DNA from: Escherichia coli
Lineage (GTDB): Bacteria; Pseudomonadota; Gammaproteobacteria; Enterobacterales; Enterobacteriaceae
Length of the DNA stretch: 64,000 nucleotides
Strand: one strand, 5' to 3'
Assembly: GCF_024502345.1 (NCBI RefSeq)
Contig: NZ_JALDNN010000001.1
Shown: positions 1 through 64,000 of the stretch, piece by piece
Layout: the number at the start of each line of letters is the position of its first letter
Position numbering within the stretch: position 1 is the first letter of the stretch
The notes under the pieces: model-generated
Databases searched by the model: none
What the model saw: only the letters and a program-made list of their open reading frames with translations
Told to the model about the DNA's origin: nothing
Translations under genes and position numbers: made by a program

Positions 1-744
1 AACCAGCATCCGGCGCAGGGCAGACGCACGACGTGGCACGCGCAGCGGGCCTGGCAGTACACCTTCGGTGTTCATCCCGCGATCGATACATGCCTGCATG
101 GTTTGCCAGACATGCGCGAAATACTCGTCGATCTCTTTCTTGCTGTGCAGCGCCAGTTCGTTCTGCATAGCGAGACCAGACAGCGAATAGCCGGTTTCAT
201 TACAGTACGCGAGCAGTTCGGTGGCAGATTTGAACGGATACGGCACGCTCACTTCGTTGGCAGCATCCTGACCAAAGTGTTCTTCATCGACGATAAAACC
301 GCCGCCGATGGAATAATAAGTTTTGCTGTAGACGACTTCATCGCCGTTATAGGCGTGGATTTGCATACCGTTTTCATGCAGCGGCAGGTTGCCGTTATGA
401 AAACGCATCCCGTTGTCGCGCGGGAAATCCACTTCATGCCGTCCCTGTGCCAGCAGCAGACGTTCGCGCTCTTCTACGTCGCGAATAAAACCGGGAATAC
501 TGTCGATATCCACGGTGGCAGGTTCGTTACCTGCAAGACCCATAATAATGGCGATATCGGTGTGGTGGCCTTTACCCGTCAGCGACAGTGAACCATAAAC
601 GTCCACGGCAACGCGAGTAACGCTATCCAGTAAGCCTTTTTCGACCAGATCATCGACGAACTGTTTACCCGCCTTCATAGGCCCTACGGTATGGGAAGAT
701 GAGGGACCAATCCCCACCTTAAACATGTCGAATAGACTAATCAC
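1..744 (-). CDS. sdaA: L-serine dehydratase 1, N-terminal 248 codons; gene continues beyond window start
   Basis: Reverse-strand translation from GTG at 744 gives MISLFDMFKVGIGPSSSHTVGPM...; AGGAG 8 nt upstream; frame stays open to position 1. Confidence 0.88.
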   Translation of the reverse strand, partial: MISLFDMFKVGIGPSSSHTVGPMKAGKQFVDDLVEKGLLDSVTRVAVDVYGSLSLTGKGHHTDIAIIMGLAGNEPATVDIDSIPGFIRDVEERERLLLAQGRHEVDFPRDNGMRFHNGNLPLHENGMQIHAYNGDEVVYSKTYYSIGGGFIVDEEHFGQDAANEVSVPYPFKSATELLAYCNETGYSLSGLAMQNELALHSKKEIDEYFAHVWQTMQACIDRGMNTEGVLPGPLRVPRRASALRRMLV

Positions 745-927
745 GATAATACTCCTGACAAGGTGACTGGACTTCCAGTAACGAACTAATAACAGCGCAT
801 AGTGTAAGAGGGAACGCGGCGACTGGCTTAACTATTCACATGAATTAAACTAATCAAAAACCGCGATTTAACTAATATTGCGATGATTGTCTCAAGTAGT
901 GTTTTGTAGATGTAAAGATAAGTATAG

Positions 928-1506
928 TCAGGGTTTCACACCAATTTGCAGCGCCAGCTCACGAATTATGCCTGCGGTCATTCCCCATACAAAATACTGT
1001 TCGTACCAGGACAGCCATACCCGATGTGAATCGCCACGGCGGTAGATATCTAAAGGGTGATAACGACCCAGATGTAATGCCTGGGCGAGCGGCATTTCAA
1101 ACACCGCCGAGACTTCATCTTCACTGGCGCGATACGGCAGATCGGGCGGGATAATGCCGACCACTGGGGTTACCTGATAGCCAGTTACGCTATCGACGGG
1201 CGGCAGCACGCCGATAACTTCAACGGCGGAAGGTGGTATAGCGACCTCTTCTTCAGCTTCGCGCAGCGCGGCGGCGATAACTGATGCGTCCGTGTCATCG
1301 ACTGCACCTCCAGGGAATGCCACTTGTCCAGCGTGTTTACGCAGATGAATTGAACGCTGAGTCAGCAACAACCCCGGTTGCGGTCGACGGACGATGGGGA
1401 TTAACACGGCAGCCTGACGATGATTTAGGGTTTCCCGGTTAATTTGCGGGCGCAAAAGTTGAAAGCGCGATAAAAAATCATCAAGCGTCAGGCTACGGTA
1501 TTCCAC
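928..1506 (-). CDS. nudL: Nudix CoA pyrophosphohydrolase
   Basis: 192-aa ORF with Nudix box ([22 protein letters not shown]); position between sdaA and pabB. Confidence 0.88.
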
Positions 1507-1509
1507 GTC

Positions 1510-2871
1510 TTACTTCTCCAGTTGGCGTAATATCTTATTAACTTTATCAAAAGTTTCCTGATATTCCGCTTCTTCCTGGCTATCGGCGACAATTCCACCG
1601 CCCGCAGAGCAGTATATTTGTCCGTTAATGGCAGTCAGCGTGCGGATAGTAATGCTGGTATCCATGTTGCCGCAAAAGCTCAAATAGCCAATGCTGCCGC
1701 ACCAGGCATTACGTCGCTGCGGTTCCAGTTCGTCGATAATTTCCATAGCCCGTACTTTCGGAGCCCCGGTTATTGAGCCACCAGGAAAAGCTGCGCGCAG
1801 CAGATCGCTGGCGTGTAACTGTTCTGGTAGTCGCGCCGTTATAGTGCTGACCAGATGATGCACGGCAGGGAAGGGTTCCACCACGAAGAGCTCTGGTACT
1901 TTTACCGAACCGGCTACGGCAACACGACCGATATCATTACGCATTAAATCGACAATCATCAGATTTTCGGCACGATCTTTCGCTGAGTTCGCCAGTTTTT
2001 CTGCTTGTTTGCTATCTTCCTGAGGATCGGGCAGGCGTGGTAGCGTGCCTTTAATCGGGCGGGTCTGGATTTCACTATTATCACAAAGAATAAACCGCTC
2101 TGGCGAAAGGCTTAAAATTGCACCCTGTTCAAGACGTAAAAAAGCGCTAAATGGCGCGCGGTTGGCCTGATTAAGCTGAAGGAATGCCTGCCATTCATCG
2201 CCAGAATAGGTCGCATGAAAACGCTGGGCGAGATTCACCTGATAGCAATCACCGCTGTGCAGATATTCCTGTACCAGGCGAAATTTTTCGCCGTACTGCT
2301 CGCGGGTCATATTGGATTGCCAGTCGGAAGTGAGCGTGAAATCTTCCTGCGGCGAGAATTGCTGGCTTTCCAGCCAGGCCCGACGGGCATTGACATCATT
2401 ATGACTCAGCAAAGAAACTGTATGACGCTGGTGGTCGACAATGAGCGCCCAATCGTAGATACCCACTGCCATATCCGGCAGAACGATATCTTGTTCCGCA
2501 ATTTCTGGCAGTGACTCAAAACGGCGGCCCAGATCGTAGCCAAACAACCCCAGTGCGCCGCCCTGAAATGGCAAATCTTCGTTATGCGTTGGGCGAATGT
2601 CTGCGCGATCCAGCACCTGCTGGAGCACCTGTAGCGGGTCATCAGTGGTCGTTGTGCGTTTTTCGCTTTCACTAACAATGGTTTCTTTACCTAAAGTGGT
2701 TAAAGTGCAAATCGGATCGGCGACCACAATATCAAAGCGGCTATACGGATGATCGGCATAGCCGGAGTGTAAAAGCATCGCCCACGGCAGGTGGCTTAAG
2801 CGGGAGAAATAAAATTCAGCGGCGTCCTGACGCCAGGGTAAAGTAATCACAGAGGGAGATAACGTCTTCAT
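1510..2871 (-). CDS. pabB: aminodeoxychorismate synthase component I
   Basis: 453-aa ORF, anthranilate/ADC synthase family (PIKGT, GGGIVADS motifs). Confidence 0.92.
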   Translation of the reverse strand: MKTLSPSVITLPWRQDAAEFYFSRLSHLPWAMLLHSGYADHPYSRFDIVVADPICTLTTLGKETIVSESEKRTTTTDDPLQVLQQVLDRADIRPTHNEDLPFQGGALGLFGYDLGRRFESLPEIAEQDIVLPDMAVGIYDWALIVDHQRHTVSLLSHNDVNARRAWLESQQFSPQEDFTLTSDWQSNMTREQYGEKFRLVQEYLHSGDCYQVNLAQRFHATYSGDEWQAFLQLNQANRAPFSAFLRLEQGAILSLSPERFILCDNSEIQTRPIKGTLPRLPDPQEDSKQAEKLANSAKDRAENLMIVDLMRNDIGRVAVAGSVKVPELFVVEPFPAVHHLVSTITARLPEQLHASDLLRAAFPGGSITGAPKVRAMEIIDELEPQRRNAWCGSIGYLSFCGNMDTSITIRTLTAINGQIYCSAGGGIVADSQEEAEYQETFDKVNKILRQLEK

Positions 2872-2944
2872 CAGTCCTGACTCTACTGGCTATGTGCCGG
2901 GTAGCATGAAATAATTAGCGCCAACAATTTAGCAGGAGTTAACA

Positions 2945-3124
2945 ATGTTTGCAGGTTTACCTTCACTCACCCATGAACAGCAGCAAAAAGCTGTCGAGCG
3001 GATCCAGGAACTGATGGCACAAGGGATGAGCAGCGGCCAGGCAATCGCGCTGGTGGCAGAAGAGCTGCGTGCCAACCACTCCGGCGAGCGAATCGTGGCG
3101 CGTTTTGAGGATGAAGACGAGTAA
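2945..3124 (+). CDS. yoaH: UPF0181 small protein, 59 aa
   Basis: ATG at 2945, translation [59 protein letters not shown]; below ORF-track length cutoff. Confidence 0.8.
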
Positions 3125-3182
3125 CACACTAATCCGTATCGATTTCGTTATAGAAGCCGATGATCATTTGATTGTGAGAAAA

Positions 3183-3215
3183 AGGACGCTTTTTATATGT
3201 GATTAAAAGCGTCCT
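3183..3215. terminator. bidirectional stem-loop between convergent yoaH and yoaC
   Basis: aggacgcttttt ... aaaagcgtcct inverted repeat flanked by A/T runs. Confidence 0.5.
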
Positions 3216-3302
3216 GACCCATTTATGCTGATATAAATTTAACTCAGACCAGTGCTTTTAGTTCTTCCTGCATATATGTTGAAAAGTATTCAGGATTTTT
3301 AA

Positions 3303-3602
3303 TCACAGAACGTTCACCTGTCTCCATTTTTTTGCCCATCCAACCATTTTTTCCGTGAACCCAGGGTTCCAGCCTTCCTGGTCAGCTCGCGCCGTAATAT
3401 CAGCGGCACTCGCGGGTACTCCCAGTTCTTTTAAATATTTAAAGATTCCCTTCGCCGTGCTTTCATTCATCGAACTTGGTGTTGGCGCTGATACATCCAT
3501 GGCACCAATGAAATCCAGGGCTTTATCTATTACAGCAGGCATATTCTTATCCTTAAAATTAACCATGTTATCGATAAGGCTATATATGACCTTAATTTGC
3601 AT
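3303..3602 (-). CDS. yoaC: DUF1889 family protein
   Basis: 99-aa ORF; conserved position. Confidence 0.78.
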   Translation of the reverse strand: MQIKVIYSLIDNMVNFKDKNMPAVIDKALDFIGAMDVSAPTPSSMNESTAKGIFKYLKELGVPASAADITARADQEGWNPGFTEKMVGWAKKWRQVNVL

Positions 3603-3963
3603 CTAATATCAAAGGGATTATAACGATATGGCACGAGTTAACCTGTTGACATTCAGGTGTTTTAAAAGTAGCAGCTCATGGTGTGTTATCCAGTAAGATG
3701 GAGAAAATTAACTGTCAGTCCGCACGCTATAACCAGATTGTTCAGCTAAGAAAGAAAACCAGAGTTGCTAATCAAAGGGCGAACACAACGGCATGTTTAT
3801 GTTTATTTATATAGTTAGTTTTATAGATAAAATTGAAATTATAAATATAAATAATGAATTAGCAGAAGCATCAACAGTAATATCTTATTCTCTGGTCGAT
3901 TTATGTAAAACCGACCAGTATTATCGATAAATTATCGTCTGACTTATTTTGCTTCGATAAAGC

Positions 3964-4308
3964 TTACACCGCAGCCACAATCTTAATTTCAACTTTATAC
4001 TTCGGGTTCATCAAACCCGCTTGTACCGTGCAGCGCACCGGCGCATGACCCGCGACAACCCAGGCATCCCACGCTTTATTCATCGCCGCGAAGTCGTTTT
4101 TATCGGCCAGGAAAATGGTGGCATCCAGAATACTCGATTTATTGCTGCCCTGTTTTTCCAGCACGGCGTCAATCTGAGCCAGCGTGTTGGCGGTTTGCTC
4201 AAAGGCATCGGCGTCGAGGTTTTCCGGTACACCAGTGTAGTAGAGCGTGTTGTTGTGGATTACTACATCAGACCAGCGGGCTTCAGCATCGATACGAACG
4301 ATAGTCAT
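3964..4308 (-). CDS. yoaB: RidA/YjgF family protein
   Basis: ORF trimmed to second ATG (MTIVRIDAEARW...), 114 aa; GAGGA 7 nt upstream. Confidence 0.85.
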   Translation of the reverse strand: MTIVRIDAEARWSDVVIHNNTLYYTGVPENLDADAFEQTANTLAQIDAVLEKQGSNKSSILDATIFLADKNDFAAMNKAWDAWVVAGHAPVRCTVQAGLMNPKYKVEIKIVAAV

Positions 4309-4439
4309 CATTTTGTCCTCATTATCCTTCCATTTTCGTGCTGCAAAGACTGCCACAATGTGAGGTCGCCGTCACCACTTCAACTGGCGAAAGCGCCCTC
4401 ATCCTGACATAATCCCTGTTCAAATCAACAGGGGGTAGT

Positions 4440-6350
4440 GTGACGGACGATTTTGCACCAGACGGTCAGCTGGCGAAAGCGATACCAGGCTTTAAGCCGC
4501 GAGAACCACAGCGACAGATGGCGGTAGCCGTCACCCAGGCGATAGAAAAAGGCCAGCCGCTGGTGGTGGAAGCAGGAACCGGTACGGGCAAAACCTACGC
4601 TTACCTGGCTCCTGCGCTGCGGGCGAAAAAGAAAGTCATTATCTCGACCGGCTCAAAAGCGTTGCAGGATCAGCTCTACAGCCGCGATTTGCCAACAGTC
4701 TCAAAGGCATTGAAATATACGGGCAACGTGGCGCTGCTGAAAGGGCGCTCAAACTACCTCTGCCTCGAGCGTCTCGAACAGCAGGCGCTGGCGGGGGGCG
4801 ATCTGCCGGTACAAATCTTAAGTGATGTGATCCTGCTGCGCTCCTGGTCTAATCAAACAGTCGATGGTGATATCAGCACCTGCGTCAGCGTGGCGGAAGA
4901 TTCACAGGCGTGGCCGCTGGTCACCAGCACCAACGACAACTGTCTTGGCAGCGACTGCCCGATGTATAAAGATTGCTTTGTGGTCAAAGCACGTAAAAAA
5001 GCGATGGACGCCGATGTGGTGGTGGTAAACCATCATCTCTTTCTGGCGGATATGGTGGTTAAAGAGAGTGGATTTGGCGAGTTGATCCCGGAAGCGGACG
5101 TCATGATCTTCGACGAAGCCCACCAGCTACCGGACATTGCCAGCCAGTATTTTGGTCAGTCACTCTCCAGTCGACAACTGCTCGACCTGGCAAAAGACAT
5201 CACCATCGCCTACCGCACCGAATTAAAAGACACCCAGCAGTTACAAAAGTGCGCTGATCGTCTTGCCCAGAGTGCGCAGGATTTTCGTCTGCAACTCGGT
5301 GAGCCAGGTTATCGCGGTAACCTGCGTGAGCTGTTAGCTAATCCGCAAATTCAGCGGGCATTTTTACTGCTCGATGACACCCTGGAACTTTGTTATGACG
5401 TGGCGAAACTGTCACTGGGGCGTTCCGCCTTGCTGGATGCGGCATTTGAGCGCGCCACGTTGTATCGCACACGGCTGAAGCGGCTAAAAGAGATCAATCA
5501 GCCGGGCTACAGCTACTGGTACGAATGCACTTCGCGCCATTTTACTCTGGCTCTCACGCCGCTCAGCGTGGCGGATAAATTCAAAGAGTTAATGGCGCAA
5601 AAGCCCGGTAGCTGGATCTTCACCTCAGCAACGCTGTCGGTGAACGACGATCTGCATCATTTCACCTCGCGGCTTGGGATAGAACAGGCGGAGTCGTTGC
5701 TATTGCCAAGCCCGTTTGATTACAGCCGCCAGGCGTTACTCTGTGTGCCGCGCAACCTGCCGCAAACCAATCAACCGGGTTCCGCGCGGCAACTGGCGGC
5801 TATGCTGCGCCCGATCATCGAAGCTAACAACGGTCGCTGTTTTATGCTTTGTACCTCGCACGCCATGATGCGCGATCTGGCCGAGCAGTTCCGCGCTACC
5901 ATGACGCTTCCCGTATTATTGCAGGGGGAAACCAGCAAAGGGCAACTGTTGCAGCAATTTGTCAGTGCCGGTAACGCGCTTCTTGTGGCAACCAGCAGTT
6001 TCTGGGAAGGGGTGGACGTGCGTGGCGATACGCTGTCATTGGTGATTATCGACAAATTGCCGTTTACCTCTCCTGATGATCCACTGTTAAAAGCGCGCAT
6101 GGAAGATTGCCATTTGCGCGGTGGCGACCCGTTCGATGAAGTACAACTGCCGGATGCGGTGATTACTCTCAAGCAGGGGGTAGGGCGACTGATTCGCGAC
6201 GCCGATGATCGCGGCGTGCTGGTGATTTGCGATAATCGGCTGGTGATGCGCCCTTACGGTGCGACGTTTCTCGCCAGTCTGCCGCCCGCGCCGCGCACCC
6301 GTGACATTGCCCGTGCGGTTCGTTTCCTTGCGATACCATCCTCCAGGTAA
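4440..6350 (+). CDS. yoaA: ATP-dependent DNA helicase, DinG/Rad3 family
   Basis: 636-aa ORF, GTG start after GGGGG; Walker A (AGTGTGKT), DEAH box (FDEAHQL). Confidence 0.9.
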   Translation: MTDDFAPDGQLAKAIPGFKPREPQRQMAVAVTQAIEKGQPLVVEAGTGTGKTYAYLAPALRAKKKVIISTGSKALQDQLYSRDLPTVSKALKYTGNVALLKGRSNYLCLERLEQQALAGGDLPVQILSDVILLRSWSNQTVDGDISTCVSVAEDSQAWPLVTSTNDNCLGSDCPMYKDCFVVKARKKAMDADVVVVNHHLFLADMVVKESGFGELIPEADVMIFDEAHQLPDIASQYFGQSLSSRQLLDLAKDITIAYRTELKDTQQLQKCADRLAQSAQDFRLQLGEPGYRGNLRELLANPQIQRAFLLLDDTLELCYDVAKLSLGRSALLDAAFERATLYRTRLKRLKEINQPGYSYWYECTSRHFTLALTPLSVADKFKELMAQKPGSWIFTSATLSVNDDLHHFTSRLGIEQAESLLLPSPFDYSRQALLCVPRNLPQTNQPGSARQLAAMLRPIIEANNGRCFMLCTSHAMMRDLAEQFRATMTLPVLLQGETSKGQLLQQFVSAGNALLVATSSFWEGVDVRGDTLSLVIIDKLPFTSPDDPLLKARMEDCHLRGGDPFDEVQLPDAVITLKQGVGRLIRDADDRGVLVICDNRLVMRPYGATFLASLPPAPRTRDIARAVRFLAIPSSR

Positions 6351-6407
6351 TTTGTTACGGAGTATGGTATGATGCGCGCCTTTTTATTGATCTAAGCACG
6401 AAGACCC

Positions 6408-7103
6408 ATGCGAATTCTGGCTATCGATACCGCGACAGAGGCCTGCTCTGTCGCCCTGTGGAACGACGGTACTGTCAACGCTCATTTTGAGCTTTGCCCT
6501 CGTGAACATACTCAACGAATCTTACCGATGGTGCAGGATATCCTGACCACCAGCGGAACTTCCCTGACTGATATTAACGCTCTGGCTTACGGGCGCGGCC
6601 CCGGTAGCTTTACCGGCGTGCGCATTGGTATTGGCATCGCGCAAGGGCTGGCGCTTGGCGCGGAATTACCGATGATTGGCGTCTCCACGCTAATGACGAT
6701 GGCGCAAGGGGCGTGGCGCAAAAACGGCGCAACACGCGTGCTGTCAGCCATTGACGCGCGAATGGGCGAAGTTTACTGGGCCGAATATCAGCGTGATGAA
6801 AACGGTATCTGGCACGGTGAAGAAACCGAAGCTGTACTCAAACCCGAACTCGTTCATGAACGAATGCAACAGCTTTCCGGCGAATGGGTGACGGTAGGGA
6901 CGGGCTGGCAAGCCTGGCCGGATCTCGGTGAAGAGAGCGAGCTGGTTTTGCGCGATGGCGAAGTGTTACTCCCCGCTGCAGAAGATATGCTGCCGATTGC
7001 TTGTCAGATGTTTGCCGAGGGTAAAACGGTGGCGGTGGAACATGCCGAACCGGTTTATTTACGTAACAACGTCGCATGGAAGAAACTTCCGGGCAAAGAA
7101 TGA
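6408..7103 (+). CDS. tsaB: tRNA t6A37 threonylcarbamoyladenosine biosynthesis protein
   Basis: 231-aa [20 protein letters not shown]... Confidence 0.92.
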
Positions 7104-7142
7104 ATCTTAAGAGTATGCCCTGAGAAAAAAAGGAGTCGCATC

Positions 7143-7724
7143 ATGGCGGTTCAAAAGAATGTTATCAAAGGCATACTGGCAGGTACGTTTGCGCTAATGC
7201 TGAGCGGTTGTGTCACTGTGCCGGACGCCATTAAAGGCAGCAGTCCCACGCCGCAACAAGATTTAGTTCGGGTGATGAGTGCGCCGCAGCTGTACGTTGG
7301 TCAGGAGGCACGCTTTGGTGGCAAAGTGGTTGCGGTACAAAACCAGCAAGGGAAAACCCGCCTGGAAATTGCTACCGTACCGCTGGACAGCGGAGCCAGA
7401 CCGACGCTGGGAGAACCTTCTCGCGGTCGCATTTATGCCGATGTGAACGGTTTTCTGGACCCGGTGGATTTCCGTGGACAACTGGTTACGGTAGTCGGGC
7501 CAATCACTGGTGCGGTTGACGGCAAAATCGGCAATACGCCCTATAAATTTATGGTGATGCAAGTAACGGGTTACAAACGTTGGCATTTAACCCAGCAGGT
7601 GATTATGCCGCCTCAGCCGATTGATCCATGGTTTTATGGCGGTCGTGGCTGGCCCTATGGCTACGGCGGATGGGGCTGGTATAATCCCGGCCCCGCGAGA
7701 GTACAAACAGTTGTAACTGAATAA
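7143..7724 (+). CDS. yeaY: Slp-family outer membrane lipoprotein
   Basis: 193-aa ORF with lipobox LSGC. Confidence 0.85.
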
Positions 7725-7752
7725 TTGCTTGTTTTTAAAGAAAAAGAAACAG

Positions 7753-7770
7753 CGGCTGGTCCGCTGTTTC
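7753..7770 (+). promoter_or_regulatory. putative FadR operator (distal) within hairpin downstream of yeaY
   Basis: gctggtccgctgtttc resembles FadR consensus ANCTGGTCNGACNTGTT; also forms stem gaaacagcgg/ccgctgtttc. Confidence 0.4.
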
Positions 7771-7839
7771 TGCATTCTTACGGTAAAGATAAAAATAAAT
7801 AGTGACGCGCTTCGCAACCTTTTCGTTGGGTAATTATCA

Positions 7840-7856
7840 AGCTGGTATGATGAGTT
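7840..7856 (+). promoter_or_regulatory. putative FadR operator (proximal) in fadD promoter
   Basis: agctggtatgatgagtt, about 75 bp upstream of fadD start. Confidence 0.45.
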
Positions 7857-7928
7857 AATATTATGTTAACGGCATGTATATCATTTGGGGTTGCGATGAC
7901 GACGAACACGCATTTTAGAGGTGAAGAA

Positions 7929-9614
7929 TTGAAGAAGGTTTGGCTTAACCGTTATCCCGCGGACGTTCCGACGGAGATCAACCCTGACCGTTATCAATCT
8001 CTGGTAGATATGTTTGAGCAGTCGGTCGCGCGCTACGCCGATCAGCCTGCGTTTGTGAATATGGGGGAGGTGATGACCTTCCGCAAGCTGGAAGAACGCA
8101 GTCGCGCGTTTGCCGCTTATTTGCAACAAGGGTTGGGGCTGAAGAAAGGCGATCGCGTTGCGTTGATGATGCCTAATTTATTGCAATATCCGGTGGCGCT
8201 GTTTGGCATTTTGCGTGCCGGGATGATCGTCGTAAACGTTAACCCGTTGTATACCCCGCGTGAGCTTGAGCATCAGCTTAACGATAGCGGCGCATCGGCG
8301 ATTGTTATCGTGTCTAACTTTGCTCACACACTGGAAAAAGTGGTTGATAAAACCGCCGTTCAGCACGTAATTCTGACCCGTATGGGCGATCAGCTATCTA
8401 CGGCAAAAGGCACGGTAGTCAATTTCGTTGTTAAATACATCAAGCGTTTGGTGCCGAAATACCATCTGCCAGATGCCATTTCATTTCGTAGCGCACTGCA
8501 TAACGGCTACCGGATGCAGTACGTCAAACCCGAACTGGTGCCGGAAGATTTAGCCTTCCTGCAATACACCGGCGGCACCACAGGTGTGGCGAAAGGCGCG
8601 ATGCTGACTCACCGCAATATGCTGGCGAACCTGGAACAGGTCAACGCCACCTATGGGCCGTTGCTGCATCCAGGTAAAGAACTGGTAGTAACGGCACTGC
8701 CGCTGTATCACATTTTTGCCCTGACCATTAACTGCCTGCTGTTTATCGAACTGGGTGGGCAGAACCTGCTTATCACTAACCCGCGCGATATTCCAGGGTT
8801 GGTAAAAGAGTTAGCGAAATATCCGTTTACCGCTATCACTGGCGTTAACACCTTGTTCAATGCGTTGCTGAACAATAAAGAGTTCCAGCAGCTGGATTTC
8901 TCCAGTCTGCATCTTTCCGCAGGCGGTGGGATGCCAGTGCAGCAAGTGGTGGCAGAGCGTTGGGTGAAACTAACAGGACAGTATCTGCTGGAAGGCTATG
9001 GCCTTACCGAGTGTGCGCCGCTGGTCAGCGTTAACCCATATGATATTGATTATCATAGTGGTAGCATCGGTTTGCCGGTGCCGTCGACGGAAGCCAAACT
9101 GGTGGATGATGATGATAATGAAGTACCACCGGGTCAACCGGGTGAGCTTTGTGTCAAAGGACCGCAGGTGATGCTGGGTTACTGGCAGCGTCCCGATGCT
9201 ACAGATGAGATCATCAAAAATGGCTGGTTACACACCGGCGACATCGCGGTAATGGACGAAGAAGGTTTCTTACGCATCGTCGATCGCAAAAAAGACATGA
9301 TTCTGGTTTCCGGTTTTAACGTCTATCCAAACGAGATTGAAGATGTCGTCATGCAGCATCCTGGCGTACAGGAAGTCGCGGCTGTTGGCGTACCTTCCGG
9401 CTCCAGTGGTGAAGCGGTAAAAATCTTTGTAGTGAAAAAAGATCCATCGCTTACCGAAGAGTCACTGGTGACTTTTTGCCGCCGTCAGCTCACGGGCTAC
9501 AAAGTACCGAAGCTGGTGGAGTTTCGTGATGAGTTACCGAAATCTAACGTCGGAAAAATTTTGCGACGAGAATTACGTGACGAAGCGCGCGGCAAAGTGG
9601 ACAATAAAGCCTGA
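7929..9614 (+). CDS. fadD: long-chain fatty acid CoA ligase
   Basis: 561 aa from TTG at 7929 ([14 protein letters not shown]...); AMP-binding motif [11 protein letters not shown]; ORF-track start at 7863 is a 22-codon upstream extension. Confidence 0.92.
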
Positions 9615-9633
9615 GCGTTAAGTCAGTCGTCAG

Positions 9634-9659
9634 ACGCCGGTTAATCCGGCGTTTTTTTT
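9634..9659 (+). terminator. rho-independent terminator of fadD
   Basis: acgccggttaatccggcgt stem-loop followed by T8. Confidence 0.8.
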
Positions 9660-9683
9660 GACGCCCACTAAAGAGAATACAAT

Positions 9684-10811
9684 TTGAATTACCAAATGAT
9701 TACCACGGACGATGCGCTGGCTTCTTTGTGTGAAGCCGTCCGTGCCTTTCCGGCGATAGCCCTGGATACTGAATTTGTTCGTACGCGCACTTATTACCCG
9801 CAGCTGGGGTTGATTCAACTTTTCGATGGCGAGCATCTGGCGCTAATTGATCCGCTCGGGATCACTGACTGGTCACCGCTGAAAGCGATCCTGCGCGATC
9901 CGTCCATCACAAAATTTCTCCATGCAGGCAGTGAAGATCTGGAAGTGTTCCTCAATGTCTTTGGCGAATTACCACAACCCCTGATTGACACGCAAATCCT
10001 TGCTGCCTTCTGCGGACGCCCGATGTCATGGGGTTTCGCTTCCATGGTGGAAGAGTATTCCGGCGTTACGCTGGACAAGAGTGAATCGCGCACCGACTGG
10101 CTGGCCAGACCGCTGACCGAACGTCAGTGTGAATATGCAGCGGCGGATGTCTGGTATCTGTTACCGATCACCGCCAAGCTTATGGTAGAAACGGAGGCCT
10201 CCGGCTGGCTACCAGCGGCGCTGGATGAATGTCGCCTGATGCAAATGCGTCGTCAGGAAGTCGTTGCGCCGGAAGATGCCTGGCGTGATATCACCAATGC
10301 CTGGCAATTACGCACACGCCAACTGGCCTGTCTGCAACTGTTAGCCGACTGGCGACTGCGCAAGGCGCGAGAGCGCGATCTGGCGGTGAACTTTGTCGTG
10401 CGTGAAGAGCATTTGTGGTCGGTAGCGCGTTATATGCCGGGAAGTTTAGGCGAACTGGACAGCCTGGGTTTATCCGGTAGCGAAATCCGCTTTCACGGTA
10501 AAACGCTACTGGCGCTGGTGGAAAAAGCGCAGACATTGCCGGAAGATGCCTTACCGCAGCCGATGCTTAACCTGATGGACATGCCGGGTTATCGTAAAGC
10601 GTTTAAAGCGATTAAGTCGCTGATTACTGACGTGAGCGAAACGCATAATATCAGCGCCGAATTGCTGGCATCGCGTCGGCAAATCAACCAACTGCTGAAC
10701 TGGCACTGGAAACTGAAACCGCAGAACAATTTGCCGGAGCTGATTTCCGGCTGGCGTGGTGAGCTGATGGCGGAAGCATTACACAATTTATTGCAGGAAT
10801 ATCCGCAGTAA
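9684..10811 (+). CDS. rnd: ribonuclease D
   Basis: 375-aa ORF from TTG start (MNYQMITTDDALASLCEA...); DEDDy 3-prime-5-prime exonuclease and HRDC family. Confidence 0.92.
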   Translation: MNYQMITTDDALASLCEAVRAFPAIALDTEFVRTRTYYPQLGLIQLFDGEHLALIDPLGITDWSPLKAILRDPSITKFLHAGSEDLEVFLNVFGELPQPLIDTQILAAFCGRPMSWGFASMVEEYSGVTLDKSESRTDWLARPLTERQCEYAAADVWYLLPITAKLMVETEASGWLPAALDECRLMQMRRQEVVAPEDAWRDITNAWQLRTRQLACLQLLADWRLRKARERDLAVNFVVREEHLWSVARYMPGSLGELDSLGLSGSEIRFHGKTLLALVEKAQTLPEDALPQPMLNLMDMPGYRKAFKAIKSLITDVSETHNISAELLASRRQINQLLNWHWKLKPQNNLPELISGWRGELMAEALHNLLQEYPQ

Positions 10812-10817
10812 AATCTT

Positions 10818-10860
10818 CCGAAGCCGGACTGGGCGCGCTCAACGCCACATCCGGCTTCGG
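10818..10860. repeat. inverted repeat between convergent rnd and yeaX, possible bidirectional terminator
   Basis: ccgaagccgga ... tccggcttcgg, 11-bp arms, no T-run. Confidence 0.4.
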
Positions 10861-10864
10861 CAAA

Positions 10865-11830
10865 CTACAAATCCAACACCAGGCGTTTACCCTTCGCACG
10901 CGAACAACAGATCAACATACTTTGCTGGCTGGCACGCTCTTCATCGCTAAAATACTGATCCCGATGGTCAGCTTCACCTTCCAGTATTGCCGTTTCGCAG
11001 GTTCCGCATACCCCTTCACGACATAAACATTCCACTTTCGCGGCTTTATTATTTTCAATAACCTGCAAAATAGTCATCTCTTCCGGCACCACAAACTCTT
11101 TTCCGGAACGGGCAAGCACCAGGGTAAATGCATCGCCGGTTTTGTCTTCGATAGCAAATTGCTCAAAGTGCAGCGTATCGGCGGCGATGTCCAGACGCGT
11201 AGCTTCACTTCTTACCGCTTCAATTAGCGCCTCGGGGCCACAGGTATAAACGTGTGTGCCAGGTTCGATATCCGCCAATAATCGCGCTAATTCCAGTCGT
11301 GTTCCGGTTGATGAATGATGCAAATGGACTTTCTCAGCCTGCGGATGCTGGACTAGCTCATCACGAAATGCGCAACTTTCTGGATTTCGCGAGCAGTAAT
11401 GTAGCTGCCAGTCGACGTCGCTGTGTTGCAACTCTGCCATGTGCGACAGGAAAGGGGTGATACCAATACCGCCCGCGATAAACAGATGCTTTCTGGCTGA
11501 GGGAATTAGCGCAAACAGGTTATTAGGCGTTGAGATCGTTAACCGATCGCCCACTTTTACCTGCTGATGCAAAAAGCGGGAACCGCCGCGCGAGTTTTCT
11601 TCCAGTCGAACGGCAATCTGATAATGAGTTGTATCGAGAGGCGAACTCAGCAGTGAATACGCATTGCTGTACTGGTTATCACCATCGCTCATCTGCACAA
11701 TGACGTGACTTCCTCCAGTAAACGCAGGTAATGGTTTGCCATCGGTTGCCACCAGCGTGAAGCGTTTCACCTGTTCGGTAAGGGGTTCCACCTGACTCAC
11801 CTGTACTTCAAACATTTGATAGTCTGACAT
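10865..11830 (-). CDS. yeaX: carnitine monooxygenase reductase subunit (ferredoxin-NAD(P) reductase with 2Fe-2S domain)
   Basis: 321-aa ORF; C-terminal CxxGxCxxC ferredoxin motif (CREGVCGTC). Confidence 0.88.
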   Translation of the reverse strand: MSDYQMFEVQVSQVEPLTEQVKRFTLVATDGKPLPAFTGGSHVIVQMSDGDNQYSNAYSLLSSPLDTTHYQIAVRLEENSRGGSRFLHQQVKVGDRLTISTPNNLFALIPSARKHLFIAGGIGITPFLSHMAELQHSDVDWQLHYCSRNPESCAFRDELVQHPQAEKVHLHHSSTGTRLELARLLADIEPGTHVYTCGPEALIEAVRSEATRLDIAADTLHFEQFAIEDKTGDAFTLVLARSGKEFVVPEEMTILQVIENNKAAKVECLCREGVCGTCETAILEGEADHRDQYFSDEERASQQSMLICCSRAKGKRLVLDL

Positions 11831-11885
11831 TGCTGTACTCCATCAAAAATCAGCCCAGCGGCGGAAAATACCGCCGCCGATGTCA

Positions 11886-12095
11886 TTAGTCCTTAAATAC
11901 CTGCGCCAGCAGATTATGGAAATGGGCGATACCATGTTCGGAAATGCCGCTACCGCTACTGTCGGCCATGATGCGCCCCTGACCACGATAGCCACGCGAT
12001 TTCAGCCCTTTCTGTACGCTTTCAACCAGACGTAAATCTTCCGGACGGAACACATCGCGATACCACTCAATCAGCGATTTTTGCTCGTCGGTTAA
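11886..12095 (-). pseudogene. yeaW: 3-prime remnant of carnitine monooxygenase oxygenase subunit; N-terminal Rieske and catalytic domains absent
   Basis: 73-aa ORF ends 56 bp upstream of yeaX and its 5-prime end overlaps the dmlR start region; tail LTDEQKSLIEWYRDVFRPEDLRLVESVQKGLKSRGYRGQGRIMADSSGSGISEHGIAHFHNLLAQVFKD matches my recollection of the YeaW C-terminus. Confidence 0.6.
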
Positions 12096-12119
12096 CTGGT
12101 GAAACATAAAACACGAATC

Positions 12120-13043
12120 ATGAATAATTTACCGCTGCTGAATGATTTGCGCGTCTTTATGCTGGTGGCTCGCCGGGCTGGTTTTGCCGCCGTGGCGGAA
12201 GAACTGGGCGTTTCACCGGCGTTCGTCAGCAAGCGCATCGCCTTGCTGGAGCAAACGCTAAACGTGGTGTTGTTACACCGCACCACCCGCCGCGTCACCA
12301 TTACCGAAGAAGGAGAGCGGATTTATGAATGGGCGCAGCGGATTTTGCAGGATGTCGGTCAGATGATGGACGAACTTTCTGACGTGCGTCAGGTGCCACA
12401 GGGGATGCTGCGTATTATCAGCAGCTTTGGTTTTGGACGACAGGTGGTGGCTCCGGCGTTATCAGCGCTGGCGAAGGCGTATCCGCAACTGGAATTACGT
12501 TTTGATGTGGAAGACCGGCTGGTCGATTTGGTCAATGAAGGTGTCGATCTCGATATTCGCATTGGCGATGACATTGCCCCTAATTTAATCGCCCGCAAAC
12601 TGGCGACCAATTACCGCATTCTCTGCGCGTCGCCGGAATTTATTGCGCAACATGGCGCGCCGAAACATTTAACCGATCTTTCTGCATTGCCGTGCCTGGT
12701 CATTAAAGAGCGCGATCATCCTTTTGGTGTCTGGCAATTACGCAATAAAGAAGGCCACCATGCGATTAAAGTCACCGGCCCACTGTCGTCTAATCATGGA
12801 GAAATTGTCCATCAGTGGTGTCTCGATGGGCAGGGGATTGCTCTGCGTTCCTGGTGGGATGTTAGCGAAAACATTGCCAGTGGTCATTTAGTGCAAGTGC
12901 TACCGGAATATTACCAGCCAGCGAACGTCTGGGCCGTTTATGTTTCAAGGCTGGCGACGTCAGCGAAAGTGCGGATAACGGTAGAATTTTTACGCCAGTA
13001 TTTTGCCGAGCACTACCCGAATTTTTCACTGGAACATGCCTGA
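12120..13043 (+). CDS. dmlR: LysR-type transcriptional regulator (D-malate regulon)
   Basis: 307 aa from ATG at 12120 (MNNLPLLNDLRVFMLVARRAGFAAVAEELGVSPAFVSKR...). Confidence 0.85.
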   Translation: MNNLPLLNDLRVFMLVARRAGFAAVAEELGVSPAFVSKRIALLEQTLNVVLLHRTTRRVTITEEGERIYEWAQRILQDVGQMMDELSDVRQVPQGMLRIISSFGFGRQVVAPALSALAKAYPQLELRFDVEDRLVDLVNEGVDLDIRIGDDIAPNLIARKLATNYRILCASPEFIAQHGAPKHLTDLSALPCLVIKERDHPFGVWQLRNKEGHHAIKVTGPLSSNHGEIVHQWCLDGQGIALRSWWDVSENIASGHLVQVLPEYYQPANVWAVYVSRLATSAKVRITVEFLRQYFAEHYPNFSLEHA

Positions 13044-13100
13044 TTCATGATTCAATTATCGGGTTGATATCAGATTAAAACCTGATTTTCACCTTTCTAA

Positions 13101-13808
<708 letters not shown>

Positions 13809-13891
13809 TGCTTTCAGCCCGCGTTGTCGCGGGCTTCCCATCTATAATCCTCCCTGATTCTTCTCTGATATGGTGCTAAAAAGTAACCAAT

Positions 13892-13913
13892 AAATGGTAT
13901 TTAAAATGCAAAT
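13892..13913 (+). promoter_or_regulatory. putative NsrR operator in yeaR promoter
   Basis: aaatggtatttaaaatgcaaatt resembles NsrR consensus AANATGCATTTNAAATGCATNTT. Confidence 0.4.
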
Positions 13914-13980
13914 TATCAGGCGTACCCTGAAACGGCTGGAATAAACCGTTTTCAGCGCATTCACCGAAGGAGGGAAAAGG

Positions 13981-14340
13981 ATGCTGCAAATCCCACAGAA
14001 TTATATTCATACGCGCTCAACACCTTTCTGGAATAAACAAACTGCGCCTGCCGGAATATTCGAACGTCATCTTGATAAAGGAACGCGCCCGGGGGTTTAC
14101 CCACGCCTTTCCGTTATGCATGGGGCGGTCAAATATCTCGGCTACGCTGATGAACACAGTGCAGAGCCTGATCAGGTGATCCTTATCGAAGCGGGGCAGT
14201 TTGCGGTGTTCCCTCCAGAAAAGTGGCACAACATTGAAGCCATGACTGACGATACTTATTTCAACATTGACTTCTTCGTGGCTCCTGAAGTCCTGATGGA
14301 AGGTGCGCAACAACGGAAAGTCATTCATAACGGGAAATGA
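13981..14340 (+). CDS. yeaR: DUF1971 protein
   Basis: 119-aa ORF. Confidence 0.85.
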   Translation: MLQIPQNYIHTRSTPFWNKQTAPAGIFERHLDKGTRPGVYPRLSVMHGAVKYLGYADEHSAEPDQVILIEAGQFAVFPPEKWHNIEAMTDDTYFNIDFFVAPEVLMEGAQQRKVIHNGK

Positions 14341-14343
14341 ATC

Positions 14344-14526
14344 ATGGGTAAAGCAACGTATACCGTGACCGTCACCAATAACAGCAATGGCGTTTCTGTC
14401 GATTATGAAACAGAGACGCCGATGACTTTGCTGGTGCCAGAAGTGGCGGCTGAAGTGATAAAAGATCTGGTGAATACCGTGCGTTCTTATGACACGGAAA
14501 ACGAACATGATGTTTGTGGTTGGTAA
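14344..14526 (+). CDS. yoaG: DUF1869 small protein, 60 aa
   Basis: ORF 3 bp downstream of yeaR, implying co-transcription. Confidence 0.8.
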   Translation: MGKATYTVTVTNNSNGVSVDYETETPMTLLVPEVAAEVIKDLVNTVRSYDTENEHDVCGW

Positions 14527-14673
14527 TTATCACTGATCGTTGATGGCGTAATTTCTGCGCCATCGCAAAAAAATCCTCCGTGATGCTCGTCACAAATCTT
14601 GCCCTCCCGATGTTGTGCTATGCTTTTTATCAGCGACTAACCCGCTAATGCAAAACAGATAAGTGAGGAAACA

Positions 14674-14922
14674 ATGGGCATTCTGTCATGGATTATTTTT
14701 GGGCTTATTGCCGGTATTCTGGCGAAGTGGATCATGCCAGGTAAAGATGGTGGTGGATTCTTTATGACTATCCTGCTGGGGATAGTCGGTGCCGTAGTCG
14801 GCGGTTGGATCAGCACGCTGTTTGGCTTTGGTAAAGTCGATGGCTTCAATTTTGGCAGCTTCGTGGTTGCCGTTATTGGTGCGATTGTCGTGCTATTTAT
14901 CTACAGGAAGATTAAAAGTTAA
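14674..14922 (+). CDS. yeaQ: GlsB/YeaQ/YmgE family small membrane protein
   Basis: 82-aa glycine-rich hydrophobic ORF. Confidence 0.88.
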   Translation: MGILSWIIFGLIAGILAKWIMPGKDGGGFFMTILLGIVGAVVGGWISTLFGFGKVDGFNFGSFVVAVIGAIVVLFIYRKIKS

Positions 14923-14935
14923 CGCTTAAATTGCA

Positions 14936-14970
14936 CAAAGGCTGCACACAGGCAGCCTTTGCTATTTTTT
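14936..14970 (+). terminator. rho-independent terminator after yeaQ
   Basis: caaaggctgc / gcagcctttg stem followed by T-run. Confidence 0.7.
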
Positions 14971-14980
14971 AGAGGTGACG

Positions 14981-15055
14981 TTACCACCATCCCAGCTCAG
15001 TGCCGAGTACGACAATAATCGCCACACCCATCATAATAATCGTTGTTTTTTTCAT
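14981..15055 (-). CDS. yoaJ: 24-aa small membrane protein
   Basis: Read by eye: MKKTTIIMMGVAIIVVLGTELGWW; GGAG 7 nt upstream of ATG. Confidence 0.7.
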   Translation of the reverse strand: MKKTTIIMMGVAIIVVLGTELGWW

Positions 15056-15057
15056 CT

Positions 15058-15156
15058 TTATGCTCCCGGGGCAGCATAGCCGCCAATAAAAAACCATGCT
15101 AAAAATACGACCGCTGTAATGAAGATTACAACCGGAAAAATAATACCGATTCGCAT
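15058..15156 (-). CDS. yoaK: 32-aa small membrane protein
   Basis: Read by eye: MRIGIIFPVVIFITAVVFLAWFFIGGYAAPGA; immediately downstream of dgcP. Confidence 0.65.
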   Translation of the reverse strand: MRIGIIFPVVIFITAVVFLAWFFIGGYAAPGA

Positions 15157-15188
15157 GTTATCACCAATCAAAAGGATGTGAATACGCC

Positions 15189-16214
15189 TCAGGAATGTAG
15201 CGCTGGATGCGCGACAAAAGGTGTTTTCTGTTTGTGTTTTTTCTCCTGATACATCGCGATATCGGCAGCATGCAGGGCACTGTCTGCATCGGTCGTTTCA
15301 GGATCGACTTCTACTATGCCAAGACTGGCACCGGGATAATACAAATCAACATCACCTAAGTGATATTCTCCACGTATTTGCTGTTGAATACGTTCTCGCA
15401 GCGACGAAATATCCGCATTCTCGTTGTTTAGTGAAACAACCAAAAACTCATCACCACCGAGACGACCAATAACTTCGCCATTTTGCTGGAGCGTATTAAG
15501 GCGCTCGCCAACCTGAATGAGAAACAGATCGCCACTATTATGACCAAAACGATCATTGATTAATTTGAAGTTATCCAGATCGATAAACGCGATCATTATC
15601 TTATGGTTAAGATGCCGGGCGAGGGAAAACAGTGTTGTCAGATTTTCAAAAATCGCCCGCCGATTCGGTAGCCCGGTTAACGAGTCGGTATACGATTGCG
15701 CAATCAGCGCGGCATTGGCTTCGCGCAGCTGTTCAACCAACGCCTCTTTTTGAATATATTGTGCAATCAGTCCGGCGAATAACTGTAAAACCTGTTCCGC
15801 GCGTTCACTCCACTGGCGCTTCTCACTGCTGGCGGCGCAAAGCGTGCCATAGAATGATCCATCCGGTAAGTGAATTGGCGTGCTCAGAAATGTGGTGATG
15901 CCAAGATTGCGTGCCGCAATACAGTCGCCCCAACGGTCAGGGACTTCATCGCTGAAAAAGCAGTTTTCATCAATGGCGCGTTTGCATAACGAGTAATCCC
16001 ACGAGACGGTAAAATTCTCCGGGATGTGCATTTTCTGGCTGTTACGGGCAAACATAATATGCTGCAGGCGCGCTTCGACATCCACTTTGGTCAGGTAGGT
16101 TGATTCCATATCAGTGACCATTTCCAGCATCTCCAGAAGCTGTCGGACCAGACTTTCCAGTGACTGTTCTTTGGCAAGGGATTGCGAGACGCGGGCGATA
16201 ATCTGATCTGACAC
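15189..16214 (-). CDS. dgcP: diguanylate cyclase, GAF-GGDEF
   Basis: 341 aa from GTG at 16214 (GGAG upstream); intact GGDEF at 15445..15459. Confidence 0.88.
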   Translation of the reverse strand: MSDQIIARVSQSLAKEQSLESLVRQLLEMLEMVTDMESTYLTKVDVEARLQHIMFARNSQKMHIPENFTVSWDYSLCKRAIDENCFFSDEVPDRWGDCIAARNLGITTFLSTPIHLPDGSFYGTLCAASSEKRQWSERAEQVLQLFAGLIAQYIQKEALVEQLREANAALIAQSYTDSLTGLPNRRAIFENLTTLFSLARHLNHKIMIAFIDLDNFKLINDRFGHNSGDLFLIQVGERLNTLQQNGEVIGRLGGDEFLVVSLNNENADISSLRERIQQQIRGEYHLGDVDLYYPGASLGIVEVDPETTDADSALHAADIAMYQEKKHKQKTPFVAHPALHS

Positions 16215-16396
16215 GAAACAACTCCAGGATACGGCGGGTAAATGCTGATTATTTAATCTTTGCAGGCATGATAAAACATCACCAACAAAGATGAAACAAG
16301 ACGTAATATGTTTTGAGTGAATGTAATAAAAATAGTGCTGCAAAACAAAACGATACCGCGATACTCTAAGCGTAGATAAATGAGTGAGATCAATAA

Positions 16397-16651
16397 ATGA
16401 AAATTATCAGTTTTGCTTTGCCTTGCTTGCTGGTCCTGGCTGGTTGTTCAACCTCTTCTCAGCCAGAAGCACCTAAACCGCCGCAGATTGGTATGGCAAA
16501 TCCGGCGTCGGTCTATTGCCAGCAGAAGGGCGGGACGCTCATTCCAGTGTCGACAGCGCAAGGGGTCAGCAACAATTGCAAATTACCGGGCGGTGAAACG
16601 ATTGATGAATGGGCATTGTGGCGACGGGACCATCCGGCTGGTGAAAAATAA
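16397..16651 (+). CDS. yoaF: DUF333 lipoprotein
   Basis: 84-aa ORF with lipobox LAGC. Confidence 0.8.
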   Translation: MKIISFALPCLLVLAGCSTSSQPEAPKPPQIGMANPASVYCQQKGGTLIPVSTAQGVSNNCKLPGGETIDEWALWRRDHPAGEK

Positions 16652-16672
16652 CCGCCGGATGCTGTACTAAAA

Positions 16673-17020
16673 TCACAAGCTACGTAGCCAGTCGGCCAGC
16701 ACCAGCGCATGGTTCTGCGTGGTGTTTTTTGCTGCGTAGAGCAGGGTCAGCGGCTGTTTTTTGGCGATGTCCGCCAGCCGCTTTCCTTCTTGCTCGTGTT
16801 GCGCCAGTTCTGCAAGATATTGCTCGCGAAAGGTTGCAAAATCGACGACTTCGCCGTGAAAGGCTTTGCGCAGTTCCGTTGACGGCGTGATTTCTTTATC
16901 CCACTCATCAAGGGCTAAATCGGTTTTTTTGATACCGCGCGGCCAGAGGCGGTCGACCAGTAGGCGATAACCATCGCTCTGTTCAGCCGGATCATAAACG
17001 CGTTTGCACTGAATATTCAT
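16673..17020 (-). CDS. yeaO: DUF488 protein
   Basis: 115 aa from internal ATG (MNIQCKRVYDP...). Confidence 0.85.
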   Translation of the reverse strand: MNIQCKRVYDPAEQSDGYRLLVDRLWPRGIKKTDLALDEWDKEITPSTELRKAFHGEVVDFATFREQYLAELAQHEQEGKRLADIAKKQPLTLLYAAKNTTQNHALVLADWLRSL

Positions 17021-17074
17021 CGTGTTTGTTCTCCCTTTCACGCATGATTTGTCACGTCACTATAGCACCGGATA

Positions 17075-18256
17075 TTAGCGAATTTCTTTGTCTCTCCCGG
17101 CGCAAAGTCCGAAAATCGCCATCAGTAGTGAAAGTATTGCAACACCCATCAGTGGTACGGACCAGTCACCGTTAGCATCGTGTATTTTACCCATCAGCGG
17201 CGGCCCACAGGCTGCCAGCAAATACCCGACGGATTGTGCCATCCCCGAGAGTGCCGCCGCCTGATGCGCAGAACTTGCCCGAAGACCAATGAACGTCAAC
17301 CCCAGTATCATTGTTGCGCCGGAACCAAAACCGAAAAGCAGAGTCCAGGTGATCGCGTGCGCTGGCATAAAGCAGAGCCCAACAGCGCCCACTGCGCACA
17401 TCAAGGCAACGAACGCTGCAATACCACGCTGATCTTTCACATGATGTAAGAAAAGAGGGATCAGCAAACCGGGAGCTGCTGTGGCTAGTTGCAGCAAACC
17501 ATGCAGTGAACCCGCCTGTGCTTCGCTATAGCCGTGACTGATGAGGATCGCCGGAAGCCAGCCAATAATCACGTAATAGACCAGTGAGTTGATCCCAAGA
17601 AACAATGTGACCTGCCAGGCAAGCGGCGAACGCCAGATACCCCGAGTATGTAAGGCGCGCGAGGTACTCAAATTTGCATGTTGTTGGCTTCGCCACTGTG
17701 GCAGCCATAAAAAAAGAGACAGCAGAGGAAAACACATCAGCATGAACAACGCGCCTTGCCAGCCAAAACCGTTCAAAGCCAGCGGCACGACCATAGCCGA
17801 TCCCAGTGCCGCTGCAGCTCCCATTGTCAGGGAATATGCGCCGGTAAGTCTGGCGACGGAATGAGGGAAATCGCGTTTAATTAATCCTGGCAGTAAGACA
17901 TTGCCTAATGCAATCCCACCGCCAATGACCGCTGTACCGCCAAATAATAAGTAAGGCGAAGGGAGAGAACGAATTGCGATACCTGCACAGATCAAAAGTA
18001 ACGCGGCAAACAGGCTACGTTCCATACCAAAACGTCGCGCCACCGGGGCAGCCAAAGGTGAGATTAGCGCAAAGGCCAATAATGGCAGGGTGGTTAATAA
18101 GCCGGTTTGCGCTGTCGTCAGCGAGTAAGCGGAACGAATCGTATCCAGTAACGGCGCTGCGCCGGTAAAGGTGACGCGTAATGTTGTGGCAATCATCAGA
18201 ATGCCAGCGATAAGGACAATCCTGTTTTTGCCGCTTAATGAAGTTGAACAGGTCAT
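17075..18256 (-). CDS. yeaN: MFS transporter
   Basis: 393-aa multi-TM ORF. Confidence 0.88.
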   Translation of the reverse strand: MTCSTSLSGKNRIVLIAGILMIATTLRVTFTGAAPLLDTIRSAYSLTTAQTGLLTTLPLLAFALISPLAAPVARRFGMERSLFAALLLICAGIAIRSLPSPYLLFGGTAVIGGGIALGNVLLPGLIKRDFPHSVARLTGAYSLTMGAAAALGSAMVVPLALNGFGWQGALFMLMCFPLLSLFLWLPQWRSQQHANLSTSRALHTRGIWRSPLAWQVTLFLGINSLVYYVIIGWLPAILISHGYSEAQAGSLHGLLQLATAAPGLLIPLFLHHVKDQRGIAAFVALMCAVGAVGLCFMPAHAITWTLLFGFGSGATMILGLTFIGLRASSAHQAAALSGMAQSVGYLLAACGPPLMGKIHDANGDWSVPLMGVAILSLLMAIFGLCAGRDKEIR

Positions 18257-18352
18257 ATGCTTCTCATTGTTACAAACGAGGCTGTACCTTACCGTTTTTA
18301 TTGTTATGTTGAATCAAGCTAAAATGACAAATTATCGCTAAATTCGGACAAA

Positions 18353-19174
18353 ATGATGCACAGGTTGAATCTCAATGGCTATGAACCCGACCGACACCAT
18401 GAAGCCGCGGTCGCATTTTGTATTCACGCCGGAACGGATGAGTTAACCAGTCCTGTACATCAGCACCGCAAAGGACAGCTGATACTAGCATTACATGGTG
18501 CAATTACCTGTACGGTGGAAAATGCTTTGTGGATGGTGCCGCCGCAATATGCGGTTTGGATACCGGGCGGGGTGGAACATAGCAATCAAGTGACAGCTAA
18601 CGCTGAACTCTGTTTTCTGTTTATCGAACCCAGCGCAGTGACAATGCCGACAACCTGTTGCACATTGAAAATATCGCCCTTATGCCGGGAATTAATTTTA
18701 ACTCTGGCAAACAGGACGACGACTCAGCGTGCTGAGCCGATGACCCGCAGATTAATTCAGGTCCTGTTTGATGAACTCCCTCAGCAGCCACAACAACAGC
18801 TGCACCTACCCGTTTCTTCTCATCCTAAAATCCGCGCGATGGTGGAGATGATGGCGAAAGAGCCCGTCGAGTGGGGGTCATTGGGGCAATGGGCTGGCTT
18901 TTTTGCGATGAGTGAACGCAATCTTGCCCGACTGATAGTAAAAGAGACGGGGTTGAGTTTTCGCCAGTGGCGACAGCAGTTACAGCTGATTATGGCGCTT
19001 CAGGGATTAGTGAAAGGCGATACTGTACAGAAAGTTGCTCATACGCTGGGGTATGATTCAACAACGGCCTTTATTACTATGTTTAAGAAAGGCCTGGGGC
19101 AAACGCCAGGCCGATATATTGCGGGATTAACTACTGTTTCCCCACAATCAGCGAAACCAGACCCGCGGCAATAA
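18353..19174 (+). CDS. yeaM: AraC-family transcriptional regulator
   Basis: 273-aa ORF, C-terminal AraC HTH; divergent from yeaN. Confidence 0.85.
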
Positions 19175-19577
19175 GCGGGCCAACCGGTACGCCGCGAAAC
19201 AGCGCTACGCCTAAAACAGTGCCCACCAGCAGCCCAGCAACCAGTTGCGGCTGGCTGCCCATTAACGTCACGCCGCGCCCACCCAGCCAGGAGACAATAA
19301 CGCCTACTGCAATTGCCACCAGCGATTTCCAGTTCAGAAACGAGTGAATCAAGGTTGAGGGCGGTAGCGTCCCGCTGGCGATGGGGGCCATAACGCCAAT
19401 CGTCAGAATGATTATCCCGATACTTAGCCCCTGTTTTTCAATCCACGGGAAAAAGGTGCTTAACGGTGTGACGCGGACAATGATCAACACCAGAATTGAA
19501 ACGGCGACAGTGGTGTTATGACTGATAAAGCCCAGCGCAGCTAACCCGAGCAGGATCAGCAAAGTGACATCAAACAT
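19131..19577 (-). CDS. yeaL: DUF441 inner membrane protein
   Basis: 148-aa hydrophobic ORF. Confidence 0.85.
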
Positions 19578-19746
19578 CGTGGTTTCCTTGCCAAAAAATA
19601 ATAAGCCTGCTTACTTTACGCTTGCTGCAGGAAGGAAGTAGAAAATCTTTACGTTTTTTGCATAAAAAATCAGGCGAACTGTCATCAAACTGCCATTTGT
19701 GCACGCTAACAATAACGTGAAAACAGCTATCTCCCGGGGGCATACT

Positions 19747-19851
19747 ATGAACGATCAAATGTTCGTCGAGACACTGATTATCACGTCATCGTTTTTTGCC
19801 ATTGCGGTTGTGCTGGTTTTGTCCGTTCTGCTTATTGAACGGACAGGCTAG
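19747..19851 (+). CDS. yoaI: 34-aa small membrane protein
   Basis: Read by eye: [34 protein letters not shown]. Confidence 0.65.
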
Positions 19852-20355
19852 TTACGCTGTGCGGCGGAAATTGATCAGTTCTGGTTGCGCAATGCGCAAA
19901 TAATCCGCGGTTTTCAAAATAACGGATTTATCCAGCATCCCTGCATTGAAGGCGATTTCATCAAATCGTTCGAAGAGTAGAGGGTCGGCAACCAGTTTGA
20001 GTTTTGGATGGAAGCTGAAAGGGGGGATCGCGCCGAAGACACAGCCTGTGAGTTCATCGACTTCCGCCGGGCTGGCCAACGAAGCGCGTAATCCGCCTAT
20101 ATGGCTGGCGAGTTGGCTCAGATCGGCCTGTTGATCGGCTGCGAGGATCGCCAGAACATGTTGATTTACGCCATTGCCTTTGACTTTACATACCAGTGCC
20201 TTAGCACCCTGGCCTAGAGCGGTGCCACGAATTTCTGACACCGCTTCACATTTACCTACCGCTTCATGGGTAACGACGCGGAAATCAGCACCTTCTTGTG
20301 ATAATAAAGCGATTAACCGCTGATGCGTCACGCTTCCTTTAGCCATTTCAGTCAT
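19852..20355 (-). CDS. yeaK: YbaK/ProX-type aminoacyl-tRNA deacylase
   Basis: 167-aa ORF. Confidence 0.88.
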   Translation of the reverse strand: MTEMAKGSVTHQRLIALLSQEGADFRVVTHEAVGKCEAVSEIRGTALGQGAKALVCKVKGNGVNQHVLAILAADQQADLSQLASHIGGLRASLASPAEVDELTGCVFGAIPPFSFHPKLKLVADPLLFERFDEIAFNAGMLDKSVILKTADYLRIAQPELINFRRTA

Positions 20356-20397
20356 TTCACGCTCCTGAGATTACAAGCAAACAACCACAGAAGGTTA

Positions 20398-21888
20398 TCA
20401 TGAACGGCTGTTTTTGTTCTGCTTATTGACATATAAACGCTCATCGGAAGCTTTATACGCATCATGTAACGTATCGTTTTCTTTCATCGCGTAAATACCG
20501 GAAGAGAAGCCGATCTCTTTCTGCGGCGCGATATGTTGCAGACGTTTTTCGATACGTTCAGGCAGTTGTGCTGCAATTTGCGGCGTCGAATCGACAAGAA
20601 TGATGCAGAATTCATCGCCACCGAGTCGGATGGCATAATCACTTTTACGAATCGATTGTTTAATCGCCTGAGCTAACAACGTAATCGCTAAATCCCCTTC
20701 CTGATGACCGAGGGTGTCATTTATTAGCTTTAACTTGTCCATGTCAATTGCAATAAACATCACCGAAGAACCGGATTGCACCAGTTTCTGCAACCGCTGC
20801 TCCAGTTCAGGGGTTAAAATTTTGCGATTATACAGTCCAGTCATCGCATCACTAATATTTTCTCGCGACACATTTTGGTATAAGCGGAAGTGCATCCGCA
20901 CCATATTCAGCAAAATTAACGCCGTCAAAATCCAGAACAGAACGATTTTCCACGAAGACGTGATAAAGTAAAGAATATCAATGGATAACGAGACACGAAT
21001 GCCGCCCGGTAAGTCATGGACGTAACTGACATACTGGAACAGATTATCTTCGCTCTGGTTGATGATAATGTCGCGCCCCGAATCTGTATCGGTTAGCGTG
21101 ACATTGAGAAAACGCCAGAGGAGAGGGCGGTCATGAGTGTAAAAGATATTCCGCAGATTGTTTTTGTTAATATCCAGCAGCACAATCCCTTTTAGCTGCC
21201 CTGCAACATACACCGGCGTCAGCAAACTCATCACGTTCTGTTTAGTACGCTGATCCTGGTAAATGCTCGACAATACGGTACGCCCGGTAAATACCTTTTC
21301 AATATCTTTGCGATCGATGCCAATACTTCCTGACTGCAGGAAGGACCAGTTATTCATCGCAAAGTATTCAACATTAACCGGCTCATAAAAATAGACATAG
21401 CGGTCATTGAGATCGAGATAATAGTGAAATTTCTCTTCGGCCATCCCAAGACCTGAACCGTAATCATCCTGGTGGCGGTTGCCTTCCACTGCCTGATCAA
21501 AAGCGGGTAATAGTGCTGCAGCTTCCACAATTGTGTCGCAGTCAGTGGATGCGGTTTGTAGTGTGCCGCGTAAGCCCGGGTATTTATGGGCAGTCAGGTT
21601 TAAGCCATGGGTATTATTGGCAGACTCAAAAGCCTCGCAGATGGCGCGCCGCTGTTCTGGCGACACTTCCGACTGCTCAGCAGCGAGAGCGCGCATCACA
21701 TGCGCGGCAATACTCTGATTCTGATACTTATCATAAAGAAAGGAGGAGTCTGCTTTCTGCACGATATAGCGCAGATAGGCACTCATTGCTCTGTCGCTGG
21801 CGACAAGTTCAAAAATAAGGAAGGAAGATGTCAGCACAATGACACTTGCGGCGATAAAATGCCGGAGCATTCTATGGTGCAATTTCAT
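20398..21888 (-). CDS. dgcJ: diguanylate cyclase with periplasmic sensor domain
   Basis: 496 aa from ATG at 21888 (MKLHHRMLRHFIAAS...); GGDEF intact at 20608..20622. Confidence 0.88.
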   Translation of the reverse strand: MKLHHRMLRHFIAASVIVLTSSFLIFELVASDRAMSAYLRYIVQKADSSFLYDKYQNQSIAAHVMRALAAEQSEVSPEQRRAICEAFESANNTHGLNLTAHKYPGLRGTLQTASTDCDTIVEAAALLPAFDQAVEGNRHQDDYGSGLGMAEEKFHYYLDLNDRYVYFYEPVNVEYFAMNNWSFLQSGSIGIDRKDIEKVFTGRTVLSSIYQDQRTKQNVMSLLTPVYVAGQLKGIVLLDINKNNLRNIFYTHDRPLLWRFLNVTLTDTDSGRDIIINQSEDNLFQYVSYVHDLPGGIRVSLSIDILYFITSSWKIVLFWILTALILLNMVRMHFRLYQNVSRENISDAMTGLYNRKILTPELEQRLQKLVQSGSSVMFIAIDMDKLKLINDTLGHQEGDLAITLLAQAIKQSIRKSDYAIRLGGDEFCIILVDSTPQIAAQLPERIEKRLQHIAPQKEIGFSSGIYAMKENDTLHDAYKASDERLYVNKQNKNSRS

Positions 21889-22068
21889 GATAAATGGCAC
21901 TCCTTCGGTTAGTGAAACGAGAAAACCAGATAAAGTTCGATTGCGGCCTGGCACAGGGGCGCTAATTATACTCATCTCTGCGCCGCTGGGGAGGGGAAAT
22001 TTAGGGGTAATAGTAATAAATTGTATGCAAAAGCCACGCAAAAAGCATGGCTCTGAATATTTTTGCAC

Positions 22069-23544
22069 TTAAATATGATGAATAATCACTTTGTTGCCCC
22101 CCTCGCTTTTCGCTTCGCGTAAGGCTTTATCTGCTTCCGTCATGACAAGCGAGATATTACGCGTGTCACCCGTTGAAAAAACCGTGCCAATACTGATGGT
22201 CATTTGTTCAGGAACATCATATCTGTTACTAAAGCCGGTCAGGAGTTCGACATTTTTACGCATACGTTCCGCAATGATTTTTGCCTGGGCACTATTGAGT
22301 TCGGTAAATAGCAAGCCAAACACCTCACCCTCCAGTCGCGCTAAAATATCATCGGGGCGGATGCTTTGCTGGATAATATCGACAATTGAAACCAGCACTT
22401 TATCACCCACACGATGTCCCCATTGGGCATTTATGCGCTTGAACTGATTAATATCAACCAGCATGACACAGAAGTCCTTAACAACAGGTCGCGACAATAA
22501 TGACTCTACGCTGTTGAAAAAGTAGCGCCGATTATAAATATTGGTCAGCACATCATGAACTGCCAGTTTGCTGGAGAGTTGCAGCTCCTGAAAAATGTTA
22601 TAAATCAGAAAAGACACAACAAACAGTTTACTGGAGACTTCAATCCCGCGACTGATATACCAGATGGTATAATTATACTCATCCAGAGTCAGTAGAAGTA
22701 AGTTGCAGCATAGCGATGCCAGACATAATAATGCTATTAACGGCCATAGTTCGCTGGCTAATCGTGTACGCATGATAATAAAGAACAGTAAAAATGCCCA
22801 CAGACAAACCAATATTTTTGTATAGTTGATTCCCCAGGTCGCAGTATGGTTGTCCGGACAGTAATCGACGACATACAAAGAATAGTCAGCGTTATAACTG
22901 CTCAGATTGTGTGCCAGAAGGGGAAAAACTAAAAAAGGAATCAGCGCCAGCAACAGAATGCCAGTTTTTTTCTTATTGTTGTCAAGGATGTTGTCTTTTC
23001 CATAACAAAAGAGCGCCAGCAAGGTTAAACAAATAAAACTGAGTTGGCGGAAAATATAGAAAATAGAAACATCATTCGACTTTGTCTGGATCAGTGTACT
23101 GCCGTTAATTGGTTTATGGATAATTACAATGGTTTCAACTAAATAGATAAGGCCACTTAAAAATGCAAGGCTTAAAATGAGTGTTGGTAAAATTTGTTTG
23201 TTAGTGAAATATTTCATTAACATGAAAAGAAAAATGACGGCGTTAAGGAAAAACAAAGCCACAACAACCATCAGGTAATTCATCTGTGGGATGAGTTTTA
23301 CATTTGTGTTTTCGTTATATAAGGTAGTAATGCAAAATAAAATTAACGTCAGCAATAAACTGAAAATAAAAAAGCTTTGAGCTTTTAATTTTTGTGTACC
23401 CATAGAAACCATAAAAAGGAGAGCAATGTGAGTGCTGGATTTTATTGATGGCAGAGATATATAGTTTTGACCAGGATCAATTTTCGTTAACGATAAAAAA
23501 TATTTAAAGAATAACCCCATGGAAATACGTGTTGACTGAATCAT
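22069..23544 (-). CDS. dgcI: GGDEF-domain membrane protein with degenerate active site
   Basis: 491-aa ORF; motif reads EGEVF (22318..22332) instead of GG(D/E)EF. Confidence 0.88.
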   Translation of the reverse strand: MIQSTRISMGLFFKYFLSLTKIDPGQNYISLPSIKSSTHIALLFMVSMGTQKLKAQSFFIFSLLLTLILFCITTLYNENTNVKLIPQMNYLMVVVALFFLNAVIFLFMLMKYFTNKQILPTLILSLAFLSGLIYLVETIVIIHKPINGSTLIQTKSNDVSIFYIFRQLSFICLTLLALFCYGKDNILDNNKKKTGILLLALIPFLVFPLLAHNLSSYNADYSLYVVDYCPDNHTATWGINYTKILVCLWAFLLFFIIMRTRLASELWPLIALLCLASLCCNLLLLTLDEYNYTIWYISRGIEVSSKLFVVSFLIYNIFQELQLSSKLAVHDVLTNIYNRRYFFNSVESLLSRPVVKDFCVMLVDINQFKRINAQWGHRVGDKVLVSIVDIIQQSIRPDDILARLEGEVFGLLFTELNSAQAKIIAERMRKNVELLTGFSNRYDVPEQMTISIGTVFSTGDTRNISLVMTEADKALREAKSEGGNKVIIHHI

Positions 23545-23690
23545 TTTTCCGAATGATTGTTTTCTGGAACTAAATTGTGTAAAGGTTATGCTGTCATATT
23601 TAAAGCGGTTGTAAGCTAATGTATGTAATAAATGAGATAATTTACAGTGAGCTAAAAATCAGCCAGGCGATAATGACCCGGCTGATAGTT

Positions 23691-24986
<1,296 letters not shown>

Positions 24987-25086
24987 CTACATTTGCCAAC
25001 TGTATGCTACGCCTGTGTTGCCATTTCTCTGGCCCACGGTTCGCTGTCGTTGTAGGCCCGGTAGCATGTGTACCGGGCCAGGGTTG

Positions 25087-27021
25087 TTAAGACGATTTAC
25101 GTACGCGCAAATACCATTCGCACAGTAAACGCACCTGTTTACGGGTGTAGCCTTTTTCCATCATACGGTCGACAAAGTCGTCGTGTTTCTTCTGCTCGTC
25201 GGTTGACGTTTTGGCGTTAAACGAGATAACCGGCAACAGCTCCTCGGTATTGGAGAACATTTTCTTCTCGATAACCGTGCGCAGTTTTTCATAGCTGGTC
25301 CAGTTCGGATTGCGTCCGCTGTTATTGGCTCTGGCGCGCAGTACGAAGTTAACAATCTCGTTGCGGAAATCTTTTGGATTACTGATCCCCGCCGGTTTCT
25401 CGATTTTCTCCAGCTCGGCGTTAAGAGACTCGCGGTCAAACAGCTGCCCGGTATCCGGATCGCGATACTCCTGATCCTGAATCCAGAAATCCGCGTAGGT
25501 AACATAACGGTCGAAAATGTTTTGCCCATATTCGGAATAGGATTCAAGGTAGGCCGTCTGGATCTCTTTGCCGATAAACTCGGCATATTTCGGGATCAGA
25601 TAACCTTTCAGGAACTCCAGATAGCGTTCTGCCTGCTCTTGTGGGAACTGCTCGCGCTCGATCTGCTGTTCCAGGACGTAGAACAGATGGACCGGGTTTG
25701 CTGCCACTTCTACATGATCGAAGTTGAACACGCGGGAGAGGATCTTAAACGCAAAACGCGTCGACAGACCGTTCATCCCTTCATCGACACCGGCGTAGTC
25801 ACGATATTCCTGATACGACTTGGCTTTGGGATCGGTGTCTTTCAGACTTTCGCCATCATAAACCCGCATCTTTGAATAAATGCTGGAGTTTTCTGGCTCT
25901 TTCAGGCGCGAAAGAATGGAAAAACGTGACAGTGTTTCGAGCGTGCCAGGGGCGCATGGGGCGTGAGTCAATTCACTGTGATTAAGCAATTTCTCGTAGA
26001 TTTTGATCTCTTCGGAAATGCGCAAGCAATACGGCACCTTCACGATGTAAACACGATCGAGGAAGGCTTCGTTGTTTTTGTTATTACGGAAAGTGACCCA
26101 TTCGGACTCGTTCGAGTGGGCGAGAATAATCCCGTTGAACGGCAGGGCGGAGATACCTTCCGTCCCGTTGTAGTTACCTTCCTGAGTGGCGGTTAACAAG
26201 GGATGCAGCACTTTAATCGGTGCTTTAAACATCTCAACGAATTCCATGATCCCCTGGTTGGCGCGGCACAGTGCGCCGGAATAGCCATAGGCGTCTGGGT
26301 CATTCTGCGCGTAGTGTTCGAGTTTACGAATATCGACTTTCCCTACCAGCGCGGAGATGTCCTGGTTGTTCTCATCACCGGGCTCTGTTTTGGCGATAGC
26401 AATTTGTTGCAGAATGGACGGCCAGACCTTCACTACCCGGAACTTAGTAATATCGCCACCAAATTCATGCAGACGTTTTGCCGCCCACGGCGACATGATG
26501 GTGCCGAGATAACGGCGAGGAATGCCATACTCTTTTTCCAGAATCTGAGCATCTTCCTGCGGATTGAAAAGACAGAACGGATGATCGTTGACCGGGCTAC
26601 GCTCACCGTTGGCGCTCAATACATAAATCGGTACGAGCTGCATTAATGATTTCAGTCGCTCAGCAAGCGATGATTTACCCCCACCCACAGGCCCCAGCAG
26701 ATACAGGATTTGTTTCTTCTCTTCCAGCCCCTGAGCCGCGTGTTTCAGATAAGAGACAATCTGTTCAATCGCGTCTTCCATGCCGTAAAACTCTTCAAAT
26801 GCCGGATAACGTGCAATGACCCGGTTAGAAAAGAGTCGAGAAAGTCTGGGTTCCTGGGCTGTATCGACCATGACAGGCTCACCGATAGCCATCAATAGCC
26901 GCTCAGCCGCGTTGGCATAAGCACTGCGATCTTGCCGACAAGTGGTAAGAAACTCCTGCAGTGTGAACTCTTCGTCCTTGGCAGCTTCATATCGCTGGCG
27001 ATAGTGATCGAATATATTCAT
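25087..27021 (-). CDS. yeaG: PrkA-family serine protein kinase
   Basis: 644-aa ORF; Walker A GPVGGGKSS. Confidence 0.92.
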   Translation of the reverse strand: MNIFDHYRQRYEAAKDEEFTLQEFLTTCRQDRSAYANAAERLLMAIGEPVMVDTAQEPRLSRLFSNRVIARYPAFEEFYGMEDAIEQIVSYLKHAAQGLEEKKQILYLLGPVGGGKSSLAERLKSLMQLVPIYVLSANGERSPVNDHPFCLFNPQEDAQILEKEYGIPRRYLGTIMSPWAAKRLHEFGGDITKFRVVKVWPSILQQIAIAKTEPGDENNQDISALVGKVDIRKLEHYAQNDPDAYGYSGALCRANQGIMEFVEMFKAPIKVLHPLLTATQEGNYNGTEGISALPFNGIILAHSNESEWVTFRNNKNNEAFLDRVYIVKVPYCLRISEEIKIYEKLLNHSELTHAPCAPGTLETLSRFSILSRLKEPENSSIYSKMRVYDGESLKDTDPKAKSYQEYRDYAGVDEGMNGLSTRFAFKILSRVFNFDHVEVAANPVHLFYVLEQQIEREQFPQEQAERYLEFLKGYLIPKYAEFIGKEIQTAYLESYSEYGQNIFDRYVTYADFWIQDQEYRDPDTGQLFDRESLNAELEKIEKPAGISNPKDFRNEIVNFVLRARANNSGRNPNWTSYEKLRTVIEKKMFSNTEELLPVISFNAKTSTDEQKKHDDFVDRMMEKGYTRKQVRLLCEWYLRVRKSS

Positions 27022-27124
27022 GGTATGCCGTCCTTTCGTTTTTTAGCACAGGTTAAGAGCCGTTCATATGAATAGTAGAGGCTCCCGGAAGAGGTAAACT
27101 GAACGACGTCTCTTGCTAAAACAC

Positions 27125-27140
27125 AGCAACTCTCATGCCA
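27125..27140 (-). promoter_or_regulatory. putative sigma54 (-24/-12) promoter of yeaG-yeaH
   Basis: Reverse strand TGGCATGAGAGTTGCT (GG-N10-GC), about 105 bp upstream of yeaG ATG. Confidence 0.4.
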
Positions 27141-27456
27141 TTTTATCGACGATGAGAACAACGTGCCCGGTGATACACCTTCAAAATTAAGCGTAGATGG
27201 CAAATGGAAAACTTGCCTGCACGGCTTTCTTAATTTCAATGGCATATCAACAACTCATCCATAAATTTTGCATAATTAATGTAAAGACAAGGCTCGCCAG
27301 TAACGCTAAATTCATTTGGCTGTAAGCGCGGTGTCATCCGCGTCAGGAAAATTAAACAGTTACTTTAAAAAATGAAAACGTAAAAAGGTTGGGTTTCGAT
27401 GTATTGACGGGTAAACTTTGTCGCCCGCTAAACATTTGTTTAAGGAATGATTAATT

Positions 27457-28203
27457 GTGACCAAACTCAAACTTCTGGCACTTGGAGTGCTTATCGCAAC
27501 GTCTGCAGGCGTAGCGCACGCTGAAGGTAAATTTTCCCTGGGCGCAGGCGTAGGTGTCGTTGAACACCCATATAAAGATTACGATACCGATGTTTACCCA
27601 GTACCGGTAATCAACTATGAAGGCGATAACTTCTGGTTCCGTGGCTTAGGTGGTGGTTACTACCTGTGGAATGACGCAACGGACAAACTTTCAATTACCG
27701 CTTATTGGTCGCCGCTTTACTTCAAAGCGAAAGACAGTGGCGATCACCAAATGCGTCACCTGGATGACCGTAAGAGCACCATGATGGCTGGTCTGTCTTA
27801 TGCTCACTTTACCCAGTACGGTTACCTGCGTACCACCCTGGCTGGCGATACCCTGGATAACAGCAACGGCATCGTCTGGGATATGGCCTGGTTGTATCGT
27901 TACACCAACGGCGGCCTGACCGTGACCCCGGGTATCGGTGTGCAGTGGAACAGCGAAAACCAGAACGAATACTATTATGGCGTATCGCGCAAAGAGTCCG
28001 CTCGCAGCGGTCTGCGTGGCTATAACCCGAACGACAGCTGGAGCCCTTACCTGGAGCTGAGCGCCAGCTACAACTTCCTCGGCGACTGGAGTGTTTACGG
28101 TACCGCGCGCTATACCCGTCTGTCTGATGAAGTTACTGACAGCCCGATGGTGGATAAATCCTGGACTGGCCTGATTTCTACCGGGATCACCTACAAATTC
28201 TGA
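27457..28203 (+). CDS. mipA: MltA-interacting outer membrane scaffold protein
   Basis: 248-aa ORF with signal peptide, C-terminal aromatic beta-barrel signature (ITYKF). Confidence 0.9.
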   Translation: MTKLKLLALGVLIATSAGVAHAEGKFSLGAGVGVVEHPYKDYDTDVYPVPVINYEGDNFWFRGLGGGYYLWNDATDKLSITAYWSPLYFKAKDSGDHQMRHLDDRKSTMMAGLSYAHFTQYGYLRTTLAGDTLDNSNGIVWDMAWLYRYTNGGLTVTPGIGVQWNSENQNEYYYGVSRKESARSGLRGYNPNDSWSPYLELSASYNFLGDWSVYGTARYTRLSDEVTDSPMVDKSWTGLISTGITYKF

Positions 28204-28235
28204 TAATGCATCTTTCCAGGGCATTTTGTGCATAA

Positions 28236-28262
28236 AAACAGGGCGTCACGCCCTGTTTTGCA
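28236..28262 (+). terminator. rho-independent terminator after mipA
   Basis: acagggcg tca cgccctgt followed by TTTTG. Confidence 0.7.
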
Positions 28263-28292
28263 TTACGGTGGTGCAATACCTGGGAGGAAACA

Positions 28293-29147
28293 ATGCAACA
28301 AAAAATGATTCAATTTAGTGGCGATGTCTCACTGCCAGCCATAGGGCAGGGAACATGGTATATGGGCGAAGATGCCAGTCAGCGCAAAACAGAAGTTGCT
28401 GCACTACGCGCGGGCATTGAGCTCGGTTTAACCCTCATTGATACCGCCGAAATGTATGCCGATGGCGGTGCCGAAAAGGTGGTTGGGGAAGCATTAACCG
28501 GTCTGCGCGATAACGTCTTTCTCGTCTCTAAAGTCTATCCGTGGAATGCTGGCGGGCAAAAAGCGATAAATGCATGCGAAGCCAGTTTACGCCGTCTCAA
28601 TACTGATTATCTCGATCTCTACTTATTACACTGGTCTGGCAGTTTCGCTTTTGAAGAGACTGTGGCAGCGATGGAAAAATTGATCGCCCAGGGAAAAATC
28701 CGCCGCTGGGGCGTTTCTAACCTTGATCATGCTGATATGCAGGAACTCTGGCAGCTGCCGGGGGGAAATCAGTGTGCCACTAATCAGGTGCTTTACCATC
28801 TCGGTTCACGAGGGATTGAGTACGATCTACTCCCCTGGTGCCAGCAACAGCAGATGCCGGTGATGGCTTACAGTCCATTAGCCCAGGCCGGGCGGTTGCG
28901 CAATGGACTGTTAAAAAACGCGGTAGTCAACGAAATTGCACATGCTCACAATATCAGCGCGGCACAAGTATTGTTGGCGTGGGTAATCAGCCATCAGGGT
29001 GTGATGGCGATTCCAAAAGCGGCCACGATTGCCCATGTCCAACAGAATGCGGCTGTGCTTGAGGTCGAACTTTCGTCAGCGGAATTAACCATGCTGGATA
29101 AAGCGTATCCGGCACCAAAAGGAAAAACTGCGCTGGATATGGTGTGA
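28293..29147 (+). CDS. yeaE: aldo-keto reductase
   Basis: 284-aa ORF. Confidence 0.9.
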   Translation: MQQKMIQFSGDVSLPAIGQGTWYMGEDASQRKTEVAALRAGIELGLTLIDTAEMYADGGAEKVVGEALTGLRDNVFLVSKVYPWNAGGQKAINACEASLRRLNTDYLDLYLLHWSGSFAFEETVAAMEKLIAQGKIRRWGVSNLDHADMQELWQLPGGNQCATNQVLYHLGSRGIEYDLLPWCQQQQMPVMAYSPLAQAGRLRNGLLKNAVVNEIAHAHNISAAQVLLAWVISHQGVMAIPKAATIAHVQQNAAVLEVELSSAELTMLDKAYPAPKGKTALDMV

Positions 29148-29157
29148 TGTTGATACG

Positions 29158-29181
29158 TGCCGGATGCATCGCACCCGGCAC
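29158..29181. terminator. stem-loop between convergent yeaE and yeaD
   Basis: gtgccgg atgcatcgca cccggcac. Confidence 0.4.
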
Positions 29182-29197
29182 ACAACATTAACGCAAA

Positions 29198-30082
29198 TTA
29201 ACGTTTCGCAACGCGAATGGATTGCGCCAGATGTGCAGGTTTCTCTTTGGTCACTTTTTGCGTTTCTGAAGCGTAAGCCGTTTCTACACAAACAAATGTT
29301 TTGTAGCCATCATCCGGCATGTCGCCCATGCTAACTGAAAGCGCCGGTCCCGGGTTCCAGCCGACAACGTTCAGATGATGCTGGTGGCCTACGGCGATAA
29401 TACGATTCAGCGCTTCATCATTAATCACGCTGCAATCTTGCGGATTCAGATACACGCGATCGGTACGGTCAGGGAAGGTCTGAATACCGTCGGTCAGTAC
29501 ATCTTCTTTCGCGTCATTTACTTTATCAATGAAGCGATCGCCCAGCCCACTGACGCTTACCTTAGCGATATCACCCACGTTAAAGTAGGTATGCAGGGCA
29601 GAGGTGGTTTCAAATTCGCCATGTGATTCAAGATCGATTTCACAGGTTTTACCCACGCGGAAATGCGCTAACAGCGTAAAGTCGTGCGGCCAGAATTTTT
29701 TCGTCTCTTCGCTTTGCGTCAATTCAAAAGTCAGCGCTACGCCATCAGCATCTTCATGATGTGATTTCAGCGTCCACGGCAGGTTGCGGGCAAAACCGTG
29801 CGCAGGCAGGCCTTGTTGTGCCGCCGGACCAAACCACGGCCAGCAAACCGGTACGCCACCGCGAATAGCGACGCCATTTTTGAACGGTGTGTTGTTGCTC
29901 AACCACAGAACTTCTTCTTCACCCGCAGGTTTCCACGAGAGAAGGTGTGCGCCCTGTAATGCAAAAGAGGCTTTTACCTGGGGATGATCGACCACAATGA
30001 GGTCCAGTTCATCCAGTTTACGACGGGAGAGGACAGGGGAGATTTGTTCGATGACCGGAAGGGCAAAAATTTTCTTAATCAT
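29198..30082 (-). CDS. yeaD: glucose-6-phosphate 1-epimerase
   Basis: 294 aa from ATG at 30082 (MIKKIFALPVIEQ...); AAGGA upstream. Confidence 0.88.
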   Translation of the reverse strand: MIKKIFALPVIEQISPVLSRRKLDELDLIVVDHPQVKASFALQGAHLLSWKPAGEEEVLWLSNNTPFKNGVAIRGGVPVCWPWFGPAAQQGLPAHGFARNLPWTLKSHHEDADGVALTFELTQSEETKKFWPHDFTLLAHFRVGKTCEIDLESHGEFETTSALHTYFNVGDIAKVSVSGLGDRFIDKVNDAKEDVLTDGIQTFPDRTDRVYLNPQDCSVINDEALNRIIAVGHQHHLNVVGWNPGPALSVSMGDMPDDGYKTFVCVETAYASETQKVTKEKPAHLAQSIRVAKR

Positions 30083-30111
30083 GACGCAGTCCTTTAACTT
30101 CATTTTATCAG

Positions 30112-30143
30112 GTAAAAAAAAGAGCGACCGAAGTCGCTCTTTT
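30112..30143 (-). terminator. rho-independent terminator of gapA
   Basis: agagcgac cgaa gtcgctct flanked by A8 / T5. Confidence 0.75.
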
Positions 30144-30165
30144 TAGATCACAGTGTCATCTCAAC

Positions 30166-31173
<1,008 letters not shown>

Positions 31174-31502
31174 CTATTTGTTAGTGAATAAAAGGTTGCC
31201 TGTAAAATTACAAAAACCTTACGCAGCGTCAAGCGGAATCGTGTCAATCATTGCGACAAATCAATCCTGTGCCTAAGCATTACGCGACTGACTCGCCTCA
31301 CTCTTCCTTTGGGCTTGAAACCACATGGGGTCGGCGCCCCGAATTTTAAAGGGCAATTACGATAAAAATGTGATTTTCATCACGATTTAGGTGCAGCCAT
31401 TTCGTCGAGATCAAGTTTAGGACAAAATTTTGCCAGTTGGTGTTAATGTTTTGTTAGAATCAGTCACGTAATGTGAGCACGATTAAAGTGAGATGTGAGC
31501 AA

Positions 31503-31916
31503 ATGGCTAATAAACCTTCGGCAGAAGAACTGAAAAAAAATTTGTCCGAGATGCAGTTTTACGTGACGCAGAATCATGGGACAGAGCCGCCATTTACGGG
31601 TCGTTTACTGCATAACAAGCGTGACGGCGTATATCACTGTTTGATCTGCGATGCCCCGCTGTTTCATTCCCAAACCAAGTATGATTCCGGCTGTGGTTGG
31701 CCCAGTTTCTACGAACCGGTGAGTGAAGAATCCATTCGTTATATCAAAGACTTGTCACATGGAATGCAGCGCATAGAAATTCGTTGCGGTAACTGTGATG
31801 CCCATCTGGGGCATGTCTTCCCTGACGGGCCGCAGCCAACGGGCGAACGTTATTGTGTTAACTCTGCCTCTTTACGCTTTACCGATGGCGAAAACGGCGA
31901 AGAAATCAACGGTTGA
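31503..31916 (+). CDS. msrB: peptide methionine-(R)-sulfoxide reductase
   Basis: 137 aa from [14 protein letters not shown]...; two CxxC pairs and catalytic CGWPSF. Confidence 0.9.
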
Positions 31917-31957
31917 AAAAACGATTCAGCAACTTATTCCACAGGAGCGGAAAAATT

Positions 31958-32230
31958 ATGAATCTTGATGACATTATCAACAGCATGACGCCTGAGGTAT
32001 ACCAGCGTTTGTCGACCGCCGTTGAACTGGGGAAATGGCCCGATGGCGTTGCGTTGACCGAGGAACAAAAAGCGAACTGCCTGCAACTGGTGATGCTGTG
32101 GCAAGCTCGCCATAATACCGAAGCACAGCATATGACAATTGACACAAATGGTCAGATGGTCATGAAGAGCAAACAGCAGTTAAAAGAAGATTTTGGTATC
32201 TCAGCAAAGCCTATTGCTATGTTTAAGTGA
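31958..32230 (+). CDS. yeaC: DUF1315 protein
   Basis: 90 aa from ATG at 31958 (MNLDDIINSMTPEVYQRL...). Confidence 0.8.
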   Translation: MNLDDIINSMTPEVYQRLSTAVELGKWPDGVALTEEQKANCLQLVMLWQARHNTEAQHMTIDTNGQMVMKSKQQLKEDFGISAKPIAMFK

Positions 32231-32390
32231 ATGAGTTATCTAGTATTTAAGCCTGTTATTAAGGGAGGGCAAATATACTTGTTAGGACGTCGTGTTTTAG
32301 CTGCAAGTAGGTTAAATGCAACACTGACAAGTATTATCTGGCCTACAATGTCATTGAGGAAATGTAGGCCAGAGATGAATTCAACTAATA

Positions 32391-33032
32391 TTACCCCTGC
32401 GTCTCTTCCCAGTCTGCCAGCGTATATAGCGTTGCCCCAGCTGCTGACATCTCCATAAACGCGTGCGCACTGTCCTGGGGCTGGATATTCACGCCACGAC
32501 AACCATCGGTAATCACGTTTACCTTATAACCTAACTGTAACGCGTCCAGCACGGTAAACTTCACGCAATAGTCAGTAGCCAGGCCCATAACGATCAATTC
32601 ATCGATTTCATGATCGCGTAACCAGTCATCGAGAGAGGTTTTCTGCCGACGGCCGTTATCAAAAAAGGCACTGTAACTGTCAACTAAAGGATTTTCGCCT
32701 TTATGGAACACCGCTGCGATCGCTTTTTGGTTCAGTAACGGATGTAATTGTGCGCCTTCACTGTTCTGCACACAGTGATCTGGCCAGAAGGTTTGTGGCA
32801 AACCGTCGAGTTGGCCTGGCGTATAAGGCTCTACACCGTGCTGACTGGCAAAACTGCCGTGATTCGCCGGGTGCCAGTCCTGACTGGCGATAACCGCTTC
32901 ACCGCGCGACTGGCACCAGTCAATCAGGCGGTTAGCGACATCTACCGTACTGTCACCTTCCGGCACGGCGAGCGCGCCACCAGCACAGAAATCATTTTGT
33001 AAATCGACCAGTAACAGGGCGCGAGGGGGCAT
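32391..33032 (-). CDS. pncA: nicotinamidase/pyrazinamidase
   Basis: 213 aa from MPPRALLLVDLQNDFCAGG... Confidence 0.9.
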   Translation of the reverse strand: MPPRALLLVDLQNDFCAGGALAVPEGDSTVDVANRLIDWCQSRGEAVIASQDWHPANHGSFASQHGVEPYTPGQLDGLPQTFWPDHCVQNSEGAQLHPLLNQKAIAAVFHKGENPLVDSYSAFFDNGRRQKTSLDDWLRDHEIDELIVMGLATDYCVKFTVLDALQLGYKVNVITDGCRGVNIQPQDSAHAFMEMSAAGATLYTLADWEETQG

Positions 33033-33042
33033 TGCAGTCTCC

Positions 33043-34059
33043 TTAATCATCCGGCGTCAGTTCGCCGCGCAGGTTTTGGCTCATGGCCTTGCGAATGGTT
33101 TCAGTATCCAGTTCCTGGCTCAGCAGGTAATGCAGTTTGGTTAGCGTGGCTTCTACAGTCATATCTGCACCGCCAATAACGCCGGCATGGGCGAGGGCGT
33201 TACCGGTGGCATAACCACCCATATTCACTTTACCGGACATACATTGTGTCAGGTTGACCACCACAATACCGCGATCGCTGGCTTCTTGTAATTCCTGCAG
33301 GAAGGCTTTGTTTTGTGGCGCATTACCCACGCCATAGGAGCGCAGAATCAATGCTTTCACCGGTTGGCGCAGAAAATTGCGCACGACATCAGCAGAAATC
33401 CCCGGATAAATCGTCACTACGCCAATTGGTTGTGGCGTGATTGGATGAACGATTAATTCCCCTTCACCGTGCGGGGCGGGTGGCGTATTCAAACGACGAA
33501 TATGGATACCAGCTTCCAGTAACGGAGGAAGGTTTGGAGAGGCAAACGCATCAAAACCATCGGCATGGGCTTTGGTAGTGCGGTTGCCGCGATACAATCG
33601 GTTATTGAAAAAGAGCGTTACTTCGTTGATCGGATAATTCGCCGCAACGTACAACGCATTCAGCAGATTAATTTGTCCGTCAGAGCGTAACTCAGCCAGC
33701 GGGATTTGTGACCCTGTCACAATGACCGGTTTACCGAGATTCTCGAGCATGAACGACAGCGCAGAGGCGGTATACGCCATCGTGTCGGTACCGTGTAGAA
33801 TGACAAAACCATCATAGTCGTCATAGTGCGCTTTAATATCTTCAGCAATATGCTGCCAGTCTTCCGGCGTCATATCAGAAGAATCCATCAACGGCGTATA
33901 TTCATGAATGGTGAAATCTGGCATCTCCGGGCGATGGAATTCCGGCATCAGCGCCAGTTGGCGTTGTAGATGACCTGACACCGGAATATAACCCTGCTCG
34001 GAACGCTGCATCCCGATGGTCCCGCCCGTGTAGGCGACGTAAATTGATTTCTTTTGCAT
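33043..34059 (-). CDS. ansA: cytoplasmic L-asparaginase 1
   Basis: 338-aa ORF MQKKSIYVAYTGGTIGMQRS... Confidence 0.95.
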   Translation of the reverse strand: MQKKSIYVAYTGGTIGMQRSEQGYIPVSGHLQRQLALMPEFHRPEMPDFTIHEYTPLMDSSDMTPEDWQHIAEDIKAHYDDYDGFVILHGTDTMAYTASALSFMLENLGKPVIVTGSQIPLAELRSDGQINLLNALYVAANYPINEVTLFFNNRLYRGNRTTKAHADGFDAFASPNLPPLLEAGIHIRRLNTPPAPHGEGELIVHPITPQPIGVVTIYPGISADVVRNFLRQPVKALILRSYGVGNAPQNKAFLQELQEASDRGIVVVNLTQCMSGKVNMGGYATGNALAHAGVIGGADMTVEATLTKLHYLLSQELDTETIRKAMSQNLRGELTPDD

Positions 34060-34179
34060 GATATTGATATGAATGATATCGAAAGAGCAAAAGTATATAC
34101 GTGAGGCAGGAGGAGCGCACCTGATACTATGCGGATAAGGAAATATGGGGCGAGACAGCGGGAAGAGGATTCGTCGAGG

Positions 34180-34213
34180 TAAAAAATAATGTGGCCGACG
34201 ATCTGTCGGCCAC
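34180..34213 (-). terminator. rho-independent terminator of sppA
   Basis: gtggccgaca gatcg tcggccac preceded on + strand by A-run (T-run on - strand). Confidence 0.65.
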
Positions 34214-34225
34214 TCAGTACAAGAC

Positions 34226-36082
34226 TTAACGCACGTTGGCGCAGGTCAGGCAAAACGCATAACGGTTTTGTGGGTCGTTAAACGCGGCCAGCTTGTCGCT
34301 TTCACTTTTAACGGTAGAGGCTACCGAGGCAAGCGGTGCAGGTAATATGGCCTGGAACGCATCTGGCAAAATTGCCCGGACAGAACCAGACATGTTGTCC
34401 ATCACTTTGTCGAAGAAGGTCGGTTCATCAACGTAGTATTCCAGATGCCACTGTTTCACTTTTGCGAGCTCTGCTGCTTTGGCAACCGCATCATCGAAAT
34501 CCCCGAGACTATCGACCAGCCCGTTAGCTTTTGCATCCTGACCGGTCCAGACGTGGCCCTGGGCGATTTTATCAATTTGCTCCGGCGTCGAATGACGCGC
34601 ATCAGCAACCAGCGTGATAAAGCGTTTATAGCCATTCTCAATGCTTAATTGCATCATCTGCTGCGCTTCCGGCGGCAGTGCCCTGGTGATAGAAACATCC
34701 GCCAGCGGTGAAGTTGAGACACCATCAGTATGAACACCAATCGAATCCAGACTATTTTCTACGGTGGTGATCACGCCGAAGATACCGATAGAACCGGTCA
34801 GGGTGCTGGGGTTAGCCACAATGTAATTAGCTGGCGTGGAAATCCAGTAACCACCAGATGCCGCCATGCCGCCCATCGATACAACCACAGGCTTACCCGC
34901 TGCCCGGGCTGCTGCCAGTTCAGCGCGAATCACTTCAGACGCGGTAACGCTGCCGCCTGGGCTATTAACACGCAGGACAATCGCTTTCACTTTCGGGTCA
35001 AGGCGAGCGTCGCGGATTTGTGCCGCAGTGGTATCACCGCCAACATTCCCCTGAGTTTCCTCGCCATCCATAATTGCGCCATTAGCGAAGACGACACCGA
35101 TGCTGTCACCGGTATCTGCCGGCGTTTTCAATGCGTAATCGTAATAACTGATGGCGCGATAATTTTTATCAGTCTTACTCCAGCCGAACTCTTTGGTCAG
35201 AGCTTTTTCGATTTCGGCACTCGATGCCAGTGCATCGACCAGCTTGTTTTCCAGTGCATATTTCGCGGTATCGCCACCGGTTTTGGTTAAACCCTCAAGC
35301 AACCCTTGCGCGCCAGGGAATACCTGCTGAGCAGGGATCTGCCGGTTAGCGGCAACAGTATTCAGATAGTTTTGCCACAGCTCACCAATCCAGCGGCTGT
35401 CAGCTTCGCGGGCTGCCGGTGACATGTCATCACGAATAAACGGTTCAACGGCAGATTTATACGTACCCACGCGGAACACATGGGTGGAAACTTTCAGCTT
35501 ATCCAGCAACGATTTGTAGTACAGACCGTTGGTAGCAAAACCGTGCAAATCCACCACGCCTTGCGGTGACAGCCAAATTTTATTGGCGAAACTGGCGAGA
35601 TAATATTGCCCCTGGCTGTAGTTCTCGCCAACGGCATAAACCGGTTTCCCGCTGTCACGAAACTCTTTCAGGGCTTTGCCGATGTACTGCATAGACGGCT
35701 GGTCGCCGCCTGCGAAGTTTTTCAGATCCATCACGATACCGGTGATATTGCGGTCGTCCTTCGCCTGGCGAATGGTGTTGACGATATCAAACAGTGAGTT
35801 TTCCTGCAGACGATCGGAACTGGCACCAAGCAGCTGGCGGCTTAATTTACTAAACCGCTGAGAACTGTCGGGTTTATCGACGATCACACCAGAAATGTCC
35901 AGCAGCAGTGCGCCACGACTGGCCGTTTCTTTCGAATCACCACCACTGACCTGCATCCAGATCCCCACACCAACCAGTACGAGGAAAATAAAGAACAGGT
36001 TAAGTACCATTTCACGGACGAAATTCAGCAGACGCCACGTCCATTTAAAAAATCCGGCAATAAATCGCCAAAGGGTTCGCAT
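34226..36082 (-). CDS. sppA: signal peptide peptidase A (protease IV)
   Basis: 618 aa from [21 protein letters not shown]...; ORF-track start at 36226 is a 48-codon upstream extension. Confidence 0.92.
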
Positions 36083-36242
36083 GTATTCTCCCAACTTAAG
36101 GTCACACCTGTCACAGGCGCAATAGATGTGGTTATCGTAATGACCCAACCGGCACTTGTCAGCAGGAATTGCGGACTGTGCTGTAACAAAATCCACTCTC
36201 GTGTTAATTTTGTGAATAAATCTCACGACAGGAGTTAATCAA

Positions 36243-36794
36243 ATGGATGCACTCGAACTATTGATCAATCGCCGTAGCGCCTCCCGCCTGGCTGAACCCG
36301 CACCAACGGGTGAACAACTGCAAAACATCCTGCGTGCGGGTATGCGCGCGCCGGACCATAAGTCCATGCAACCGTGGCATTTTTTTGTGATTGAAGGGGA
36401 AGGGCGCGAGCGTTTCAGCGCCGTACTGGAACAGGGGGCGATTGCTGCCGGTAGTGATGACAAAGCTATCGACAAAGCCCGTAATGCGCCGTTCCGCGCA
36501 CCGCTCATCATCACGGTGGTGGCGAAATGCGAAGAAAATCATAAAGTCCCGCGATGGGAACAGGAAATGTCTGCCGGATGCGCGGTCATGGCGATGCAAA
36601 TGGCAGCCGTTGCCCAGGGATTTGGCGGCATCTGGCGCAGTGGCGCATTAACTGAAAGTCCGGTAGTGCGTGAAGCATTCGGTTGCCGTGAGCAGGATAA
36701 AATTGTCGGTTTTCTCTACCTCGGCACGCCGCAGTTGAAAGCATCTACGTCGATTAACGTCCCGGACCCGACGCCGTTTGTAACTTATTTCTGA
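36243..36794 (+). CDS. ydjA: NAD(P)H nitroreductase
   Basis: 183-aa ORF. Confidence 0.9.
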
Positions 36795-36910
36795 TAATTG
36801 TCGCGAAACTGTCTGGATTGTGAGCAAAGGCGCAGGAATTCAGAGACTCTCACTTATCACTTCACGGAATGAGGGTTACCATACCCGGATTGCATTGACA
36901 GGAGATGTCC

Positions 36911-37954
36911 ATGAGCGAGAACTCGATTCGTTTGACCCAATACAGCCACGGAGCTGGTTGCGGCTGTAAAATTTCCCCAAAAGTGTTGGAAACCATCCTG
37001 CACAGTGAGCAGGCGAAGTTTGTTGATCCGAATTTGCTTGTGGGTAATGAAACCCGCGACGATGCGGCGGTGTACGATCTGGGCAATGGCACCAGCGTTA
37101 TCAGTACCACCGACTTCTTTATGCCGATCGTTGATAATCCTTTCGATTTTGGCCGCATTGCGGCGACTAACGCCATCAGCGATATCTTCGCGATGGGGGG
37201 CAAACCGATTATGGCGATTGCGATCCTCGGCTGGCCGATTAACAAACTTTCCCCAGAAATTGCCCGCGAAGTAACCGAAGGTGGACGCTATGCATGCCGT
37301 CAGGCGGGTATTGCGCTGGCTGGCGGTCACTCCATCGATGCGCCGGAGCCGATTTTTGGTCTGGCGGTAACGGGGATCGTACCGACCGAGCGGGTGAAGA
37401 AAAACAGTACCGCACAAGCCGGATGCAAACTGTTCCTGACGAAACCGCTGGGGATCGGCGTTCTTACCACGGCTGAGAAAAAATCACTGTTGAAACCAGA
37501 ACATCAGGGACTGGCGACGGAAGTGATGTGCCGGATGAACATCGCAGGTGCGTCCTTTGCCAACATCGAAGGCGTAAAAGCGATGACCGACGTTACTGGT
37601 TTTGGTCTGCTGGGCCATTTGAGCGAAATGTGTCAGGGCGCAGGTGTGCAGGCGCGCGTTGACTATGACGCGATCCCAAAATTGCCGGGGGTTGAAGAGT
37701 ACATTAAGTTGGGCGCAGTGCCTGGCGGCACCGAACGTAACTTTGCCAGCTACGGTCATCTGATGGGTGAAATGCCGCGTGAAGTGCGCGATTTGCTGTG
37801 CGATCCGCAAACTTCTGGCGGTTTGCTGCTGGCGGTCATGCCGGAAGCAGAAAATGAGGTTAAAGCTACAGCCGCCGAGTTTGGCATTGAACTGACGGCG
37901 ATTGGCGAACTGGTGCCAGCGCGCGGCGGTCGTGCCATGGTTGAGATCCGTTAA
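36911..37954 (+). CDS. selD: selenide, water dikinase
   Basis: 347 aa from [20 protein letters not shown]... Confidence 0.95.
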
Positions 37955-37958
37955 TTCA

Positions 37959-39920
37959 ATGCGGTTGTTTATTGCCGAAAAACCGAGTCTGGCGCGCGCC
38001 ATTGCTGATGTCCTGCCCAAACCGCACCGTAAAGGCGATGGCTTTATCGAGTGCGGTAATGGTCAGGTGGTGACCTGGTGTATCGGTCACCTGCTTGAGC
38101 AGGCGCAGCCAGACGCCTACGACAGCCGCTATGCGCGCTGGAATCTTGCGGATTTGCCGATTGTCCCGGAAAAGTGGCAATTACAGCCCCGACCCTCCGT
38201 GATCAAACAACTTAACGTCATCAAACGGTACCTGCATGAAGCCAGCGAAATCGTTCACGCCGGGGACCCGGATCGCGAAGGGCAACTGCTGGTGGATGAA
38301 GTGCTGGACTATCTGCAACTGGCACCGGAAAAGCGCCAGCAGGTGCAGCGTTGCTTGATAAACGACCTGAACCCGCAGGCGGTTGAGCGGGCGATCGACC
38401 GTCTTCGTTCCAACAGTGAGTTTGTACCGCTGTGCGTTTCTGCGCTGGCGCGAGCGCGTGCCGACTGGCTGTACGGCATCAATATGACCCGTGCGTATAC
38501 TATTCTCGGTCGCAATGCCGGTTATCAGGGCGTGCTTTCCGTGGGACGCGTGCAGACACCCGTGCTCGGGCTGGTGGTGCGCCGCGATGAAGAGATTGAA
38601 AACTTCGTGGCGAAAGACTTCTTTGAAGTCAAAGCGCATATCGTGACACCTGCCGATGAGCGGTTTACCGCTATCTGGCAACCGAGCGAAGCGTGTGAAC
38701 CGTACCAGGATGAAGAAGGGCGCTTGTTACATCGTCCACTGGCGGAGCATGTGGTTAACCGCATTAGTGGTCAACCGGCTATTGTCACCAGCTATAACGA
38801 TAAACGGGAATCAGAATCCGCGCCGCTGCCTTTTTCGCTTTCGGCGTTGCAGATTGAAGCGGCAAAACGTTTTGGTCTGAGTGCGCAGAACGTGCTTGAT
38901 ATCTGTCAGAAACTGTACGAAACGCACAAGCTAATCACTTATCCGCGTTCTGATTGTCGCTATTTGCCAGAAGAACATTTTGCCGGACGCCACGCGGTGA
39001 TGAATGCCATCAGCGTTCATGCACCGGATCTGTTGCCACAGCCAGTGGTAGATCCAGATATACGCAACCGCTGTTGGGATGACAAAAAGGTCGATGCGCA
39101 CCACGCCATCATTCCGACCGCACGGAGTTCTGCGATCAACCTGACGGAGAACGAAGCGAAGGTCTATAACCTGATTGCCCGTCAGTACTTGATGCAGTTC
39201 TGCCCGGATGCGGTGTTCCGCAAGTGTGTTATCGAACTGGACATTGCCAAAGGCAAATTTGTCGCTAAAGCGCGTTTTCTTGCTGAAGCAGGTTGGCGCG
39301 CGCTGTTAGGCAGCAAAGAGCGCGATGAAGAAAACGACGGCACGCCATTGCCTGTGGTGGCGAAAGGCGATGAGTTGCTGTGTGAAAAAGGTGAAGTGGT
39401 AGAGCGGCAAACCCAGCCGCCGCGCCATTTTACCGATGCAACACTGCTTTCGGCGATGACCGGGATCGCGCGCTTTGTGCAGGACAAAGATCTGAAAAAG
39501 ATCCTTCGTGCGACCGATGGTCTGGGGACAGAAGCAACGCGTGCCGGGATTATTGAACTGTTGTTCAAGCGTGGTTTCCTCACCAAAAAAGGGCGCTATA
39601 TCCACTCCACCGACGCCGGAAAAGCGTTATTCCATTCGCTGCCAGAAATGGCTACGCGACCGGACATGACCGCGCACTGGGAATCGGTGCTGACGCAAAT
39701 CAGCGAAAAGCAGTGTCGCTATCAGGACTTTATGCAGCCGCTGGTGGGGACGCTATATCAGCTTATTGATCAAGCCAAACGTACTCCGGTGCGGCAGTTT
39801 CGCGGCATTGTGGCTCCGGGCAGTGGTGGCAGTGCTGATAAGAAAAAGGCTGCACCGCGTAAACGTAGTGCGAAAAAAAGTCCGCCAGCAGATGAAGCCG
39901 GAAGCGGGGCGATAGCGTAA
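37959..39920 (+). CDS. topB: DNA topoisomerase III
   Basis: 653 aa from [19 protein letters not shown]...; starts 4 bp after selD stop. Confidence 0.95.
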
Positions 39921-39960
39921 GCGAGCGAATCTTTCGTGCTATTCGAGTTATATTCTGAAA

Positions 39961-39999
39961 TATCCAGCGGATCAAGAAAATTCGTTGGATATTTTTTTT
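39961..39999 (+). terminator. rho-independent terminator after topB
   Basis: atccagcg ... cgttggat stem (one mismatch) followed by T8. Confidence 0.6.
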
Positions 40000-40047
40000 G
40001 CATGGATAAAATTATCGCCTCTAAAGTACGTAATAACAGGGAATGTG

Positions 40048-41036
40048 ATGAAAAAAGTTTTATTACAAAACCATCCTGGGAGCGAGAAGTATTCTTTTAA
40101 TGGCTGGGAAATATTTAATAGTAATTTTGAACGGATGATTAAAGAAAATAAGGCCATGCTGCTTTGTAAGTGGGGGGGGGGTATTTAACATGTGTTGTCG
40201 CTGTAATGTTTGTATTCGCAGCGATAACATCCAACGGTTTGAATGAAAGAGGCCTGATTACCGCGGGATGCTCATTTCTTTATCTATTAATTATGATGGG
40301 GCTTATTGTTCGGGCCGGTTTTAAAGCAAAAAAAGAACAGCTGCATTATTATCAGGCTAAAGGTATTGAGCCGCTCAGTATCGAGAAATTACAGGCGCTA
40401 CAATTGATCACACCTTATCGATTCTATCATAAGCAATGGTCTGAAACGCTGGAGTTCTGGCCGCGAAAGCCTGAACCTGGCAAAGATACCTTCCAATATC
40501 ATGTGCTTCCTTTTTACTCGATCGATATCATAAGTAAAAGACGCGAGTCTTTAGAGGATCAATGGGGTATCGAAGATAGCGAAAGTTATTGTGCCTTAAT
40601 GGAGCATTTTCTTTCTGGCGACCATGGAGCCAATACCTTTAAAGCAAACATGGAGGAAGCCCCAGAGCAGGTTATCGCCTTGTTGAATAAATTTGCTGTT
40701 TTTCCCTCTGACTATATCTCTGATTGCGCTAATCATAGCTCCGGTAAATCCTCGGCGAAGCTAATATGGGCGGCGGAATTATCATGGATGACCTCGATAT
40801 CAAGCACAGCTTTTCAAAACGGGACAATTGAAGAAGAACTGGCCTGGCATTATATAATGCTTGCTTCTCGAAAGGCGCACGAGTTGTTCGAAAGCGAAGA
40901 AGATTATCAAAAAAATAGTCTAATGGGATTTCTTTACTGGCATATCTGCTGCTATCGCAGAAAGTTAACGGATGCTGAACTTGAAGCGTGTTATCGTTAC
41001 GACAAGCAGTTTTGGGTGATGCTGCCAACTTACTGA
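40048..41036 (+). pseudogene. ynjI: DUF1266 inner membrane protein gene, disrupted twice (poly-G frameshift and IS1 insertion near 3-prime end)
   Basis: Frame from ATG 40048 (MKKVLLQNHPGSEKYS...CKW) stops at 40188; downstream ORF 40170..41036 is in a different frame; the two join in-frame if the G10 run were G8 or G11; last 6 codons lie inside the IS1 inverted repeat. Confidence 0.75.
40172..40181 (+). repeat. G10 homopolymer tract inside ynjI
   Basis: Ten consecutive G read directly at 40172..40181. Confidence 0.95.
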
Positions 41037-41069
41037 TTTAGTGTATGATGGTGTTTTTGAGGTGCTCCA

Positions 41070-41345
41070 GTGGCTTCTGTTTCTATCAGCTGTCCCTCCT
41101 GTTCAGCTACTGACGGGGTGGTGCGTAACGGCAAAAGCACCGCCGGACATCAGCGCTATCTCTGCTCTCACTGCCGTAAAACATGGCAACTGCAGTTCAC
41201 TTACACCGCTTCTCAACCCGGTACGCACCAGAAAATCATTGATATGGCCATGAATGGCGTTGGATGCCGGGCAACCGCCCGAATTATGGGCGTTGGCCTC
41301 AACACGATTTTCCGCCATTTAAAAAACTCAGGCCGCAGTCGGTAA
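41070..41345 (+). CDS. insA: IS1 InsA
   Basis: 91-aa [46 protein letters not shown]... Confidence 0.93.
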
Positions 41346-41767
41346 CCTCGCGCATACAGCCGGGCAGTGACGTCATCGTCTGCGCGGAAATGGACGAACA
41401 GTGGGGATACGTCGGGGCTAAATCGCGCCAGCGCTGGCTGTTTTACGCGTATGACAGGCTCCGGAAGACGGTTGTTGCGCACGTATTCGGTGAACGCACT
41501 ATGGCGACGCTGGGGCGTCTTATGAGCCTGCTGTCACCCTTTGACGTGGTGATATGGATGACGGATGGCTGGCCGCTGTATGAATCCCGCCTGAAGGGAA
41601 AGCTGCACGTAATCAGCAAGCGATATACGCAGCGAATTGAGCGGCATAACCTGAATCTGAGGCAGCACCTGGCACGGCTGGGACGGAAGTCGCTGTCGTT
41701 CTCAAAATCGGTGGAGCTGCATGACAAAGTCATCGGGCATTATCTGAACATAAAACACTATCAATAA
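41264..41767 (+). CDS. insB: IS1 insB frame; expressed as InsAB' transposase by -1 frameshift from insA
   Basis: 167-aa ORF in -1 frame relative to insA. Confidence 0.88.
41321..41327 (+). promoter_or_regulatory. A6C programmed -1 ribosomal frameshift motif of IS1
   Basis: AAAAAAC at insA/insB frame overlap; insA reads LKNSGRSR*, -1 frame reads KKLRPQSV... Confidence 0.8.
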
Positions 41768-41880
41768 GTTGGAGTCATTACCCAGTTTTGGGAGCACTAC
41801 AGTAAGAAATGCCGTTGGCCCATAAGAAATGTTCCCTGGGGAGCATCATCCGTTAAATACTCATAAACGCCTGAAATTTT

Positions 41881-41974
41881 GCCGGGGGCGCTGCGCTTGC
41901 CCGGCCTACATTAGAGCGTAACTGCAATGAATTGTGCCCATTTGTAGGCCTGATAAGCGTAGCGCCATCAGGCA
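41881..41974. repeat. BIME: two inverted REP elements
   Basis: gccgggggcgctgcgcttgcccggcctaca and tgtaggcctgataagcgtagcgccatcaggc. Confidence 0.7.
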
Positions 41975-41982
41975 TTTACAAC

Positions 41983-43326
41983 TTAAATCACACCCTGCGC
42001 CAGCATCGCATCGGCAACCTTCACAAAACCGGCAATGTTCGCGCCCTGCACGTAGTTGGTTTGCTCACCTTCACCACCATGCTCAACACAGGCATGGTGG
42101 ATATCCAGCATGATGTGATGCAAACGTGCGTCAACTTTCTCGGCTTTCCAGCCCAGGCGCGCAGCGTTTTGCGCCATTTCAAGGCCTGACGTTGCTACAC
42201 CGCCAGCATTAGCCGCTTTACCCGGTGCAAACAGTACGCCTGCCTGCTGGAACAGTTCAGTCGCTTCGATGGTGGTCGGCATATTTGCCCCTTCGGCGAC
42301 GGCTTTAACGCCATTGGCGATAAGCTGATGCGCGGCGTCAACATCCAGTTCGTTCTGGGTAGCGCAAGGCAGGGCGATATCAACCGGTACAGACCACGGC
42401 TGTTGGCCTTCGAGATAGACCAGACCAAATTCTTTGGCGTAATCTGCCACTCGACCATCGCGGCTGGCTTTGATTTCGATAAGACGTGCCAGTTTCTCTT
42501 TCGTGAATCCGCTTTCATCAACTACAGTGCCGCTGGAGTCTGACGCAGTGATCACCCGAGCACCAAATTCCATCGCTTTTTCGATAGCGTACTGGGCGAC
42601 GTTGCCGGAGCCAGAAACGGAAACGCGCATCCCTTCAAAACCCATACCGTGGCGTTTTAGCATTGCTTCTGTGAAATAAACCAGACCGTAGCCGGTAGCT
42701 TCCGGGCGAATAAGACTGCCGCCAAATGAAAGGCCCTTACCGGTGAAGACGCAGGCGGTATTGTTGGAGAGCTTTTTCATCATCCCCGCCATAAAGCCGA
42801 CTTCACGACCACCAACCCCGATATCACCTGCCGGAACGTCGGTATCCGCGCCCAGGTGGCGATACAGTTCAGTCATCAGCGCCTGGCAAAAACGCATCAC
42901 TTCACCTTCGCTTTTTCCTTTTGGATCGAAATCGCTGCCGCCTTTACCACCGCCCATCGGCAGAGTAGTCAGGGCATTTTTGAAGGTTTGTTCGAAGCCG
43001 AGGAATTTAAGAATGGAGAGGTTAACTGACGGATGGAAACGCATACCGCCTTTGTACGGGCCGATGGCAGAGCTGAACTGCACACGCCATGCACGGTTGA
43101 CCTGTACCTGATTGCGATCATCAACCCATACCACGCGAAACTGGATCACGCGCTCCGGTTCAACCAGACGCTCCAGTAATGACATCTGGCGATATTTTGG
43201 ATTTTGTTCAAGAAAAGGCCAGAGTGTGGTCATTACTTCACGAACGGCTTGCGCGAACTCGGTTTGATTCGGGTCGCGCTTTTGGACATGGTTGAGGAAT
43301 GACTCCAGAGAATATGTCTGATCCAT
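41983..43326 (-). CDS. gdhA: NADP-specific glutamate dehydrogenase
   Basis: 447-aa ORF MDQTYSLESFLNHVQKRDP... Confidence 0.97.
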   Translation of the reverse strand: MDQTYSLESFLNHVQKRDPNQTEFAQAVREVMTTLWPFLEQNPKYRQMSLLERLVEPERVIQFRVVWVDDRNQVQVNRAWRVQFSSAIGPYKGGMRFHPSVNLSILKFLGFEQTFKNALTTLPMGGGKGGSDFDPKGKSEGEVMRFCQALMTELYRHLGADTDVPAGDIGVGGREVGFMAGMMKKLSNNTACVFTGKGLSFGGSLIRPEATGYGLVYFTEAMLKRHGMGFEGMRVSVSGSGNVAQYAIEKAMEFGARVITASDSSGTVVDESGFTKEKLARLIEIKASRDGRVADYAKEFGLVYLEGQQPWSVPVDIALPCATQNELDVDAAHQLIANGVKAVAEGANMPTTIEATELFQQAGVLFAPGKAANAGGVATSGLEMAQNAARLGWKAEKVDARLHHIMLDIHHACVEHGGEGEQTNYVQGANIAGFVKVADAMLAQGVI

Positions 43327-43561
43327 AGATATAAAACCCTTATATATTAATACGATTGTGCTTATGTTGTTTATGTGATGTGCTTTTGCAGTTTTCGACT
43401 ATACCATCAAGAATGTGACGGTAAGCAAGAAAAAAATGACCCAGGAAAGCAAATTAATAACGAGAGTAATCTCATAACCAAATGCGATAACTCAGACGCT
43501 AAAGTTTTGCCACCCGGCTACCGTTATCAGTAGCAGAGACAATAACGTTAAGGAGTTCCCT

Positions 43562-43834
43562 GTGAGTCGAGCATTGTTCGCCGTAGTATTAGCATTTCCA
43601 TTAATTGCACTGGCTAACCCGCATTATCGTCCGGACGTGGAGGTAAACGTACCGCCAGAAGTGTTCAGTTCAGGCGGGCAATCAGCGCAGCCCTGTACTC
43701 AGTGCTGCGTTTATCAGGATAAAAATTATTCTGAAGGGGCGGTAATTAAAGCCGAAGGAATACTGCTGCAATGCCAGCGGGATGACAAAACCCTTAGCAC
43801 TAATCCGCTGGTCTGGCGGCGCGTAAAGCCATAA
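43562..43834 (+). CDS. ynjH: DUF1496 secreted protein
   Basis: 90-aa ORF with signal peptide. Confidence 0.8.
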   Translation: MSRALFAVVLAFPLIALANPHYRPDVEVNVPPEVFSSGGQSAQPCTQCCVYQDKNYSEGAVIKAEGILLQCQRDDKTLSTNPLVWRRVKP

Positions 43835-44207
43835 ACGCCTCTAATAATGGAATGTCAGCAGGAGCCAGCGGATATTGCAGCGCCTCTTCAGGTGAGCACC
43901 AGACCAGCGCCTGATGTTCATGTGCCTGTAACGTCCCGTGGAAGTCGGGTACGTGCCAGGCATGAAGATGGATAATCCGCCCCGAAACTTCTCGCTGATG
44001 GCTGGCAACATACTCACCCACAGTTGCTTCGATGCCCAGTTCTTCGCGTAACTCACGCACCAGCGCCTGCCGCTGGCTTTCATCCAGCTCGACTTTACCA
44101 CCGGCAAACTCCCATAATCCCGCCTGATCGCTCTGGGCGGGGCGTTGCGCGAGTAAAATTTTGCCATCACGTTCAATGAGGGCGGCAACAACTTCAATCA
44201 TTTTCAT
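43800..44207 (-). CDS. nudG: Nudix CTP/8-oxo-dGTP pyrophosphohydrolase
   Basis: 135-aa ORF; Nudix box GGKVELDESQRQALVRELREELG. Confidence 0.9.
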   Translation of the reverse strand: MKMIEVVAALIERDGKILLAQRPAQSDQAGLWEFAGGKVELDESQRQALVRELREELGIEATVGEYVASHQREVSGRIIHLHAWHVPDFHGTLQAHEHQALVWCSPEEALQYPLAPADIPLLEAFMALRAARPAD

Positions 44208-44293
44208 AAATTACACACGGGCAGATAAGCGAAAAATGCCATAATATCCGCACTGTTGCTCAATCAGAAAGGCTTTATATTTAAGGAGTGCCT

Positions 44294-44914
44294 GTGCTAG
44301 ACCGCCATCTTCATCCCCGGATTAAACCGTTGTTGCATCAGTGCGTGCGGGTTCTTGATAAACCGGGCATTACGCCAGATGGTTTAACATTAGTGGGATT
44401 TGCCATCGGCGTGCTGGCTCTGCCGTTTCTGGCTCTGGGCTGGTATCTGGCGGCGCTAGTCGTCATTTTGTTGAATCGTCTGCTTGATGGTCTGGATGGC
44501 GCACTGGCGCGGCGCAGAGGGCTTACCGACGCGGGCGGATTTCTCGATATTTCTCTCGATTTTCTCTTTTACGCGCTGGTGCCGTTTGGTTTTATTCTTG
44601 CTGCACCGGAGCAAAATGCGCTGGCAGGCGGCTGGCTGCTGTTTGCGTTTATCGGTACGGGCAGCAGTTTTCTCGCTTTTGCTGCGCTGGCGGCGAAACA
44701 TCAGATTGATAATCCCGGTTATGCGCATAAATCGTTTTATTATCTGGGGGGATTAACCGAAGGCACAGAAACGATCTTACTGTTTGTGCTGGGATGTTTA
44801 TTCCCTGCATGGTTTGCGTGGTTTGCGTGGATCTTCGGTGCGTTGTGCTGGATGACGACCTTTACGCGGGTGTGGAGTGGGTATCTGACGCTGAAGTCGT
44901 TCCAGCGTCAGTAA
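44294..44914 (+). CDS. ynjF: CDP-alcohol phosphatidyltransferase family membrane protein
   Basis: 206 aa from second GTG (AAGGAG 5 nt upstream); DG(x)2AR motif in LDGLDGALARRRG. Confidence 0.85.
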   Translation: MLDRHLHPRIKPLLHQCVRVLDKPGITPDGLTLVGFAIGVLALPFLALGWYLAALVVILLNRLLDGLDGALARRRGLTDAGGFLDISLDFLFYALVPFGFILAAPEQNALAGGWLLFAFIGTGSSFLAFAALAAKHQIDNPGYAHKSFYYLGGLTEGTETILLFVLGCLFPAWFAWFAWIFGALCWMTTFTRVWSGYLTLKSFQRQ

Positions 44915-44922
44915 TTGCAATG

Positions 44923-46230
44923 TTATTTGCTGCTGTCCGGGCCGCGTTCACCGGTTGCTACCGGATTTTTGGGATCGCTGCTCCATTCGTACCAGCCGCC
45001 GTCGTAAACGGAGACGTTATTCCAGCCCATTGCTCGTGCGTACATAAAGGTTTCGGACGCGCGCCAGCCGGTGCCGCAGTAGAATGAAACTTGCTGATCT
45101 GGTTTGATATTCCATGCTTTCCACATAGCGGTAATATCATCGGCGCTACGCATGGTGCCATCGGGGTTATGGAAATCTTCCATATGCGTCGAGTCGCTAC
45201 CAGCGTGTCCCCAACGTGCTCCGGCTATTTCACCTTTTGGTTTAATATAACTGTAACCGCTGGTCGTACCGATAAATTCTGGCCACGAACGAATGCTCAC
45301 CAGCGATGCATCCTGGCGATGCAGCAGTCCACGGGCCTGTTCCATATCGAGCATCAACTGCGGTTGCGCCGGGATCTTCACGCCGAAATCCGGTTCCGCT
45401 TTCACTTTCGGTGGCGTTCCGCGCTCAACAGGCAGTCCCGCGTCGGACCAGGTTTGCCAGCCGCCATCCAGCAGGCGCACATCTTTCACGCCAGCATAAA
45501 GCATAATCTGCGCCACACGCGCTGCAGCATATACGTCACGCCCGTACAGAATGACCGTGGTGTCATGGCGAATGCCGTGTTTTGCCAGCATCGCTTTTAG
45601 TTGTTCATCAGAAACTTTGTTCCACAGCGGTTCGCTTTCCACTTCGTTGGTATCGATGTAGTCAGCGCCAGGAATATGGCTGATAAGGTAAAGCTTAGGA
45701 GCGCCCCAGGCCGCTTCAATGACTTTCCAGTCTCCGGCAGGTTTCGCCGTAACCTCTTTACCTTGTTGCAGGTCGTGCAGCCATTGCGGATAAACCAGCT
45801 GCTCAAAGTGCGGCAGTTTTTGTAGACGGGAAGGTTCGCTTAGCGCGTCACTCAGAATGGAGATATGCGTAAAACCTGCTTTTTGCAGTCGCGTTTTGAC
45901 GGCGTCGACATCTTTGCCATTACCGTATAGCGCCACCGGGGCATCGGCTTTCAGGTTATGTTGCTTGATCCACGCGTTTAGCTGTTCGGTGCTCATTTTG
46001 TCAAGCCAGCTAGCAGAGAGGTTTAAGGCGGCAGGTTCATGACCAGAAGGGCCATTTAAGGTTTGTGGCCAGCCGTTATAAAACGCGCTGGGGCGAGTAT
46101 CTATCGCTTTGCCATTTTGTTGTTGAAGCTGGTCAAGTGTAAGAGGCTTCGCCAGTTCAGCGGCCCACGAAGAAGCGCAAGCCAGCCCTAAAGCCATTGC
46201 CAGCGCGGTCATTTGAGAAACACGTTTCAT
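44923..46230 (-). CDS. ynjE: periplasmic thiosulfate sulfurtransferase with three rhodanese domains
   Basis: 435 aa from MKRVSQMTALAMALGLACASSWAAE (signal peptide); active-site loop CGTGWR. Confidence 0.88.
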   Translation of the reverse strand: MKRVSQMTALAMALGLACASSWAAELAKPLTLDQLQQQNGKAIDTRPSAFYNGWPQTLNGPSGHEPAALNLSASWLDKMSTEQLNAWIKQHNLKADAPVALYGNGKDVDAVKTRLQKAGFTHISILSDALSEPSRLQKLPHFEQLVYPQWLHDLQQGKEVTAKPAGDWKVIEAAWGAPKLYLISHIPGADYIDTNEVESEPLWNKVSDEQLKAMLAKHGIRHDTTVILYGRDVYAAARVAQIMLYAGVKDVRLLDGGWQTWSDAGLPVERGTPPKVKAEPDFGVKIPAQPQLMLDMEQARGLLHRQDASLVSIRSWPEFIGTTSGYSYIKPKGEIAGARWGHAGSDSTHMEDFHNPDGTMRSADDITAMWKAWNIKPDQQVSFYCGTGWRASETFMYARAMGWNNVSVYDGGWYEWSSDPKNPVATGERGPDSSK

Positions 46231-46296
46231 CGAAAATCCCGACATTGTAGTTTTGAGTGCGCCATTCTGAACTGACGCATTGGGAAAAACTTTGCG

Positions 46297-46950
46297 TTAT
46301 CGCAGTTTGTTGTAATTTTCTGACCACTGAGCCATATCCAGAACAGAACTATCAGCAGGAACATCCTGGAGATCGTGCGTTACCTGAACGACGGGGAGCG
46401 CCAGTTCGCGAACTTCGCTGAACACCCACTGGCGAAAATTATCGCGCAGAGCCACATCAAGACGGCTGAATGGCTCATCCAGTAGCAACGCTTTTGGCTG
46501 AGCGAGAAGGGCGCGAAGCAGAGCAACGCGCGCTCGCTGACCGCCAGACAAAGTGGCAGGATCCTGATGGAAAGCTCCGTCAAGGCCTGAACGCTCAAGT
46601 GCATCATTCACGGCATTACGTCGGGCATTCCCCTTAAGTGTCGCCGGTAGCGCCAGCAGTAAATTTTGCCCGACACTGAACTGGTCAAATAACAGTACAT
46701 CCTGGAAAAGAATGCCAATATGACGCTGTGCGGTGGGTAGCATGTCAATCCGTTGCTCATTGAGCCATAGCTCACCTGTACAAGAAAACTGTCCAGCCAG
46801 TGCACCAATCATCCATGAAAACAGAGTGGATTTTCCACAGCCAGACGGACCCATTAACGTGACAATGTCACCTTTATCCACCGTAAAGTTAACGTTTGTC
46901 AGCAAGCGGCTTTCTGGTAAACGTAGCGAAACATTTTTCACGCAGAGCAT
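46297..46950 (-). CDS. ynjD: ABC transporter ATP-binding protein
   Basis: 217 aa from MLCVKNVSLRL...; Walker A GPSGCGKST; start overlaps ynjC stop by 1 nt. Confidence 0.85.
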   Translation of the reverse strand: MLCVKNVSLRLPESRLLTNVNFTVDKGDIVTLMGPSGCGKSTLFSWMIGALAGQFSCTGELWLNEQRIDMLPTAQRHIGILFQDVLLFDQFSVGQNLLLALPATLKGNARRNAVNDALERSGLDGAFHQDPATLSGGQRARVALLRALLAQPKALLLDEPFSRLDVALRDNFRQWVFSEVRELALPVVQVTHDLQDVPADSSVLDMAQWSENYNKLR

Positions 46951-48485
46951 TAGCGGAGTCCTTGTCTGACATAACCTACCCATTTTGCGACTAACGCGGT
47001 CAGGGCAAAAATAGTAAGCGGTAATAGCAGTTGCCATAAAGCCTGGGCGGCGAGAATACCGTTGCTGCCGCCGCTGCTTAATGCCACCGCCTCAGTGGTG
47101 AGCGTCGGAAAACGCCCCGCGCCCAGCCACAGCGTCGGCATATACTGCGCAATACTGACTGAAAATCCCACCGCGAAGGCAATCAGCGTAGGGCGTAGCA
47201 TAAGCGGACATTTCACGTAAAAGAAGATTTTGGCCCGCGACCAGCCCAGTGTTTGTGCAATCAAAATTAACCGTGAATCAATGCGCTGCCAGGCGGGTTG
47301 CAGGATAAACAGCATCCACGGCATTACCCACAGCAGATGCCCCCAGACCACCGCCGTCCAGCTTCCATCCATGTTCAGCCATAGCGCCAGCGTGTACTGG
47401 CCCGCCACCAGCTGCAGTGCCGGTAATAAAATGGGCAACCATAGCCACAACTGGCGACGCTGTGGCCCCCATTCCAGCCACAGCAGTAACAGGAGCCAAG
47501 CGATGAATGTCGCCACCAGCCCCATTGTCAGGCTGTTGATGAGCGCTTCACTATTGATCGTCGACTGATCCGCGAGGATCGCCAGCAGAACCACACACAG
47601 CACACCGGTCAAGGGTAAAAAACTCGCCAGCGTAATGCCTGGCAATAAAGGCGTGGCAGGCTTACGAACGCCATCTACGCGGGGAATAGTACGCCGCCAG
47701 GTACACCATAGCAGATAGCCCAGCAAAACGTAGGCGGCGAGTAACAACATCAGCAGCAGGCTGGCGAGTGCGCCTTTCGTTTGTTGATCGGCGTCGCCCT
47801 GAGTTAACCACTGCCAGCTAATTACTGCCAGCGTCGGTGGATTACCTGGCCCAAGAATAATCGCCACATCCACGACCGACAGCGACCAGGCAACAATCGC
47901 CAGCATCGCCATTGCCAGCGCAGGCGCGACGGAGGGCAACAGCAGCCAGTTCAGGCATTGCCAGCGGCTGTAGCCCAGCGAATCCAGCACGATGACTTGC
48001 TGTAAAAGCCGTTTTTCACTCAATACCGCTGCTAAGATCCACAGCAGAAATGCGCTTTCTTTCACCGCCAGCGTGAAGCCCAGCCCAATACCCAATTTGT
48101 CCATTGGCGGAGTGAAATACGGGAAATAGTCATAAAGCAGCCCTCCGTCAGCAAAGAGCAGAAGGGCGCTGGTGGCAAAAGCCACATGGGGAATGGCGAG
48201 CAGCCACGGCAGACGGGTGCACATACGCTGCCATTTCGGCCCAGGCCACAGCGCCACAATCACCAGCAGGGCAATCAACAACGCCCCGACCGCCGCGATG
48301 GTTGTCGACACCAGCGTTGCCAGTAATGCCTGCGGTAACTGTGGATCGGCAAATAACGCCTGCCAGTGTGTCAACGACAAAGCAGGCGATATCAGCGTGA
48401 GAGCTGCCGGGATCAGCGGTGCATAAATCACCGCCACCATCGCCCACAGCAAAAAGATTAATGCGTACCGTAACGGTGTAGCCAT
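46950..48485 (-). CDS. ynjC: ABC transporter permease (fused two-domain)
   Basis: 511 aa from MATPLRYALIFLLW... Confidence 0.85.
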   Translation of the reverse strand: MATPLRYALIFLLWAMVAVIYAPLIPAALTLISPALSLTHWQALFADPQLPQALLATLVSTTIAAVGALLIALLVIVALWPGPKWQRMCTRLPWLLAIPHVAFATSALLLFADGGLLYDYFPYFTPPMDKLGIGLGFTLAVKESAFLLWILAAVLSEKRLLQQVIVLDSLGYSRWQCLNWLLLPSVAPALAMAMLAIVAWSLSVVDVAIILGPGNPPTLAVISWQWLTQGDADQQTKGALASLLLMLLLAAYVLLGYLLWCTWRRTIPRVDGVRKPATPLLPGITLASFLPLTGVLCVVLLAILADQSTINSEALINSLTMGLVATFIAWLLLLLWLEWGPQRRQLWLWLPILLPALQLVAGQYTLALWLNMDGSWTAVVWGHLLWVMPWMLFILQPAWQRIDSRLILIAQTLGWSRAKIFFYVKCPLMLRPTLIAFAVGFSVSIAQYMPTLWLGAGRFPTLTTEAVALSSGGSNGILAAQALWQLLLPLTIFALTALVAKWVGYVRQGLR

Positions 48486-49624
48486 TCTTGTTCCAGCGCA
48501 TTTACCCAACCTGCGTGCGGTTCAGCCAGTACCGGCGGCAGATCTTGCGGCATTCTTGATTGCAATGTTTCGCGCTGCCCATCAGGCAGTTTTTGCGGAT
48601 CGAGAACAGAAGGATCGCCCCAGACAGCGGGATCTGCTTTACGCAATTGCGCATCGGGTGAGAGCAAGAAATTGGCAACTACCTTCGCCGCAGCACTGGC
48701 ATTCGCGTTGGCAGGAATGGTGACGAAATGCACGTTGCCAATCGTCCCCTCGCGAAAGCCAAAACTGTAACTGCTTGCAGGCAAATCGCCGCTGGCGATT
48801 TTTTGCTGCGCATGCGCGGGGTTAAAGGTCAGCGACAGGCGCAATGTGCCGGCTTTCAGCAGAGCATCCATCCGCGCGGGCGAAGGCGGGAAATCCTTTC
48901 CTTCGCGCCACAAATACGGATGCAGCGCATCAAGATATTGCCACAAGGGAGCAGTGACGCGGGCGAAAGTCGCATCGTCCGGCGCTTCTTTTAATGCGGC
49001 GGGATCGGCCGTCAGCATAATCAGCAACTGTTCAAGAAACGCCGTGCCGGTAAAGTCCGGTGGGCGCGGATAGGTAACCGTGCCGGGATTGGCTTTAGCA
49101 AACTCCAGTAAGGCTTGCGGCGTTTGTGGTGGCTGTGGCGTAACATCGCGGCGGGCGATAAATGTCAGTTGTGCGCCCCCCCAGGGCGATTCAGCCCCTT
49201 CTGTAGGCACTGAAAAATCTTCCCGCACCGGCAGCTGTGTGTCGACATAGCGCCAGTTGGGCAGAGTCTCTGCCCAGTCGGTTTGCAGTAAATTGGCCTC
49301 TTTTAAGGTGCGGAAGTTTTCGCCGTTCACCCAGAGTAGATCCACCGAGCCGCCCGTTTTACGTCCGGCTGCGGCTTCGGTCTGAATGCGCTTCACCGCG
49401 TCTGCGGCATCCGCCAGACGGACAATCTTCAGGTTTATAGCGTAATGGGTTTTCATCTCGCCGCTCACCCAGTCGAGATAGCGGTTAATTGCGGTATCGC
49501 CGCCCCAGGCGTTAAACCAGACGGTTTGCCCTTTGGCCTCATTTTTAATTTCTTGCCAGTCACTGGCATATGTTGCCAGAGAAAACAGCGATAACAATCC
49601 CAGCAACCACCCACAATGGCGCAT
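48458..49624 (-). CDS. ynjB: ABC transporter periplasmic substrate-binding protein
   Basis: 388 aa, signal peptide. Confidence 0.85.
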   Translation of the reverse strand: MRHCGWLLGLLSLFSLATYASDWQEIKNEAKGQTVWFNAWGGDTAINRYLDWVSGEMKTHYAINLKIVRLADAADAVKRIQTEAAAGRKTGGSVDLLWVNGENFRTLKEANLLQTDWAETLPNWRYVDTQLPVREDFSVPTEGAESPWGGAQLTFIARRDVTPQPPQTPQALLEFAKANPGTVTYPRPPDFTGTAFLEQLLIMLTADPAALKEAPDDATFARVTAPLWQYLDALHPYLWREGKDFPPSPARMDALLKAGTLRLSLTFNPAHAQQKIASGDLPASSYSFGFREGTIGNVHFVTIPANANASAAAKVVANFLLSPDAQLRKADPAVWGDPSVLDPQKLPDGQRETLQSRMPQDLPPVLAEPHAGWVNALEQEWLHRYGTH

Positions 49625-49633
49625 CATCTCTCC

Positions 49634-50182
49634 TTAAGAACGTTTTTCCGGAATACGGCACAGTCCCTGAGCGGGAATGTCCATGGCAGAATTAAAACGA
49701 GCCGACAGGTTTTGCAGGCCGATCAATGCCGTCAGTTCGGTGAGCGCCTGAGCGTCAAAATGCGCAGCCAGTCGGGTACGCAGGGCATCATCGACCGTTG
49801 GCGGCGTTACGCTTGCGGCTTCGGCGTACTCCAGCGCCAGCCGTTCTTCATCGCTAAAGAGCGGGCTTTGCCGCCAGTCAGCCACTGCCAGCAGTTTATC
49901 GCTGCTGCCGGTGCGCTCGGCGACTTTCATACTGGTGATATCCACACAAAACTCACACAGGCACATTTGCGCAATGCGCGCGCTGACAAGCGATCGTACT
50001 ACCGGATCGAGCGGTGAGCGTTTGCGCTCCAGCCAGCCAACAAACATCGACACCAGATAAAAGATAAACGGGATCCGCCCCCACCAGCGAATGGGGCTTA
50101 GCACCTCGCCGTAATGGCGACGATGCAGCCACGCCTGCGGACGTAAAATGAAAGGAATTTTGCTAAGCGGCGGTAAACCCAT
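49634..50182 (-). CDS. ynjA: carboxymuconolactone decarboxylase / AhpD-like family protein
   Basis: 182-aa ORF; start overlaps ydjZ stop by 1 nt. Confidence 0.85.
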   Translation of the reverse strand: MGLPPLSKIPFILRPQAWLHRRHYGEVLSPIRWWGRIPFIFYLVSMFVGWLERKRSPLDPVVRSLVSARIAQMCLCEFCVDITSMKVAERTGSSDKLLAVADWRQSPLFSDEERLALEYAEAASVTPPTVDDALRTRLAAHFDAQALTELTALIGLQNLSARFNSAMDIPAQGLCRIPEKRS

Positions 50183-50889
50183 CAGGCATTCCTCTTCTGG
50201 CGCTCAAGCCATATTTTCTTCGCCATAAAAATCACCACGGTCAGGGCAAACAGAATAAACAGTCCGGTGACAAACCAGAAGGTACCGCCTGTTAACATGC
50301 TGCCCGCCCAGGAATAAACAATAGTCGCCGGTAACTGACCAAGCCCGGTGGCGATAAAAAACGAGCGAAAACGTATTGAAGTCAAACCGGCAGCATAGCT
50401 GATTGGATCGAAAGGGACAAAAGGCAATAACCGACAGACCAGGATGGTGTGTTTGCCGTAGCGAGTGAAAAAGCCGTCCATACTGTCAAGTACGGTTTTG
50501 CCGGTTAATTTTTCCACCACTTCGCGGCCCATCACTCTGGCGATAAAAAAGCACAGTGCCGCGCCGGCCATCGAACTGGTCCACGACAGCAAGCCGCCCC
50601 AGAACGCGCCAAACAGCGACGCATTGGCAAAGGTGATCAAAAACGCAGGTAGCGGTGCAGCAATGGCCTGTAAAATCATCAACAAGAACGAGACAACTGC
50701 CGCCAGTGCGCCGTAAGACTGAATAAAGCGTTCTATACCCTGTTGGTCCACGGCGGCAAACGCCGCAACGCTGCGATTGATAAACTCATGGACGCCGGGA
50801 AGCAGCGCCCATGCCAGCAGCATAGCGAACAACAGGATGATGAGGGTTATACGGTAGTACCAGATTTTACGCGATTGCATCTTCATCAT
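50182..50889 (-). CDS. ydjZ: TVP38/TMEM64 (DedA-related) inner membrane protein
   Basis: 235-aa ORF. Confidence 0.85.
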   Translation of the reverse strand: MMKMQSRKIWYYRITLIILLFAMLLAWALLPGVHEFINRSVAAFAAVDQQGIERFIQSYGALAAVVSFLLMILQAIAAPLPAFLITFANASLFGAFWGGLLSWTSSMAGAALCFFIARVMGREVVEKLTGKTVLDSMDGFFTRYGKHTILVCRLLPFVPFDPISYAAGLTSIRFRSFFIATGLGQLPATIVYSWAGSMLTGGTFWFVTGLFILFALTVVIFMAKKIWLERQKRNA

Positions 50890-50903
50890 CCTTTATCCTG
50901 GCT

Positions 50904-51581
50904 TTATTCGGTGATTTTAAAGGTAACCGTTGCCAGCGTGTTATCCGCCGGGAGAACCGAGGCATTGCCTTTGAATTTAACTTCACCTCGTTTTTCAACC
51001 GCACCATAAGTGTATGTTGCATTGCTGACGATGCCGACCGGGCAGCTATCCAGACACACCAGGCAACCCGTTTTCTTCTCTTCTGCTGCCGTTAAATTAC
51101 CGCCAAAGCGCATGTCCAGTTTCTTGCCATTACTGTCAACAATCACTTCATCGAAGGAATACGTTTTTGCCGCCCCTTGCCAGTTGACCGAAATATCCAG
51201 TTTGCTGCCCGTGACATGAGTCGTTTCTTTATTATCCATCGTCATGTTTTCGCCCGGCGTACCACCTGCCTCTTTCAGGGCTTCATAAAATGCTTTCGGG
51301 GTCGCATAACCCATAAACAGCGATTTATGTCCGTTGGAGCCATCTTTAAACACAATACCGTGACGAGTGTCGTCGGTGAGGAAACGACCATTAATTTGCA
51401 CCAGCATGGTTACCGTATGGTTATTGGCATCGACGCGCAGCGGTTGGCTGTTCGAAAGTCCGTCGTATTCCACTTTTGCCGCCGTATTCTCTTTTTGATC
51501 GCAGCCGCTAAGCCCAGCAACAGCCAGTAAGCAGAGTGCAGTCAGTCCTTTTTTCCATGACACTGAATAATGTTGCAACAT
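50904..51581 (-). CDS. ydjY: putative lipoprotein with C-terminal Cys cluster
   Basis: 225 aa from MLQHYSVSWKKG... (AAGGA upstream); lipobox LSGC. Confidence 0.8.
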   Translation of the reverse strand: MLQHYSVSWKKGLTALCLLAVAGLSGCDQKENTAAKVEYDGLSNSQPLRVDANNHTVTMLVQINGRFLTDDTRHGIVFKDGSNGHKSLFMGYATPKAFYEALKEAGGTPGENMTMDNKETTHVTGSKLDISVNWQGAAKTYSFDEVIVDSNGKKLDMRFGGNLTAAEEKKTGCLVCLDSCPVGIVSNATYTYGAVEKRGEVKFKGNASVLPADNTLATVTFKITE

Positions 51582-51585
51582 CGTT

Positions 51586-52295
51586 CTATCCTTCATTTTT
51601 TGGGTGAGTAAGTGGGTTGCGGCGCGAAGCAGACAGATCCACATGTTTGTGTCGGGCGTAGAGTTTGGCGAGCTGGACGAGAATAAACAGCGCCAGGCCC
51701 GCCAGACAGAGTTGTAAAATAAAGCGCAGCGTAATGCCTTCATTGGCGAGATCGCTTGCCATCACGGTATAAATAACAATACCGGGCAGGGTCGTGAGTG
51801 CCGAAATAAGGGTATAAGGCCAGAAGGCGATTGTGGTTAATCCGTAAGCGTAATTTTGAATATTGTAAGGAAACAACGGGATTAAGCGGGTCAGAATAAG
51901 AAAATCAATACCGTTACGCGCGATGCCTTTTTCAATGGCCTGGAAGGTATGGCTATGGCCAACGTATTTCAGCAGTAAATCACGTCCCAGCCAGCGCGCC
52001 AGCAGGAATGAGCACGAGGAGGCCAGCGTGGCGGCAATTAATGAGAGTAGTGTTCCTAAGAGCGGCCAAAAACTATTCCTCCAGCGATCACCAGTATGCT
52101 TCCTGGTAACAGAAAGAGGGTGGCAATGATGAATAACAGAATATAGAGGCTATAACCGAACAATCCGCTCTGGCGGATGAGTGTCTGTAAGTGGGGTAAA
52201 TCGGTGAGCAGATCGAATAAACCGAAAGCGTGGATAGCGTAAATGACCAGCGCAAAAATAAGACAGGCAAAAAGAAATTTACGCTCAGCGTTCAT
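51586..52295 (-). pseudogene. ydjX: TVP38/TMEM64 family membrane protein gene with -1 frameshift
   Basis: N-terminal frame (MNAERKFLFA...GGIVFGRS*) stops at 52056; C-terminal frame continues PLLGTLLSLIAATLASS... to 51586; locus is 710 nt, one short of a multiple of 3. Confidence 0.75.
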
Positions 52296-52461
52296 CGTGG
52301 AGTTTCCTATATCAAACTTGATAATAGAGAAGTGGTCAGACAACTAAAAACGCAGAGACGGTATAACAAAGGACGGCAGGCAACAAATCATTACTGACAG
52401 TTTGTTGATTTTTCTCAAGGTTAATTCTCCTGACCCAGTTTGAGCCAGGAGAGCTGTTAAA

Positions 52462-53268
52462 TTAGCGGCGGAAGGTCGCCCAGACGGGGGCGTGATCGGA
52501 CGGTTTTTCCATGCTGCGGATTTCATAGTCGATGCCGGTTTCTACGCAACATTCTGCCAGCGGTTGGCTGGCGAGCAGCAGGTCGATGCGCAGACCACGG
52601 TTATCGTCAAAACCTTTTGAGCGGTAATCAAACCATGAGAAACGATCTGCTGTTTGCGGATTCGCATGGCGGAAGGTATCGACCAACCCCCAGCTCATCA
52701 GCCTGTCCATCCATTCGCGCTCTTCCGGCAGGAAAGAGCATTTACCGGTACGCAGCCAGCGCTTACGGTTTTCTTCGCCAATGCCAATATCCAGGTCGCC
52801 AGGACTGATATTCATATCGCCCATAATCAGCACCGGATTTTCACGCTTGAGTTCGGTTTCCAGGTAGTTTTGCAGATTCTGATAAAACTGCGCTTTTGCC
52901 GGGAATTTTATCGGATGGTCGCGGCTTTCACCCTGCGGGAAGTAACCGTTGATCACGGTGACATTGCCCAGCGGCGAGGGGATTTCCGCCATAATAATCC
53001 GCCGCTGCGCCTCTTCGTCGTCACCGGGAAAGCCGCGACGCACGGCAATCGGCGTCTCTTTGGTCAGCAGCGCCACGCCATAATGGCCTTTCTGCCCGTG
53101 ATAAAACACGTTGTAGCCGAGCTTCGCCACCTCTTCGAGCGGAAACATATCGTCATGAACTTTTGTCTCCTGCAGGCCAATCACATCCGGTTGGTGCTTT
53201 TCGACGATGGCTTTAAGCTGGTGGGGCCTGGCGCGCAGGCCGTTGATATTAAAAGAGACAAATTTCAT
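52462..53268 (-). CDS. xthA: exodeoxyribonuclease III
   Basis: 268 aa from [18 protein letters not shown]... Confidence 0.95.
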
Positions 53269-53625
53269 AGTCGCTGCCATTTATTCAGATAAAGAGTGCG
53301 TGGATGGTAGCAGAATTTCGCTTTGCTTACCGCCTGTTGTTAAGTGATTTGATCGATGGTTGTTAATGATGTCAACGATGGCGCAAAAAATGCCCGCTTT
53401 TGGTGCGAGCTGCGTCAGAATGGCGCAGTAATTTCCAGTAAATTTCGTCAATGATCACAATTCCAGAATTATATTTTACTTCTGCATAACATTGCGTTTT
53501 TTATTCTTTTTATTCACTCACATCGCAAACGTATTCACTTAATATGCACTTTAAATGTATATGGTTTGGTTATAACTCCTTGATTTCCAGTTAGCCTCCG
53601 CGGTTTATGCACTTTCATCACTGGC

Positions 53626-53641
53626 TGGCACGAACCCTGCA
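53626..53641 (+). promoter_or_regulatory. sigma54 (-24/-12) promoter of astCADBE
   Basis: TGGCACGAACCCTGCA (GG-N10-GC), about 70 bp upstream of astC ATG. Confidence 0.6.
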
Positions 53642-53677
53642 ATCTACATTTACAGCGCAAACATTACTTATAGTTAA

Positions 53678-59741
<6,064 letters not shown>

Positions 59742-59746
59742 TACTT

Positions 59747-59770
59747 ACCCGCAGAAATCATTCTGCGGGT
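59747..59770 (+). terminator. stem-loop after astE
   Basis: acccgcagaa atca ttctgcgggt. Confidence 0.5.
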
Positions 59771-60070
59771 ATTAAGTTGCTTTCTTATAAATTAATACAG
59801 ATTAATCCTGGTTATTTGCTTTATTTATCACCAGTCATCCGGTATAGTTCTTCATAATCTCTGCAAAATCATCGTGTTGTAATATTCGCTCATCACTCTC
59901 CATCAAATTTTCTTTTTTTCTCCATAATTGGCGCAAAAGTGTTTTTTACACTTTCATTGTTTTACCGTTGCTCTGATTAATTGACGCTAAAGTCAGTAAA
60001 GTTAATCTCGTCAACACGGCACGCTACTTAAGAAAGCCGTAATAAATAACTGAAAGGAAGGATATAGAAT

Positions 60071-60556
60071 ATGCGTAAATTAACTGCACTGTTTGTTGCC
60101 TCTACCCTGGCTCTTGGCGCGGCTAACCTGGCCCATGCCGCAGACACCACTACCGCAGCACCGGCTGACGCGAAGCCGATGATGCACCACAAAGGCAAGT
60201 TCGGTCCGCATCAGGACATGATGTTCAAAGACCTGAACCTGACCGACGCGCAGAAACAGCAGATCCGCGAAATCATGAAAGGCCAGCGTGACCAGATGAA
60301 ACGTCCGCCGCTGGAAGAACGCCGCGCAATGCATGACATCATTGCCAGCGATACCTTCGATAAAGCAAAAGCTGAAGCGCAGATCGCAAAAATGGAAGAA
60401 CAGCGCAAAGCTAACATGCTGGCGCACATGGAAACCCAGAACAAAATTTACAACATCCTGACGCCGGAACAGAAAAAGCAATTTAATGCTAATTTTGAGA
60501 AGCGTCTGACAGAACGTCCAGCGGCAAAAGGTAAAATGCCTGCAACTGCTGAATAA
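60071..60556 (+). CDS. spy: periplasmic ATP-independent chaperone
   Basis: 161-aa ORF, signal peptide. Confidence 0.95.
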   Translation: MRKLTALFVASTLALGAANLAHAADTTTAAPADAKPMMHHKGKFGPHQDMMFKDLNLTDAQKQQIREIMKGQRDQMKRPPLEERRAMHDIIASDTFDKAKAEAQIAKMEEQRKANMLAHMETQNKIYNILTPEQKKQFNANFEKRLTERPAAKGKMPATAE

Positions 60557-60578
60557 TCTTTCAGCCAAAAAACTTAAG

Positions 60579-60640
60579 ACCGCCGGTCTTGTCCACTACC
60601 TTGCAGTAATGCGGTGGACAGGATCGGCGGTTTTCTTTTC
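60579..60640 (+). terminator. long hairpin terminator after spy
   Basis: accgccggtcttgtccac ... gtggacaggatcggcggt followed by TTTTCTTTTC. Confidence 0.7.
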
Positions 60641-60680
60641 TCTTCTCAAACAGTTGTAAAAAAAGCCTGATCACCACTAA

Positions 60681-62181
<1,501 letters not shown>

Positions 62182-62331
62182 TGTTGACTCCGAATGCTGG
62201 TTATCTATCCAGTGTAACAGGCGGGAAGCGATTAAAAAAGAGGCGGGTTGATGACAAAGGTTACACCGTCTGACGTGCTACGCCTGTCAGGCCTATTCGA
62301 CTCCTGCAATGCATTGAATTTGCATAGTTTT

Positions 62332-62366
62332 GTAGGTCGAATAAGGCGTTCACGCCGCATCCGGCG
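62332..62366. repeat. REP element between cho and nadE
   Basis: gtaggtcgaataaggcgttcacgccgcatccggcg. Confidence 0.6.
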
Positions 62367-62410
62367 TGAACAAATTACTCTTTTTCGCACAATCCAATAG
62401 GTGCAAATTA

Positions 62411-63238
62411 TTACTTTTTCCAGAAATCATCGAAAACGGTAATTGGCGGACGGCGTTTATGTGCGGTTTTCAGATACCAGTTCTCTATTGTTCTGGCGAC
62501 CTGTTCAGGTACGTTTTTCCCTTCCAGATAGTCGTCGATATTGTCATAGGTCACGCCGAGTGCCACTTCATCTGGCAGAGAAGGGCGATCATCTTCCAGA
62601 TCGGCCGTTGGCGCTTTCTTATAAAGGTGTTCCGGGCAACCTAATGCCGCCAGTAACTGTTTACCCTGACGTTTGTTGAGACGATACAGCGGATTAATGT
62701 CCGTACCGCCGTCACCATATTTAGTGAAGAATCCGGTAATGGCTTCTGCTGCATGATCGGTGCCCACCACGACACCGCTGGTCATACCCGCAATGCTATA
62801 TTGTGCTTTCATCCGCTCACGCGCTTTTTCATTGCCACGGACAAAATCGCTCAGTTCAATGCCTGCTTCCCGCAATGCCTGCTCGCTAGCCAATACCGCG
62901 CCCTTGATATTAACGGTTAATACGCGATCCGGTTGAATAAAGGCAATGGCATCCTGGCAATCTTGTTCGTCGGCCTGAATACCATAGGGCAGGCGTACGG
63001 CAATAAATTGCAGTGATTCGTTGCCGGTTTCCTGGCGCAGCTCATTAATCGCCATCTGGCACAGCTTTCCGGCAAGCGTGGAGTCCTGACCGCCGCTGAT
63101 CCCGAGCACCAGTGATTTAATGAACGGATAAGTTCGCAGGTAGCTTTTCAGAAAATCGACACTACGACGAATTTCCTCTTCGGCATTAATCTGCGGTTTT
63201 GCGCCCAGCGCCTTTATTATTTGTTGTTGCAATGTCAT
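62411..63238 (-). CDS. nadE: NH3-dependent NAD+ synthetase
   Basis: 275-aa ORF; PP-loop SGGQDS. Confidence 0.95.
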
Positions 63239-63439
63239 TGAACCCCTCCAGACAGAAAAGACAAAACTTCCTTAAAGCTAACCCGTTGCCACTGAAACGA
63301 CAAGCGACAGCGGGCTGAATGGTGGTTAAAACGTCATACAGGAATCCTCTGAAAGCGGAGCCGTTTCGTTCATGGGCTTGAAAAAGCGCCCAATGTATTC
63401 CAGGCTTATCTAACACGCTGATAAACAAGAGGACGGAAT

Positions 63440-63778
63440 ATGAACAAGAATATGGCAGGAATTCTGAGTGCAGCGGCGGTATTAACCATGCTGGCGGGTT
63501 GTACGGCTTATGATCGTACCAAAGACCAGTTTGTACAGCCTGTGGTGAAAGACGTCAAAAAAGGCATGAGCCGGGCGCAGGTTGCACAAATTGCGGGTAA
63601 ACCTTCGTCTGAAGTGAGCATGATCCATGCTCGTGGTACTTGCCAGACCTACATCCTGGGTCAACGTGATGGTAAAGCAGAAACCTACTTTGTCGCGTTA
63701 GATGATACCGGACATGTCATCAACTCCGGTTATCAGACCTGTGCTGAATACGACACTGATCCACAGGCTGCGAAGTAA
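63440..63778 (+). CDS. osmE: osmotically inducible lipoprotein E
   Basis: 112-aa ORF; lipobox LAGC. Confidence 0.92.
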
Positions 63779-63810
63779 TCACTTCGTCTGAAAGCTTGAG
63801 TAACAACGGA

Positions 63811-63836
63811 AACCGGCCATTGCGCCGGTTTTTTTT
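63811..63836 (+). terminator. rho-independent terminator after osmE
   Basis: aaccggc cattgc gccggtt followed by T8. Confidence 0.8.
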
Positions 63837-64000
63837 GGTCTGAGTTCTTAATTATCTTCGCGAATTATTTACCCGAAATGTGAAGAGGGTCATAACCGCA
63901 GGTCAAGGAGAGACAATTTATAAGGTCAAAGAAATACTATTGCTCAGGTCTATACCGTATACTCCTTTCAGCCACAAAAAAAGTCATGTTGGTTTCGCAA

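Follow-up and report, generated by a model that had tools for sequence, protein, structure and literature searches.

The ydjX locus and its gene neighbourhood

We analysed a stretch of 64,000 nucleotides of Escherichia coli DNA (assembly GCF_024502345.1, contig NZ_JALDNN010000001.1), hereafter referred to as the window. The gene order xthA-ydjX-ydjY-ydjZ-ynjABCD is the same in the window, in K-12 and in FDAARGOS_943, and, since the flanking genes are arranged as in K-12, the interrupted gene was identified as ydjX. The features of the locus are as follows.

52462..53268, minus strand: xthA (exonuclease III), the intact upstream neighbour
52405..52418, minus strand: FNR-box-like sequence TTGAGAAAAATCAA upstream of ydjX, from comparison with the FNR consensus
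51586..52295, minus strand: ydjX pseudogene of 710 nt (the intact gene has 711 nt, 236 codons plus stop)
52056..52295, minus strand: N-terminal stub ORF of 79 amino acids (MNAERKF...GIVFGRS)
52064..52065, minus strand: deletion site, CC where intact genes have CCC, at codons G77-P78 (GGC CCG)
52056..52058, minus strand: premature stop codon TAG closing the 79-codon N-terminal stub
51586..52065, minus strand: out-of-frame C-terminal remnant (P78-G236 plus stop), with most of the VTT domain
46297..51581, minus strand: ydjY, ydjZ, ynjA, ynjB, ynjC and ynjD, the downstream operon genes, all full length

The gene starts with the ATG at 52295 on the minus strand. The stub frame, which reads MNAERKFLF...LPGSILVIAGGIVFGRS, closes as ...AGGIVFGRS* with the TAG at 52058-52056 after 79 codons, exactly where an earlier note on this DNA had placed its end. 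The second frame reads (P)LLGTLLSLIAATLASS...THPKNEG and terminates at the TAG at 51588-51586; it is the frame that contains PLLGTLLSLIAATLASS.... For this C-terminal piece the earlier note had given 177 codons, a figure that has to be corrected: the homologous part is 159 codons long (P78 to G236), and the same frame can be followed back through 187 codons before a stop is reached, at 52152.

The note had further proposed that a single-base deletion frameshifts ydjX as the first gene of the ydjXYZ-ynjABCD cluster, that the locus is one base short of a multiple of three, and that one added C would restore a continuous ORF of 236 codons; as a check, it suggested alignment to intact orthologues. 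This alignment contained exactly one gap (GGCCCG vs GGCCG) and, together with the conserved gene order and the length of the locus (52295..51586, 710 against 711 nt), bore out all three proposals. In comparison with FDAARGOS_943, the top match, ydjX of the window is 99.7% identical and differs, besides this gap, by one synonymous SNP. The gap is the sole indel across a 22 kb collinear alignment with K-12, and the two halves of the gene have 97-98% protein identity to K-12 YdjX. With the C restored, the 236-codon ORF contains the Pfam VTT domain (PF09335) at residues 63-179, with a score of 93 bits (E = 2e-26; cut-off 33.9). The stub retains 15 of the approx. 117 VTT/DedA domain residues and gave no domain match in the Pfam test. 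Members of the family have an unbroken ORF of about 236 codons. In the window, ydjX carries one indel against its close intact orthologues, which leads to a premature stop; it is thus to be classed as a frameshift pseudogene and not among the working members of the family.

Separate expression of the C-terminal part was considered and rejected for the window, the frame of which has no ATG, GTG or TTG ahead of the TTG at 51876; most of the VTT domain therefore cannot be made separately. The sole ORF in the remnant, 96 amino acids from this TTG, reaches 24.2 bits against VTT_dom, under the cut-off of 33.9. Haplotypes other than that of the window have a GTG at 51963, from which gene callers predict an ORF of 125 amino acids; this product is without the first third of the VTT domain.

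The rest of the operon is undamaged. In tblastn searches with the K-12 proteins against the window, all six downstream genes gave gap-free matches of 96-99.6% identity, with no stop or frameshift. The consensus for FNR binding is TTGAT-N4-ATCAA, and the similar TTGAGAAAAATCAA upstream of ydjX contains no variable site in the SNP table of the haplotypes compared. The operon ydjXYZ-ynjABCD has been listed as FNR-activated, with the site at -60.5 (PMC3688515), and TTGAGAAAAATCAA is likely, from its sequence, to be this mapped site.

Allele or assembly error

Whether the deletion is a real pseudogene allele or a homopolymer error had been left undecided in the earlier note, and the comparison with public data settles the question toward a real allele. 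Megablast of the locus gave near full-length ydjX matches in 5,352 of the 5,426 complete E. coli genomes; the matches listed all bear the annotation ydjX, TVP38/TMEM64 family protein, and exceed the query by one base each. Chance plays no part here, the window differing in a fixed manner from some 5,350 intact orthologues. A public protein collection nevertheless contains the 79-aa stub in its exact form, encoded on at least 14 contigs, and every fetched locus encoding it carried the identical deletion when checked base by base. The loci with the deletion confirmed in DNA (L003-L012, L016, L019, L024-L026 and L029-L031) represent 14 independent samples from different projects, assemblers and isolates, namely Illumina-type ENA metagenome assemblies (metaSPAdes, MEGAHIT), Logan run assemblies and NCBI isolates. 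The two NCBI isolate assemblies, GCA_050022275.1 and GCA_001484235.1, show 100% identity with the window, over 12.2 kb and 15.0 kb, respectively.

Within the complete genomes, an 81-mer spanning the deletion was found in none of the 5,426 RefSeq E. coli entries, either in the local version of the window or in the commoner EC2001-like version, and the allele is therefore rare. A 30-mer with the deletion had zero exact matches in one genome per GTDB species and zero in JGI metagenome contigs.

An alternative reading is that the source assembly contains a homopolymer miscall and that the strain truly has CCC and an intact ydjX. The deletion does fall in a short C run and is carried by no complete RefSeq genome, and a sister assembly of the same series (L020) has another 1-bp deletion, in ydjZ, which may hint at indel-prone data. 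However, a run of three bases is an atypical site for a short-read error, the deletion is the only indel in the 22 kb compared with K-12, so that the assembly is not indel-ridden, and two isolates show no difference from the window in 12-15 kb. Most importantly, the same deletion was recovered in the 14 independent samples from different pipelines, which makes an error specific to this assembly very unlikely; we give the miscall very little credence.

Age and haplotypes of the deletion

The window is 98.2% identical to K-12, and its top complete-genome match reaches 98.6% over positions 40000-64000 and 99.6% over positions 1-24000. The exact protein variants of the window that were looked up proved uncommon, each being found on 15-44 contigs, all labelled E. 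coli. A Shigella origin, initially considered in view of the IS1 element and of top identities to complete E. coli genomes of no more than 98.6-98.8%, was rejected on these labels and on the different lesions in the ydjX fragments of Shigella. Relatives were recovered through contigs carrying the exact AstD variant of the window, and both deleted and intact copies of ydjX were found among them. Three of these relatives with intact ydjX are close: L021 (SRR31599066) is one SNP and the extra C away from the window in 13.4 kb, L020 (GCA_050029375.1) four SNPs and the extra C over 15 kb, and L017 16 SNPs. As the nearest intact relatives are only 1-4 SNPs away in 13-15 kb, the deletion is, by this measure, very recent within the clone of the window.

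The deletion was, furthermore, found on at least four local haplotypes with intact counterparts. The first is that of the window itself, with L020 and L021 as its intact twins; the L005-type haplotype with the deletion is 0.3% diverged. L003, L007 and L010 have a patch of approximately 450-690 bp around the deletion within a mainstream EC2001-like background. L029, also deleted, has the haplotype of EC2001 and L033; a site at which it departs from the window lies 10 nt from the deletion. The deleted L030 shares its haplotype with L028, a contig with a different ydjX lesion. In relation to the flanking SNPs at 52176 and 51961, the deletion was seen in all four combinations.

A single origin with spread by short-tract recombination could account for the mosaics L003, L007 and L010, but not easily for L029 and L030, both of which depart from the window 10 nt away from the deletion and elsewhere agree with intact haplotypes; recurrence was preferred. 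The haplotypes of these two are best explained by independent recurrence, so that the same loss of CCC to CC has probably arisen more than once in E. coli. Metagenome contigs may mix co-resident strains, and chimeric contigs are a possible source of the L003, L007 and L010 mosaics; the haplotype argument is consequently weaker for some of the contigs, though not for the isolates. A quasi-palindrome or hairpin hotspot at the deletion site was rejected, the DNA folds of both alleles being weaker than those of shuffled controls. With E. coli assemblies as numerous as they are in public data, it would be unsurprising for the same short-homopolymer indel to arise a few times in a gene that is dispensable. 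Taken as a whole, we consider it highly probable that the window carries a genuine loss-of-function allele of ydjX, a dispensable gene, in an uncommon E. coli clone, and that this allele is recent and most likely recurrent.

Other lesions in ydjX

Further lesions were found by searching with the 125-aa C-terminal ORF, which gene callers predict only where the upstream part of the gene is disrupted. At least six other independent ydjX lesions, located in codons 76-112, are present in public E. coli assemblies, along with a seventh in Shigella sonnei. Those in E. coli are listed below.

L023: +T at codon 112
L027: 4-bp duplication at codon 87
L028: 13-bp deletion at codon 84
L032 and L033: no indel; N-terminal ORF of only 101 aa, which points to an in-frame stop behind codon 101
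L034: T5 to T6 at codon 76, directly beside the deletion site of the window
L036: 2-bp insertion at codon 90

One more contig, L035, with several indels in ydjX, has the appearance of a noisy assembly from long reads. The ydjX entries of S. boydii and S. flexneri are fragments that stop at contig ends, which suggests IS insertions. Such a number of lesions would be expected if ydjX is dispensable and purifying selection on it is weak, and is by itself no proof of adaptation.

Recoding and phase variation

A split frame may also reflect recoding, and in this case a full-length product could be made from the deleted allele. The candidate event would be a slip by -1 at the T5 run just ahead of the deletion (GTT TTT G), yielding near full-length YdjX with a G77W substitution: within GTTTTTG, the tRNA-Phe on TTT is able to slip back by one base and pair anew, and the -1 frame gives W-P-L-L-G and rejoins the C-terminal frame. 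The zero frame, however, reads ATA GTT TTT GGC CGC TCT TAG and is without an X XXY YYZ heptamer, no stable downstream structure was predicted (shuffled sequences gave stronger DNA folds than the site), and the site gave no Rfam match. The next codon, GGC, is common, so that no pause is expected. Moreover, the allele is derived and rare, and thousands of orthologues encode YdjX in one frame. We regard the chance of such slippage as negligible. Programmed ribosomal frameshifting in the strict sense was rejected, as the site has no slippery sequence with a stimulatory element and the split is not conserved in the orthologues.

A phase-variable homopolymer locus was rejected likewise. Contingency loci usually have tracts of 7 or more nucleotides; the tract here is only CCC in intact genes and CC in the window, and with three nucleotides phase variation of ydjX is unlikely. 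Two other types of element were sought at the site and dismissed: an RNA element (no Rfam match above noise) and an internal promoter (no promoter-like site, and a lone terminator-like match at chance level). As a pseudogene, the broken ydjX is unremarkable and of a familiar type.

Other differences along the window

Several further differences were recorded outside ydjX. ynjI (40048-41863, plus strand) has two lesions relative to K-12. One is a G10 tract at 40172-40181, which shifts the frame at approximately codon 43 and is represented in K-12 by GGGGGTTT, two bases shorter. The other is a 768-bp IS1 element (IS1B-like) at 41015-41782, inserted near codon 320; a direct repeat, CAGTTTTG, stands on either side of it (41007-41014 and 41783-41790). 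E. coli SE11 has the identical G10 form, and its ynjI is flagged as frameshifted in RefSeq; the tract difference is therefore widespread.

At around 12093-12122, the window has a 3.7-kb deletion relative to K-12 and all best-matching complete E. coli genomes, which takes out dmlA, yeaV and ~296 codons from the start of yeaW; of the latter gene only the final 78 codons are left, next to dmlR. At 32228-32322, the window does not have the ydjE-ydjL cluster for sugar-acid utilisation (9.1 kb in K-12), and approximately 94 nt lie between pncA and yeaC instead. yoaC (around 3333, minus strand) has an A7 run against A8 in K-12, and its C-terminal quarter is in another frame than in the K-12 annotation.

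In ynjC, the segment 47610-47863 resembles a recombination patch with sharp divergence: position 47863 is exactly where several metagenome contigs break off or show scaffold gaps, and L006 has 28 SNPs within approximately 250 bp of this segment. In the sister isolate L020, one C of CACCGG in ydjZ is lost at the equivalent of window position 50266, and the called product has 215 aa instead of 235 aa.

Consequences of the deletion and the question of selection

The loss of one C from the CCC run at codons 77-78 would end translation after 79 residues. The stub would keep the N-terminal helices and 15 residues of the VTT/DedA domain, and the remaining 159 codons would be left out of frame without a plausible start. 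With so few domain residues kept, the protein is, from its predicted sequence, almost certainly null. E. coli has eight paralogues of the DedA superfamily, among them ydjZ, two genes downstream of ydjX; YdjX and YdjZ cluster with the eukaryotic TMEM41/Tvp38 proteins. In a heterologous test of all eight, strong undecaprenyl-phosphate transport activity came from DedA alone. With YdjX being one of these eight, YdjZ included, its loss is probably tolerated. Single mutants of the family are reportedly viable, as Boughner and Doerrler are said to have described in 2012, the family being essential only collectively.

Neither the promoter region nor any of the six genes downstream is damaged in this allele, but polarity could reduce the expression of these genes. 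The start codon of ydjY lies at 51581-51579 and has its own Shine-Dalgarno-like GAAGGA, and 474 untranslated nt separate it from the premature stop of ydjX. It is possible that Rho-dependent polarity through these 474 nt lowers the expression of ydjY-ynjD.

Another possible explanation for the pattern of losses is that inactivation of ydjX was positively selected in some gut E. coli, as opposed to neutral decay. The same deletion on four or more haplotypes with intact twins, the other independent lesions clustered in codons 76-112, the independent frameshift at codon 139 in S. sonnei and the 1-bp deletion in the paralogue ydjZ of a sister isolate only 4 SNPs away may all be read in this manner. 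The public collection is huge, however, and a few dozen disrupted copies with some recurrence at one site would be expected in it for any dispensable gene; the full-length gene, furthermore, is kept in the great majority of complete genomes (5,352 of 5,426). We therefore hold positive selection to be unlikely. A narrower version, in which the codon-78 deletion is a recurrent, selected switch-off of ydjX and perhaps, by polarity, of the whole FNR-activated operon in gut E. coli, appears slightly less likely again. The recurrence on different backgrounds, together with the ydjZ frameshift of the sister isolate, leaves a small chance that loss of the operon is favoured. If true, such selected loss would offer a first handle, from natural selection, on what this DedA/TVP38 operon does.

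Under the preferred reading, a genuine allele of a dispensable gene, the practical consequence concerns annotation: ydjX should be called a pseudogene here, and neither be split into two hypothetical ORFs nor be 'corrected' as an error. The allele also represents a probable natural null of one of the eight DedA-superfamily genes of E. coli, for which public data contain intact relatives that are almost isogenic, and the pairing of deleted and intact genomes could help to ask what the ydjXYZ-ynjABCD operon does.

Comparison with known systems

The closest known counterpart is the intact ydjX of K-12 (b1750) and of about 5,350 other complete E. coli genomes, which encodes a membrane protein of the TVP38/TMEM64 branch of the DedA superfamily and occupies the same chromosomal position as the gene in the window. 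In contrast to it, the window is without one C, and the ORF is split into the 79-codon stub and the 159-codon remnant.

Among systems in which a full-length product requires two frames to be joined, dnaX (-1), prfB (+1) and the contingency genes resemble ydjX of the window, a homopolymer change included. Unlike dnaX and prfB, the window gene has no slippery heptamer or stimulatory element and its split is absent from the orthologues; unlike the contingency genes, its tract is 2-3 nt long.

The other E. coli lesions in ydjX, like that of the window, hit the first third to half of the gene and leave the rest of the operon, but each of them is a different mutation. In S. sonnei, ydjX (152-aa product, for instance EIQ53429.1) has also lost 1 bp in a CCC run, and the shift enters the same alternative frame as in the window, with the tail RCFLTIFKITLTD*. 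This loss is common to several S. sonnei isolates; with another position in the gene (codon 139, ATC CCG, corresponding to approximately 51880 in the window) and another lineage, it represents an independent event.
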